In this document: positions 1 through 62,011 of the stretch, one piece after another
Position numbering within the stretch: the first letter of the stretch is position 1
Layout of the letters: each line of letters starts with the position of its first letter
Notes under the pieces: model-generated
Told to the model about the DNA's origin: nothing
Seen by the model: only the letters and a program-made list of their open reading frames with translations
Databases searched by the model: none
Made by a program: the position numbers and the translations under genes
Assembly: GCA_025603075.1 (NCBI GenBank)
Contig: MU626382.1
Coordinates: forward strand, 1 to 62,011
DNA length: 62,011 nt
Source of the DNA: Neoconidiobolus thromboides FSU 785
Lineage: Eukaryota; Fungi; Entomophthoromycota
Direction: 5' to 3'

Positions 1-374
1 GATGCTTTCTTATTAGAAATGTATAGCTTATACTTTATTAAATATCTTATATGATCACAATTTTAATTAATTAAAAGTTAATTGAATTACTTCATTAAAG
101 TAATGCTTTGTAATAAAGGATGAATATTAATTGGCCATATGTATAGAATTGTACTATTGATAAATAATAAGATGGAAATCAAGTTCTAAAATGTTCTTAT
201 TACACTGTATTCTCAAGCACAAACAATACCATCATATTATAAAGATAATATTTCTTTCTTATATTTTAATTAGCCTTTGTTTAGGAATATATATGTGTTG
301 TTACTAAGATGGAGTTTTTAACACCTTTTTTGTATAAATTACTTTTATAAGATTGAAAATAACTTAAAACATAT

Positions 375-473
375 GGGGATGTATTTCTGTATTTAAGAAT
401 TTTACTAACAATTTTTCCACCCAAATAACGCTTAAAAGATGGAAAAAGTAATGAAGCCAAAAAAAACAGCCCC
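375..473 (+). mobile_element. ~98-bp MITE copy
   Basis: GGGGATG...CAGCCCC, flanks ATAT/ATAT. Strand is relative to this copy. Confidence 0.85.
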
Positions 474-688
474 ATATTTAATTTAATATCATTTTGATTT
501 ATTTTTCAAAGTGCTATATCTTATACTGTAAGATCATCGTTATTGGTGGATGGATAGATACTTATTATAGAAGTCCACTTCTTATAACATAATTTGTAAG
601 TAGGTATTCTTATGTTTTCAAATATTTATTTAAAGGAAGTAATGATAGTTCTAATATTTTGAAATTCTATTTTTTTTTGGAAATAAGC

Positions 689-781
689 GGGGATATATTT
701 TTTTGCTTAATAATTTTACCAACAATTTTTGCACTCAAATAGCACTTAAATGTAAAAAGTTGAAACAAAAAAACACAGTCC
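689..781 (+). mobile_element. ~98-bp MITE copy, degenerate
   Basis: GGGGATAT start and internal AATTTTACCAACAATTTTTGCACTCAAATAGCACTTAAA; right end eroded. Confidence 0.65.
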
Positions 782-1365
782 AATTTATATAATTTAGCTT
801 TAAACTTGTAAAATTTACATACAGTGATAAACAAAAGTGACCATGTTTGCCAATTTTTAGCTTTTTTATCAATATTTAATTTGATTCTTTTCAGCATATA
901 CCTATGTATTCATACTGTTAACTAGGGTTACTTTCTACAATATGTAAGTTATTTAAATTTTAATGAGAAAGTTAAAAAGTGACTAATATGGATTCACTTT
1001 TTTACATCACAGCATACTAATCTATTATCAAAAGATGTATTTTTAAACCTCGAAGAAACCAAAGATTCCCAAATGTTTTACTAGTGAAAATAGTAAAAGG
1101 TATATAAGGAAAATAGAGAATGTGAATTAAAGGTAAGGAAGGGCGAAAAGAAGAGATAAAAGAAGGATATTAATCTAATTAGATAATTGATTGGGATACT
1201 CTGGTTTCTAAACACCTGTGTCTTTGCTTTTTTACCATCAACATAAGCATATTTTTGATTATCAATTCTCTATAACAAACTGAATAAATCGGTCTGGCAT
1301 AGACTTTCTAAATTTAAGAGGACATATTCTTTTCCATTATTTTTTTAAAATCTAAATAATTATAT

Positions 1366-1457
1366 AGAATGTTTTTTTGATTTCATTTTTCCATTCTTCA
1401 AGTCCTATTTGAGTAGAATAACTATTAATGAAATTCTTAAACAAAAAATACATTCCC
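1366..1457 (-). mobile_element. ~98-bp MITE copy
   Basis: Reverse orientation, flanks ATAT/ATAT. Confidence 0.75.
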
Positions 1458-2159
1458 ATATCTTCTCCTTTTAATGGATTTACTTTCTCTTATCTACCAC
1501 TTACTCTTTGCAAAAATAAAGCACTAATAAATAATGAACCTTTCAAGATCTAAAAAATGGTACATTTGAGTACAACAGATTTAAAAATTACCACATCATA
1601 AATTTATAATGTATTAAAGGCCAAAACTTTATTTAACTAAGGATTTATAATAATTTAATATTTCAAGTTTAAAGAAGATAAAGTTGCAGTATTGCTAAAT
1701 TTCATTAAACGTAGAATTGGGCATTTGAATTTTGTTTACTGAGCTCAATCATAGTGACTTTTTTTGCTTTTACATCTAGTAAATACAAAATTTTAATGCT
1801 CAGCTCTATGCTTAATAAAATTTAGTAATAATTCATCGGATAAATAACTTATTATTTCAAACATGGTAATGATGTTAAGTTAACCAATTCTTTTACACTA
1901 ATTTTACAAACAAATAAATAGACCAATTAAAATCGAAAATTTTAAAAGATAAGGGAGGACCAAACTAACGTGACGTAAGGATTGAAAAGAAAAAAGCCAA
2001 ACTATGAAGTAGTGGATGATAATAGTGAAAAAAGGATTGAATGATTGGTCAAAGTAATATAAGAATAACTTCATTCGCATTATCTCAAGAATAGCTAAAA
2101 TGAAGGATTTAAAAACTCGAAAAAAAAAAACTAAACTTTAATTTCATCAAAATAATAAA

Positions 2160-3109
<950 letters not shown>

Positions 3110-3206
3110 TTTAAATGCTAAATAAAATCAATTTATTATTTTAAACTTATAAAAAATTTAAATTAAATATACGTTTATTGATTTTAATAAATTTAATAGT
3201 TAAATA

Positions 3207-3836
3207 TTAAGCAGTAGAACCACCTCTAACATATTGGGTAAGAATTTTAGCGAAATTTTCACCTTGAGTACGAGCAATATCCAATTCTTTTTCAGATGCT
3301 TGTCTTGCCCCATTATTACCTGCAACTACAGAAGCACCATAAGGAGATCCACCGAGTACATCTTTATCTTCTTGAAGGTTAGGGTTAGCATAGCCAAGTG
3401 GAACATAAACAATACCAAAATGAGCAAAAGTAGTTAAAAAGGTAAGATGGGTAGTTTCTTGTCCACCATGCTGAGTATTGGAGGATACAAAAGTACCAGC
3501 AAATTTACCTTGTAAAGCACCAGTGGCCCATAAACCACCACAAGCATCCCAAAAGTGCTTAAATTGTGCTGGCATGATACCAAAACGAGTTGGAACACCA
3601 AACAAAAAGCCATCGGCTTCTTTTAGTTTTTCAGGAGTAAGTACTTCAATATCAGTTGGCTTAGCTGGGGCATGCATTTTTGTGAGTACTTCTTGTGGTA
3701 AAGTTTCGGGAATTTGATACAATGTTACTTCGACATTGGATACACGTTCGGCTCCTTCTTTAATAGCACGAGCTAAAGTAAGGATATGTTGATAAGTAGA
3801 GTAATATGGAATAAAAATTTTAGTTGGACGAGCCAT
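3207..3836 (-). CDS. Flavodoxin-like NAD(P)H:quinone oxidoreductase (WrbA/Pst2/Ycp4 family), copy 1
   Basis: Intronless, 209 aa. Motifs ADGFLFGVPTRFG, GGLWATGALQGKFAGTFVSS, QHGGQETT, GGSPYGA. Confidence 0.95.
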   Translation of the reverse strand: MARPTKIFIPYYSTYQHILTLARAIKEGAERVSNVEVTLYQIPETLPQEVLTKMHAPAKPTDIEVLTPEKLKEADGFLFGVPTRFGIMPAQFKHFWDACGGLWATGALQGKFAGTFVSSNTQHGGQETTHLTFLTTFAHFGIVYVPLGYANPNLQEDKDVLGGSPYGASVVAGNNGARQASEKELDIARTQGENFAKILTQYVRGGSTA

Positions 3837-4478
3837 TTTAAGTTTTATTTGATAGAAATTTTATTTTCTAGTTTTCTTTCGTTTTAGTTTAAATAGCATC
3901 TGTTTGATTACGTACAATGTTAACAAAAAGGGGTTAAAAATAAATACGATTTAGTAAGAGCAAATAATAACTTACCATTATAATAATATGCGTTTGTAAT
4001 TGGATTAGTTCCCTTAAGGTAGTTTAACAATTTCTAATATAGCTACTTGGAACTTGAATTGTGAACTAAAATTGTGATTCCTATTAGTTTTACTGAAGAG
4101 CTTAAAATTTATTAGTGTATATTAGATCTGTTTTAAGTACAATTTCTCTGCCCAAAGTTTACTATTATTTATGAGGACTTAAAATTGCATATCTAATTAT
4201 GAAAAAACAGAAACATTTGACTCGTTTAAATGAGAGAATTCGAAACATGCAAAAATAGTGCTGGCCAATTAAAAGCCTAAAATTGAGATATTTGAATGAG
4301 TCAAATGCAAAAATGTCTTGTTTTTTCCTAATGATATATTGGATTATTTAGCATTGGTAACACATTGGTAATGCAAAAATTAGTTTTATTTTAAAATAAA
4401 AGATAAACAAAAATACATCCCTCATATGAAATAAAATTATTTTATCTTCATTTCCAACCTATAAATCTATTCAATCTC

Positions 4479-4556
4479 AAGAATTTTACTAACAAATTTC
4501 CGCTTAAATAGTGCTTAAAAAATGGAAAAAGCAATGAAGTCAAAAAAAATACTCCC
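4479..4556 (+). mobile_element. ~98-bp MITE, 5'-truncated copy
   Basis: Internal consensus plus right end; left end absent at the expected position. Confidence 0.75.
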
Positions 4557-5059
4557 ATATCTCATGACAAAACAGAATAACAATAAAATCGACTTTTTAA
4601 AATAAGATACAAATTTATCACTTTTTATTTCTATAAAAGTTATTTTTTGCTAGAGCTGCTATTATTGAGCTGTAAAATTTTTACCTCCAAAACATTTTTA
4701 ATTCATGATGTTTTTATAAAATCAATTTTTAGAATACTAAAAACATGTAGTAATATTTATATCAAAAATAAATGCTAGAAAATTAAGAATAATAATAATT
4801 CTAATGAGGTAAAGAAAATAAATCAATATTATCTATTTGATGGCAAAATTTATTTAAATATAAGTTAAGAGATGTGAAATTAATATCACAAGTACTAATT
4901 GTTATAAAATTATTACAACAATATATTTTATTAACTTTTTAAATTCCAATAAGTAACAGATAATATTACTTCAATATAGAAAAGTTACACAAATAATTAA
5001 ATTTTAAATAGTAGATATGGTTTGATTTAAATATTACACTAGATATAAAAATACACTTG

Positions 5060-6082
5060 CTAGTGATCGCCACTTCTTTGATGGATAGTTTTAACATGGC
5101 GAGTTAAATCATGTTTTCTAGAAAAAGCACGATTGCAAACTGTACATGTATGAGGCTTAATACGAATAGGACTATGGATCTCTAGATGAGCTCTCATATT
5201 ATAAGGGCGACTAAATAATTTCTTACATCCTGGGTATGTACAAGGGATACTTTTGGGACGATCTGGAGCACGGCTTTTATGGCCTGATTGAACATATGAG
5301 TTATTTTCCTCTGTATCCTTTTTATTGGCCTTCGAAGTATACATTGAATTAATATTGTACGATAGCGGAGACTCTTTACTCACACTATTATTATTAGCTG
5401 ATAAAACATCTGGAATAGGCTTTCCCGTCCTTTGATTCAAAGTAACGGGTGCATTTTGATTCAAAGCAATGGCTTGCCTTAGTGCATTAGCATATTCCAT
5501 GGTATATTGAGGATAATTCGTTAATGGATAAAACGAACTAACTTGGTTGAGAAAGTCTTGTGAATAAAATTGGGATACTCGGGATGAATCAATATTACTT
5601 GTGATAAGAGGATGATATAAGCCGCTACTGTCATAAGTTGGTACACTTGGACTTTGAAATGAATTTACATTAGCATAAATATTAGCATTTGAATAGGGTG
5701 AAATAGGATCAATATTTGGGGTGGATACCGATATAGTTGATCTCATGTAGTTGTCTCCATCAAACTGTGCAAGTGGAGACTCATTTGGTTCTGTTTTAAT
5801 TGCTGTTAACTGATTTGTATTATTTTGATTCATGTCGAATAAGGCTGCTTCTTGGTAATAAGGATCAAATGAAGTTATGTTATCTGGTGATATACAGGAA
5901 AGTGGAGATTGAAAACTATTCAAATTATAATTTATACCTGTATTAAATGCTGTTTCAAATATCATTGGATCAACCACATCCTTAGGATTTGCAAAATCGT
6001 CCAATTCTAAATCAACTGCGCTTTTATTATTGTAGTTTGGCTTATCAAAGTTTGTATTGTATGTTAAATAATTATTAGTCAT
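5060..6082 (-). CDS. C2H2 zinc-finger transcription factor (two C-terminal fingers, Crz1-like recognition helices)
   Basis: 340-aa ORF. Low-complexity N/S/P-rich N-terminus, then CTYPGCKKLFSRPYNMRAHLEIH and CTVCNRAFSRKHDLTRHVKTIH. Confidence 0.9.
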   Translation of the reverse strand: MTNNYLTYNTNFDKPNYNNKSAVDLELDDFANPKDVVDPMIFETAFNTGINYNLNSFQSPLSCISPDNITSFDPYYQEAALFDMNQNNTNQLTAIKTEPNESPLAQFDGDNYMRSTISVSTPNIDPISPYSNANIYANVNSFQSPSVPTYDSSGLYHPLITSNIDSSRVSQFYSQDFLNQVSSFYPLTNYPQYTMEYANALRQAIALNQNAPVTLNQRTGKPIPDVLSANNNSVSKESPLSYNINSMYTSKANKKDTEENNSYVQSGHKSRAPDRPKSIPCTYPGCKKLFSRPYNMRAHLEIHSPIRIKPHTCTVCNRAFSRKHDLTRHVKTIHQRSGDH

Positions 6083-8136
6083 ATTGATAGTATGTCTTAT
6101 TTATTGTTGGGGAACTTTTTTTTCAGAGTTTTTATTGTTTTTATTTGAATTGATTTTGATTTTGTTATTATAAATAAAATTAATTTAAAAATTTTTTATT
6201 GAGATTTCAATTCCTCTGGTATTTATAGTTTTCATAAATTCTAAATTTAGTAATTCGATCCTCAGCTTTGCTTCGATTTATAATTTTTGCATTCTATAAA
6301 GTGACTCAAAACCAAAAATAGATCATATAATAGGAGAAATTAGCAATGATGACATAATCATAAATTGCAACTTGCTCAATTAGTAATCTAGTTAATTTTG
6401 GCCACCAGTTCTAGTTAATTCCAAATTTAAGTAGAATTTTAGTCAAATAAAGGTTAGAGTGAGGGGTATTATAAATTAAAAGATATGAAAATTTAACTAA
6501 AATTGCTAATAACAAATTTATAACCCATTATAAAATACCGGCTATTCCATAAATATTTTACTAGATTAATAATGGGATTGCAATTTTTTTAAATTCGGTT
6601 TAAAGTTTAACCACTAGGCAATATTTAACTCCAAACATTAAAGTCAAACTTTTAATAAAAATTACTAATTTTACTAATTTGTATAGATATCCTTTCAAAC
6701 TTCGTTTTCACCACCTTAAACACCGAGTCCAATCAGCTTATTCATAGTGGCGATACTTATTAACATCAAACATTAGAATATAAGATTAACCAAAAAGAAA
6801 ACATTTATGACTCATTCATTTTATCACTCCTTTTTTTATATGATGCACTGCTATATATAAATTGTTATGTGGGGTAATATAATTAATAATAGTCACTCTT
6901 AGACTTTTAAGGCGCCGGTTGACCAATCATAATATCTAACTTAGCCTAATGACTGATTGTTAAGTTCTTTCTGACTTGGCATCATTTTAATCACATCGAT
7001 ATATTTAATTGGTAATTCAGTTGCCCTTGGCCAATCAAAATCCTACATTAATAATTATTTATTTATTGGCAATTCAGTTGTTTTGCATATTTACTCTAAA
7101 GTCAGATTTTGCAAAAACATTACCGATTTATAAGAACAACTACGGACATCTGAAACAAGGTTAAATCACGTTTTTAAAAGATCGGTTTAACCCACCCTAA
7201 AATATTAATTATCCGTTTAAATTCAAAAATCCGCAGCACAAATGTTAATTTTAAATCCGACCTATTGGAATCTAACTCAAGTTCCGAATGGGATAAAACT
7301 AGTTGCTAGATGCTTTTGTTTTTTTAATTTGTTAATTTTTTTATAATAGATTTATAGTCTATGTATAGTGGTTAATCATAAATTCCCATAAAAGAAATTA
7401 ACAATAAATTAAGAAAATTAAAGTACCTAAATCCAATAAGTTTTGTTTATAAGGCAGATATTTCATTTTACTGTGGAAAATAAAAAATTAAAATTATATA
7501 TATTATTAGTAAATTTATTTTAAACTTTTCCTTTATTTTAAATCGAAGAATAATTTTTTTTAATATATTAGTTAAACTGTTTTAAGAAGTCTTTGTAACC
7601 CAATAAAAATTGCATATTCAGAGTTTTCAGACTCATTCAGCTGTACACTAAAAAATATCCGAGTAAATTGATGAGAATTTTCTTTAAAAGTAAAGTAATT
7701 TCTAACATGATTATTTAAATAGTTTAAGGCTTCAAATACTTGTTATATATAGTGATAAACGAATGCACTAATTATATTGTAATAGTTTTTTTGTTTGATT
7801 TCCAATGGCTACATCTATATGAATAAGGATATACTTGTTACATTTTTAAAATACTACAACAGCGATCATATAAGGTAACTAATTTGATATATCCTATATT
7901 CCATGTCAAATAGCCAAGTTAGGTCACGATATATCATTGATTTAAACAACAAACATAAATTTTGTTTATTTTTAATTTCAATAACTTACTTATTCAATCT
8001 ATTAATGGACAATAACGTAAAGATAAAGTAAATTCTATTATTTATAAAATAACGATTCAAGTTAAATTTGTTACTGAAATTGAAATCTGATTTAAAACTC
8101 CACTTATTATAACATTTAAAAACATACTAATGAAGT

Positions 8137-8753
8137 TTAAAGTTGGAATCTCTTTATTGAAGCCACTTCAACTAAAATCTTATATAATTCAGCATCATCG
8201 ATTCCTGAAGTTACACTGAGCAAATTAGTCATAATAATAAACACAATGCCATTTAGCTTACCTTGGGATAATTGCTTTACATTCTCCAACATCATCAACA
8301 TTTAATGTAACAATTTGTGCCATTTCAAATGGATCAAGGGTTGTTTTGGCTAAAGCTCTATCGTTTAAGACTTTTATAATTAAAATAAATTACCATTTAA
8401 TTAGATTACCTTCTAATATCCTTAATGGTATCCGTTTTAGCAATACGATTAAACCTTGAGCAATGCTGTAAGGTTTTGTCAAAGACACTAAATAATTTGT
8501 ATTTATTTTGATTTAGTTAAATAATTAATTTACTCTGTATTGCTTTGATGTGGGGGTTTATTGTTTTTTTGAGCTTCCATAAGTACTTTGACTTCCGATA
8601 AAAATAAGGGTTGTGCGTTTTGGAACTCTATCTTTTGTAAATTTACCTTCAACTAGTTTAATCTTGTTTACCTTCCCCAAAATGCAATGCAGTTGCATCT
8701 TCATCAAATGGTTGTGTATTATCTAATAAACCCAATCCAACTACTTCATCCAT
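8137..8753 (-). CDS. RPB4: RNA polymerase II subunit RPB4, 5 exons
   Basis: Manual splice of 8753-8672, 8627-8534, 8487-8410, 8357-8262, 8215-8137 (introns 44, 46, 52, 46 nt, all GT-AG) gives 142 aa: ...DEDATALHFGEEFQNAQPLFLSEVKVLME...VFDKTLQHCSRF...LDPFEMAQIVTLNVDDVGECKAIIPSV...DDAELYKILVEVASIKRFQL. Confidence 0.93.
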
Positions 8754-9841
8754 TGTTTTTAATGAATATTTAAAAAAAATAAAATTCGTTTTTTAAAACT
8801 AGGCTTTAACTTATTTCTTAGCCAATACTATTCTTTGGTTGGTTGGTTTTTATAAGATTTTTGCTAAAACATTGGCTGTTATTTTTTTGCTTTTTTAAAA
8901 AAGCTAGTTTATATAAAACCACAGTTTACCATTAGTATACTCTGCTTTGTAGTGAAAATAAATTGTTAAAGCAATAAAAAATCATACACAAATGGGTTGG
9001 CTACATTGAACTACTTTGAATTCCATCTAAAAGCTTTAAATTACTATTTGTAATTATTATTTTACTTTAAAAACTAATGAGATTTATTTGGGAAATTTAA
9101 CAGATAGGACAGGCTGGAACTTTCCTCCATAAAATGGCAGAGAAAGCAGAATAAATCTTGATATTTGGGATACATATTCATTACTATCAATACCAAACAG
9201 AAAAGGAAGGTTAAAACTTCAAATACGATTAAAAGAAGACATTTATTTAACGATGAAAATAAAATAATAGATACTTAAATCTTATAATTTTAAAGATTTA
9301 ATAAAATAAAACATCTATGTTGCTTTTTAGTAATTCATTTTAATAAAGTTTATGTTTTCAAATTTATACAGTTCTTAAAAGTTTACTCTCAAAAATGAAA
9401 ACAAAAAAAATATTTTTTAAAGTCAGACTTAAGGTCTTTATATTAATTTTATTTAAGAATCAAACATTGTTAAGTGCTATAAGATATAAGAGAAATCAAA
9501 AAGTGAATAGCATTTATGTGAGCTAAATATTGAGCTCATGATTGGGATTTGCATTCTTTTAAATATATAAGAAAGTGGATATTAGGTAACGGATCCCACG
9601 AGGAGGCTAGTCTTGTTAAGCTAAGTTTAAAGTTCATGTAGATCAATCGAGTACATCTAGGGAAGAGTGAGTTAGGAGATATATTCATGAGATTGAATAT
9701 CAACTTTGAATGGGACAAGACAATGGATGAAATGACAGTAAAGTATATTGAATAGTTTGTATCAACGAAACAAAAAAAGGTTATAATATTTAAACATAAT
9801 TGATCACTCCAAAAAAAGTTAATATTATAATGAAAATATAT

Positions 9842-9939
9842 GGGGATGTATTTTTTTGTTTTAAAATTTTACTAATAATTTTTCCACTCAAATAGCGCTT
9901 AAAAATGGAAAAAGTGATGAAACCAAAAAAAACATTCCC
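9842..9939 (+). mobile_element. ~98-bp MITE copy
   Basis: Full length, flanks ATAT/ATAT. Confidence 0.85.
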
Positions 9940-10441
9940 ATATTTTAATAAAAATTAGTGATAAAATAACAAGGACGATTTAAAATAGATTTATTATAAT
10001 GTAAATTATATAAAACCATCCAGTCTTTAAATGTCTTGAAAATTAAAATAAAATCGCTTGAAAACAATAGACTGAATTTAAATCATTACGATAAGTTGAT
10101 TGTTTTGTAGATATGCTTATCTAATTTAAAAAATTAACACTTGCATTATGATTTATACTTTAGAAAAGGTTGTTGATAAAGCTATAGTCTCCTTTAAGTA
10201 TAAAAGAGCAAACTTGAATATCGAATTTAAATTTTAGTAAGGATAACAAAATCACAATTGGATTAAGTAAAAATAGCTTACCTTACATTTAAAATACCAC
10301 ATTGTTAAAACTCTGCATTTATAGAACGCAATATATTGTGAGAGCAAACCTATTATCTCTGAAAAATAATCAAAAAGTCTAAAAAAGTAATAATTATACT
10401 ATAAGTTAAATTTTAATTAAAATTTATAATAACAAATAAAA

Positions 10442-11071
10442 TTAAGCTGATTCAGCACCACGAACAAATTGAGATACTAATTTAGCAAAATTTTCACCTT
10501 GGATACGACCGGTTTCTAATTCTTTTTCTGAAATTTTTCTAGCTCCATTTTCACCAGCAACAATGGAGGCGCCGTATGGTGAGCCACCAATAACCTCCAC
10601 ATCTTCTTTAAGATGAGGTGAAGCATAACCAGTTGGTACATAAACCATACCAAAATGGGCTACAGTAGTTAAGAAAGTAAGATGAGTGGTTTCTTGTCCA
10701 CCATGTTGAGTATTGGAGGATACAAAGGTACCAGCAAATTTACCATGTAAACCACCAGTGGCCCATAAACCACCACAACCATCCCAAAAGTGTTTCCATT
10801 GAGCTGGCATCATACCAAAACGAGTTGGGATACCAAATAAAAAGCCATCAGCTTCTTTTAGTAATTCAGGGGTAATAATTTCAACATCTTCTGGTTTAGC
10901 TGGGGCATGCATTTTAGCAAGTACTTCTTCTGGTAAAGTTTCTGGTACTTGGAATAATTTAACTTCAACATTTGGGACACGTTCAGCACCTTCTTTAATT
11001 GCTTTAGCTAAAGTGTAAATATGTTGATAAGTGGAGTAGTATGGGATGTAGATTTTAGTTGTACGAGTCAT
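10442..11071 (-). CDS. Flavodoxin-like NAD(P)H:quinone oxidoreductase, copy 2
   Basis: Intronless, 209 aa, same family motifs as 3207-3836. Confidence 0.95.
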   Translation of the reverse strand: MTRTTKIYIPYYSTYQHIYTLAKAIKEGAERVPNVEVKLFQVPETLPEEVLAKMHAPAKPEDVEIITPELLKEADGFLFGIPTRFGMMPAQWKHFWDGCGGLWATGGLHGKFAGTFVSSNTQHGGQETTHLTFLTTVAHFGMVYVPTGYASPHLKEDVEVIGGSPYGASIVAGENGARKISEKELETGRIQGENFAKLVSQFVRGAESA

Positions 11072-12584
11072 TGATTTATTTTTATTTTAATTTAAAAAAT
11101 AATGTAAGGAGTAGAAAGGTTATTTTAGGTTTATATACTTTTTTTACAATAACTTGTTATTTTAATTTTATATTCTCGCTTATTAATTTGTTGGCTTCTG
11201 AAGTAAGCAATAATTAATATATCCAATCACATTCCATCCTGTAGTCATCACTCTTAATACCTTAAATTTGTTTATAAATTTAGTGAACAGTTCTTATCAT
11301 TTGGACTTCTAATATTAATGAAATAAATGCTACAGTTGTAGATATTAAACAAAACCAACAGACAAAGCATTAAGCAAAGTAGCATTGTATACTATAAAAT
11401 AATAGGTTATGTATATAAATTTAATAAAATAATGTACTGATATTAAAAACAGTATAGTAAAATATTTCATAAATATCGGATAAATTGCTAACATTAATCT
11501 AAAATATAAAGAATGTAATTTTTATATTATTATTTTAGCCTAAATTAAGATAAAATTAAGAACTTATTAATTACTTTTACAACATTTAAATATTATTTTC
11601 CCATTTTAATAGTTAAAATGGAACTACGCCATATACCATATTAATTCATCGATTTGTTAGTTAAATTATGTCATATTCACCTCAACCTATTATCAAAATT
11701 TATACTATAAAGTAGGATATACTGATATGATTTATAATAAATGTTATAAATGGAGGGGTCTAGAATAAACTTATGTTATATATTTATCCTAATTATATTC
11801 TACTATTTATATTATGTACTCCCTGAATAGATTAGTTATATATAATTGGATAAACTATACCTCCCCTTTTTAAATTGGGACCTCTTCTTTTTTATCCTTT
11901 TTTAACTTCCTTTAGCAACTTTTTCCCTGATCTATCATACTATAATATCAATTAGTTGAATAATCAAGGTAAGCGAATTTATAACTTTTAGAAATGCATA
12001 TCGACTATGTATCGAGGAATTAACTCTGTATTCCCCTAACTATTCTAATTCTGATACTTAATAATGGTGTCTCATATCATTGCAGTAAAGAATTTAGTTG
12101 AAATTTATGACTAGGCGATCTAATTGTATAAAAATAAGTAAGACTTTAGATGACATATTTATGTTAATTGTTGTTCGATCTCAACTAAATGATTATGGTG
12201 GTTTCTCTATCAAATTTAGCACAGTGGTCTACATGTGATGAGTAATATTGATAATTAAACACTACTTTTAGGATACAAGTGAGTGCTATTGTCAAATCTT
12301 AAGTGTTTTCAAGGATCGGTTTACCTTATAAAATTATAGTTGGAAGGATTTAAATTGCATTCAAATACAACAGCAGGTACCTATAACCAAAATATAGATC
12401 AGTATTAATTTATCAATATGTATGATTATTTACCTTTACTAAACAAAATTGTCTTTGGATTTCAAATGAGATTAGAAGGAATAGTAAGTAAATGACACTA
12501 AAAAAATTAGTGAAAAAATAACTGAATTCAGCGAAAGACAAAACAACAAAGAATAAAATAAACAAATATTTAATTAAAATAAAC

Positions 12585-13214
12585 TTAAGCAGATTCAGAG
12601 CCTTTAACGTAGGTCGATACTAATTTAGCAAAATTTTCACCTTGGGCACGGCCAATTTCTAATTCTTTTTCGGAAGCTTGTTTGGAACCATTTTCCCCAG
12701 CAACAACTGAAGCACCATATGGCGATCCACCAATAACTTCATTAGCTTCTTGAAGATGAGAAGAAGCATAACCAAGTGGTACATAAACCATACCAAAATG
12801 GGCTACAGTAGTTAAGAAAGTAAGATGAGTGGTTTCTTGTCCACCATGTTGAGTATTGGAGGATACAAAGGTACCAGCAAATTTACCATTTAAAGCGCCA
12901 GTGGCCCATAAACCACCACAACCATCCCAAAAGTGTTTCCATTGAGCTGGCATCATACCAAAACGAGTTGGGATACCAAATAAAAAGCCATCAGCTTCTT
13001 TTAGTAATTCAGGGGTAATAATTTCAACATCTTCTGGTTTAGCTGGGGCATGCATTTTAGCAAGTACTTCTTCTGGTAAAGTTTCTGGTACTTGGAATAA
13101 TTTAACTTCAACATTTGGGACACGTTCAGCACCTTCTTTAATTGCTTTAGCTAAAGTGTAAATATGTTGATAAGTGGAGTAGTATGGGATGTAGATTTTA
13201 GTTGTACGAGTCAT
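12585..13214 (-). CDS. Flavodoxin-like NAD(P)H:quinone oxidoreductase, copy 3
   Basis: 209 aa from the ATG at 13214 (MTRTT..., matching copy 2). The track's 14-aa extension starts at a non-ATG codon. Confidence 0.95.
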   Translation of the reverse strand: MTRTTKIYIPYYSTYQHIYTLAKAIKEGAERVPNVEVKLFQVPETLPEEVLAKMHAPAKPEDVEIITPELLKEADGFLFGIPTRFGMMPAQWKHFWDGCGGLWATGALNGKFAGTFVSSNTQHGGQETTHLTFLTTVAHFGMVYVPLGYASSHLQEANEVIGGSPYGASVVAGENGSKQASEKELEIGRAQGENFAKLVSTYVKGSESA

Positions 13215-15032
13215 TGATTTATTTTTGCTTTTTAGTTTTTGCTTTTTTGGATCCAAAAAGGATCCTTTTATACTTTTAATTTATCTCAATGCTTGATAAT
13301 TATTTGTAAGCAGTTGGTATCAAAGGATTAGTTATTCATAAATCTTCTCAGTTTGTTAGATTGCTTTATAATTTTTATGAATTTTAACATAAACTAAGAA
13401 TAAGTTATTAATTTAAGTGTTGTAAAAATTGAATTTGTTCTATTAATTTTAATTAGCTTATAAAAATTTCAAGTGTTTTTATGTATATTATATGATGGAA
13501 TTTCATGCTTTATCTTTAGATTTAACATATTCTTGTACTAATTTACTTTATTTTATATTACATGTATTACATTAGAAAAATTATTATAAAATAAATAATG
13601 ATTTTGTTTGATTTTGTTTACTTTTTTAGGGATCCATTTTGAAATATGGACTAATTTTTTATTGATTTTGAATTTTCAATTATTTCTCAGTAAATTTTTA
13701 TCAGTTTAATTTTATATTTATAATAAACTCCACATTCGAAGCAGGATACTTTTATTTTATATTTTTATTTTATATCAAAGTATTAAAAAAATAAAAATAA
13801 AAATAAAAATAACCAGTTTTTGCATATAATTTCTAATTTGGTTTATAATTCATTCGTAACTTAAAAGATAGTGTAATAAATCTTAACAAAAGACTTGGTG
13901 CTTTTCTTGTAACAACTACTATTAAACACAATAAAGTAAGAATCTAATAGTAATGTAAATTTGTACTCATAGTTTATGTTTTATTTGCAAAAACAAAAAC
14001 AATTAAATAAATGTATTTATCTTTATATTTTGTATCTTTCTAACTTAACATAATTTTAATGTTGAAAATTTATACAATATTGAACTTTAGTGATAACTTG
14101 GATAAGTTGAAAAGATATAAATTCCATGAAAACTAAGGTATTAAAATTATTGGCTATAATAACAATAATAAATGAGTATTAGAAATCCATTTTTTAGATT
14201 TATTTAACTTTTTGTTTTTTTAATACTATCAAGTAGAAAAATTAAAATTTATAATCAGAAAATACATCTTTATACTTTTTTGGCTCAGTATCTTGTCCAT
14301 TTTTTATGCTATATAAAATAGATAGATTAGTTATTTGAATATTAAACCAATAAAAAAGCATAGTTATAAATTATTTACTACAAATTATTGTATTTTATGT
14401 AGCATTTTTAACACGATACTCTTGTTTAAAATGAATTATAGCTTATACAATAGGACCAAATTATCTAATATAATAGAAATCACTTTAAACGAAGCTATAT
14501 ATTTGGATTCTTTTTATAATATTGATATATTGTTCTTTTCATCAAGTTGAAAATTAGTAATTCAATTCTATACTAAAAACTGGATTTAAATACTATAATT
14601 TGAGCCCTAATAGTTACCATTTATTTTAACCAATGATAGTCCATTACCAATGGTATTACATTAGCATATTACTGCCAGGCAATTTTTATATACTCACCAA
14701 AAGCTATGTTAAAAAAGCATCAACTAATCAGATTAGTTTAATGTCTCTCAACAGTTGAATTGATTAGTTAAATTTGATTGTATCCCATAAATTTATTTAA
14801 CCATAATTTAAAAAATGTGTCAATATATTTCCCAGTAACAGTGTATTAATTTGGTTTTAAAATACAGTTTATAAAAGTAAAAAATTTAAAAAAGCCATAT
14901 TTAGTCTTTTTTTATAAATTCCGTTATCAATGATAAATAATTAATTCAATTACTCAATATATTGTCAAAAGAAGTAATCAAATATTTATAAAACAATTAA
15001 AATTTTATGATCATAGCTATTTAATTGCTAAG

Positions 15033-15496
15033 TGTGAAATATCGCTTTGTTAGTCCCATGGTTAATTATAGCATAACAATCGCCTAGGCTGTTGTGTTCT
15101 CGAGTTCAGAGAAAATCAACCCCACGTTCTTAGCTTGATTTGATATGGGAATTTCTATCTTCGTCTCAAAGAATATTCTCCCCTCGTTTTGATATTTATA
15201 CTTATCGGAGCATAAAAGAGATTCTAAAACATAATAGCTCGAGGCTTTTCAACTGAATTATTCCCTGATATCTCAAACATTTAGTAAAGCCACTAAGTTT
15301 TCTTAATAGTATTTTACGTAGATTTCACATTAGTATTGTCTATTCTATTTGTCTTATATAGCTTGTAACCTATTACGTGCTATTCCTCATAATCCAAGTC
15401 TATCTTAGTCACATAAACTAAGACCTTTCGACTTATAGTGTAGTCAACCCAGCAATAGCTGTTCTTGACTCCAAACCCTGAGTACCAGATTTCACA
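15033..15496. mobile_element. Solo LTR, copy 1 (464 bp)
   Basis: TGTGAAAT...ATTTCACA inverted termini, 4-bp TSD TAAG/TAAG, homologous to 15846-16303 and 33346-33809. Confidence 0.85.
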
Positions 15497-15628
15497 TAAG
15501 TTTTTTATTTTTTATTATTGCTTTTAAACTTTTAAATTGTTAAAATTATTAAAATTTATTATAATTATAGTCATGATTATATAGGGATGTCTGAAATAAT
15601 TTTAAAATTTATTTAAAAATTAATATAC

Positions 15629-15724
15629 GGGGATGTGTTTTTATATTTGAGAATTTTACTAACAATTTTTCCACTCAAATAGCCCTTAAAAGATGGAAAA
15701 AATGAAGCCAAAAAAAACATCCTC
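15629..15724 (+). mobile_element. ~98-bp MITE copy
   Basis: Full length, flanks ATAC/ATAT, lies between two solo LTRs. Confidence 0.85.
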
Positions 15725-15845
15725 ATATAATTCATTAAATCTGAAAATTTTTACTTTTTTTTTTTTAAACTAATTTTTTTAATTATATCCTTTACGTTAT
15801 TTTTATCAAATATCAAAATGGTTTTATTATATGCTTAATAAATAT

Positions 15846-16303
15846 TGCGAAGTATCACTTTATCAGCTCTATGATTGGTTATAACATGACAATCACTTAA
15901 GTTATTGTATTCTCAAGTTCAGATACGATTTAAAATCCCTTACTTTGATTTCTTGCGAGAACTTCTAACCTCACATTCCAAAATACTATCTTCTTGCTTT
16001 GATATCCACACTTATTGGAGTATGAAAGAGATTCTTCAATATAACAACTCAAGGCTTTTTAATTGGATTATTTCCTAACATCGTACCTTTGATAAACCCA
16101 TTAAATCCTTCTGGTAGTATTTTAGGTAGATTTTACAGTAGTATTGTCTATTCTATTTGTTTTACATAGTCTGTAGCATACTACGTGATATTCTTGACAA
16201 TTCAAGTATGTCTTAGTCACATAAGCTAATATCTTTCAACTTACGGCTAGTCAATCAAGTAAGAACTGCTTTTGACTCCAATCACTGAGTACGAGATTTC
16301 ACA
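15846..16303. mobile_element. Solo LTR, copy 2 (diverged, 458 bp)
   Basis: TGCGAAGT...ATTTCACA ends, TSD ATAT/ATAT, colinear with copy 1 along its length. Confidence 0.8.
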
Positions 16304-16493
16304 ATATATAGTATAAATAGAAATGAATGTAACTATTTAAAAATGGTTAATAATAATAAAATGTCAACACTATGATCTATTATCAAAGATATAAGAAAGA
16401 CTAAACGTGAGCAAATTAAAGCTATTGTATTTGCTTAATAATTTAATTATTTTATCAAGGTTTAATAAAAATAAAAATAATAATACAGTAAAA

Positions 16494-16592
16494 GGGGATG
16501 TATTTTTGTGTTTAAGAATTTTGTTAGCAAATTTTCCGCTTAGATAGCGCTTAAAAAATAGAAGAAATAATGAAGTTAAAAAAGACACTCCC
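16494..16592 (+). mobile_element. ~98-bp MITE copy (GACACTCCC-end variant)
   Basis: Full length, same end variant as 58116/58226, flanks AAAA/AAAT. Confidence 0.85.
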
Positions 16593-16614
16593 AAATACTT
16601 ATCAAATAATATAT

Positions 16615-16710
16615 GGGAATGTATTTTTTTGTCTAAGAATTTTACTGGCACTTTCTCTGCTTAAATAGCGCTTAAAAAATGGAAAAAGTGAAGTCAAAAA
16701 AAAGCACCTT
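16615..16710 (+). mobile_element. ~98-bp MITE copy
   Basis: Tandem with the previous copy; right end eroded. Confidence 0.75.
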
Positions 16711-17231
16711 TATACTACTATGTACTTTTGCTTTTCAATAAAAAAAAAATTTATAGAATTCTAAACAAAGTTTTCAAAATACAAAATTTTAGAAAATTAG
16801 ATAAAAACGAAAATAACTCAGAAATCCTTACGTAACAAAAATAAACTAAATATATTAAAATATAATTATGAGTTATAATAATCTTCATTGTTTAATATTT
16901 TTATAAATTTCGAACAACTTATGTTGAATTAAGTGTTAAATTTAAATTTGATAACTGCTCTGTCTTATCTTATCTGCTATAAAACATAAGTAAACCCTTA
17001 TTTATAAAGAGCATTATTGGTAACCAACTCAAATTCAAATAAAATCAAGGTGCTCCTAATCACTAATAAAATACTTGGGAATTAACAGCTTATACAATAT
17101 TAAATTATATGACTATGAAACCTTGATTTACTTCCACTCTTTAATACCATAACAAAAGTAAATTCGGATAAGTATTTCAACAAGCTTTGTTAATTTAAAA
17201 TTTATTATTAACTATGTGTTAATAGTAATAT

Positions 17232-17302
17232 GCAATGTTGGTTTAGTGGTAAAATTGCCGCCTGCCACGCGGCAGCCCCGGGTTCGATTCCCGGACATTG
17301 CA
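17232..17302 (+). tRNA. tRNA-Gly (anticodon GCC)
   Basis: Acceptor stem GCAATGT/ACATTGC plus A, D-arm GTTTAGTGGTAAAA, anticodon stem GCCGC/GCGGC with loop CTGCCAC, T-arm CCGGG-TTCGATT-CCCGG, T-run shortly downstream. Confidence 0.96.
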
Positions 17303-17502
17303 CATACTCTAATAAGAATTATTTTTTAATCCACTAGAAGGGGGGATATCCTTTTCTTAATTAGAAAGTGCCAATTTTTCTGATATTTAACTTTTTGTTT
17401 TAATGGTTAGGTTATACAATTGCCCAGGTTCAAAGTTTAAAATCTTCTATAGTAAAAGCTTAGATTCCACACTATTTCCCAAAGTCATATTTTTTTGCAT
17501 AT

Positions 17503-17599
17503 GGGGTTATTTTTTTTAGTTTCATTATTCTTCCATTTTTTAAGCGCTATTTGAGTGGAAAGATTATAGTAAAATTCTTAAACAAAAAAATACATCCCC
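17503..17599 (-). mobile_element. ~98-bp MITE copy
   Basis: Full length, flanks ATAT/ATAT. Confidence 0.85.
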
Positions 17600-18125
17600 A
17601 TATATATAAAGTATATGCAGTAAAATTGGACAATTGACATAAATATACGGTACACCGCTTGATGGGTCAAAGTTGATATTTAGATTTATAACTGAAGCTT
17701 TTAAATTAGCTGAACTGATTTTTAATCCAAAGATTTTATACTTATCTTTAAGTTAAAAGGCTTAAAAAATGAACAAAATATTTACTGAAAAAAGTAATTT
17801 TTATTTTAAATAGATCAAAATATAGCAGTAAATTAATAACAATGATTGACATTTTATTTAATTAATAGAAGATAAACTTTTCGATTATATTAAATTGCAA
17901 TTTTGAAACCATTTATAAAATATCCTTAGTTCCAATTCAAATTTAATATCATAACTTCGTCAAATATCAATCGGAATTAAATTTCAATCGAAAGATAGGA
18001 TTATAAGTTGACTAAATTTATCAATAAGATTTTTAATAACTAGAAAAACGCAACCGAAAATGAGGTTGGTTGGGTAGCAAAACAATATAAAAAGATCAAA
18101 AAAGCACATAAAGTAAACTATGTAA

Positions 18126-19092
18126 ATGAAAAAATCCAAGCGTTGTTGTAATCTTATAATTGGGAGTTTAATTGTCGTTTTGATAGCATTATGTGTTACA
18201 TGCTACCTGTTGACTGAAGAGGAACTAAAGATGAAACAATTAAGTTCGAAGATAGGGGCCGACTTTACATCAGAAGATACTGTTGATGGAATCAAAATTG
18301 AATTTCGAGTGATGAGTGTTGATTTAGCAAAAAACAAGTTGGAATCCCATCTTACTTTTATACCAAGCAATGGATTAACAACCAAATATAGTCGATTATC
18401 AAAAGATCTATTATTTAATTTCAATTATTACCAAAAGGAATTCAAAGCTAATTCTACTTTGTAATATTATTCTTTAATCTTTTAAAATGAATATTAAATT
18501 CTATATTTAGGAGTTCAATAGAGATAACGTATCCCATATTAGAAGGGAGTACTAGTTACTACCCATTTGATGAATTTTCCACCTTAGTTGAAGTTGAAAT
18601 TATCAACCTTGAAGACCAAACGGCAGTACCAATCGAATTAGATCTCAAAGCGAGTATAGCTTCATTAAAATTTTCATTTAATCCAATAGATGATGGTAAT
18701 CAACATCAAAAAGTTATATTAAATATAGGACGTCCAGGTACGGTTGTGTTTTTTTCACTATTTCTTTTTATCGTTATGTGGACTTTATCGCTGGCTGTTT
18801 TTATGTTAGCTTTATGGACTGTTGCTTTTTCAGAAGAAAGACCTGGAGCTAGCTACCTTGGTTTAGGTTCTGCTCTATTATTTGCTTTGCCTAATCTTAG
18901 ATCTACTCAACCTGGTGTTCCCCCTATTGGTGCCCTCTTAGATACTATTGGTTTCTTTTGGTAATTATATATATATACTCGTAGGATTATTTATTAATGT
19001 TTTTGTATAGGAATATGGTTCTAGTAGCTGTATCCTCTTCTATTATGATTGGAGTTTGGATACATCGTTTCAATCATTCTTCATCTAGTTAA
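18126..19092 (+). CDS. DUF4436-like multi-pass membrane protein, 3 exons
   Basis: Exons 18126-18460, 18511-18960, 19011-19092 (two 50-nt introns) give 288 aa: N-terminal TM, beta-rich domain with YYPFD, then three TM segments with LFALPNLRSTQPGVPPIGALLDTIGFFWNM. Family assignment is from recalled motifs. Confidence 0.8.
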
Positions 19093-20047
19093 ACGCATTT
19101 GTTTTTTATACTTACATTCATATAAATGCAATTTTATTATGTTGGGCTTCGTTTTATTACACTTTTAAATTTAAATCCTTATAGCACTTTAAGGAATTTT
19201 AATAAATTATTGTAACTGACGAAGTTAGGATATTTTTTATTTATTTTAATTCAAAGTATTCTATCCACCCTTGAATGACTTTATAAATGGACAAGTAATT
19301 CAAATAAAAAAGTTTTATTTTTAGTATAAATATTGACATAATATTATTATAAGCAAAGTAATATTTATTTTTGAATTTAAAAACAGTAAGTTAATCTGGT
19401 AAATTACTTGTTTATTTCAAATTCGCTTTTACAGTTATTATAGCCTTTTTGCGACATAGTTAACTACTCATTCAAGAAAAAAAAGCTAGAGTATTTGTAG
19501 AGTATATGGATCAGACTTTAAAAGATTATCTTAAAATTCAATCACAAAAACTAACGTTAAAAAAGTTATAAAAAAGTTGGAGCAGCTGTAAGAACGTAAA
19601 AAACATTTTTAAATACTAAAAAGGCTACTTAACTATAATAAATGAACTCACCCCCTAATATCAATAAATAACACTTTATATTTTATATTTTGTATTTTAA
19701 TTTACTAATAGAAAGTCGATTTCATAAACCATTAAAAGAATAATGACTTATTTTAACATCACTAAAAATATCAAAATGCTAAATAGTGAAATTATACATA
19801 ATCATAAAATAAGGGTATTATGAATTAATATTAATATTAGTATTAATACAATTCTTTACGGTAATTTCATTATTTAATTTGATTCAACAGACCAGGTTTT
19901 AAAGATAATTAAAACACAGACATAAAATAATATGGGTATCATAAAATAATCAAACTCCTTTTTTAAAAAGTAAGGGTAGATTGAATTGTATACTCCTGAA
20001 ACCTAATAAATTTCTAAACGTTGTAAATATAAATATAAAGATAGAAG

Positions 20048-20971
20048 ATGAAGTTTAAATCGTTTTTTCCCAAAATATATATCATAATGTACAATCAAGA
20101 TGATACTATTGTATCCATCAATAAGGACGATTATGTGAGCCAAAATCAAATCTTGGTCATATTTTCATTAACATTGGTATTGCACATTAATGTATTAATC
20201 AATAGTCTTAAATTGGTCAAAAATTTTCCAACACCAACTAAATTTGTATTACTTGTCATAGCCGCTACAGCATGTATATGCCACTTTGATAAACTAAGTG
20301 ATTATTTTATTAATATAGGATGTGAGTTCAGACCCAGGCTAAATTACAGTATGTACACGATCTCATGCAATTTAAGTGATTTACTTATTGTTCTACTTAA
20401 TTACACAGTTTATAAGCAAATACTTAAAAGAAAGTATTTATATTTATTATTGCTTTTAAATATCTTGACTTCAATTTTATCATTGCTTATACGCACCTTT
20501 TATCTCTCTTTTATACTTTCTAATATCACTGGTATACTTACTGAAACCAAATTTTGCAGTGCAAAATTAGATCTAATCTATTTCACTTCATATATATGGT
20601 CTGAATGGTATATTAATTTAGTCAATTTACTATTATTAGGATTATTTATTTCTATTGTTTTTATCATCTATCGCTTTCATCTACTTTCATTGTTTCAGTA
20701 CCGAGTAAATGAAAATGAAGAAAAACAAATTCAACAACATTTGACCTTTAACTTCGTATACTACTTTATTACTTTGTTATGCTATATCCCTATGATTAGT
20801 ACAAATGCTAATTTATCTCATGGTCTTAATGATGTCTTTTTCCATGTTAGATGGTCTCTACAATCCGTTTTAATGTTATATTGGGTCAAGAATTTAGCAG
20901 CTAACTCAATATTAGATAAACTAAATTTAAAATTAGGCCTAAGCTCTGGCTCTGAAAGAACCCAAGTATAA
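20048..20971 (+). CDS. Orphan 7-transmembrane (GPCR-like) protein
   Basis: Intronless 307-aa ORF with about seven hydrophobic segments. Cys before TM3 (IGCEF) and in the TM4-5 loop (KFCSA). Confidence 0.7.
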   Translation: MKFKSFFPKIYIIMYNQDDTIVSINKDDYVSQNQILVIFSLTLVLHINVLINSLKLVKNFPTPTKFVLLVIAATACICHFDKLSDYFINIGCEFRPRLNYSMYTISCNLSDLLIVLLNYTVYKQILKRKYLYLLLLLNILTSILSLLIRTFYLSFILSNITGILTETKFCSAKLDLIYFTSYIWSEWYINLVNLLLLGLFISIVFIIYRFHLLSLFQYRVNENEEKQIQQHLTFNFVYYFITLLCYIPMISTNANLSHGLNDVFFHVRWSLQSVLMLYWVKNLAANSILDKLNLKLGLSSGSERTQV

Positions 20972-21266
20972 ATCAAATAAATAACTATCATTTAATAAAT
21001 AATTTAATCTACCTGAATCCATTTTATGTTATATTTTTGAGTTTTATAGCATGAACTTGGTATTATTTTATGCAGGTGGCTTATTATTACAATTTATCCA
21101 CCATTTTAAAATTAAAGTGTGCTTCTAGATTTTGTTAAAAATAATTAACCATATGCGCATGTTCTATTGGTAATTTGAATAATATTTTACCGAATTTTAA
21201 GCTTAAAAAGTGGATAAACAATAAAGGGAAGATAACTCTCAATACTTTTCTAATAACATATCATAT

Positions 21267-21364
21267 GGGGATGTGTTTTTTTGTTTAAGAATTTTACTAA
21301 TAATATTTCCACTCAAATAGTGTTTAAAAAACGGAAAAGTGGTGAAACCAAAAAAAGCATCCCC
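21267..21364 (+). mobile_element. ~98-bp MITE copy
   Basis: Full length, flanks ATAT/ATAT. Confidence 0.85.
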
Positions 21365-22143
21365 ATATAGTGTCTTACATTATGAGTTTATTATAGAATA
21401 ATAAAACTATTTGTGACAAAGACCGAAAATGTATGAAATAAATTCGTGGAACAATTGAATTATATAAACTAAACGGCACTATTATAAATCCCATAAACCA
21501 ATTATATAGTATATTAAATTCTTATAAGTCAAACAAAGGTTCTATGAAGATGCCAGAGGCCTTAGAGGTTTAGTCGTACTTACCAATTCTAACTAGCCAT
21601 TAACAAATATACAAAGGAGTATTATATATATTTAATATAATCTCAAAAATTGTGGGTTTCAAATGATTTAATTTGGGAGTTAAACTTGAGCTTTTTAGAA
21701 AAAGATGCATGCTGATTGAAGTCATTAGTTACCCGACCATCTACTCCTTTTTGTTATAATATTGAAGTTAGAAATTTTGCTCCAACAATATTTTAAAGTT
21801 TAAGTAAAAATAATTTGACTTATCGTATTTTTTATTTATTTATATAAAATATAAATAAAAAGGATTTGACTCTATGGTTTGATTTATAGCTTCAATTTTT
21901 AATTTTAATTTATTATTTATTATTTATTATATATCACAAAGTTGTACTCAAGAAGAAAATATATTATAATGATCATTTAATAAAATCGGAATTGCACTTA
22001 TGTTTATTTTTAACCTCTACTTGAATTCATTTAACATAAATTATTTTTAGCTACTATTATATTATATTACTAAGCTTCATATTAGAAATAGAAGTATTTT
22101 TAGGCTGATTGAATGCAATTTATAGTATTATGAACTAAAGTAT

Positions 22144-22234
22144 GGGGATATATTTATGTTTGAGAATTTTACTAACGAATTTTCAGCTCAGATAGTATTT
22201 AAAGATGGAAAAAATAATGAAATTAAAATACCCC
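22144..22234 (+). mobile_element. ~98-bp MITE copy, small deletions
   Basis: GGGGATAT...ATACCCC with internal consensus. Confidence 0.75.
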
Positions 22235-22736
22235 ATAAATGATAATAAATTTAAAAGAGCATGGGAAGAATGTAAATATTGTAAAGAGAACTTCATTGAT
22301 TCAGCTTTTTAGTACATGTTTTATTAGGCTTAGAATTTACAACATCCCCTCTAATCTAAATTTTCCCAGTATATTTTAATTAGCTATATCAACTTTTATT
22401 TATATATGATTAAGTGGATAACGTTTGAATGTAATATCATTTAATATTTATATGAAATGCTACCAAGCTTTGAAATAAAATTAAACGGAACGGGTATATC
22501 AAAAGATAATAAAAGCAATATTATAATTGTAATATATTATAATCAATTGAAAATACAGAAAAACCGAAGAACTTTAAATCATAAGAGGCTCAAAATAGTA
22601 ATTAAAAATTGGTCAATTAGTTGGAACCACTGTTATGAAAGCAGCAATAAAATGAGCCACAAAAAAAAGTATACAAGTAATCGGAGTTTACTATAAAACA
22701 AGAACAGAGCCAAACTAATCAAAAATTTAAAAAATT

Positions 22737-23399
22737 ATGAAATTAAATATACTTACATTAGCTGGCCTTTTACTTACTACTGGTTTAAATGCTGAATTGG
22801 CTTCAGGCCCACCAGATCGTAAGAGTAAATCGGAAAATGTTCAAACTATACCTGCTTTAGTTATTCCACCTAATGGTCAGTTGGAAAATCCTACCACTAG
22901 TTTAGTTTTAACTAAAGAAACAAAGGAAGCTGGTCTTACCCCAATTAAAGAAATTAAGGAATCTAACACCACTCCAACTAAAGAAGCTAAAGAAAGTAGC
23001 CTTACAAAGCCAACCCCTATTGAGCCAAAAGAATCTAATTTAAAACCGGTTTTAACTGTGGACGTTAAAACTTCCACTAGCAAATCTAATACTGCATCAC
23101 CCACTAATCTAGCTGATGAAAGTTTAGGGAGTCTTGAAAACGAATTCGATATTCCAACCTTGCTTACTAATCAAAAAGCGCCAACCACAAAAGGAGAAAA
23201 ATTATCTGATTCTACAAAGTCAACAGCTGCTTCAAAAATTAGTACCGAAGAATTAGATGCCAAATCGAGTTCAGGCTCCAACTTGGCTAAAACTGCTTCA
23301 TCTTTCAATAAGTCTTCAGCCTCTACTGAATCTTCAGCCTCCTTAATTTCAAACACATTCTTACCTATCTTACCTATTTTTTACTATTTTTTAAATTAA
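22737..23399 (+). CDS. Secreted Ser/Thr/Pro/Lys-rich protein, probably GPI-anchored
   Basis: Signal peptide MKLNILTLAGLLLTTGLNA, imperfect PxKExKES repeats, Ser-rich omega region and hydrophobic C-terminus. Confidence 0.8.
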   Translation: MKLNILTLAGLLLTTGLNAELASGPPDRKSKSENVQTIPALVIPPNGQLENPTTSLVLTKETKEAGLTPIKEIKESNTTPTKEAKESSLTKPTPIEPKESNLKPVLTVDVKTSTSKSNTASPTNLADESLGSLENEFDIPTLLTNQKAPTTKGEKLSDSTKSTAASKISTEELDAKSSSGSNLAKTASSFNKSSASTESSASLISNTFLPILPIFYYFLN

Positions 23400-23471
23400 T
23401 AAATATTAAATATTAAATATTAAATTAAAACTCAAAAATTAATTTTAAATTAATTTTATATTTTAGAAAAT

Positions 23472-23966
23472 TTAAAGACCAGCAGCAAGGGCAGCAGCTA
23501 CAACAACACCGAAAGCTGAGGCACCAGCGGTGAAAGCAGATGAAGATTTAGTGGTAGCGGCAGGTTTAGTATCAGTTTTGTTGTCTTTCTTGGAATCAGT
23601 ACTATCGCCCTTGGCATCTGGACCTTCTTTCTTAGTCTTATCATCAGTCTTAGCCTTATCATCAGTCTTGGCTTTATCATCAGTCTTGGCTTTATCATCA
23701 GTCTTAGCCTTATCATCAGTCTTGGCCTTATCATCAGTCTTAGCCTTATCATCAGTCTTAGTGGCATCAGCATCAGTCTTAGCCTTGTCGTCAGTCTTAG
23801 CCTTATCATCAGTCTTGGCCTTATCATCAGTCTTAGTGGCATCAGCATCAGTCTTGGCCTTGTCGTCAGTCTTGGCGGCATCAGTAGTAGTCTTAGTTTC
23901 ATCAGCGACAGCAGCAGAGACGGCAGCGATGGCAACGAAAGCAATTAAAGCAGTTGAGAATTTCAT
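23472..23966 (-). CDS. Secreted repeat protein (KTDDKA)n, probably GPI-anchored
   Basis: Signal peptide MKFSTALIAFVAIAAVSA, tandem hexapeptides, C-terminal SSSAFTAGASAFGVVVAAALAAGL, GC-richer codon usage than its surroundings. Confidence 0.85.
   Translation of the reverse strand: MKFSTALIAFVAIAAVSAAVADETKTTTDAAKTDDKAKTDADATKTDDKAKTDDKAKTDDKAKTDADATKTDDKAKTDDKAKTDDKAKTDDKAKTDDKAKTDDKAKTDDKTKKEGPDAKGDSTDSKKDNKTDTKPAATTKSSSAFTAGASAFGVVVAAALAAGL
23631..23885 (-). repeat. 18-bp coding tandem repeat (about 14 units) encoding KTDDKA/KTDADA
   Basis: Repeated TCATCAGTCTT(A/G)GC(C/T)TTA on the + strand. Confidence 0.9.
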
Positions 23967-25340
23967 TTTTATTAGGATTAAGTATTAAAGTATTAATATA
24001 AAATTAAGATATTTAAAAAAAGCTGAATTTAATTTGTTTAAATACTTTTTGAAAACTGTGGTGAATTGAAGGATTAATGTTATATTGAATTAAAAAGAAC
24101 ATTAAACTCGAAATTAAGATATTAATATGGAAATTGTTCCAATTAGTTTTATCATTGCACTAGCTCTAATTTATAATTTCTCAATTAATTAAAGTAAAAT
24201 CTTTTTTTTTACTAGCTGAAAAATTAATCGTACAGAACCTTTACATATTTGCTAAAAGAACTTCCTATTTTAACTTACAACAACCATCCAAAATAGGTAT
24301 ACATTAAAGGTATATCCTTTTGTATTTTTAATATTTAGTATAATATAGTGTACTATGTTGTATAAAGTTATTTTAGTACAATACATAAAAATATTTTAAT
24401 ACATACAACATTTCATACCAACAATTTCAAACTATTTAATATGTGAATTAAATGTTCTGAAGGTTTTATACATATTAAGAAAGTGTACCAAATTGGTTCT
24501 TAGCCACATGATTTTGAATACTGGTTAAAACTTAACTTTATTATCTTTAATTAATTAATATTATAAAGAATAGTGAGAGGCTCTATTGAGTAACAACATA
24601 AATATTCTAACACAAAATACTATTAAAACTAGCAGTTTACTTTTTATTTTTTTTATTATAGTTTATTAAATGGTAATAGCGGATATCTGTGGAAATTAAG
24701 CAATTACTTGTTTCTTATATTGAAATCCAAATTAAATATTTTTTAAAATAAAATAATTCTTATTAAAATCTCGTTTTCTAAAATTAGGCCAATAGACAAA
24801 TCCCAAGTAAAAAAATAAGGGGTTAATGTTCACAGTTCCAATTGGGTAATAAAAACGAATAAGTAACATTATTGGAATTTGAATGCTTAGGCTACTTGAT
24901 TACTCCACTTATTTACAAGCTAGTAAGGTTTGAACTAAGCGTATCAAATCGGAAATATTCTATTGAGTCAAAACTCATTAGTAGATGAATACATAGTAAA
25001 GCTTATAAAAATATATACTAACTACCTTAAAAAATAAGAATATAATAGAAAGCTATTAAGAAGGAATGCCAAGCTTGAAACCGAAATTTTTTGGAATTTT
25101 GAAGTTAAAAATAAATAGATTTAAATTTAGATATCTTGAATTTATAAAAATATACAAATCAAATCAAATCTTATTGCGGAATCAATTATTCATTAAACAT
25201 CCGTTTATTAAAATTATTACTTATTTATAGTATATTTTAATCTAAATACTTCTATTCATATTTTAATTTAGTTAACAGTAATCTTTTTACTTCATCTATC
25301 TAATATAGAGCAGTAAGATAACCTATTCTAAGCAGTATAT

Positions 25341-25438
25341 GTGGATGTTTTTTTGGTTTCATCACTTTTTTTTATTTTTAAGCTCTATTTAAGTAGAAAG
25401 GTTGTTAATAAAATTCTTAAACAAAAAAACACATCCCC
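25341..25438 (-). mobile_element. ~98-bp MITE copy
   Basis: Full length, flanks ATAT/ACAT. Confidence 0.82.
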
Positions 25439-26740
25439 ACATTACTCTCTTTTAAAATATATCAATATCAATATCAATATTTTCAAGGATGAATTGATAC
25501 CAATAAAATAGCAAAAAAGGAGATATGTTTTCAGTTAGAAAATAAAAATTGGACTTAATTTGTAATATCAGTTAAAATAGTGATATTAAATATTAGTAGT
25601 AGTTCAATTTATTGTAAGAATCCAAAGTTTTTTTTACTATTAACATAGAAATACTTTAAAATAAAAGTATCATATTAATTTTATTATAGAATACTAATAA
25701 AGTGCCACTATTCAAAAAGTTCTTATTCTATTCAACTGAAATTTATTAAAGCCACTTTTCGATCTTTATTAGAATTTAGATTTTGCCCAGATAATCTGTT
25801 AAATCTTGAAATTAATTGAAGTTGACTATTAACTATTAATAGATACTACTTCTATTACTTAGAATATTATATTAACAGTTATTTAAAATGTTGATTTTGA
25901 TTTCTGTGCAAAACCACAATTTTTGATTAAAAAATCAACAAAACCACCATAAAATAGAATAAATTGTAAGGTTACAAATTGAGATCACTAAGTAAAAGGA
26001 TAAATCAACCATCCCACTTTATTTACAAGAACTTTAATAAAAGTCATAATTTTTTTATTCTATAGAGTAAATAACTCATTTTCTTTGAAATCATTTATTA
26101 CTTTGCTATTTTTAGATTTTACTTATTCATTTAGGCTTATTTACAATCCATATTTTTATCTCTTTTTATTTTAATTTTTTTTATTAAAAAAATTGAATTA
26201 CTTTTATAGATAAATTTTATTAACTATATACTCAATAACTTTATACTACAGAATCAACGCATATCTGTTATATAAAGTATTTCATTTTGACTTTTGTACA
26301 CTCAATGTTGATATAAATTTCATTTTTAATATATTGTAAATAAAATTACGCCTGTTTATAATTCATACTTGAGTAATAAATAACACTTGTGATAAGTTTG
26401 TCTATTTATTTAGAATCTTCGATGTTATCAAAATAAGCTATCTCTATCATAATCTAGTTAATCCTCCATATGACTTAGATAGAATATCATACTTATTTTT
26501 CATTTTAGTTTTTGATAGTCAAATTCATCAGATTAAGATTCTAAAGTATAAAATATATAGAACAAAAAGATTTCAATTTTGTTTAAACTATTATAGTGTA
26601 TTTTCAACATGTATATTATATGTTTATGTTCTTTTTTGATATTAAATAATATTAGTTTATCAAATTACAGTTCCATTTATTGATATTGATTCCGAATTTT
26701 CTTTTTTTATACTTTTCTATACTTTTATTAAGTAGTATAT

Positions 26741-26838
26741 GGGGATGTTTTTTTTGCTTCATTACTTTTTCCATCTTTTAAGCGCTATTTACGTGGAAAA
26801 ATTATTACTAAAATTATTAAATACAAAAATACACCCCC
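26741..26838 (-). mobile_element. ~98-bp MITE copy
   Basis: Full length, flanks ATAT/ATAT. Confidence 0.85.
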
Positions 26839-26992
26839 ATATATAATAATTTGAATTGTTTTTTTTTTCAAAGATTAAAGGATGAATCCCATGATATTCT
26901 TTATTTATTATCAATTTTATACTGAATGAAAGGAACACAGTATGTGAAATTAAAAAATGTTTGAATTTTAATTTATTCTCTAGATTATATAT

Positions 26993-27091
26993 GGGGATGT
27001 TTTTTTTAGTTTCATCACTTTTTCTACTTTTTAAATGCCACTTGAACAGAAAAATTGTTAGTAAAATTTTTAAACACAAAAATACATCCCC
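26993..27091 (-). mobile_element. ~98-bp MITE copy
   Basis: Full length, flanks ATAT/ATAC. Confidence 0.85.
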
Positions 27092-28902
27092 ATACCTTGT
27101 TTTTATAATATATTAAATAAAATATTTAAAAAATTATACAAATAGATAAAAATTCTTTAAACTTAGAACCATTTCAAATCTAGATTATAGTATAAATAAT
27201 AAGGGGTCAATAAATAAGTGGATCAAACATTACAAATCAAATAAGTTGATTAAAAAGTAAAATTTCTCTTGAACCTTGAACCTTGAATCTTGAGTTATTA
27301 AACATCCAATTAATTTTGTTAGTATTTAAATATCATATCAATTTTTTATAAAAGCATCAAAATGAAAAGTGAGCTAGTATTTATTACTTAACAAACAACG
27401 ATACGGAGTTATAATAGCATGATTAGACATAAGCCTTGTAAGATTAAGAGTATAACTTTAAAAATTACTTACAAGGGGTAACACTTACTTTATCAAACAC
27501 TATATTTAGTTGTGATTATTTATTTTATATCTTTATTAATAGTAAACCATTACATTATCATTATTCAATATAACTGCATGTTTGAACTTACTACATTGAT
27601 TATGGATTACAACAGTCTATAAAATAAAATCTTGAATATAAAAATTGGATAAATGAAGTAGCTATTAATCAAGTTTATTTACTAAATAAACTAAATACTA
27701 AAATGAGCACGATAAATAAAATTAGTTTATAAAATAGATAAATACATATATACATTTGACATTATATTTATTATTAATTTAGTCATCCCAAACTATAAAG
27801 AAAATCTAAAAAAGGAATCGATTAGTTATAGATTCTATTAAAGAATGTCCATTTAAAAAATTGAATTTTTCAGCTAAAATGAGAGTTGAAGGTAAAATGT
27901 TTATCCACAAAAGATTTCAGTACAGGTCTGAGATTTTTATCATCATATCATTTTAATAGAAACAAAAAGAAATAAGTTAACTTACATATTGAAATTTAAA
28001 AAGATAATTTGAATTGAAAATTCAACTTTTTTATTTATACTAATATTAATATCCTTTAGACCCCTACCATGACTTTTTAATAAAAAAAGATCTTTAAATA
28101 GTGATTGGTGGAATATGTTTTAAAGCTTTTAATTGGTAGATTAGTTTTGAAAAAATTTTGCTACTACTATTTTTTTAAAATAACCAATCAATCTTCGAGA
28201 AAAGTAAATTATTTAAACCACTTTTTAATCATCTTATTTTTTTTAAAATCAACTAAAGTCATAAAAAACACAATTATTTTAGTTTAAAAAAAAATATCTA
28301 ATTATTTCAATTGAATTATAAAATAAAATTTGCAATCAATAAACTATCTAATTTTTAATTTAACGTAATTATTTTTAAAAAAAAGATTACTTAATTTTCT
28401 TGGCCAAAAATAAGTAAAATATGTTGTTAATATAGTAGTATATCCTATGGTTGGTAACAAGTAGAAATAGAATTCAGTATTAACTAGTATGAATTTTAAT
28501 AGACGACTTTTGTTCACTTTTTTATTTAATAGGAAATTGCAAAAAAATAAACATTTATTGAGTAAATTATTAAAATAAAAAATTAATAGAATAACCCTCA
28601 TCAAAAAAATCAATTCTAAAAAATAGGCAAAGGGGGGTAACTTTATAGATTTCATTGGTTGAACCTTAAATTTTAACGAATAAATAACAAATTAATTTTA
28701 AGAGCTTTGTAATTTTCTCAAATTTGATGTAGTTTAAAAATAATTACTATTAAAAGCATAACTCAAGTCTTTTTCTTTTAATTTAATAATATTAACTTAA
28801 CTTGTATCATTTTTGTATATTTAATTCAATATAACTACAATTCAATAATAATTTAATAATAATTTAATAATAATTTAATAAAAGAATATAATATAAATCA
28901 AT

Positions 28903-30166
28903 ATGCAACTTCTTAATGATTATGGTTATAAAAATAAATTAAATATTGATAATAAAACATATTTATTAAATTTTAATACTATAAAAAAACAAATAGATAT
29001 TAATCAAATTGATGGAGATATTGCATTTTCTTTTAATGAAAACAAATTGTGTATTATATTTAATCAAAAATTAATTATTCAATGTAATGAACAAGAAATC
29101 AAGTTAGATGAGATTGTGGGAGATAATTTATGGTATGATATGGAAAGTCAAGTTGGTATAATAGTTAACGAAAAACCATTTAAGATGAAAAAGTTTATTG
29201 TATCAGAAGAAAATGGAAAGTTGAACATTAAATTTAATTTATTAAAAATACAAGATATGAATGTAAATGAATTAACGGGATTTAAAATTCAAGTGATTGA
29301 TAATACATTTTATTTAATTGGTGGATGGGATGAACAATTTAATATGAATCAAAAGATGCTAATAATAAAGGAAGTAAATAAAAAAGAGGATATTGAAGTT
29401 ATAAAATTGAATGAATGGAATGGTATTGTTTATCCTAATTTAATTAGTGAGTGTTTTATTTTTATTTTATTTTATTTTAATTAATTATATACTAGTTAAT
29501 CAACAAAAAGAAATTATATTAATTGGTGGTATTAAAAATAAAGAAATGGAATTAAATCAAGAAAATTATTTAATTAATAATCAAAAACAAATTAATAAAA
29601 TTAATAATAGTAATAATAATAATTTAATTCAATTGAATAGTATAGCCTCATATCAATTTCAATCAAACAATAATTATTATCTTATTGGTGGATATAGTCA
29701 ACAATTTATCAAATACAATAATTTAAATTATTATCAATTACAATCTAATAATCAATTAATACTTCAATCTGAAGCCAATCTAAATATTAATAATAATAAT
29801 AATAATGGATTTTTAACTTTTAATAAAAAACAAATTATCAATAGTGATGTTATTACAGATAATGACCTTAGTTTAAAGTTAGGTTTAGGTTTAGGTTTAT
29901 CAATTGGCTTATTATTATTAATTAGTTTTATTTATTTTATTTATAAGAAAAAAGTAAATTATAGACGACCACAATTTCAATTAAGACCGAAGAAATTAAA
30001 TCGTGTAAAAACATCAAGACAAAGTTTATTATGGGATGAAAACAACAATCCAGGAAATAATAATGATCCAGGAAACAATGATAATAATAATAATAAGGAA
30101 CTTAATTCCAAATTTAATTTAAGTAAAAGATTAGAACCAAGTTATCAATTAAATAAAATTGAATAA
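28903..30166 (+). CDS. Kelch-like repeat protein with C-terminal TM helix, Asn-rich (A), 2 exons
   Basis: Exons 28903-29446 and 29496-30166 (49-nt intron GTGAGT...TAG). Motifs FYLIGGW, IILIGG, YYLIGGY; TM LGLGLGLSIGLLLLISFIYFIY then KKK. Start uncertain, no signal peptide seen. Confidence 0.7.
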
Positions 30167-30193
30167 AAAAATAAATTAATATTAATGTTAATA

Positions 30194-30358
30194 TTAATGA
30201 ATAGATAATTGAGAATTAATACATCGATTCTTTCTAACATAACTTTCTTTTGGTTGTTGAATATCATTAATTTTAATATAAATATTATTGATATTATTAT
30301 TATTATTATAATATTCTTCATCCTTACTTGTTAATTTAAATATATCTTTATTAATTGA

Positions 30359-30409
<51 letters not shown>

Positions 30410-31780
30410 TGTATAATTTTTATTCATATCATTGGATAAATTATCTGTATTAATAATAAAATAACTCAATCGTCGTTGATTCCATTTATAAATAAAATAA
30501 ATAAATACACATATAATCATTAAGCTTACTATTATTGATATTATTAATATAGTTAACCAATGAGTATAATTCATACCTTTATTATTATTAGATCTTTCTA
30601 TTTTATTATTTAATTCCATTTGTAATTGATTTGTATTGAAATTGAAATTTAACTTTTTCATTGATTGAAAATCTAAAGTGTCACGATTTAATTGATATTT
30701 TAAAATATCAATATCTTTAGAATTAATATTATTAAATATTATTAATTGTTGATTGTTAAGATGATAATTATTATTAATTGTTATAGGATTAAGATTACCT
30801 ATAAATTTATTACCTTTTGTTATTGTTTTTGATGTAATATTCCATTTATAATTTAATTGATTTTCTATTATTTTTGAATTATCTACAGTTATTCCACCAA
30901 ATAAATAAATAATATCTTTATAAACTAACAAAATAAATTAATATATAAATTAATTAATTAATAAAATATTTTAAATAAATAATAATAACTTACTAAAACT
31001 AGTTTCATATGCTAATGATGGTAATTCAATATTATCAATCATTTTAACTTGATAATTATTGAAATTAATACACCAAATTTTAGAATTAAATTTAATATCA
31101 TTTTCATTTTCATTTTTATTTTTATTTTTATTTTCATTTTCATTTTCATTTATTACTCCAGAAAATAACCAAATTTCATTATTAACTTTTAATAATGAAC
31201 TACCAACTATTTCTTTTCCTTTAATATTTTTTAATAATTCATTGTTAATTAATTTGAATTCTATTTGAATTTGTTGATTTTTTCGTTCTAATTTAAAACT
31301 ATAAAACAAAACTTGTTGCTTTTGTATTTGTTGAAAGATAACTATTCCACTACGTAAAGTTGAAATTGATATTTGTTTTATTGGTATTATATTAAATAAA
31401 TTAATATTAATATTAAGTTCTAATAATTGACCTTCAATTGTAAAACATTGTTGTTGTTGTTGATTCAAATAACAAAAATAATCTTCATAAGGCAGAAATA
31501 ATCCATTTATTGTATTATCTTTAACTTCTATATTTAATTTCAGATCTAATTGCTCTTTAATTGTTAATTCATTTGAATCCATTTTAACTAATTTATAATA
31601 TTGTCTTGTTGATGTATTTGTAGGAAAATAAGAATAGATGAAATATAAATTATTATTAAATGAAAATAATGTATTTTTATTATTATCATTATTGATGTTT
31701 TCAATTAATGAAGTACTCATTATTATATTGATGTTAATTAATAATATTATTATTGATCTTAATATTATATTATTGTTCAT
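30194..31780 (-). CDS. Kelch-like type I membrane protein, Asn-rich (B), 2 exons
   Basis: Exons 31780-30994 and 30924-30194 (69-nt intron GTAAGT...TTAG). Hydrophobic N-terminus, EIWLFSG and IIYLFGG motifs, TM WLTILIISIIVSLMIICVFIYFIY, poly-Asn tail. Confidence 0.75.
30359..30409. repeat. (ATT)17 coding microsatellite (poly-Asn)
   Basis: Perfect trinucleotide run inside the 30194-31780 gene. Confidence 0.9.
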
Positions 31781-33245
31781 AATACTAATAATTGATTATA
31801 GTTGATTATAATAATATTAAATTGAATTTATAGTCAAGTAAATAAACGATAAAAGAAATAAAAGAGTGAAAAAGAAATTAAAAGATTGATTAATTAAAAC
31901 TAATCAACTAATATAATTTCTTTTATCGATCTTTTATTTTTGTTTTTAAAATATATTAATATCATAGAACTTAATTAATTACAATTAATAAATTTGTTAA
32001 ATCTTAAATATGATATTAAGAATAATATTACCTGTTTTATGTGGTTTTTTATTACTTTATTTGGAAAATTGAACTTTTTTTGATTTTAATTCAACTAATT
32101 TAACATTAATACTTTATTATTATATTATTAAATAAAATTATTATAATATCAACAATAATATAATACTTACTATTACTATTATTATTTTATATTGGAATTT
32201 AACTATAAATATAAACTAAAAGAATTTAAAAAATAATACGTTATTATTACATTAACCATAGTTATTAAAATCTAGTTTAAATTCTTTCAATCATAAAACA
32301 AGTTAATTAAAACACAAGAACATTTAATAAAATTAAATTCAGAAAAATAATATTATACTTCAATTCTATAAACTCAATAGTCCTATTTTTAATTTACATG
32401 ATATTTTCTAACTATAAAATTTAATTTTTAATAAAAATTATAAATTAAGTACCAAATACTAGTATAAAAAGTTTTTTTTTCCTTAATTCAAAATAACTAC
32501 TTGTATTGACATATCTTTTCGTTCAATTTTACTTAATACCTTTTTAAAAAATTGATATTAAATATTAAACGAACAAAAAAGTGAAATTGAATAATTTATT
32601 TTTAATTTTAACCAAGCTTTTAAACTTACTGATATATCAAAGTTACAAGCGTCTTAACATCCTTACTCTTAATGATATATCAACTGATAAATTGAAAGAA
32701 AGTAAAGTAAAATAAGTCTAACATTTGATTAGCAATAATAAGTTTTAAACTGTTTTTAGATAAACAGAAAGTAAATACTATGCTTTGGGTCAAATTACAC
32801 TAAATCAAAGTAACCAATAAAAGTATAAAAGCATAATTTGTTTTAAAAAATAAATAATAAAAAACCTCTTAATAACTTGGATAGTACTTGTATAAAATAG
32901 AGTTTGAATTTATAAAGTTCATCCATTTTCTTATAGTTCACCATTCTACTTGTCTCTTTTTCCCCTTTCATCTATAATTCTTACGATTCCATTTTTTTTA
33001 TACATTGACTTATTTCTAATAATAAAGTACTTGAACTTTATCTCTTTTATGTTATTTTTTTTTCAAAAAAAGCAATGAAAATAAATTTCAGTAAATGAGA
33101 TTTCATTGTTTTTATACTTTATATAAGTATAAAATGCATTAATTTATTATATTCTATTTTTGAATTAAGTATACTCATCATTAAATTAGTAATAGTTTTA
33201 ATATTCCTTTTCTTTATATAATTCTACAAAATGCATTCAACTTAT

Positions 33246-33343
33246 GAGGATATATTTTCATATTTAAGAATTTTAGTGATAATTTTTCCACTCAACTAGT
33301 ACTTAAAAGATCGAAAAAGTAATGAAGCTAAAAAAACATTTCC
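33246..33343 (+). mobile_element. ~98-bp MITE copy with a solo LTR inserted at its right end
   Basis: Removing the LTR and one CCTT copy restores flanks TTAT/TTAT. Confidence 0.82.
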
Positions 33344-33345
33344 TT

Positions 33346-33809
33346 TATAAAATATCCCTTTGTCAGTCCCATGGTTAATTATAGCATAACGATCGCCTAA
33401 GCTGTTGTGTTCTTGAGTTCAGAGAAAATCAATCCCACGTTCTTAGTTTGATTTGCTATGAGAATTTCTAACTCCATCCCAAAGAATATTATCTTTTCAT
33501 TTTGATATTTATACTTTTCAGAGTATAAAAGAGTTTACAGAGTATAGTAGTTCAAGGCTTTTTAACTGAATTATTCCCTGATATCTGGAACATTTAATAA
33601 AGCCACTAAGTTTTCTTAATAGTATTTTACGTAGATTTTACATTAGTATTATCTATTCTATTTGTCTTATATAGCTTGTAACCTATTACATGCTATTCCT
33701 CATAATCCAAGTCTATCTTAGTCACATAAACTAAGACCTTTCGACTTATAGAGTAGTCAACCCAGCAATAGCTGTTCTTGACTCCAAACACTGAGGATCA
33801 GATTTCACA
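33346..33809. mobile_element. Solo LTR, copy 3 (464 bp), inserted at the right end of a MITE
   Basis: About 90% identical to copy 1 by eye. Left end decayed to TATAAAAT, right end ATTTCACA, TSD CCTT/CCTT. Confidence 0.85.
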
Positions 33810-35340
33810 CCTTATGTTAAGTATTATTCATTTATAGCCACCACTTTCAAAGAGTTGACAATTTAATTAATAGTCCTGATAATAATGTTTTTAGTTTATC
33901 TTTTCCTAGTTTTTAATTTTATACTTTAGGAAAGTTGAATTCATAGCTTTCAAATAGCTAATCAATGTCATATTACAACATCATATTAAAATTATATAAA
34001 ACAAATAAGTAAATAAATAAACTTGGGTTAGTTTTTAACTTACCAATATACAATTCTATTTGTTGAATTTATTAGTTAATTGATCATTAAGTTTATTCTG
34101 TTATTTGTTTAGTTATATGATAAAGAGAGTACATATAAATTATAGAGTATGTAAGTAAATGAGTTAACAGTTCTTGATATTAGAATTTTAATTGTATTAA
34201 AGAACAAAAAATACAGTATTTATCAAACTTAACTTAATTTAATTTAGTTTAATTTAGTTAATTATAATTGATTTATATTAAAAATAATAGCTCTTACTTT
34301 AATTTCACTTATCTAGTTCAATTTAAATTTTTATTCAAATAAATCTATTTTTTATTACTATTACTATTACTATTACTATTACTAAATTATTTGAAATTTT
34401 GGAATATTTGATATATAAATATTTTCAATCTATTATGAATATTTAAAGAATGACTTCAATGAACTGTTAAAAATAGCTTCTAATTTTGTTCAAAATAAAA
34501 ATGAATAAAATAAAAATAGATCTAAAATTGCTTTTTTTATTGCAAAATTCTATCAATTTCTATTGGATTATATTAAATATTATTCATTTTTGCTTTGTGT
34601 TATTATTAAAAACTATTTAGAACCAATTATTTCTTTTTTGATATAATTATAATAAGTTAAAATAGAACATATTAAATTTTTATTATTAAAATAGAAAATA
34701 AAATAAAATTCAAAATTCCAAGCTTATTGAATTGATCAATACATTGCTGATATAGAAGAGTATTTCTAACTTTACTTCTTCGATTAAAACTAAAACTTAA
34801 TATTTCTATAGTTAAATTGAAATAACTAAGATTCTATAAACTAAATCTTTGGGATTAGAGCCAAATGATTCCATATTAGTCAACAATGGCGTATTTCAGA
34901 TTGATATGAACCCATTTTTTTCTAATTAAAATTAATGGCTTTAAAGTTGCCAGATAAAATTGTTATTACTTAATTTTTAATTAACTAAAGGTAAGCTTAC
35001 TTATTTAATAATTAATAATAATAAACTATTTTTATATTAAATAGTAATAACAATTTAACAAAAGCATGCTATAAAATACTGTTATTTGATAAGTTGAAAT
35101 TTTAAAACTTTAATTAAAATTATCAATGAGTCTCTGAATTCAAAAAATAAACCACTTTAATTAGTAAGAAGCCGAAATTTAATTTCAATTCAAAGTACAG
35201 AATATAATTTGAAAAAATCAAAATTAATTCCAACTAAATTACATATGATCAATATAAATAAACCCATTAATGAAATTAGTTTTCTATTTTTTAGTTTAAA
35301 AAAATACAATTAGCTACTTAATCCTTCACTATTATTAATA

Positions 35341-35729
35341 ATGCAATTAATTTCCTTCCTTCCTTTATTTTTAACTTCTATTTTAGCTGCTAATTTGCCC
35401 ACTATCACTTCTACAATTCCAGTAGGTAAGTTAACATTATTACATTAATAAATGAATTTATGATTAAATATTCTATTTATTTAGAGCTCACTCGGGTCAA
35501 TGGAGAACGAGTAACTCTTGGACCAGGTCCAGGTTGTTTTGGTACTTCTGGAAGTTTTAAAAATATTAAAGTAGGTTCTAGAGGCATTGTTGTATTTTAC
35601 TCTGATTATAATTGTAAAGGATCTATAATTGGTGATTATTTAGAAGGAGATGCTCAAATATTAGATCAATTAAGTCCACTTTCAATTGAAATTTTAGATG
35701 CTGAAGATGAAAGCTGTGGAACTTTGTAA
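35341..35729 (+). CDS. Small secreted Cys-containing protein, GPGPGCFG family member 1, 2 exons
   Basis: Exons 35341-35425 and 35485-35729 (59-nt intron): MQLISFLPLFLTSILAA...ELTRVNGERVTLGPGPGCFG...VFYSDYNCKG. Confidence 0.85.
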
Positions 35730-35850
35730 ACAAAGAGAAATTTTGTTTTTTATTATTAAATAATTCAAATTGATATTGAAATGATCTTAGTTATTATATT
35801 GTTAAGTGATTTTTTAAATTTTTTAAATATTTTGGAGTTGAATAGTATAT

Positions 35851-35949
35851 AGGAGTGTTTTTTTTGATTTCATTATTTTTTTTCCATTTTTTAAGTGCTA
35901 TTTAAGTGAAAAAACTTACTAGTAAAATTAAACGAGAAAACACATCCCC
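35851..35949 (-). mobile_element. ~98-bp MITE copy
   Basis: Full length, flanks ATAT/ATAT. Confidence 0.82.
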
Positions 35950-36723
35950 ATATTGAGTAGATTGAATTAAATACTACTTTTTTTGTATTTTAAAATCATT
36001 ATTGGGATCTTGTATTTTTTTGTTCACTGCTTTTAAACTATACTTATATATATATTGAATATCTGCTATTACATTTTGTTTATAGAATAGAATTATAAAG
36101 ACGGTTTTATTTCATATTACAATAAATTTAAAAAGTCTATCTGATTTTTTTAATTGAAGTTGAAACAGTAATATAAATAAACAATCTTTTATTATCTATT
36201 AAAGAATAATGCTTTTTTTTTAAGTGTTACTACTTTTAAATTATTTTTATATATAATAAAAATTATTATCAAATTATATAATAGTTATATTATAATAATC
36301 AAAAATATTTTTAAACTTTAATTAGAAAATAGCAAAACAATATAGATTATAACTTTTATAGGACTTCAAACTAGGTATTGAATCAAGTTAAAGATTTAAA
36401 AGCTTCCTCTATCAAAACTACAACAATAGACAATAACAAGGATTTTCAATAATGTTTATAACAAACTGTAACCACTTTCAAAAACAATGCATTATTACTA
36501 TCTTAAAGAATAGTAATATCTCCTTTTTTTATAAGGTGAATAAACTGCCGTTATTAATTCTTTAATAAAAAAATATATCAAGATTTATTATAAAGCATAG
36601 CAAAAATACAAAAAAGACAAACGATTTATTACGTTTTTAAATAGTGTAATATTACTTTATCTTATCAGTTTGAGTGTTATAGTTATTCCAAAAAGTCAAT
36701 ACTTATTGCTACTAAAAACCGAG

Positions 36724-36779
<56 letters not shown>
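36724..36779. repeat. (ATA)n microsatellite, about 18 units, non-coding
   Basis: Perfect trinucleotide run. The overlapping poly-Ile ORF looks spurious. Confidence 0.9.
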
Positions 36780-36780
<1 letters not shown>

Positions 36781-36954
36781 TATCCACTTAATATTACTTT
36801 AAACAAAAACTGGTACAATTTCAATTATACAACTTTAGATAAAGAACCGAATAGTAACAAAATTTCACTTTCAACCAACTTTAACACATGATTGTATCTA
36901 GTACTGAAAAATTACAATTGATAGGTTTATTTAAGAATTAATTAGTTAACAAAT

Positions 36955-37050
36955 GGGGATGAATATTTGCTTCAATTTATTGTTCCTTATTTATCTGACA
37001 TAAAATTTTAAAAATTATACTAATAAATTCTTAAAATAAAAAACACTTTC
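36955..37050 (-). mobile_element. ~98-bp MITE copy, strongly degenerate
   Basis: GGGGATG start, AAATTCTTAAAATAAAAAACAC near the end, expected length. Confidence 0.55.
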
Positions 37051-37366
37051 ATATAAAAATTTTAAAAATTTATAAAAATAGTCAAAATTAAGGTTAATAA
37101 ATTAGAATATCTGGAAACAAGAAGATTACTAAATTAGTGAATAACAATAATAATCAATAATAAAAAATGAAATTGTAAAGTTACTATGTTCTTAACAGGA
37201 ACAATAAATTATTTTATTAGTTGAATATGTGAGTCCATTTTTGGTTTTTCTTTGTTATAAACTTCACTTATTCAATAATTAATAAAACATAGTTAAAAAA
37301 AAGTTCAATAATAAACATAACAACATTAATTAAAAATAACACTTAAAATAATTCATATCATTTATC

Positions 37367-39040
37367 ATGTTTCAACTATTAATTACTTTAATTTCAATAG
37401 TTCAATATGTGTATTCCATTACTTTATCCGATATCAATCGAGTATCTAGCGTATCCAATGGCACTCAACTTTTTTACATCGATTCTTCAAGTCCTAATCC
37501 ATCTCAACAATTTCCTGAATCCATTATCAATTACAATGTATGGGATTTCAATTCACAATCTCAATTCCAAACAATTCCCACCACTGATAGTAAATTTGTA
37601 TCTAATACTGTCTTCTATTATAAATCTCAATTCTGTTTATTAACTGAATTAATTACAATTAATTGCTATTATCCTGATCAAAATAAGATGATAAAACAAA
37701 GATTACAACCTACAACTTCATTGGATAATAAATCCTTTTATTTATCAGGTCATACTATTACTCAATTAAAAGATAGTAGTTATATTATTATTGGGGGTAT
37801 GTTAACTCCTCCTTACAATAGTGGTACTCTTAAACCTAAAGCTTCAAGTTCAATTTTTCGATTAACTGAAGATAGGTCTTTATCTGTTGTTGAATATTCA
37901 TTGTCAAAATTTGGGTTTAATACTTTAATTGGCCATACTACTCATGTAATTAACAATCAATTATATATTATTGGTGGTGCAGATCCCACTAATGGAAATA
38001 AAGTTAATAATCAAATTCTAATTTTTAATCTTAATAATGGGGATTCAGAGACTATTAAAGGACTCCCTGTTGTATATCATGATTCTTTTGGTAAGTTATA
38101 ATTTAGTTTAATTTAATTGATTATAATTTATTAATTTCAATTTATAGTAAAAGATAACCAAATTTACATTCTTGGAGGTTATAATGCTAATTCCTCTGAT
38201 AATATCAATGATAATAATGTTATCCCCTCAAAGTCTGTTTACACTTTTAACCCTAATACTAATGAACTTAAAAAAAGTTCTCAAGATTTACCATATCGTT
38301 TATTAGGGTTTACAACAGCTATTAAAGACAATCAATGTTATTTAATAGGGGGTTATAGTTATTCTGAAGAGGAATCAAAATTGACTAGTTTCTTAAAAAT
38401 GTTAATATTAGATTTAAAAGATACTGATATTTCTGTTCATGATGAATTGGCTTTAAATCAATTTAATAAAAATCAATTTTTATCCGTTAATACTAATAGC
38501 CCAACTGATAATAATAACAATAATAATCAATCTAGTGGAGGTAGTAATTTAGGTAACTTAAAATAATATTATTTTAATTATAATATTCATTCTTTATTAT
38601 TATTATTAGGTGCCATTATCGGTGGTACTATTGGTGGTTTATTTGCTTTATTTATTATTATCTTCATTATTGTTTATTATTTACGCAAGAAGAGACGTCA
38701 AGAAGCCTATGAAAAAAGAAAAGCTGCTGTAAGAGCTGCTAGATTAGCCAAGAATCCTCATGATTCGGTAAAACCTATGTTAGCTAAACATAAAAATCCA
38801 AGTTTACCAATAATAAGTAAAAAATCTTTGGATCGTAGAAATTCTAATGCTTCTGTTTTATCAGCTGAAGAAGAGAGTGATATTATAATGGATGAAAGTA
38901 AAACGATTCCTGATAGAATTCAATATAAATCTACAGTTCTATCTTCTAGTGAATTTCCAACTGATCATTCAAAGCATGAGGCTGTTAAAGTTAACCATGG
39001 TTCGACTATATTATCTGCTAATTCAGATAGGTTAAATTAA
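37367..39040 (+). CDS. Kelch-repeat type I membrane protein (C), 3 exons
   Basis: Exons 37367-38090, 38148-38552, 38610-39040 (two 57-nt introns). Signal peptide; kelch motifs GHTITQL..YIIIGG, GHTTHVINNQLYIIGG, QIYILGGY, CYLIGGY; TM GAIIGGTIGGLFALFIIIFIIVYYL then RKKRR. Confidence 0.88.
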
Positions 39041-39375
39041 TAATAAATTGATTTATCGTATGTTATAATTCATCAGTTTTATTTTTTTGATACAAAGAAT
39101 ATTAAACGGCTATGTTTCTTAGTAACAAAATTACCCTTATTTATGATATCAATTCTTTTAGGTTACTGCACTGGCTCCCTTACCTATTTCTTAACTTTTC
39201 CAATTTATCTTCTTATTTTGAATCTTTAAAATCTTAGATGTCTTTTAATAAATCATATTGGTGTTTCAAAATGATTAATATAAAATATTTAATTTAAAGT
39301 AATAAAAAGAATAAAATGATGAATTAAGCTTATTAACAGGCTTTTTTAATAAAATAAGAATTTTCAACGCAATAA

Positions 39376-40992
39376 TTATAATTTTCCTTGCTGAGTTTTA
39401 ACCTCTTTCCAATCGTATTTTTGACTATTACGCTTATAGCCATTCTTTTCAATGAATTCACTAAGTTCTTTAGGTCCACGTGTACCATAAGCATAAGGTT
39501 TGGATACAATCTTTTTAGCATCAATTTCATGTAAGATAGGTGTAAAGATTCTCCAAGCAGCATCCAACTCATCATTTCTAACGAAATTGGAGTGATTGTC
39601 ATTAAGTACATCTAAAATAAGGGCCTCATAAGCATCAGGGATACGTTGGTTAGGAAATCTTTCTTTATAAGTTAAATCAAGCTCTGAGATAACGGTCTTC
39701 ATTTCTAAACCTGGTAATTTGTTTTGGTATTTAACATAAACAGACTCATTTGGTTGAAGACGAATAACCAATTCATTTCTAGAAACATCTGGGAAAATGT
39801 TTCCTGGTACTTCTCTAAATTGAATACGAACTTCTACTTTATGTTCGTCCAAAGCTAATAATAGATTAATTATTTGAAACATTACTTTGTCTTGCTTAAA
39901 TTACCTTTTCCACTTTTGATGATAAATGGTACTCCTGACCAACGTTCATTATCAATGTGGAGAGAAGTAGCTGCAAAGGTAGGTGCATTAGAGTCTTTAT
40001 CAACGCCAGAATCATCTTTATATCCTGGTTTACTACCATCTTCTGATTTAACATATTGTCCAATTAATACTTGATCAGCAGTAAGTGGCTTAATAGCACG
40101 AAGTACTTTGACCTTTTCATCACGTACATGTTCAGCATCTAATGAGATTGGTTTTTCCATAGCAATATAACATAATACTTGAATAAGATGGTTTTGAATG
40201 ACGTCACGAATGATACCAAATTCATCAAAATAACCACCACGTCCTTCAGTACCAAATGGCTCTTTAAAAGTAATTTGTACATTATCAATAAATGTACGAT
40301 TCCATGCAGCAGAAAAGAATACATTAGCAAATCTTAATGGTAAGATATTTTTTACCATTTCCTTACCAAGGTAATGATCAATACGGTAAATCTAGTTAAA
40401 TTTATAAACAACTAATGAGGAGTTAATAGATTATATTTTACCTCATCTTCTTTCCATAAACTAGATAATTGCTTACCAAGCTCTAAAGAAGACTCTGTAT
40501 CCATACCAAAAGGCTTTTCAACAATAAGACGTACTTTACCATTATCAGTATAGCAGTTATGTTTAAGGCCTTTACCTACTTGACCATAGACAGATGGGGG
40601 TAAAGCAAGGTAAAAGATTCTACGCTTATCTTTTGAATCTTTTTCAAAATCTTCCATTTCTTTAGTTAATTTTTTAAAGTCTTCGTCTTTATCGTAACTT
40701 CCTTTTACATAATGACATAAATCTAAAAACTTCTGAACTTTTTCTTTATCATCGCCTAACTTTTCACTAATTCTTTTATGAAATTCTTCGCGACTCATAT
40801 CTGAACGGGCATACCCAAAAATTTTGGTATTCTCTGGCATATAATCATGTTTAAATACACCAAATAAAGCTGGGAAGGTTTTCTTTTTTGCTAAATCACC
40901 ACTAGCTCCCAATACTAATTTTATTCTTATTAAATATACAGATGAATAAAATAAAGGATAGTCTTACCAACAATAACATTTGACGCAACCAT
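39376..40992 (-). CDS. ZWF1: Glucose-6-phosphate 1-dehydrogenase, 4 exons
   Basis: Exons 40992-40968, 40914-40442, 40391-39905, 39854-39376 give 487 aa with [36 protein letters not shown] and DAYEALILD. Confidence 0.97.
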
Positions 40993-42076
40993 TTTGATAT
41001 TCAAAAATTTACAAGAGTTAAAAAAAATAGTTATTAATAAAAAAAACGTATCAGTATTTATATTCGTGTTTTTAAATGCTATTTTTGCTTTATAATCATC
41101 ATTATTAAAAATTTAAAGTTTTAATAGCGATTTTACTATTTTTAGAAAAGGATGAATTATCATTACATACTAATATTTACCAATAAAATTCGAACTTTGA
41201 TATCGGATTGCAATATAAAGCGCATTTAATTGGTTCTGTTCACTAAAAATATTAGATAAGTTTTTTAGTGTACGTCATTAATTTTTTTAAATTTTATCAT
41301 GATTAGTAAGCTGTTATTATGTTTCTCGAACATTTATAATATAAATCAATTCTTGTAAACTAATAGTATATTGTACAAAATAAAATGGCTTCATTTTAGT
41401 CTTTATTTCTCTCTCAAGGTTTGTTACTAGACTAATTTTTTATAAGCTTTGAAAATTAGTTCTTTTATATCTCAATCGGTTAAATCGATTTATCAGTTTT
41501 TCCTATTATAAGTCCGCTTTCCAGTTTTTCCTAAATTCCTAAATTTATGTTTTTCTCAAATTTTGTTTATTAAAATAGGACTGTATGAATTTTTATTGAA
41601 TGAACTGGATCTACCCAAAAAAAAAATCAAAATTGGGTTACAAAAATCTGACCTGATCTGCCCAAAAAATAGAAAGAAATTAATTGCTTTGATTTAACGA
41701 TGATACCACTATTATTGAAGTTATTAGGAGAAAGATGAATTAATCCAAATCAGAATACTGAGCAAGAGTTGATCAGTTTTATTTAACGAAATTACCAAAA
41801 GCTGGAATATTTAATATAAGAATATAAAATAGATAGAATAATATATTAATGTTCTCATCAGCTTGAAATCGCCTTTAAAATTCCACCAATAGATTATAAC
41901 AACCACTACTTTCACATGACAGAAGAACCAATTTAAAGTTAAACTTTGAAATGGGAGAAGTTTTGGTTTTAAAGTTAACTTTATTTCACTTTTGTGTTTT
42001 ATTTTTTCAATTTAGAATCAACTCTATTTTTTATTATCAATTAATCAACCTAATTTAACAACTAAACTAACATACA

Positions 42077-42430
42077 ATGCGTTCAAGGAGCTACTATAAT
42101 TTATGGCAAAGCAACTTAATGACACAAACCTTATTATGTTCTATCTTTTATTTAATATTATCCTATCAGAACAATCATTATGATAATAATAAGATGTATC
42201 AATTAATCAGTTTACTATCCGTTGGTTTAAGTTTATTTTTAAGTGAATATAAGCTTTGGTTTGTAAATAGTAATGTTAAACTCTACCCCTGGTTGTTTTT
42301 ATTTTTATCTCAATTTTGGTTGATTATCAACCTGGACTTATCGAATCAGATATTTACTATAGCAGATTTATTCTTGTTTCTGACTTCTATAGGAATTACT
42401 TTTTCTTGTTTCTTTGCCGTCCTATGCTAA
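42077..42430 (+). CDS. Hypothetical small multi-pass membrane protein
   Basis: 117-aa ATG ORF with 3-4 hydrophobic segments. A GCTAAC...TAG near 42426-42437 suggests the true structure may be spliced. No family recognised. Confidence 0.35.
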   Translation: MRSRSYYNLWQSNLMTQTLLCSIFYLILSYQNNHYDNNKMYQLISLLSVGLSLFLSEYKLWFVNSNVKLYPWLFLFLSQFWLIINLDLSNQIFTIADLFLFLTSIGITFSCFFAVLC

Positions 42431-43133
42431 CTTACTAGTTGATGAGACCACTACCTCCTTTTACCCTCTCTTTATTCTCCTTTATTACTAAGTGTATTTT
42501 TTTGATATCGATCTTTATCGTCTAATTATTCCTCTTTTTCTTGGTTTTTAAATATTAAATCTAACTTGCCCATATATATAAATATACTTAATTTTATACC
42601 ATTTTTAGTTTATTATTTAACTATCAATTAATTTTATTTGTTTATTATAAAGTTTTGTTATATGGGATCTAATCATAATAAAGTCATTTTTATTTAATTG
42701 GTGAATTTTTTTAGTGTGTGAAGGTTTTTTTCAGATTTAAATTAAAAGATAAATATTAACTTCATCAGTAATAATCATTTTTATCAACCTAATACACTTT
42801 ATTATAGTTTGAACCGTTGATATTTACTAATGTTGTTAATACGTCAATTTCTTTTATTGAAATTTAACTAATATTTAGATTAACAATATTAAAACCTATT
42901 AGCAAATACCTAATCTGGGTTATTTTAACTGATATATTTCTCATAACTTCTGATAATAAGTAAATTACTTAAAGTGAACTAGACTAAGTATATTTTAACA
43001 TCCAGAGAATGGCCTTCGACTAAAATTTTACTTATAAACGCTTGTAAAGAGTTTCATTAAAAGTCGTTTTTAAACCTAAGGGTGCAATCCTAATTTAAAA
43101 ACATAACTCCCTAGTCTTATGGAACTACTATAT

Positions 43134-43232
43134 AGGGATGTTTTTTTTGATTTTATTACTTTTTCCATCCTTTAAGCACTATTTGAGTGGAAATTTTATT
43201 AGTAAAATTCTTAAACATAAAAATACATCACT
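43134..43232 (-). mobile_element. ~98-bp MITE copy
   Basis: Full length, flanks ATAT/ATAC. Confidence 0.82.
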
Positions 43233-43398
43233 ATACATAAAGCTAGCTGTTTTTTTGATATTGCATGATAGTTTACTTATTTTATAATATTGCACTTTTA
43301 ATATCTTTCAGTTCTTTTAAAATCCATAGCTTATATTCCCTGTTTATTATAATGAGATATTCTATAGCAATATAATATGGGATTTGTTAGAAAAATAT

Positions 43399-43497
43399 GG
43401 GGATGTCTTTTTTGGCTTCATCATTTTTTCCATCTTTTAAGCACTATTTGAGTGGAAAAATTGTTAGTGAAATTCTTAAACACAAAAATACATTCCC
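43399..43497 (-). mobile_element. ~98-bp MITE copy
   Basis: Full length, flanks ATAT/ATAT. Confidence 0.85.
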
Positions 43498-44988
43498 ATA
43501 TAAATATGAATTTATTGAGACGTCCAACTAAGGTTTAAATATAGATCATGTCGCCTCTTATTATCCTTCAAAAAAACTTAATACCTTACAGTATCCACTA
43601 TCTCTGCCATATTAGTATTTATCATGATATTATTTATGATTTTATATGTAAGTACTATCTACATATCAAACATTACAACTAAATATTTCAGCTATCTACG
43701 GCTACAAGTTAATAGGTAGTGTATCCCTATGACTATAGATGGGTATGGGGGTTTATAATATCTGGCTTCATATTAGTCACTTATGAAGATTACCATTTCA
43801 AAATATAGCTAGTACAATAAATACATTTCTTGATTGGTCTGCCTTACTTTATAAGTTATTTTATGTTTGTTTTAATGTATTAACTGTAGTTGAATTACAA
43901 CTCGTGTTTATTCACAATAAAACAATTACCAAAAAGATTGAAGCTGACTCTTCATATACCTATTATGGCATTAGTTCAAAAGAAAGCGATATTTTAGATT
44001 AATGGGTTATGATTAACTCCCTATTAGCAGAAGTTTTAATTTTTGTTGCCTTTTTTTTGCGACTCTTATATTTATAATGCTATTAAAATAACTTGTTTGC
44101 GAACTATGAGTAACTGATTTAAAGTGAAAAATGAGGATAAGGATGTATATGCTTACACCTGTATTATTATAGCTTTTTTAGATAATTTAAAAGTCTCAGC
44201 GTTAGCAAAATCTCGGTGGAGTTGAGTATCTTTTCGTTGTGTCGATATTGTTGTCAATAATGTTGTTGTTGAAAATCAACTTTTAATTAAAGTGTTACTA
44301 TTATTTAGCATTGTATAATAAATGCTAAATTGATAGCGTTACTTTATTAGTTTATCTATGCAATTTCATGTACCATTTTTGCCAATACAATATAAGCTAT
44401 TAAGCTGCTTTTTAATGATTTTTATTCTTAATACCACCTTTTAGATATATAGGTCACTAAGTTTAGTGGTAGAGCTTTTGAAGTCAATTGCATCAATAAA
44501 GCCTTTCTTAAAGCTTCAAATAGTAAGCCAGGTGATAAAAAGGTTTCAATGAATATCAAATTCAGTGATAGACAAAAATGATTAAAACCATCCAAATGGG
44601 ACTTAAGATTGGATTTTGATTGTAGGATTAGTAGCTTTTACTCTAATAGACCATTTAATCTACATATACTACTATTCAGAGCGAACCTTTTGAATCTATA
44701 TGTTTACAATAAAAACAAGTCACAGTTTACATTATCATTGATATTTATATTAGGATAGCCAGTATTCAAAATTTATATACTCCCTTCTAAATCATAGTGA
44801 CCCAAAGAGAAAGTAACGAATTAAATCAAAAAAGGAAAAGCTGGTTGAAAATCTATGAAAAAATACAATTTGGGGGTTTTAGACAGAGAGATAAGGGGAT
44901 CCGACTACTTAACTCCTCCATATGACTTGGAAGCGAGAGTCAATGCCAATTTGCATGTTTTGGATATATTGAATTTTGTCTTAAACAT

Positions 44989-45086
44989 GGGGGATGTATT
45001 TTTTCGCTTAAGAATTTTGCTAACAATCTTTCCACTAAAATAGCGCTTAAAAATGAAAAAGTAATGAAGACAAAAAAAACATCACC
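44989..45086 (+). mobile_element. ~98-bp MITE copy
   Basis: Full length, flanks ACAT/ACAT (non-palindromic direct repeat). Confidence 0.85.
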
Positions 45087-45662
45087 ACATAGCTTGTTAA
45101 CTTTTTTAAATTTCAATTATTTTCAAGTATTTTAATATAATTTAATAAAATAAATCTCGTGTTGTTTGAAAATTGTTAAACTATCATATTTATGGAGTGG
45201 ATTAGTTCCTTGCTATAGAAGTCAGAGAGCTATAAACATAATGAAGTATGTGGACTGGGAAGGATGAGAACAATATAAGAACTCAAATCAAAGCATAAAT
45301 TAGTGCTCTAAAAATAATAGAATATAAAAAAGTATGTATATTAGAAGGTACAAATATTTATAGTAAAGAAAATAATAACTATGAATCATGAGCATTTTAA
45401 TTGATATAATGTGAAAAGTATTAACATTTTTTACCTCTATTGCTTATATTAATATGAGATGAGGTTTCAATCACAATTCAAAATTCATAGAGTATTTTAA
45501 TATTGTTAGTATTCAACAGCAGTGGAGCTAAGCCTTTTTTGATGTCGCCTTATTTGAGAAATAGGGATAACTTATTTTAAACTTTACAATAACTTTAATG
45601 GTAGTTTAGTACGTGTTTTTTGTTTAATATTTATGATCCTAAGTATTTTGCAATATTTATAT

Positions 45663-45757
45663 GAGAATGTATTTTTTGTTTAAGAGTTTTGCTAATAATC
45701 TTTTCGCTCAAATAGGGCTTAAAAATGGAAGAAGTGATGGAGCCAAAAAACATCTCT
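45663..45757 (+). mobile_element. ~98-bp MITE copy
   Basis: Near full length, flanks ATAT/ATAT. Confidence 0.8.
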
Positions 45758-46083
45758 ATATCATTTCCCGGTTATCCTTTAATATCGTTATATGCTATTG
45801 ATACAACTAATTCAATAATAAGTTATATAAATCAAGTTTATGGTAATTTTGATTAAATCATCTTTAGAACATTAAGTGTATACCTTTAGCTAAAATCCCA
45901 AAGTTGTTGTGTATTAATTATTTGTTTATTTTTATGTCTGAGCTTTACATATTTAATTATCAACTTGTATAAAGACATAACTATAGATTACATTTCTTGA
46001 TTTAGAACTACATTCATAAATGCATATAAAACCTATAAATTAATTATGCCTTTTTACATCGCCCTTATCAGTAAAAAGTATAT

Positions 46084-46181
46084 GAGGATGTTTTTTTGGC
46101 TTCATTATTTTTTCCACCTTTTAAGCACTATTTGGATGGAAAAATTATTATTAAAATTCTTAAACACAAAAATACATCCCC
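46084..46181 (-). mobile_element. ~98-bp MITE copy
   Basis: Full length, flanks ATAT/ATAT. Confidence 0.85.
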
Positions 46182-47308
46182 ATATGCTAGAGATTGATAT
46201 AACTATAGAAGTAATTCTATTTGAAAGGGTTTATAATCTCTATACACCAATTTAATTAAAGAGAGCAATTAATTTCATAGAGTTAAAGCTTTATAATAGA
46301 AGTAACTTACTTCATTATACATCATTATTTAAACTTATTTTTAGGCGCAAAAACAACCTTTTAGAATGGTTATTTTTATACTTTTGTGCTTTTTTTCTCA
46401 TTTAGATCTATTAAGTATGTAAATAAGGCATATTTTGTAACACAAAACAATTAATTCTCAGATGAATTTATTTCACGATATGTGAAAGGAATATTTTAAA
46501 AAGCCAACCAAGAGGTTGAGGTTTCAATAGCAACTATAATATTTAACCAAGTCTCCTCCCTTCGGTATAGACACCTTGTTAAAAACAATTACTCTATATC
46601 GCTTCATTCAATAGTAATAATGTATTTTAATTTGCTTAATTTATTAAATACATTTACTAAGATTCAACCACTAAAAGGTTAAAAGATGTGGTTTACAGGA
46701 TATTCGTAAAACATATATTGAGGATTATCGATTGCTTTGTCTCTACGTATTTACTATGGTGGATTTGGTTTAACCTCTACTTTAATTTTTGTCCTTTTTA
46801 TCGTTGTGTGTATGGGAACTAATCTTGGTCGCTTAAATGCTACATAGTATTTTACGCTTTATGAAAAAATTATTAATGTCCATTAAGGATGATATGGATA
46901 TTGAGGTTGAAGACAGAGCTGGTTATATAATTAATGATAATATAAGGGAATTTGATATTGTTGAATTATTTGTAAGCGAAAAGAGGAACTTTAAGTGATA
47001 CTAAGAAATAGTAAGGAAAGAAAACAAAAAAATCCCCCCATTTGCAACTTGTGGATCGATTTGTGCTTTTAAAATTTATAATGGGGATAGAAAATAAATG
47101 ATTTTGTATACTTTATTTCCTTTTTGATAGTATTTTTTATGGGTGACTATATTCAAATTTCAATTAATTAATATTAAACCATAAATCATCAGACATATAG
47201 TTTCAATGTTATTTATTTCAATACAAAAAATGTAGTCGCTAGCTCCAAACAGTTACTTGAAATCATTGATTTTAATTTTGATGAAGACCCAAGGATATCG
47301 ATTTTTTA

Positions 47309-47990
47309 GTGGTTATCCTGTTGGATTTAGTATTTATATTTCTATATTACTTTAGGGGGGAGGTAGTTGATTTAACACCAAATATTTTTTCCAATCATTC
47401 GAACAAACTATTGCTTATAAATAATATTAGTTTTAAAGTGAATAAAGGGGAAAATCTGACTATTGTTAGTAACTCTGAAAATAGGAAACCCACTTTAGTT
47501 AAATTGTTAAGCAAATGTTATAGCCCAACATCAGGAGATATTTTTGTTGAGGGAAAAATAACGAATCTCTTGAAAGAGTAGTTAGGTTTTTTTCAGTATT
47601 GATCTCCAAATAATTTGTGCTTCAATTTAAAGTTTACCAATTTATATCGAAAGCCATTCCCTCTTCTCAATGACTCAATCAAATATAATATAAAACATAC
47701 GAGCCTAAATGCCAGTGATTAGGAAACCATGAAGCAGATGGAAAAGCTTATATTCATGAAATGGTTATTAATAAACTTGGAGATTTTGATACAAAAGCTG
47801 AAGGATCAGGTTTAGCTTTATCTGTAGGGGAAATATAAAGATCAGTGCTAGATATTGAATTTCTAATGTTTAAAAAATATGGTAATATACTTATCAGTAG
47901 CTCGTATGCTTTTAAAGAGTTATTTAGCTATCTCATCATTAGATATGTGAGCGAGATATGAGTTTGATTTTGTACATTAATACTACTATT
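47309..47990 (+). pseudogene. Decayed ABC transporter nucleotide-binding domain (ABCB/ATM1-HMT1-like)
   Basis: Broken frames give LINNISFKVNKGENLTIVSNSENRKPTLVKLLSKCYSPTSGDIFVEG (eroded Walker A), PLLNDSIKYNI, and DFDTKAEGSGLALSVGEI* (eroded signature), with stops and frameshifts. Confidence 0.75.
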
Positions 47991-48706
47991 TTAGTATCAC
48001 AGAAAACCTCTTCTAAAAGTTGTTAAAAGATTTAATAAAAAAGAAAACTATAATTAAGTTTCACTTAGGCTTAGAGTCATGAAACACACTGGTTGTATTA
48101 TATGGTAACCAAAACATAATATGATGAGAATTATTGTTACTAACATTCAGTTTGGAGGATAGTAAAATATATAAATAAGGTACCCATGGTAACCTTCCAT
48201 AGCTAAAAAGAGAGAATTATAGGCTTTGAAATAGATACAAGTATTAACAAGTAATATAACAAAAATAAAAAATTGTTGTGTAAAAGTAACTATGCCTTAG
48301 GGTCCATTACATTAATTTGATGTAAGCTTTATAACTATAAGATGGAAAGAAGTTCAAAAATAATGTAAAATTTTCCTTTAATCTAGAGCACCTAAGGTAA
48401 ATTTAAAAAATAGAGCACATAAAAGAACATTGTTTCTTAACTTCTTTGATTAGTTTTATTTTGTCCCTTCGCTTTTAGAATTCTACATAAATAAGCTAGT
48501 TGCTAGCCTTTGGCCTAGTATATATCTTCAAAGGGTTAGGGTAAAAGTTTAATAATATATTATCATAGAATATTTCAATCTTTTTGCATAAATTCGTTCA
48601 ATAAACCAGATTTATTTACAGTAATGAAAGGACATAATATAAAAAATCAAGAATGTGATGTTAAAAATGGGGTGATAATTTATTTATAGATACATATACC
48701 GGCAAT

Positions 48707-50272
48707 TTAATTAGATAAAGAGTGTGTAGAAGAATTTACTGAGCGAACATAGTCATAAGAAAGTGAAGGGTTAGCTTTTTCTGCCTGTCGAAATTCCAGA
48801 TTTTTGGTATAGAATGGATTAGTACGCATATCCTCAGCACTTAAAGTTTTATTTGGGATGCTTTTGTCATTGTTGTATTCACATTTGTTCAATGTATCTT
48901 TGGATTCATTTACTGTGATTGACCCATCTTCATTTTCTTGCAAGCCTAATTGTTCTGGAGTCCACTTATCTTTAACACTGGAAATTGATTGTATCTTAAT
49001 TACTGTTAATAATATCATAGTATTGTAGGCAATTAAAGTGATATCATTTAATATCGAAAAGGAGTTGTGCTGACTTGGGCTATAGCTCAATAGTTTCAGC
49101 AAATGATCGCTTACTAGCAATAAACTAAAAGAGACACGAGTCATTAATATAAACATTGTGAACCATTGTGCGTTAATTAATCTTGCAGTTGCATGAAATA
49201 TTGGGCAAAATTGCATCGCCAAACAGACAAAGGATACTCCCATTATTAATGGTATTATACAAGACAATGAAAATATAAAGTAGTTTAATATGCTATACCA
49301 ATTGGAATTCACAGTATCATATTTTAATGACCATAGATTGTTTAATGCCAATAGTAATATTATTCTTAGTATAATTAACACGTTGATAAGCACCGATTCT
49401 ATTATTGTTGCAACTCTGAATGGCTGTATCTTAACTCTAGTATTCAAACGATACACAATATTTGTCCAATTAAGCACAACCAAAGAATTAATTATTGCTG
49501 CAGGTAGTAATATAACAGTGGAATAAAATGTTACGGTTTGATAAGTACCATTTAATAAACTGGTTAACCAGTCACCACCTAATTGTAAAATCCCGACCAG
49601 CAATAATCCTAATTGTAAACGACCACGAAACTTTGTACGGGAGGCAACAAAACCAGCTAGGATTATTTGAGAGAATATCAATATAAATTTTAGCACTTTA
49701 AATGATATGCTAAATGAGAGTCCATTTATTGAAGTTAAATTATCAGTCCATAAATTGCGACTATCATAGTACAATAAATTTTTATAGTCACTTATTTGGT
49801 TTATATCTATAAAATCTGGTACTAATATATAGCTTATATTGTCATATTTTGTAAACGGGTTATAAACTAATGACGATGGGCTGCCCAATATACGTAGATC
49901 ATCTTTTAAACTGACAATTACTATTGATCCTATTGCTGGATACCCATTCTCAATTAACTTGTTTTGAAATGATAATATGTTGCTTAATGGTGAAATATAG
50001 CTAATGCAGTTTAAATTTGGCTGATATATTATTGTTGTCAATGTTGAATTGTTGTTGCTGCTATTTTTTTTGATATTTTTAGTTTTGAATTCACAACTAC
50101 TGTCATCAAGTTCTGGGATATAAATTTCTTGTACTTTGCCACTATTAATTAAAGTATTCTGATAAAGGTTTATTGAATTATAGGTTAACTCATTGTTATC
50201 GTTTTTAAATATTATTTCAGAATTGATAGCGTTATAGTAGTAAAGTATTGACAATAAATATAATAAATTCAT
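48707..50272 (-). CDS. Signal peptide + ectodomain + 7TM receptor-like protein, paralog 1
   Basis: Intronless 521 aa. Ectodomain motif GYPAIGSIVIVSLKDDLRILGSP shared with 55405 and 58566 ORFs, seven hydrophobic segments, about 90-aa cytosolic tail. Confidence 0.8.
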   Translation of the reverse strand: MNLLYLLSILYYYNAINSEIIFKNDNNELTYNSINLYQNTLINSGKVQEIYIPELDDSSCEFKTKNIKKNSSNNNSTLTTIIYQPNLNCISYISPLSNILSFQNKLIENGYPAIGSIVIVSLKDDLRILGSPSSLVYNPFTKYDNISYILVPDFIDINQISDYKNLLYYDSRNLWTDNLTSINGLSFSISFKVLKFILIFSQIILAGFVASRTKFRGRLQLGLLLVGILQLGGDWLTSLLNGTYQTVTFYSTVILLPAAIINSLVVLNWTNIVYRLNTRVKIQPFRVATIIESVLINVLIILRIILLLALNNLWSLKYDTVNSNWYSILNYFIFSLSCIIPLIMGVSFVCLAMQFCPIFHATARLINAQWFTMFILMTRVSFSLLLVSDHLLKLLSYSPSQHNSFSILNDITLIAYNTMILLTVIKIQSISSVKDKWTPEQLGLQENEDGSITVNESKDTLNKCEYNNDKSIPNKTLSAEDMRTNPFYTKNLEFRQAEKANPSLSYDYVRSVNSSTHSLSN

Positions 50273-52099
50273 TCTAAATAAAATATTTTTTCTATATTAA
50301 AGTCATTTTGAGCATATTTATAGCAAATTAGTTTTTTATTTTTAACCCCATTATTTTATAAGACTGCCCCTGATTTAGCTTATATATTTTATTAACCCTT
50401 AAGAGTTATTTTGCATATTAAAATACCAAAAATGGTTTCTCTTTTGATTAATTTTGAAAAATAACATGATTTCATTTCTATTTAGTTTTCTCTTGTTTTT
50501 AATTTACTCCTTAAATAAATTTATCTTTCACATTAACATCGCTTTATAGAACCGTGTGATCAATATTTAGTATTCGTATTGATACTATAAAAATATAGAT
50601 TATATTATTATAGTAGAAAGCTGCTTTGTTTCTATTTTGTTTCTACTCCCCTCCTTAATTAAAATAGACATCCGTTATTAGCACAAAAGTAGAAAATAAC
50701 AAAATGTAGTCTGCATCCAAGTAAGAAGAAAAAGCTAACTTGCATACAAAATAGTAACTACCCATATTATAACGCTATATATAGAAAAAAAATCCACCCC
50801 GGATTTTAATATACCCAGCTTTTTAATATTGAATTTTATTATTATTTACAAAAGGCTAAAGGATTTTTCAATAAAAATAAAAACAACATTGTCATTAAAG
50901 CTTTGCTAATATTGTATTTTGGTGCATCGTTGATCCTCATATTCATTACTACTGCCACTAACCAAACGTTTTTTTACAAATGAAATGATATAATATAAAA
51001 TGGATAGAGGGTCATAAGCCCAATAGAAATTTAATATTCAATCATCTTATATTAAAATAAATAGTTCCTGAATAAAATTATGAGATGGAAGAAAAAGGCA
51101 ATTTAATATCGAAGCCTTAAATAATGTTCAATAATTAGTAATCTTAGGGTTAAATAATATTTTATATATTTACGTTCCTTAAATAATGATATAATAAACT
51201 CCTATTTGAAACAAAAATAATAATTTCCTATAGATTGTTTACTACAAAAAATCGGACGATATTAAATAAAATTAATAAAATGATACTATTGGTATGAAAT
51301 TTAAATTAAATTCAAGTTTAATATATTACTTCCCTACCCTAGCTTGTCCCAGTTTTATTCATTTAAAACTCGCTAAATTAAACCATAAAGGAGAAAATTA
51401 GAAGAGCTTTTACTCATTTATAAAAATTACCAATGTGATTAAACGAAAATCTCAGCTATAGTTTTACCATGTATTATTAACCTTTATTGATGTATTAAAG
51501 GAGTATTAGAATTTTATTCTTTTCATTTTTTAGGATTATATTACGTGTATGCTATTTGTTCTTTAGAATCGTCATTACATGTATGCTATTTTTTAATAAT
51601 TTTGCATATTGGATTTCTAAGTTTTATGAAATTTATAAAAAGAACCTTCTTTCTAACTTACTAGCTTAACTGTAGTGATCTATAATAAAAATGGGCAACT
51701 ATAAATGAAAATAGCAACTTTGTTTAAGTTATATTGAATTCGCGTATTATTTACCTTCTAATAGTCTTCTAACACATTTCACTATACTATAATTTGATAC
51801 ATATATTTTTAGTCAAATTATTTATTAAAGGTGCAATTTATGTAAAGCTAAAGCAATGTTATTGATTATGAAAGATTTACTAGAGTCAATACAACTTTAA
51901 TAATTGCAAGTTTGCTCATAGACTACTTCCGAAAATAGCAACTGCATTTGAATGAAATGGATAGTTATAAAAATCAATTTAAAAAGACCATCAATAAGAA
52001 AAATTCATTGGCTATAATAGTTTAACATTTAAAGATTAGTAAAGATGTATCAAAAAAATAATTTATTTTATCATATACAATAGTATATGTCAAAAATAA

Positions 52100-52440
52100 T
52101 TAGATATCATTGTATATTTCTACAGACACAAATTCGAAAGGATTATCTAAAATAAGCGAATCATAAGAGTCGAATATAATCTTTCCTTTACATCCGTATT
52201 CGGAGTAAAATGCTACATGAAACTTGCCTGGTATAGATAGCTCTTTGGCTTTTCCAGCTCCACCAAAACATCCAGGGCCTGGTCCAACATAAGCTTTTTC
52301 ACCATTGACTCGAGTTATAACTATAAAATAAATAAGTGCTTACTCAATTATGATCATAATTTTAAATTACCAACTAGATCCTCATTTTGGGCGAAGGTAG
52401 TGGAGGATATTAATAGACTGAAGATAACGAAGAATTTCAT
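52100..52440 (-). CDS. Small secreted Cys-containing protein, GPGPGCFG family member 2, 2 exons
   Basis: Exons 52440-52371 and 52320-52100 (50-nt intron) give 96 aa: MKFFVIFSLLISSTTFAQNEDLVVITRVNGEKAYVGPGPGCFGGAGK...AFYSEYGCKG. Absent from the ORF track. Confidence 0.85.
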
Positions 52441-53521
52441 ATTATGATATATTTTTTTATACTCATATTGTTAAATTTTTTGGGTTTATATACTATTTTT
52501 TGCATACAGCAGATACTATTAAACACTAAAATTTGTGACTGTACAGATGAATGTTACTTTAGCTAGAGCTATACTTAGCTTTATAACAATACATTGTTCT
52601 ATATTGTTTTGCGCTCTTTTGATATTAAAATTTTCTTTTGTAAGCTATGGGTAATGTTTCGTTCTATTTTAAACTCTTGAGAGCTCATAAGACCAGATAT
52701 GTTATTTAATTAATGATGTATTATAGGGAAAATGAGAATAGCGTATGTTTTATTTTCTAAAAATACACATCGTGTTAAAAAGCCAGCAATGAGTTTAATT
52801 AAACAAAGATGGAACAAAGGGAAAACAAGAAAAGTATAAAGTTATTTCGTTATAGAGCTTTGAAGAGTATTTACAAATGTAGGCTGAAGATTAAATTTAG
52901 CTGTAACCTTTGAACGATTTGAGAGTAGCTTCCTCGATGACTCAAAGGGACTAAGCTCGCCTTTTATCTAAGTTGGCAAAGGAGTGTTTTTTGACACAGA
53001 AACAATAGTTGGTGTTTTTATTTAATGAAATAAGTTATAAGCAATAAATGTTCCTTTAAACTTATCTATAAACGAGAATAAGTTTTTCTATGAAATAACC
53101 CTAAGCGTCTCATTTGGTAGAATAGAAAGGCTAATTAACTAAGTTAGCCATCTTAAGAACTAACTAATTAATAGGGTCGATCTAGTAAAGTTATTACTAA
53201 GCTTTATTAATCCTTTAGTTTAAAATTTAAATAATCTAAAGGAGTTGAACTAAATTCTAATCTACAGAGTGCTCCCACTGATTGGTGAGCGGGTAAAGTC
53301 CAAGAGAGATGGGTCTGTGGAACGAGTCCAATCTAAAAAGTTATACATTATTTATAAGTAATCCATATGTATGAGAAAATGACTATGACTTTGGGTATGA
53401 TATGCAGTTTAAAAAAAGATAGTGATGATATTAAAAAAGTAAGAAGCAACGTTAAATTGAATTCGTTGAATAATTTTATTTTAAAGCATAGGGGTACCTT
53501 AACAAAAAATTAAAAGCATAT

Positions 53522-53618
53522 GGGGATATATTTTTTGATTTCATCACTTTTTCCACTTTTTAAGTACTGTTTAAGTGGAAGTTACTAGCGAAATTCTTAA
53601 ATAAAAAAATACATCCCT
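53522..53618 (-). mobile_element. ~98-bp MITE copy
   Basis: Full length, flanks ATAT/ATAT. Confidence 0.85.
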
Positions 53619-53745
53619 ATATCAAATAGTAGTGTATCTATAGTATATAAATAAAGAAAAAATGTAAGAAAAACACAGTAAACAAAACAATTACCTTATT
53701 ATTTACATTCAAATTTACTAAAAATCATTAGAAATCGTTATAAAT

Positions 53746-54073
53746 TTATAGAAACATGAATCCAGATGGCTTATCAAAAGTACGTGAACCACCAAAAGAA
53801 TTCAATATAAAGTTATCATCACATATATATTTGGGGAAAAATTTTAGATGGAATTTGCTGACGCATGGTTATTTGATTTGTTCAGCCACACCAAAATATT
53901 CAGGGCCTGGTCCAACATAAACTTTTTTACCATTGACTCAGGTTACAATTAAAACAAAAATTGGTTAATATTTTATTTTTTTACTGCTAATATTATAAAT
54001 TATCAATTGGATCTTCATTCTAGGCAAGGATAGTGGAACGTACTAATAAACTGAAGATGGTGGAGAATTTCAT
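53746..54073 (-). pseudogene. Pseudogene of the GPGPGCFG secreted family (member 3)
   Basis: Colinear with 52100-52440 but has in-frame stops (CAA>TAG, CGA>TGA), donor GT>AT and loss of the first Cys (VNGKKVYVGPGPEYFG). MITEs lie on both sides. Confidence 0.85.
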
Positions 54074-54126
54074 TTTGTAGCTAGTTTTTTATAATTATCA
54101 CCATGTTTGAAGCTTTGACTTGATAT

Positions 54127-54224
54127 GGGGATGTATTTTTATGTTTAAGAGTTTTACTAACAAATTTTCTATTTAGATAGTGCTTAAAAGATGGAAAAAG
54201 TAATGAAGCTAAAAAAATATCACC
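54127..54224 (+). mobile_element. ~98-bp MITE copy
   Basis: Full length, flanks ATAT/ATAT, 53 bp upstream of the pseudogene ATG at 54073. Confidence 0.85.
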
Positions 54225-54970
54225 ATATACTATTTTCTGTATATAAAAAGTGCTATTAAATATCACCTTTTTAATTATGCGAACTAATTGTTACTCTATA
54301 TCTTTTTATGAGCATTATTATAATAAGTTATTTTATGGATTTATTGTTTGAAATATTGTTTGATGGAATAATTGTTACTAATATTAATGTTCCTTTAAAA
54401 ACTACGACATTCAATATTTTATGTTCATTTTTCACCAAAATTATAATAGAACAACTTTTCTCTTAAACCCGATTTTATATAAGTATTTTTGAAATAATTG
54501 AATGAAAAAGCAAACACCTAGTACTATATAAGTTTAAATGCGTACAAACCAAATGTGTATTTGAAAAAATAATCAAATCTCAGGCAGTAATGTGGAAAAT
54601 ATTGATTATTATTTCTAAATGAATGTTTAGCTAGTGCACGTTTGAACTTAAAGAGCACTTGATTTTGGTTCAATTATTTCGGAAAACGCTGTGAATAAAT
54701 TTATGTTTCAACTTTTTTGATGCTTGTTAGAATTTGTGTATATCATTTAAAACCATATTAATAAATAATATAATACTATATTATTTATTTCTAATTTTCA
54801 TAATCGTCTTTTGTCTAGATCTCTTATCGATACTATGCTTTCTTCTTTTCTGTTGAAGTTGAGGGTATATTGTTAATTTTTTTATTCAAAACTGGTTGCA
54901 TTTATATATCTTCAATATTTTTTAATTTATTGCAAATTCATTTTACAATGAACATAGTTCGTAATAATGT

Positions 54971-55065
54971 AGGGATGTATTTTTTTTGTTTAAGAATTTT
55001 ACTAATAGTTCTTCCACTCAGATAGTATTCAAAAAATGGAAGTAATGATACCAAAAAACATCTGC
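54971..55065 (+). mobile_element. ~98-bp MITE copy
   Basis: Near full length, flanks ATGT/ATGT. Confidence 0.8.
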
Positions 55066-55404
55066 ATGTATATGATCAATAAAGTGTCATAAAAGAGATT
55101 TAAGGCAAACCAAAAAATGATGCTAACATCTAAATGCAGCCAGTTCTACTAATTAACCTATGGGACATCTTTGTTTTAGTGTTTGGTAATAGATTTTTAA
55201 ATTTATTTTACAAAAATGGACAAACAGATGGACTAAAAAGGCAGGTGCTTTATTTTTTCAAAAATAATTTATCAAAGTAAATTGTTTTAAAACTAAACAA
55301 GATTAAAGCAAAATATGTCCAAATAAGATTGCGTGAAAGTAAACTTTAGTTAAAAAAGAAAAGTGATTGAGTTTATTTTATTTATTATATGAACTTACAA
55401 ATGA

Positions 55405-56730
55405 CTAAAATAAGTATTTGTTTAAGTCATTGTCAAATAAGGGAATGACATCTTGGTTGACTCTTGACGTTTCTTTTTCAAACTCAATGATGGCCCCAGA
55501 AGTATGATAAATAGCAATATTATAAGTAATAGTGAACAGTTGTAAAATTAATTTGAAATAAAATAATTGATCAGAAGTAAAGGAAAATAAGTTTAACAAA
55601 TGATCAAACAATAGCATAAAATTGAAAGAAATCATTAATAACAAATTACAGTTTGTTAATTTTTTATAATGACTAAACTCAATATTGTATATTTTTAGTT
55701 TGTTTTTGAGTAATAAAAATAGTACTATACACAATAATGTACTAAAGCTTATTATAATTAATATTAAATCAAATGTTTCTAATCTATTGAACCATCGAGT
55801 ATCAACATTGACATAATCTAAAAGATAAAACATAAGGACTAACCTTGTAACGATTGTAATAAAGTAGATTGAATAAATTGATACAACTGTTAAATTAACC
55901 AAAGTCCGCAGCGATTTATGATTCATCAATAGAACTGAGTTAACCCAATGGTATAATGAGCAAAAAGTAGATAAAGTAGCTAATAATAAAACTGAAGTAT
56001 TATAAAATGAAGTAGCCTTATAAGTTGCATCGTTAATTTCAAACAGAAACTGAATCCCAAAGTGAAAAATATTACTTGCTAATAATAATATTGATAGCTT
56101 AAATGTGAGCTTGTAATTTAAAACAACAAACAATAGTAATAGTAATTGAGTTAGTACAAAAGCTAGGTTTAAAATTGTTATAAACACCTTGATTATTATT
56201 GATGACTCTTTCTTTTGAGTCATATACCAACTGTTATATGTATCAGTATATTCAATTGTATCTGTGTTGTCTAACTGATTCGTTGATGGCAGTAAAACAT
56301 AACCTAGCCTATCTATTTTATAGAATAAATGATCGTATATCCCTAGTTGTGGACTTCCTAATGGCCTTTTATCTCCATCAATGGACATTATTAATATTGA
56401 ACCAACATTAGGGTAGTTTAGCTTCAACAATTGATCTTCAACACGTTTAATTTCCTCACTATGTATACTATAAGTATTACATTTTATAGTAGGTCGATAT
56501 AAAAGAGAAGTGTAGTCGTAAGTGCGATTTGGTTTAAAAGATTCAATTTTGGAATTAAGTTGAATTCTGCATGTATTATCGTCTATTTCTAACCTTATTA
56601 AATATTGTTCAACGTTTTGATGAGGTAAGGTAAGTTGAAATAAGTTCATACTATTAAGCTTCCCATTGTTAAATAACAAATAAGCCTTTATTATTGAAAC
56701 AGCATTTAAATAAATAAAGATAAATATCAT
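55405..56730 (-). CDS. Signal peptide + ectodomain + 7TM receptor-like protein, paralog 2
   Basis: Intronless 441 aa with NYPNVGSILIMSIDGDKRPLGSPQLG and seven TM segments. Confidence 0.82.
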   Translation of the reverse strand: MIFIFIYLNAVSIIKAYLLFNNGKLNSMNLFQLTLPHQNVEQYLIRLEIDDNTCRIQLNSKIESFKPNRTYDYTSLLYRPTIKCNTYSIHSEEIKRVEDQLLKLNYPNVGSILIMSIDGDKRPLGSPQLGIYDHLFYKIDRLGYVLLPSTNQLDNTDTIEYTDTYNSWYMTQKKESSIIIKVFITILNLAFVLTQLLLLLFVVLNYKLTFKLSILLLASNIFHFGIQFLFEINDATYKATSFYNTSVLLLATLSTFCSLYHWVNSVLLMNHKSLRTLVNLTVVSIYSIYFITIVTRLVLMFYLLDYVNVDTRWFNRLETFDLILIIISFSTLLCIVLFLLLKNKLKIYNIEFSHYKKLTNCNLLLMISFNFMLLFDHLLNLFSFTSDQLFYFKLILQLFTITYNIAIYHTSGAIIEFEKETSRVNQDVIPLFDNDLNKYLF

Positions 56731-57628
56731 GTTGTTTTTTATAGAAAATTACTTTCTTTATTTTATTTATATACTATTCTTACGAATAAGGGGTAAATAA
56801 GTCAAATTTAATTTTATACCCCTAATTTTTTAATAAACATTTTTGCTATTAATTTTTAGCTTTTATACAATTAGCTATTTTGCCTATCCTATCTGTACTA
56901 CAAACAGACCCTGTTTTGTTTATTAATATGTGTTTAGCTCGTTTCGTTATAATATAATATGACTCCTATTTATTATAATAAGTTATTGTTCTGATAAATT
57001 TTAATATATCCCCATCTACTTTAAATCAGTTCACAAGTTGGATTCTGTATTGATTTAATTAATAGCGGCTTTGAATTTGGTTTATCCTTTGATTAAATAC
57101 CTTTATTTTAAACTCTAGCACAATTTGATTGGCTATTTTTTAAAAATGATATTTCTAAATATAGACTAATATTATTGAACAACTTTTTAGCTGAATCCTT
57201 GGTTACTATTTTCACTTATAATTTACGCACCTTTATAAGAAAAAGCGAACATTTCGTAACAAGTTTTGCTATTTGCCTGAAAAAACTTGCGGCTTTTTAT
57301 TTATAAATGCGAAAAATTTAACCTTGGGTTTACATGAAATGCGCAATTTTTAAATCAAATAGCAGTCTATTACAAAATTTTTACTCTTTTATATAGATGT
57401 ATAAGCCATAAGTAAAAATAGTGTATAAATTCTAAAAGCTAGAGGTAGGCAAATTTATTGATAAAATAGTATAATTCCTATAATATAAGTTGGAGTGAGA
57501 TAAACTTTATCTTTACTAATAACAGCATAAACATTGAATATAACAAAAAGGTAATATACAGGTCTACAGTTTACACTTTGCGAATGGCAAGCCCACATTT
57601 AAAATAAGGCACCCATTTCTAAGTATAT

Positions 57629-57727
57629 GGGGATGTTTTTTTCGGGTTCATCACTTTTTCCATCTTTTAAGCGCTATTTGAGTGGAAAGTTTGTTAGTAA
57701 AGTTTTGAAACGAAAAAATACAGCCTC
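57629..57727 (-). mobile_element. ~98-bp MITE copy
   Basis: Full length, flanks ATAT/ATAT. Confidence 0.85.
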
Positions 57728-58115
57728 ATATTTTTTTGACAAACTTCCTTAACCTTTGAGTTTTTTATATTTTTACTAGTTTCAAAGTGAAAGTTTTTAA
57801 GTATAAATCTTATTAATCAAGTCCATTACATCCAAGGAACATAGTATTACGTTAAATTTACTGCTTTTGGATTAAAAAACTTACAAGGGTATATATTCAG
57901 ATCCTTTCAATAACTGTATACATTTTGGTTTTTCTAAAATTCTTGCTATTTGTTTCAAGTTTTATTAAACTTTTAGTATTAAACAAAATTTAGAAATGTT
58001 AACTGGGTTTACTTGATTTTACTGATACTGAATTGTTGTTTTTAGATCATTAAATAAGATAATGTTTCATAAAGCTCAGCTATTGCACAATGTAAAATTT
58101 ATTAAATTAAAAAAT

Positions 58116-58213
58116 GAGGATGTATTTTTGTGTTCAAGAGTTTTGCTAACAAATTTTCCGCTTAAATAGTGCTTAAAAAATGGAAAAATAATGAAGTTAA
58201 AAAAGACACTCCC
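58116..58213 (+). mobile_element. ~98-bp MITE copy, left member of an inverted pair
   Basis: Flanks AAAT/AAAT; 97/98 identical to the reverse complement of 58226-58323. Confidence 0.88.
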
Positions 58214-58225
58214 AAATAAACAAAT

Positions 58226-58323
58226 GGGAGTGTCTTTTTTAACTTCATTATTTTTCCATTTTTTAAGCACTATTTAAGCGGAAAATTTGTTAGCAAAACT
58301 CTTGAACACAAAAATACATCCCC
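58226..58323 (-). mobile_element. ~98-bp MITE copy, right member of an inverted pair
   Basis: Flanks AAAT/AAAT on the + strand. Confidence 0.88.
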
Positions 58324-58565
58324 AAATGTAAAAATCGACTTAAGAGTACTAAACACAAATATCATAAAATAACATAAATAAAAACCACTCATGTAGTCAA
58401 AAATTTACTGCTAATAAGTTTAAAACATGCTATTTGATCTATTTTTTTGATCTTGAAAGGGTATAAGCCAAGTGTTTTATTAGTGTCAGAAATTGTTTAT
58501 TTTAAACCCAACATATGAATACCTGTAAACAAAATCTAAAAAACTTGAATTGATTTTGCAATATC

Positions 58566-59873
58566 TTATTTCAGTTCCCCCTCTGGAAGTTCAAACTCTT
58601 GTTCAACTTTTGCTATCTTTTCATCGAACTCAACGATAACTTCAGCAATTTGATGAATGATAATGTTATAAGTGATGGTGAATATCTGTAAAACTAACCT
58701 AAAATAAAATAATTCATCAGAAGAGAATGAAAATAATTTAACTAAGTGGTCAAATAATAAAATAAAATTGAAGGAAATCATTAATAGTAAATTACTATTC
58801 GTTAATTTTTTATAATGTCTAAATTCAATGTTATATATTTTCAATTTGTTTTTGAATAGTAAAAATAATACTATACATAATAATATAGCGAAGTTTACTA
58901 TAATTAACACCAAATCGAATATTACTAAACTATTGAACCATGAAGCATTGATATTGATGTAACTTAAAAGATATGATAAAAGAACCAATCTTATAATAAT
59001 AGTAATAAAATAGGTTGAGTAGATTAATATAATTATCAAATTAGTTAGCTTCCTTATTGACATATGATTCAATAATAAAACTGAGTTAATCCAATGATAC
59101 AATGACCAAAATGTAGATAGAGTAGCTAATAATAAAATTGATGAGTTATAAAATGTTATAATTATATAGTCAGCTTCTAATGCGTGAATAAGTAATTCAC
59201 CACCATGTTGTAAAATACCAATAATTAGTAAAGTGATTGATAATTTAGCAAATAATTTATGATGAAACATTATCTTTAATGTTAGTATAATTTGGGATGC
59301 AACTACAATAGTTTTTATTACTTTTAAAATCACATCAACGACTCGATGTGATTCAATAAATTTTGGCTCATTCCAGTCGTTAACTACGTTATTGTATTTT
59401 ATAACTTTCACGTTATCTATTTGATTAGTTGATGGTACTAAGATATAACTATGTAAAGGGTCAGGATGAAAAGAGTGATCATAAAGACCTAGCTGTGGAC
59501 TTCCTAATGGCCTTCTATCTCCATCAATTAGCATAATCAAAATTGAACCAACATTAGGGTAATTTAAATGTGATAACTGTTCCCCAATATGATCGATCTC
59601 TTCACTATGTATCTTGTAACTGTTGCATTTTATAGTGGGTTGATATAAAAGAGAGGTGTAGTTGTATCTTTGTATCAAATTTTGCTTTTGGTCAATTTCT
59701 TTAATGGTACATGTATTATCATCAATCTCTAACTTCACCAAATACTGTTCACTGTTTTGGTATGGTAAATTAGACTGGAATAGATTAAGCGATGGTATTT
59801 TGGATTCACCAAAGAATATGTCTGACTTTATGAGAGGAATAAAATAGCAATAAAAATATAGCAACAAAAGCAT
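58566..59873 (-). CDS. Signal peptide + ectodomain + 7TM receptor-like protein, paralog 3
   Basis: The ORF opens at 59936, but the Met at 59873 begins a signal peptide (MLLLLYFYCYFIPLIKS). Closely similar to paralog 2 throughout. Confidence 0.82.
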   Translation of the reverse strand: MLLLLYFYCYFIPLIKSDIFFGESKIPSLNLFQSNLPYQNSEQYLVKLEIDDNTCTIKEIDQKQNLIQRYNYTSLLYQPTIKCNSYKIHSEEIDHIGEQLSHLNYPNVGSILIMLIDGDRRPLGSPQLGLYDHSFHPDPLHSYILVPSTNQIDNVKVIKYNNVVNDWNEPKFIESHRVVDVILKVIKTIVVASQIILTLKIMFHHKLFAKLSITLLIIGILQHGGELLIHALEADYIIITFYNSSILLLATLSTFWSLYHWINSVLLLNHMSIRKLTNLIIILIYSTYFITIIIRLVLLSYLLSYININASWFNSLVIFDLVLIIVNFAILLCIVLFLLFKNKLKIYNIEFRHYKKLTNSNLLLMISFNFILLFDHLVKLFSFSSDELFYFRLVLQIFTITYNIIIHQIAEVIVEFDEKIAKVEQEFELPEGELK

Positions 59874-60550
59874 TTTATTAATTAGCAGATTGGATTGTTG
59901 ATCTTTTAAATTTCTTCTCTCTTTATATAATTCCATATTTAATTTGAGGGTATTTTATCTTAAACATAGTTAAGTCCTTATTTCCTAATTTGATTAAATT
60001 TTTTGAATTATTTTTAGAATAACATTATAGAACGAACAGGCTTGGGCCCCAAGTTTGTATCTACAGTTGTTAGGGACTTTATAAATGTTTTTTCTTACTA
60101 TTATTGACTCTCTTATTCCCTTATATTTCTTTTAGTATTATTGAACTATTGATAAATTTTTAACCTAATATATATTCTCAGAGATAAAATGGTCAAAATG
60201 ATAAAACTTCAAAATCAACTAATTCAAACATTTTAATTGGAAAATTAAATTGGCTAATCTTGAGTTATTAGGTAAGCGGAGAATTTAAGTATACCCACCA
60301 ACCAGTTTATTTGTTTTTCAACCTAAATACTTATTATTGGATTGTTTGAGAGCAACATTAAGGTAGTTTCTGAAACAATTTTTATACTTTAAGTGATAAG
60401 AGGTAATAGATAGAAAATGCTATTAAAACAAGATCTGAATAGTATACATTTTTATATTGAACAATTTGTATATTTTTATTTTAATGTTAATAAACTTAAC
60501 ACGGTATTGGAATGACTTTGCAAATAGCGCAAAGTTCAAATTTATCATAT

Positions 60551-60648
60551 AGGGATGTATTTTTGTATTTAAGAATTTCACTGACAATTTTTCCACATAA
60601 ATAGCGCTTAAAAAATGGAAAAATAATGAAACTAAAAAAAACGGCCTC
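60551..60648 (+). mobile_element. ~98-bp MITE copy
   Basis: Full length, flanks ATAT/ATAT. Confidence 0.85.
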
Positions 60649-60843
60649 ATATTATTGATATTATGATTTTTTAATACCATTAAATTATTATTTGAAACAA
60701 ATAAAATTCCAAAAAATGCTTTAAATATTTACATAGATTACTAATTTATATTATGGTTTATAATAGTTGAACAATGCTCTTTAATATTAAAACTAATTGA
60801 TTTCTACAGTTTGAAGAATTAAAACTATCAGAAATAAAAACAT

Positions 60844-60942
60844 GAGAGTGTTTTTTTTGACTTCATTATTTTTTCCATTTTTTAAGCGCCATTTAAGCGG
60901 AAAATTTGTTAGTCAAATTCTTAAACACAAAAATACATCCCC
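60844..60942 (-). mobile_element. ~98-bp MITE copy
   Basis: Full length, flanks ACAT/ACAT. Confidence 0.85.
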
Positions 60943-61783
60943 ACATGTTTTATTAAAAGCTAAGTTGAGATCTTAATAGTAAGTAATTCTGTCTCCTTGT
61001 CTATTCGGGTTCTTCTATTCATATCTCTTTGCCTGTCAGTTAATTAGTTAATATTATTTTTACCAATGATAAAATACTCTGGAGTTCTCTCTTTCAAGGT
61101 TTTCTGATAATAATAATAAGTAATAATACTTATATTTATGAGAACTTGTAGCTGACGCTTTTATGCAATTTTCCATTATTAAAAACATATTAAGTTTTAC
61201 TCTCATATCAAAAATACAAAAGCAGGAGTAGTCATCTTATTTAATAAAAAGATCTATACGGACTAACTCATTTCAGCTCTTTGTCCACTTTTTAGGCAGC
61301 TTAGAACGTCCAAAAATCATTAACCAAATCCTTGAATAAAAAACGACCACTAATACTCTAACTACAAAACTAATACTATTATTAAGCCTGTATGGCAGTT
61401 TCTTATTTTTAGTTTATAGATCGTCAGGTTTATATAAAAATAATTCTGAAAATAGAAAACATTAGCTATATCTATCTGTTAACAGATTTAAAGCCATTAC
61501 AAAAGTTAATCACTGATAAAATTTCTCCGAGTTCTTATACTGTTAATACCCTTGAAGTTGGGGAAGCCACGAGAGTGTTACCTTCGCTTATTATTAATCA
61601 TCTCATCTTCTTTTTTTCGTAATAGTAAATTACTCATATATACTTGTTTTCTTTTTTATATTGAAGAGCTATTAGCCATTTGCTAAATTCTTTAATTACA
61701 ATTAATTACATAATCTATTTGGAAAGTTTGGCTGTTTAATAATATAAATAAAAGGCAAATCTTTACTTTTTCTTATTTTTTAA

Positions 61784-61985
61784 ATGAAATTAACAGAGTT
61801 GCCTACCGAAGTAATAGCTCAAATATTATCTGAGTTACACGACATAAAGGATTTATATAACTGTTTATTGACGTGTAAATTATTAAATAATGTAGCCAAA
61901 GTTGAGGAGATATGGAAAGAAAGGATAAGGCGAGACTACAATTTGTTATCTTATGTATCTGAACAGAGTCCGATATTTCGTAAAA
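61784..61985 (+). CDS. F-box protein, first exon (gene runs off the window)
   Basis: MKLTELPTEVIAQILSELHDIKDLYNCLLTCKLLNNVAKVEEIWKERIRRDY matches the F-box pattern. GTAAGT donor at 61986. Confidence 0.85.
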
Positions 61986-62011
61986 GTAAGTTTAAGCAAC
62001 TTTACAGAGCT

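Follow-up and report, generated by a model that had tools for sequence, protein, structure and literature searches.

The gene at 18126-19092 on the forward strand of the window, i.e., the whole stretch of 62,011 nucleotides that was analysed, is located in a contig of 26% G+C of Neoconidiobolus thromboides FSU 785 and encodes a DUF4436 protein with a predicted fold of the pLGIC (pentameric ligand-gated ion channel) type, which may act as a channel by the mechanism outlined below (probability of roughly 55% for channel function, mechanism included). Shared fold and ancestry with pLGICs, taken alone, are regarded as highly probable. Similarity to pLGICs is present at the level of family profiles and of predicted folds; oligomeric state, pore, gating, stimulus, and an M4-like role of the first membrane helix are features that we infer only by analogy with canonical channels. 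An earlier note on this DNA had proposed a channel-like protein of possible bacterial ancestry, of which the link to the pLGIC subunit fold was recovered with profiles and AlphaFold2 models, whereas a descent of this particular gene from bacteria found no support.

Few receptors have been studied as thoroughly as the pentameric ligand-gated channels. That they are reportedly missing from fungi and land plants is a fixture of evolutionary accounts, and the statement in the earlier note that they are generally considered absent from fungi agrees with the report of Jaiteh et al. 2016 (PMC4795631). The Pfam family DUF4436 (PF14494) is uncharacterised, and the copies that were consulted give it neither a function nor a structure; in the searched literature, it was encountered only as the label of a differentially expressed A. 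flavus gene, and neither an experimental datum on any DUF4436 protein nor a paper linking the family to pLGICs was found there. If DUF4436, a family both fungal and bacterial, combines coupling-interface residues that were kept with membrane helices that were rearranged, the range of the superfamily would be extended, DUF4436 would gain a testable function, the family would provide a natural experiment on the roles of M4 and of the M1 proline in gating, and an unexplored class of environmental sensors would be indicated for fungi, an insect-pathogen lineage among them.

The main open reading frame starts with the ATG at 18126, immediately preceded by an in-frame TAA (18123-18125), and the product of 288 aa is composed of three in-frame pieces (111, 149, and 26 residues) and two split codons. 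The gene model comprises the following parts:
18126..18460, + strand: exon 1 (codons 1-111 plus 2 nt), encoding the predicted cytosolic N-terminus, TM1, the linker, and the first ectodomain strands, based on the ORF and its translation
18461..18510, + strand: intron 1, 50 nt, GT..AG, phase 2, spliced out in contigs of three public runs and used in the same way by the public protein P0001
18511..18960, + strand: exon 2, encoding the remaining ectodomain, the Pro-loop, the pre-TM2 Arg, TM2, TM3, the conserved loop, and the first part of TM4
18961..19010, + strand: intron 2, 50 nt, GT..AG, phase 2, with its joint in contigs of runs X1, X3, and X5
19011..19092, + strand: exon 3, 26 codons, encoding the rest of TM4 and a short, presumably cytosolic tail, with the stop codon TAA at 19090-19092

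Splicing was assessed on contigs of public runs from two studies, which together cover at least 18095-19224, one of them beginning at 18095 and thus 5' of the ATG. Runs X1, X2, and X5 have contigs with the joint of intron 1 (18460^18511), and runs X1, X3, and X5 have contigs with that of intron 2 (18959/60^19010/11). Hence, the gene is real, and it is transcribed and spliced as modelled. The public protein at this locus, KAI9293541.1 (P0001; 227 aa; window positions 18231-18964), starts at Met36, uses the same intron 1, reads into the unrecognised intron 2, and stops, and therefore lacks the first and the last membrane helices. The Entomophthora homologue P0004 extends beyond the conserved F-x-W, and the helix located there matches exon 3. 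Many relatives in the databases also terminate at the conserved F-x-W, which suggests that a short last exon was missed there too.

Additional features were observed in the transcripts. A minimal upstream ORF (ATG-TAA, 18120-18125) abuts the main ATG within the transcribed region. Runs X1, X3, and X5 contain two transcript versions over 18129-19092, one of which is identical to the window and the other of which differs at about 4-8% of the positions, mostly by transitions (10-22 differences per contig); this divergent version could represent another allele, nucleus type, or strain. Within 18447-18981, record 12 of run X3 is unspliced across intron 1, and a contig of run X2 extends 21 nt into intron 2, which could be due to intron retention or to DNA in the libraries.

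The translated product was divided into the following features (+ strand throughout, residue numbers of the 288-aa protein):
18150..18212, + strand: TM1, residues 9-29, mean hydropathy 2.55, with four Lys/Arg in residues 1-8; a presumed signal anchor of N-in type and a candidate for the equivalent of M4
18291..18730 (intron 1 within), + strand: predicted beta-sandwich ectodomain, residues ~56-185, with nine modelled strands in the AlphaFold2 model of P0001
18560..18571, + strand: YPFD, residues 129-132, putative equivalent of the Pro-loop/Cys-loop, between modelled strands five and six
18731..18733, + strand: Arg186 in LNIGRP, putative equivalent of the pre-M1 Arg, after the last strand and immediately before TM2
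18737..18826, + strand: TM2, residues 188-217, M1-like, with a conserved Trp and without a conserved Pro
18848..18901, + strand: TM3, residues 225-242, M2-like, the least hydrophobic of the four helices, with FALPxLR at its end
18908..18943, + strand: QPGVPPIGALLD, residues 245-256, TM3-TM4 loop and putative equivalent of the M2-M3 loop, based on conservation and hhalign
18935..19074 (intron 2 within), + strand: TM4, residues 254-283, M3-like, with the helix start seen in the P0001 model

All parts described in the earlier note, namely the N-terminal TM helix, the beta-rich domain with YYPFD (residues 128-132), the Arg in LNIGRP, three further helices, and the loop between the second and third of these, were present as stated there. 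The N-terminal helix is common to most full-length relatives, bacterial ones included, and appears as a long helix in the model of P0004; about 26 residues of low-confidence linker separate it from the ectodomain. In the P0004 model, a full helix equivalent to TM4 (H289-323) is aligned to the M3 of pLGICs. The mean hydropathy of TM3 is 0.98 vs. ~2.5 for TM1 and TM2, which is compatible with a buried or pore-lining position of this helix.

Membership in DUF4436 was determined by searches against Pfam, in which exon 2 matched PF14494 with 74.6 bits (E 1e-20; gathering threshold 23.2 bits) and exon 1 weakly (E 0.006), and a six-frame scan of the genome gave 78.6 bits at this locus; the family assignment of the earlier note can thus be adopted. 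An exhaustive HMMER search of representative sequences with exon 2 returned 864 relatives at E ≤ 1e-3, all 83 of the relatives that were aligned match PF14494, a feature search of the ESM Atlas yielded DUF4436 clusters only, and a scan of DUF4436 proteins with NCBIfam gave nothing meaningful. In most full-length members, the N-terminal TM helix is followed by YPFD, then by a strongly and by a weakly hydrophobic helix, the QPGxPxxG loop, and a last helix. Named fungal relatives belong to Entomophthora muscae, Dispira, Tieghemiomyces, Blastocladiella, Sorochytrium, Siphonaria, and a MAG of the Lobulomycetales; the fungal spread comprises Entomophthoromycotina, Kickxellomycotina, Chytridiomycota, and Blastocladiomycota; a Basidiomycota cluster of the Atlas as well as the A. 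flavus gene label serve as pointers to Dikarya. The named algal relative is that of the green alga Edaphochlamys, and bacterial members were found in MAGs of Acidobacteriota, Verrucomicrobiota, and Actinomycetota, where they are located in ordinary bacterial gene neighbourhoods.

The relationship to pLGICs was visible in sequence comparisons to the family profile only. With exon 2 alone, phmmer returned no match among PDB sequences at E ≤ 10. When a profile built from the 83 DUF4436 members was searched with hmmsearch against 177,635 PDB sequences, pLGICs ranked first, the best matches being the octopus chemotactile receptors 8eis (E 0.0011) and 9e6b (E 0.0013), with a nAChR beta subunit at E 3.7; in the alignment, the YPFD of the family coincides with that of the receptors, its conserved Arg is matched to the pre-M1 Arg, and the match continues into M1. 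The same profile was then compared via hhalign with 13 canonical pLGICs from acidobacterial genomes (13/13 matching PF02931 and 12/13 PF02932), which gave an E-value of 8.5e-5 at 60% probability for an alignment of 152 columns that begins at the Pro-loop and ends in M3. In this alignment, the first Pro of the QP motif is paired with the M2-M3 Pro, and the invariant Asp is opposite that of 'LTRxD' in the bacterial pLGICs. The signal was lost in controls in which one of the alignments was reversed (P 0.09-0.26). A Pfam scan of the 83 members gave no match to PF02931 or PF02932 at E ≤ 10; what it returned besides was faint noise of the TM type (e.g., DUF4131 and DUF2207_C). In the N. thromboides genome, PF02931 had no match, and neither did it have one in the control genomes, which makes this weak evidence of absence, while the sole match to PF02932 (32587-32856 of contig C191, reverse strand; E 0.057, 17 bits) was below the threshold. 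One MAG of the Blastocatellia carries a DUF4436 gene together with a canonical pLGIC (L016 and L052; PF02931 E 4.4e-15), and since both occur in one acidobacterial genome, DUF4436 and the canonical pLGICs are considered separate families. The sample of 301 Acidobacteriota genomes included 16 with canonical pLGICs.

The highest conservation within DUF4436 is clustered at the predicted junction of ectodomain and membrane, i.e., in the YPFD loop, at Arg186, and at the TM3 end together with the TM3-TM4 loop (FALPxLR..QPGxPPIG...D). At this junction, pLGICs couple ligand binding to the opening of the pore, and they do so by largely the same residues. Conservation in the 83 DUF4436 members was compared with the pLGIC values in Table 1 of Jaiteh et al. 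2016 (PMC4795631). The Pro-loop of DUF4436 consists of Y (95%) or F (5%), P (100%), F (87%), and D (94%) or E (4%), vs. F 71% or Y 25%, P 100%, and D 93% in pLGICs; the Arg preceding TM2 (Arg186) is conserved at 98% and the pre-M1 Arg of pLGICs at 94%; and the Pro of QPG in the TM3-TM4 loop is conserved at 99% and the Pro of the M2-M3 loop at 88%. The 14' proline of M1, present in 77% of pLGICs, has no conserved counterpart among the 83 members, in which no column of TM2 holds a conserved Pro and a Trp (94%) is the conserved residue instead. Also among the most conserved pLGIC positions is the beta9 aromatic (PMC4795631). At the end of TM3, FALPxLR is conserved with F 99%, A 90%, P 96%, and R 100%, and in the QPGVPPIGALLD loop, P 99%, P 99%, G 100%, and D 100% were obtained; R242, G252, and D256 (numbering of this protein) are invariant residues around the interface that are the family's own. 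As the motifs are conserved at 94-100% in 83 members, the layout is no chance pattern of a single sequence. The correspondences that the earlier note had proposed, of YPFD to the Pro/Cys-loop, of Arg186 to the pre-M1 Arg, and of the loop with Pro...Asp to that between M2 and M3, were retrieved in the profile alignments as well as in those of the predicted structures.

Structures were predicted with AlphaFold2 using the family alignment for P0001, which corresponds to residues 36-262 of the window's protein (pLDDT 92.6, pTM 0.84), and for the full-length Entomophthora homologue P0004 (42% identical; pLDDT 86.5, pTM 0.79). Because many pLGIC structures were part of the AlphaFold2 training set, the independence of the models from these structures is incomplete. 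Both models show nine strands, with the YPFD loop between strands five and six and the Arg after the last strand, followed by the helices. In Foldseek searches against the PDB, pLGICs accounted for 50 of 50 among the matches listed, for P0001 and P0004 alike, with at least 500 chains at E ≤ 1e-3, best E-values of 3.9e-8 and 2.9e-7 for the two models, TM-scores of 0.3-0.49, and an rmsd of ~8-9 Å. An exhaustive VIA search, which does not depend on Foldseek, with P0001 against 48,161 PDB representatives placed pLGICs on all of ranks 1-23, including ZAC (8wge_A; Z 9.3, 195 aa, 5.0 Å), ELIC (Z 8.3), sTeLIC (Z 8.2), DeCLIC (Z 8.0), and GLIC (Z 7.9); the first other fold, at rank 24, was a helical hairpin of 75 aa. 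Across the structural searches with both models, GABA-A receptors were matched at Z 8.5-9.5. Structures consisting of the ectodomain only were matched by P0001 as well (nAChR alpha1 2qc1_B, Z 7.3 over 121 aa; GLIC 3igq, Z 6.3; AChBP 4afg, Z 6.2). For P0004, pLGICs were the sole matches that spanned both domains (205-225 residues, with model residues 54-324 on beta1 through M3). In the ESM Atlas, the nearest clusters after those of DUF4436 were Neur_chan clusters (TM 0.54-0.61), derived from arthropods, chordates, archaea, and bacteria. The global superposition is loose (rmsd 5-9 Å), and Z-scores of 8-9.5 are moderately above background. The Foldseek comparison of a predicted structure, which the earlier note had named as a check, thus pointed to pLGICs over both domains and not to an unrelated fold.

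Like DUF4436 proteins, the prokaryotic pLGICs (GLIC, ELIC, sTeLIC, and DeCLIC; PF02931 plus PF02932) are devoid of Cys-loop cysteines and of a large cytoplasmic domain, and both have the beta-sandwich (predicted in the case of DUF4436), the [F/Y]PxD Pro-loop, the pre-M1 Arg, M1-M2-M3, and the Pro of the M2-M3 loop; the Asp at the start of M3 is shared by DUF4436 and the aligned acidobacterial pLGICs. In contrast to the prokaryotic channels, DUF4436 lacks the C-terminal M4 and has a TM helix at the N-terminus instead, so that three helices rather than four follow the ectodomain; it is also without the conserved M1 proline and remains undetected by the Neur_chan models of Pfam. Its ectodomain is shorter (~130 aa of strands vs. 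~200 in pLGICs), whereas FALPxLRNxQPGxPPIG...D, which comprises the TM3 end and the loop, is far more conserved than its counterpart in prokaryotic pLGICs. The best profile and structural matches are animal Cys-loop receptors (nAChR, GABA-A, GlyR, GluCl, ZAC, and the cephalopod chemotactile receptors), with the YPFD of the octopus receptor loop being identical to that of DUF4436. Compared with these receptors, with which sequence identity is 7-16%, DUF4436 has neither the flanking cysteine pair nor the N-terminal alpha-helix, the M3-M4 intracellular domain, or an M4 after M3.

From these correspondences, a mechanism can be proposed. The N-terminus would be cytosolic, TM1 would cross the membrane from inside to outside and be connected via a flexible linker of ~26 aa to an extracellular beta-sandwich, and TM2-TM3-TM4, the presumed counterparts of M1-M2-M3, would be followed by a short cytosolic tail. 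By analogy with pLGICs, several subunits (probably five) would form a ring with the weakly hydrophobic TM3 lining the central pore; the ectodomain would sense a stimulus, which would be relayed via the cluster of Pro-loop, Arg, and TM3-TM4 loop and open the pore. TM1 would be situated at the lipid-facing rim, i.e., at the site occupied by M4 in canonical channels. Its predicted direction, from inside to outside as in M4, is deduced from the presence of four Lys/Arg among residues 1-8 together with the basic loop that resembles M1-M2 in the family, and the low-confidence linker of 26 residues could reach the top of the ectodomain; in analogy to M4, direction and reach together make a circular permutation plausible. 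A more far-reaching version, whose odds we place somewhat below even, would have DUF4436 as an ancient, circularly permuted branch of Pro-loop receptors (M4-like helix, ectodomain, and M1-M3) that act as working stimulus-gated channels in fungi and many soil bacteria, with the ~17 genes of N. thromboides able to build homo- or heteromeric receptors.

A protein with the pLGIC fold and ancestry need not conduct ions, and DUF4436 could be a membrane sensor, receptor, or scaffold, or its Arg/Asp/Pro cluster could bind a lipid or cell-wall precursor or act on it as a catalyst, in each case without a conducting pore. The strongest conservation falls on a compact cluster at the outer membrane interface, with two residues each of Arg and Asp, which would equally suit a binding site; no M4 occupies the usual position, the proline of M1 is lacking, and the Glu that 60% of the members have at the cytosolic end of TM3 is not found in the window's protein. 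A prediction of a three-copy complex of P0004, which was run without an alignment and without controls, gave a score of 0.02, which yields neither support for an oligomer nor an argument against one. We nevertheless consider such a non-conducting role unlikely, as the conserved residues are those that all pLGICs maintain for the coupling to gating, TM3 is, for a helix that faces lipid, too polar or too rich in small residues, and the structural matches include no fold of an enzyme or transporter.

The resemblance could also be due to convergence or artefact, i.e., to a generic beta-sandwich with a helical bundle, a chance occurrence of YPFD and Arg, and a bias of AlphaFold2 toward the well-represented pLGIC fold. 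Z-scores of 8-9.5 are barely above the common range, TM-scores to PDB chains stay below 0.5, and the E-values from sequence comparison are marginal (1e-3 and 8.5e-5), with Pfam models showing no link. Yet two methods that use the sequence only arrived at pLGICs independently and in the register of the structural alignment, one of them among 177,635 sequences, and the signal is gone in the reversed controls. No other family matches both domains, ectodomain-only structures are matched too, TM-scores of 0.54-0.61 were reached with the Neur_chan cluster models of the ESM Atlas, and the conserved residues equal the pLGIC signature position by position, which leaves such a coincidence quite improbable. 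A DUF4436 protein with pLGIC-type fold that functions as a channel is thus retained as the preferred reading.

As to origin, which is compatible with any of these functional readings, a recent import from bacteria into the Entomophthorales with later gain of introns appears very doubtful. A quick tree with unlabelled metagenomic rows among its input placed the clade of the window's protein, which it forms with five Entomophthora proteins (support 99), beside a clade containing bacteria, with weak support (SH-aLRT 88), and apart from the other N. thromboides paralogues. This proximity to bacteria was set aside for a careful tree restricted to labelled rows, in which, unrooted and with bacterial rows that represent a narrow sample of close relatives of one query, 17 eukaryotic and 29 bacterial rows were split by a single branch (support 100/99). 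All 17 eukaryotic rows, the clade of the window's protein included, were on one side of this branch. Moreover, the family occurs across early-diverging fungal phyla, and given this wide distribution, a recent bacterial origin is not supported, and neither is a gene-specific form of the possible bacterial ancestry put forward in the earlier note.

In the genome of N. thromboides (24.6 Mb), 17 matches to PF14494 exceed the threshold, with several arranged in tandem, and the clade of the gene described here is separate from the intronless paralogues L003, L006, and L007. Clusters of paralogues comprise four copies within 15 kb of contig C46 (11.8-26.6 kb), two on C116, a divergent pair on C175 (20.0-23.0 kb), and a pair on C121 (8.5-10.8 kb); an additional partial DUF4436 ORF accompanies paralogue L007 at 3071-3664. 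Two near-identical tandem DUF4436 units, with terminal branches of 0.13 and 0.03, make up part of P0006 of Edaphochlamys debaryana (771 aa), and P0005 of Siphonaria (631 aa), P0017 (513 aa), and P0094 (870 aa) likewise match over two stretches. Some of the E. muscae proteins of the family (P0004 and P0153) are labelled “F-box only protein 9” in NCBI and UniRef, which looks like an annotation error because DUF4436 is the only domain that Pfam finds in P0004.
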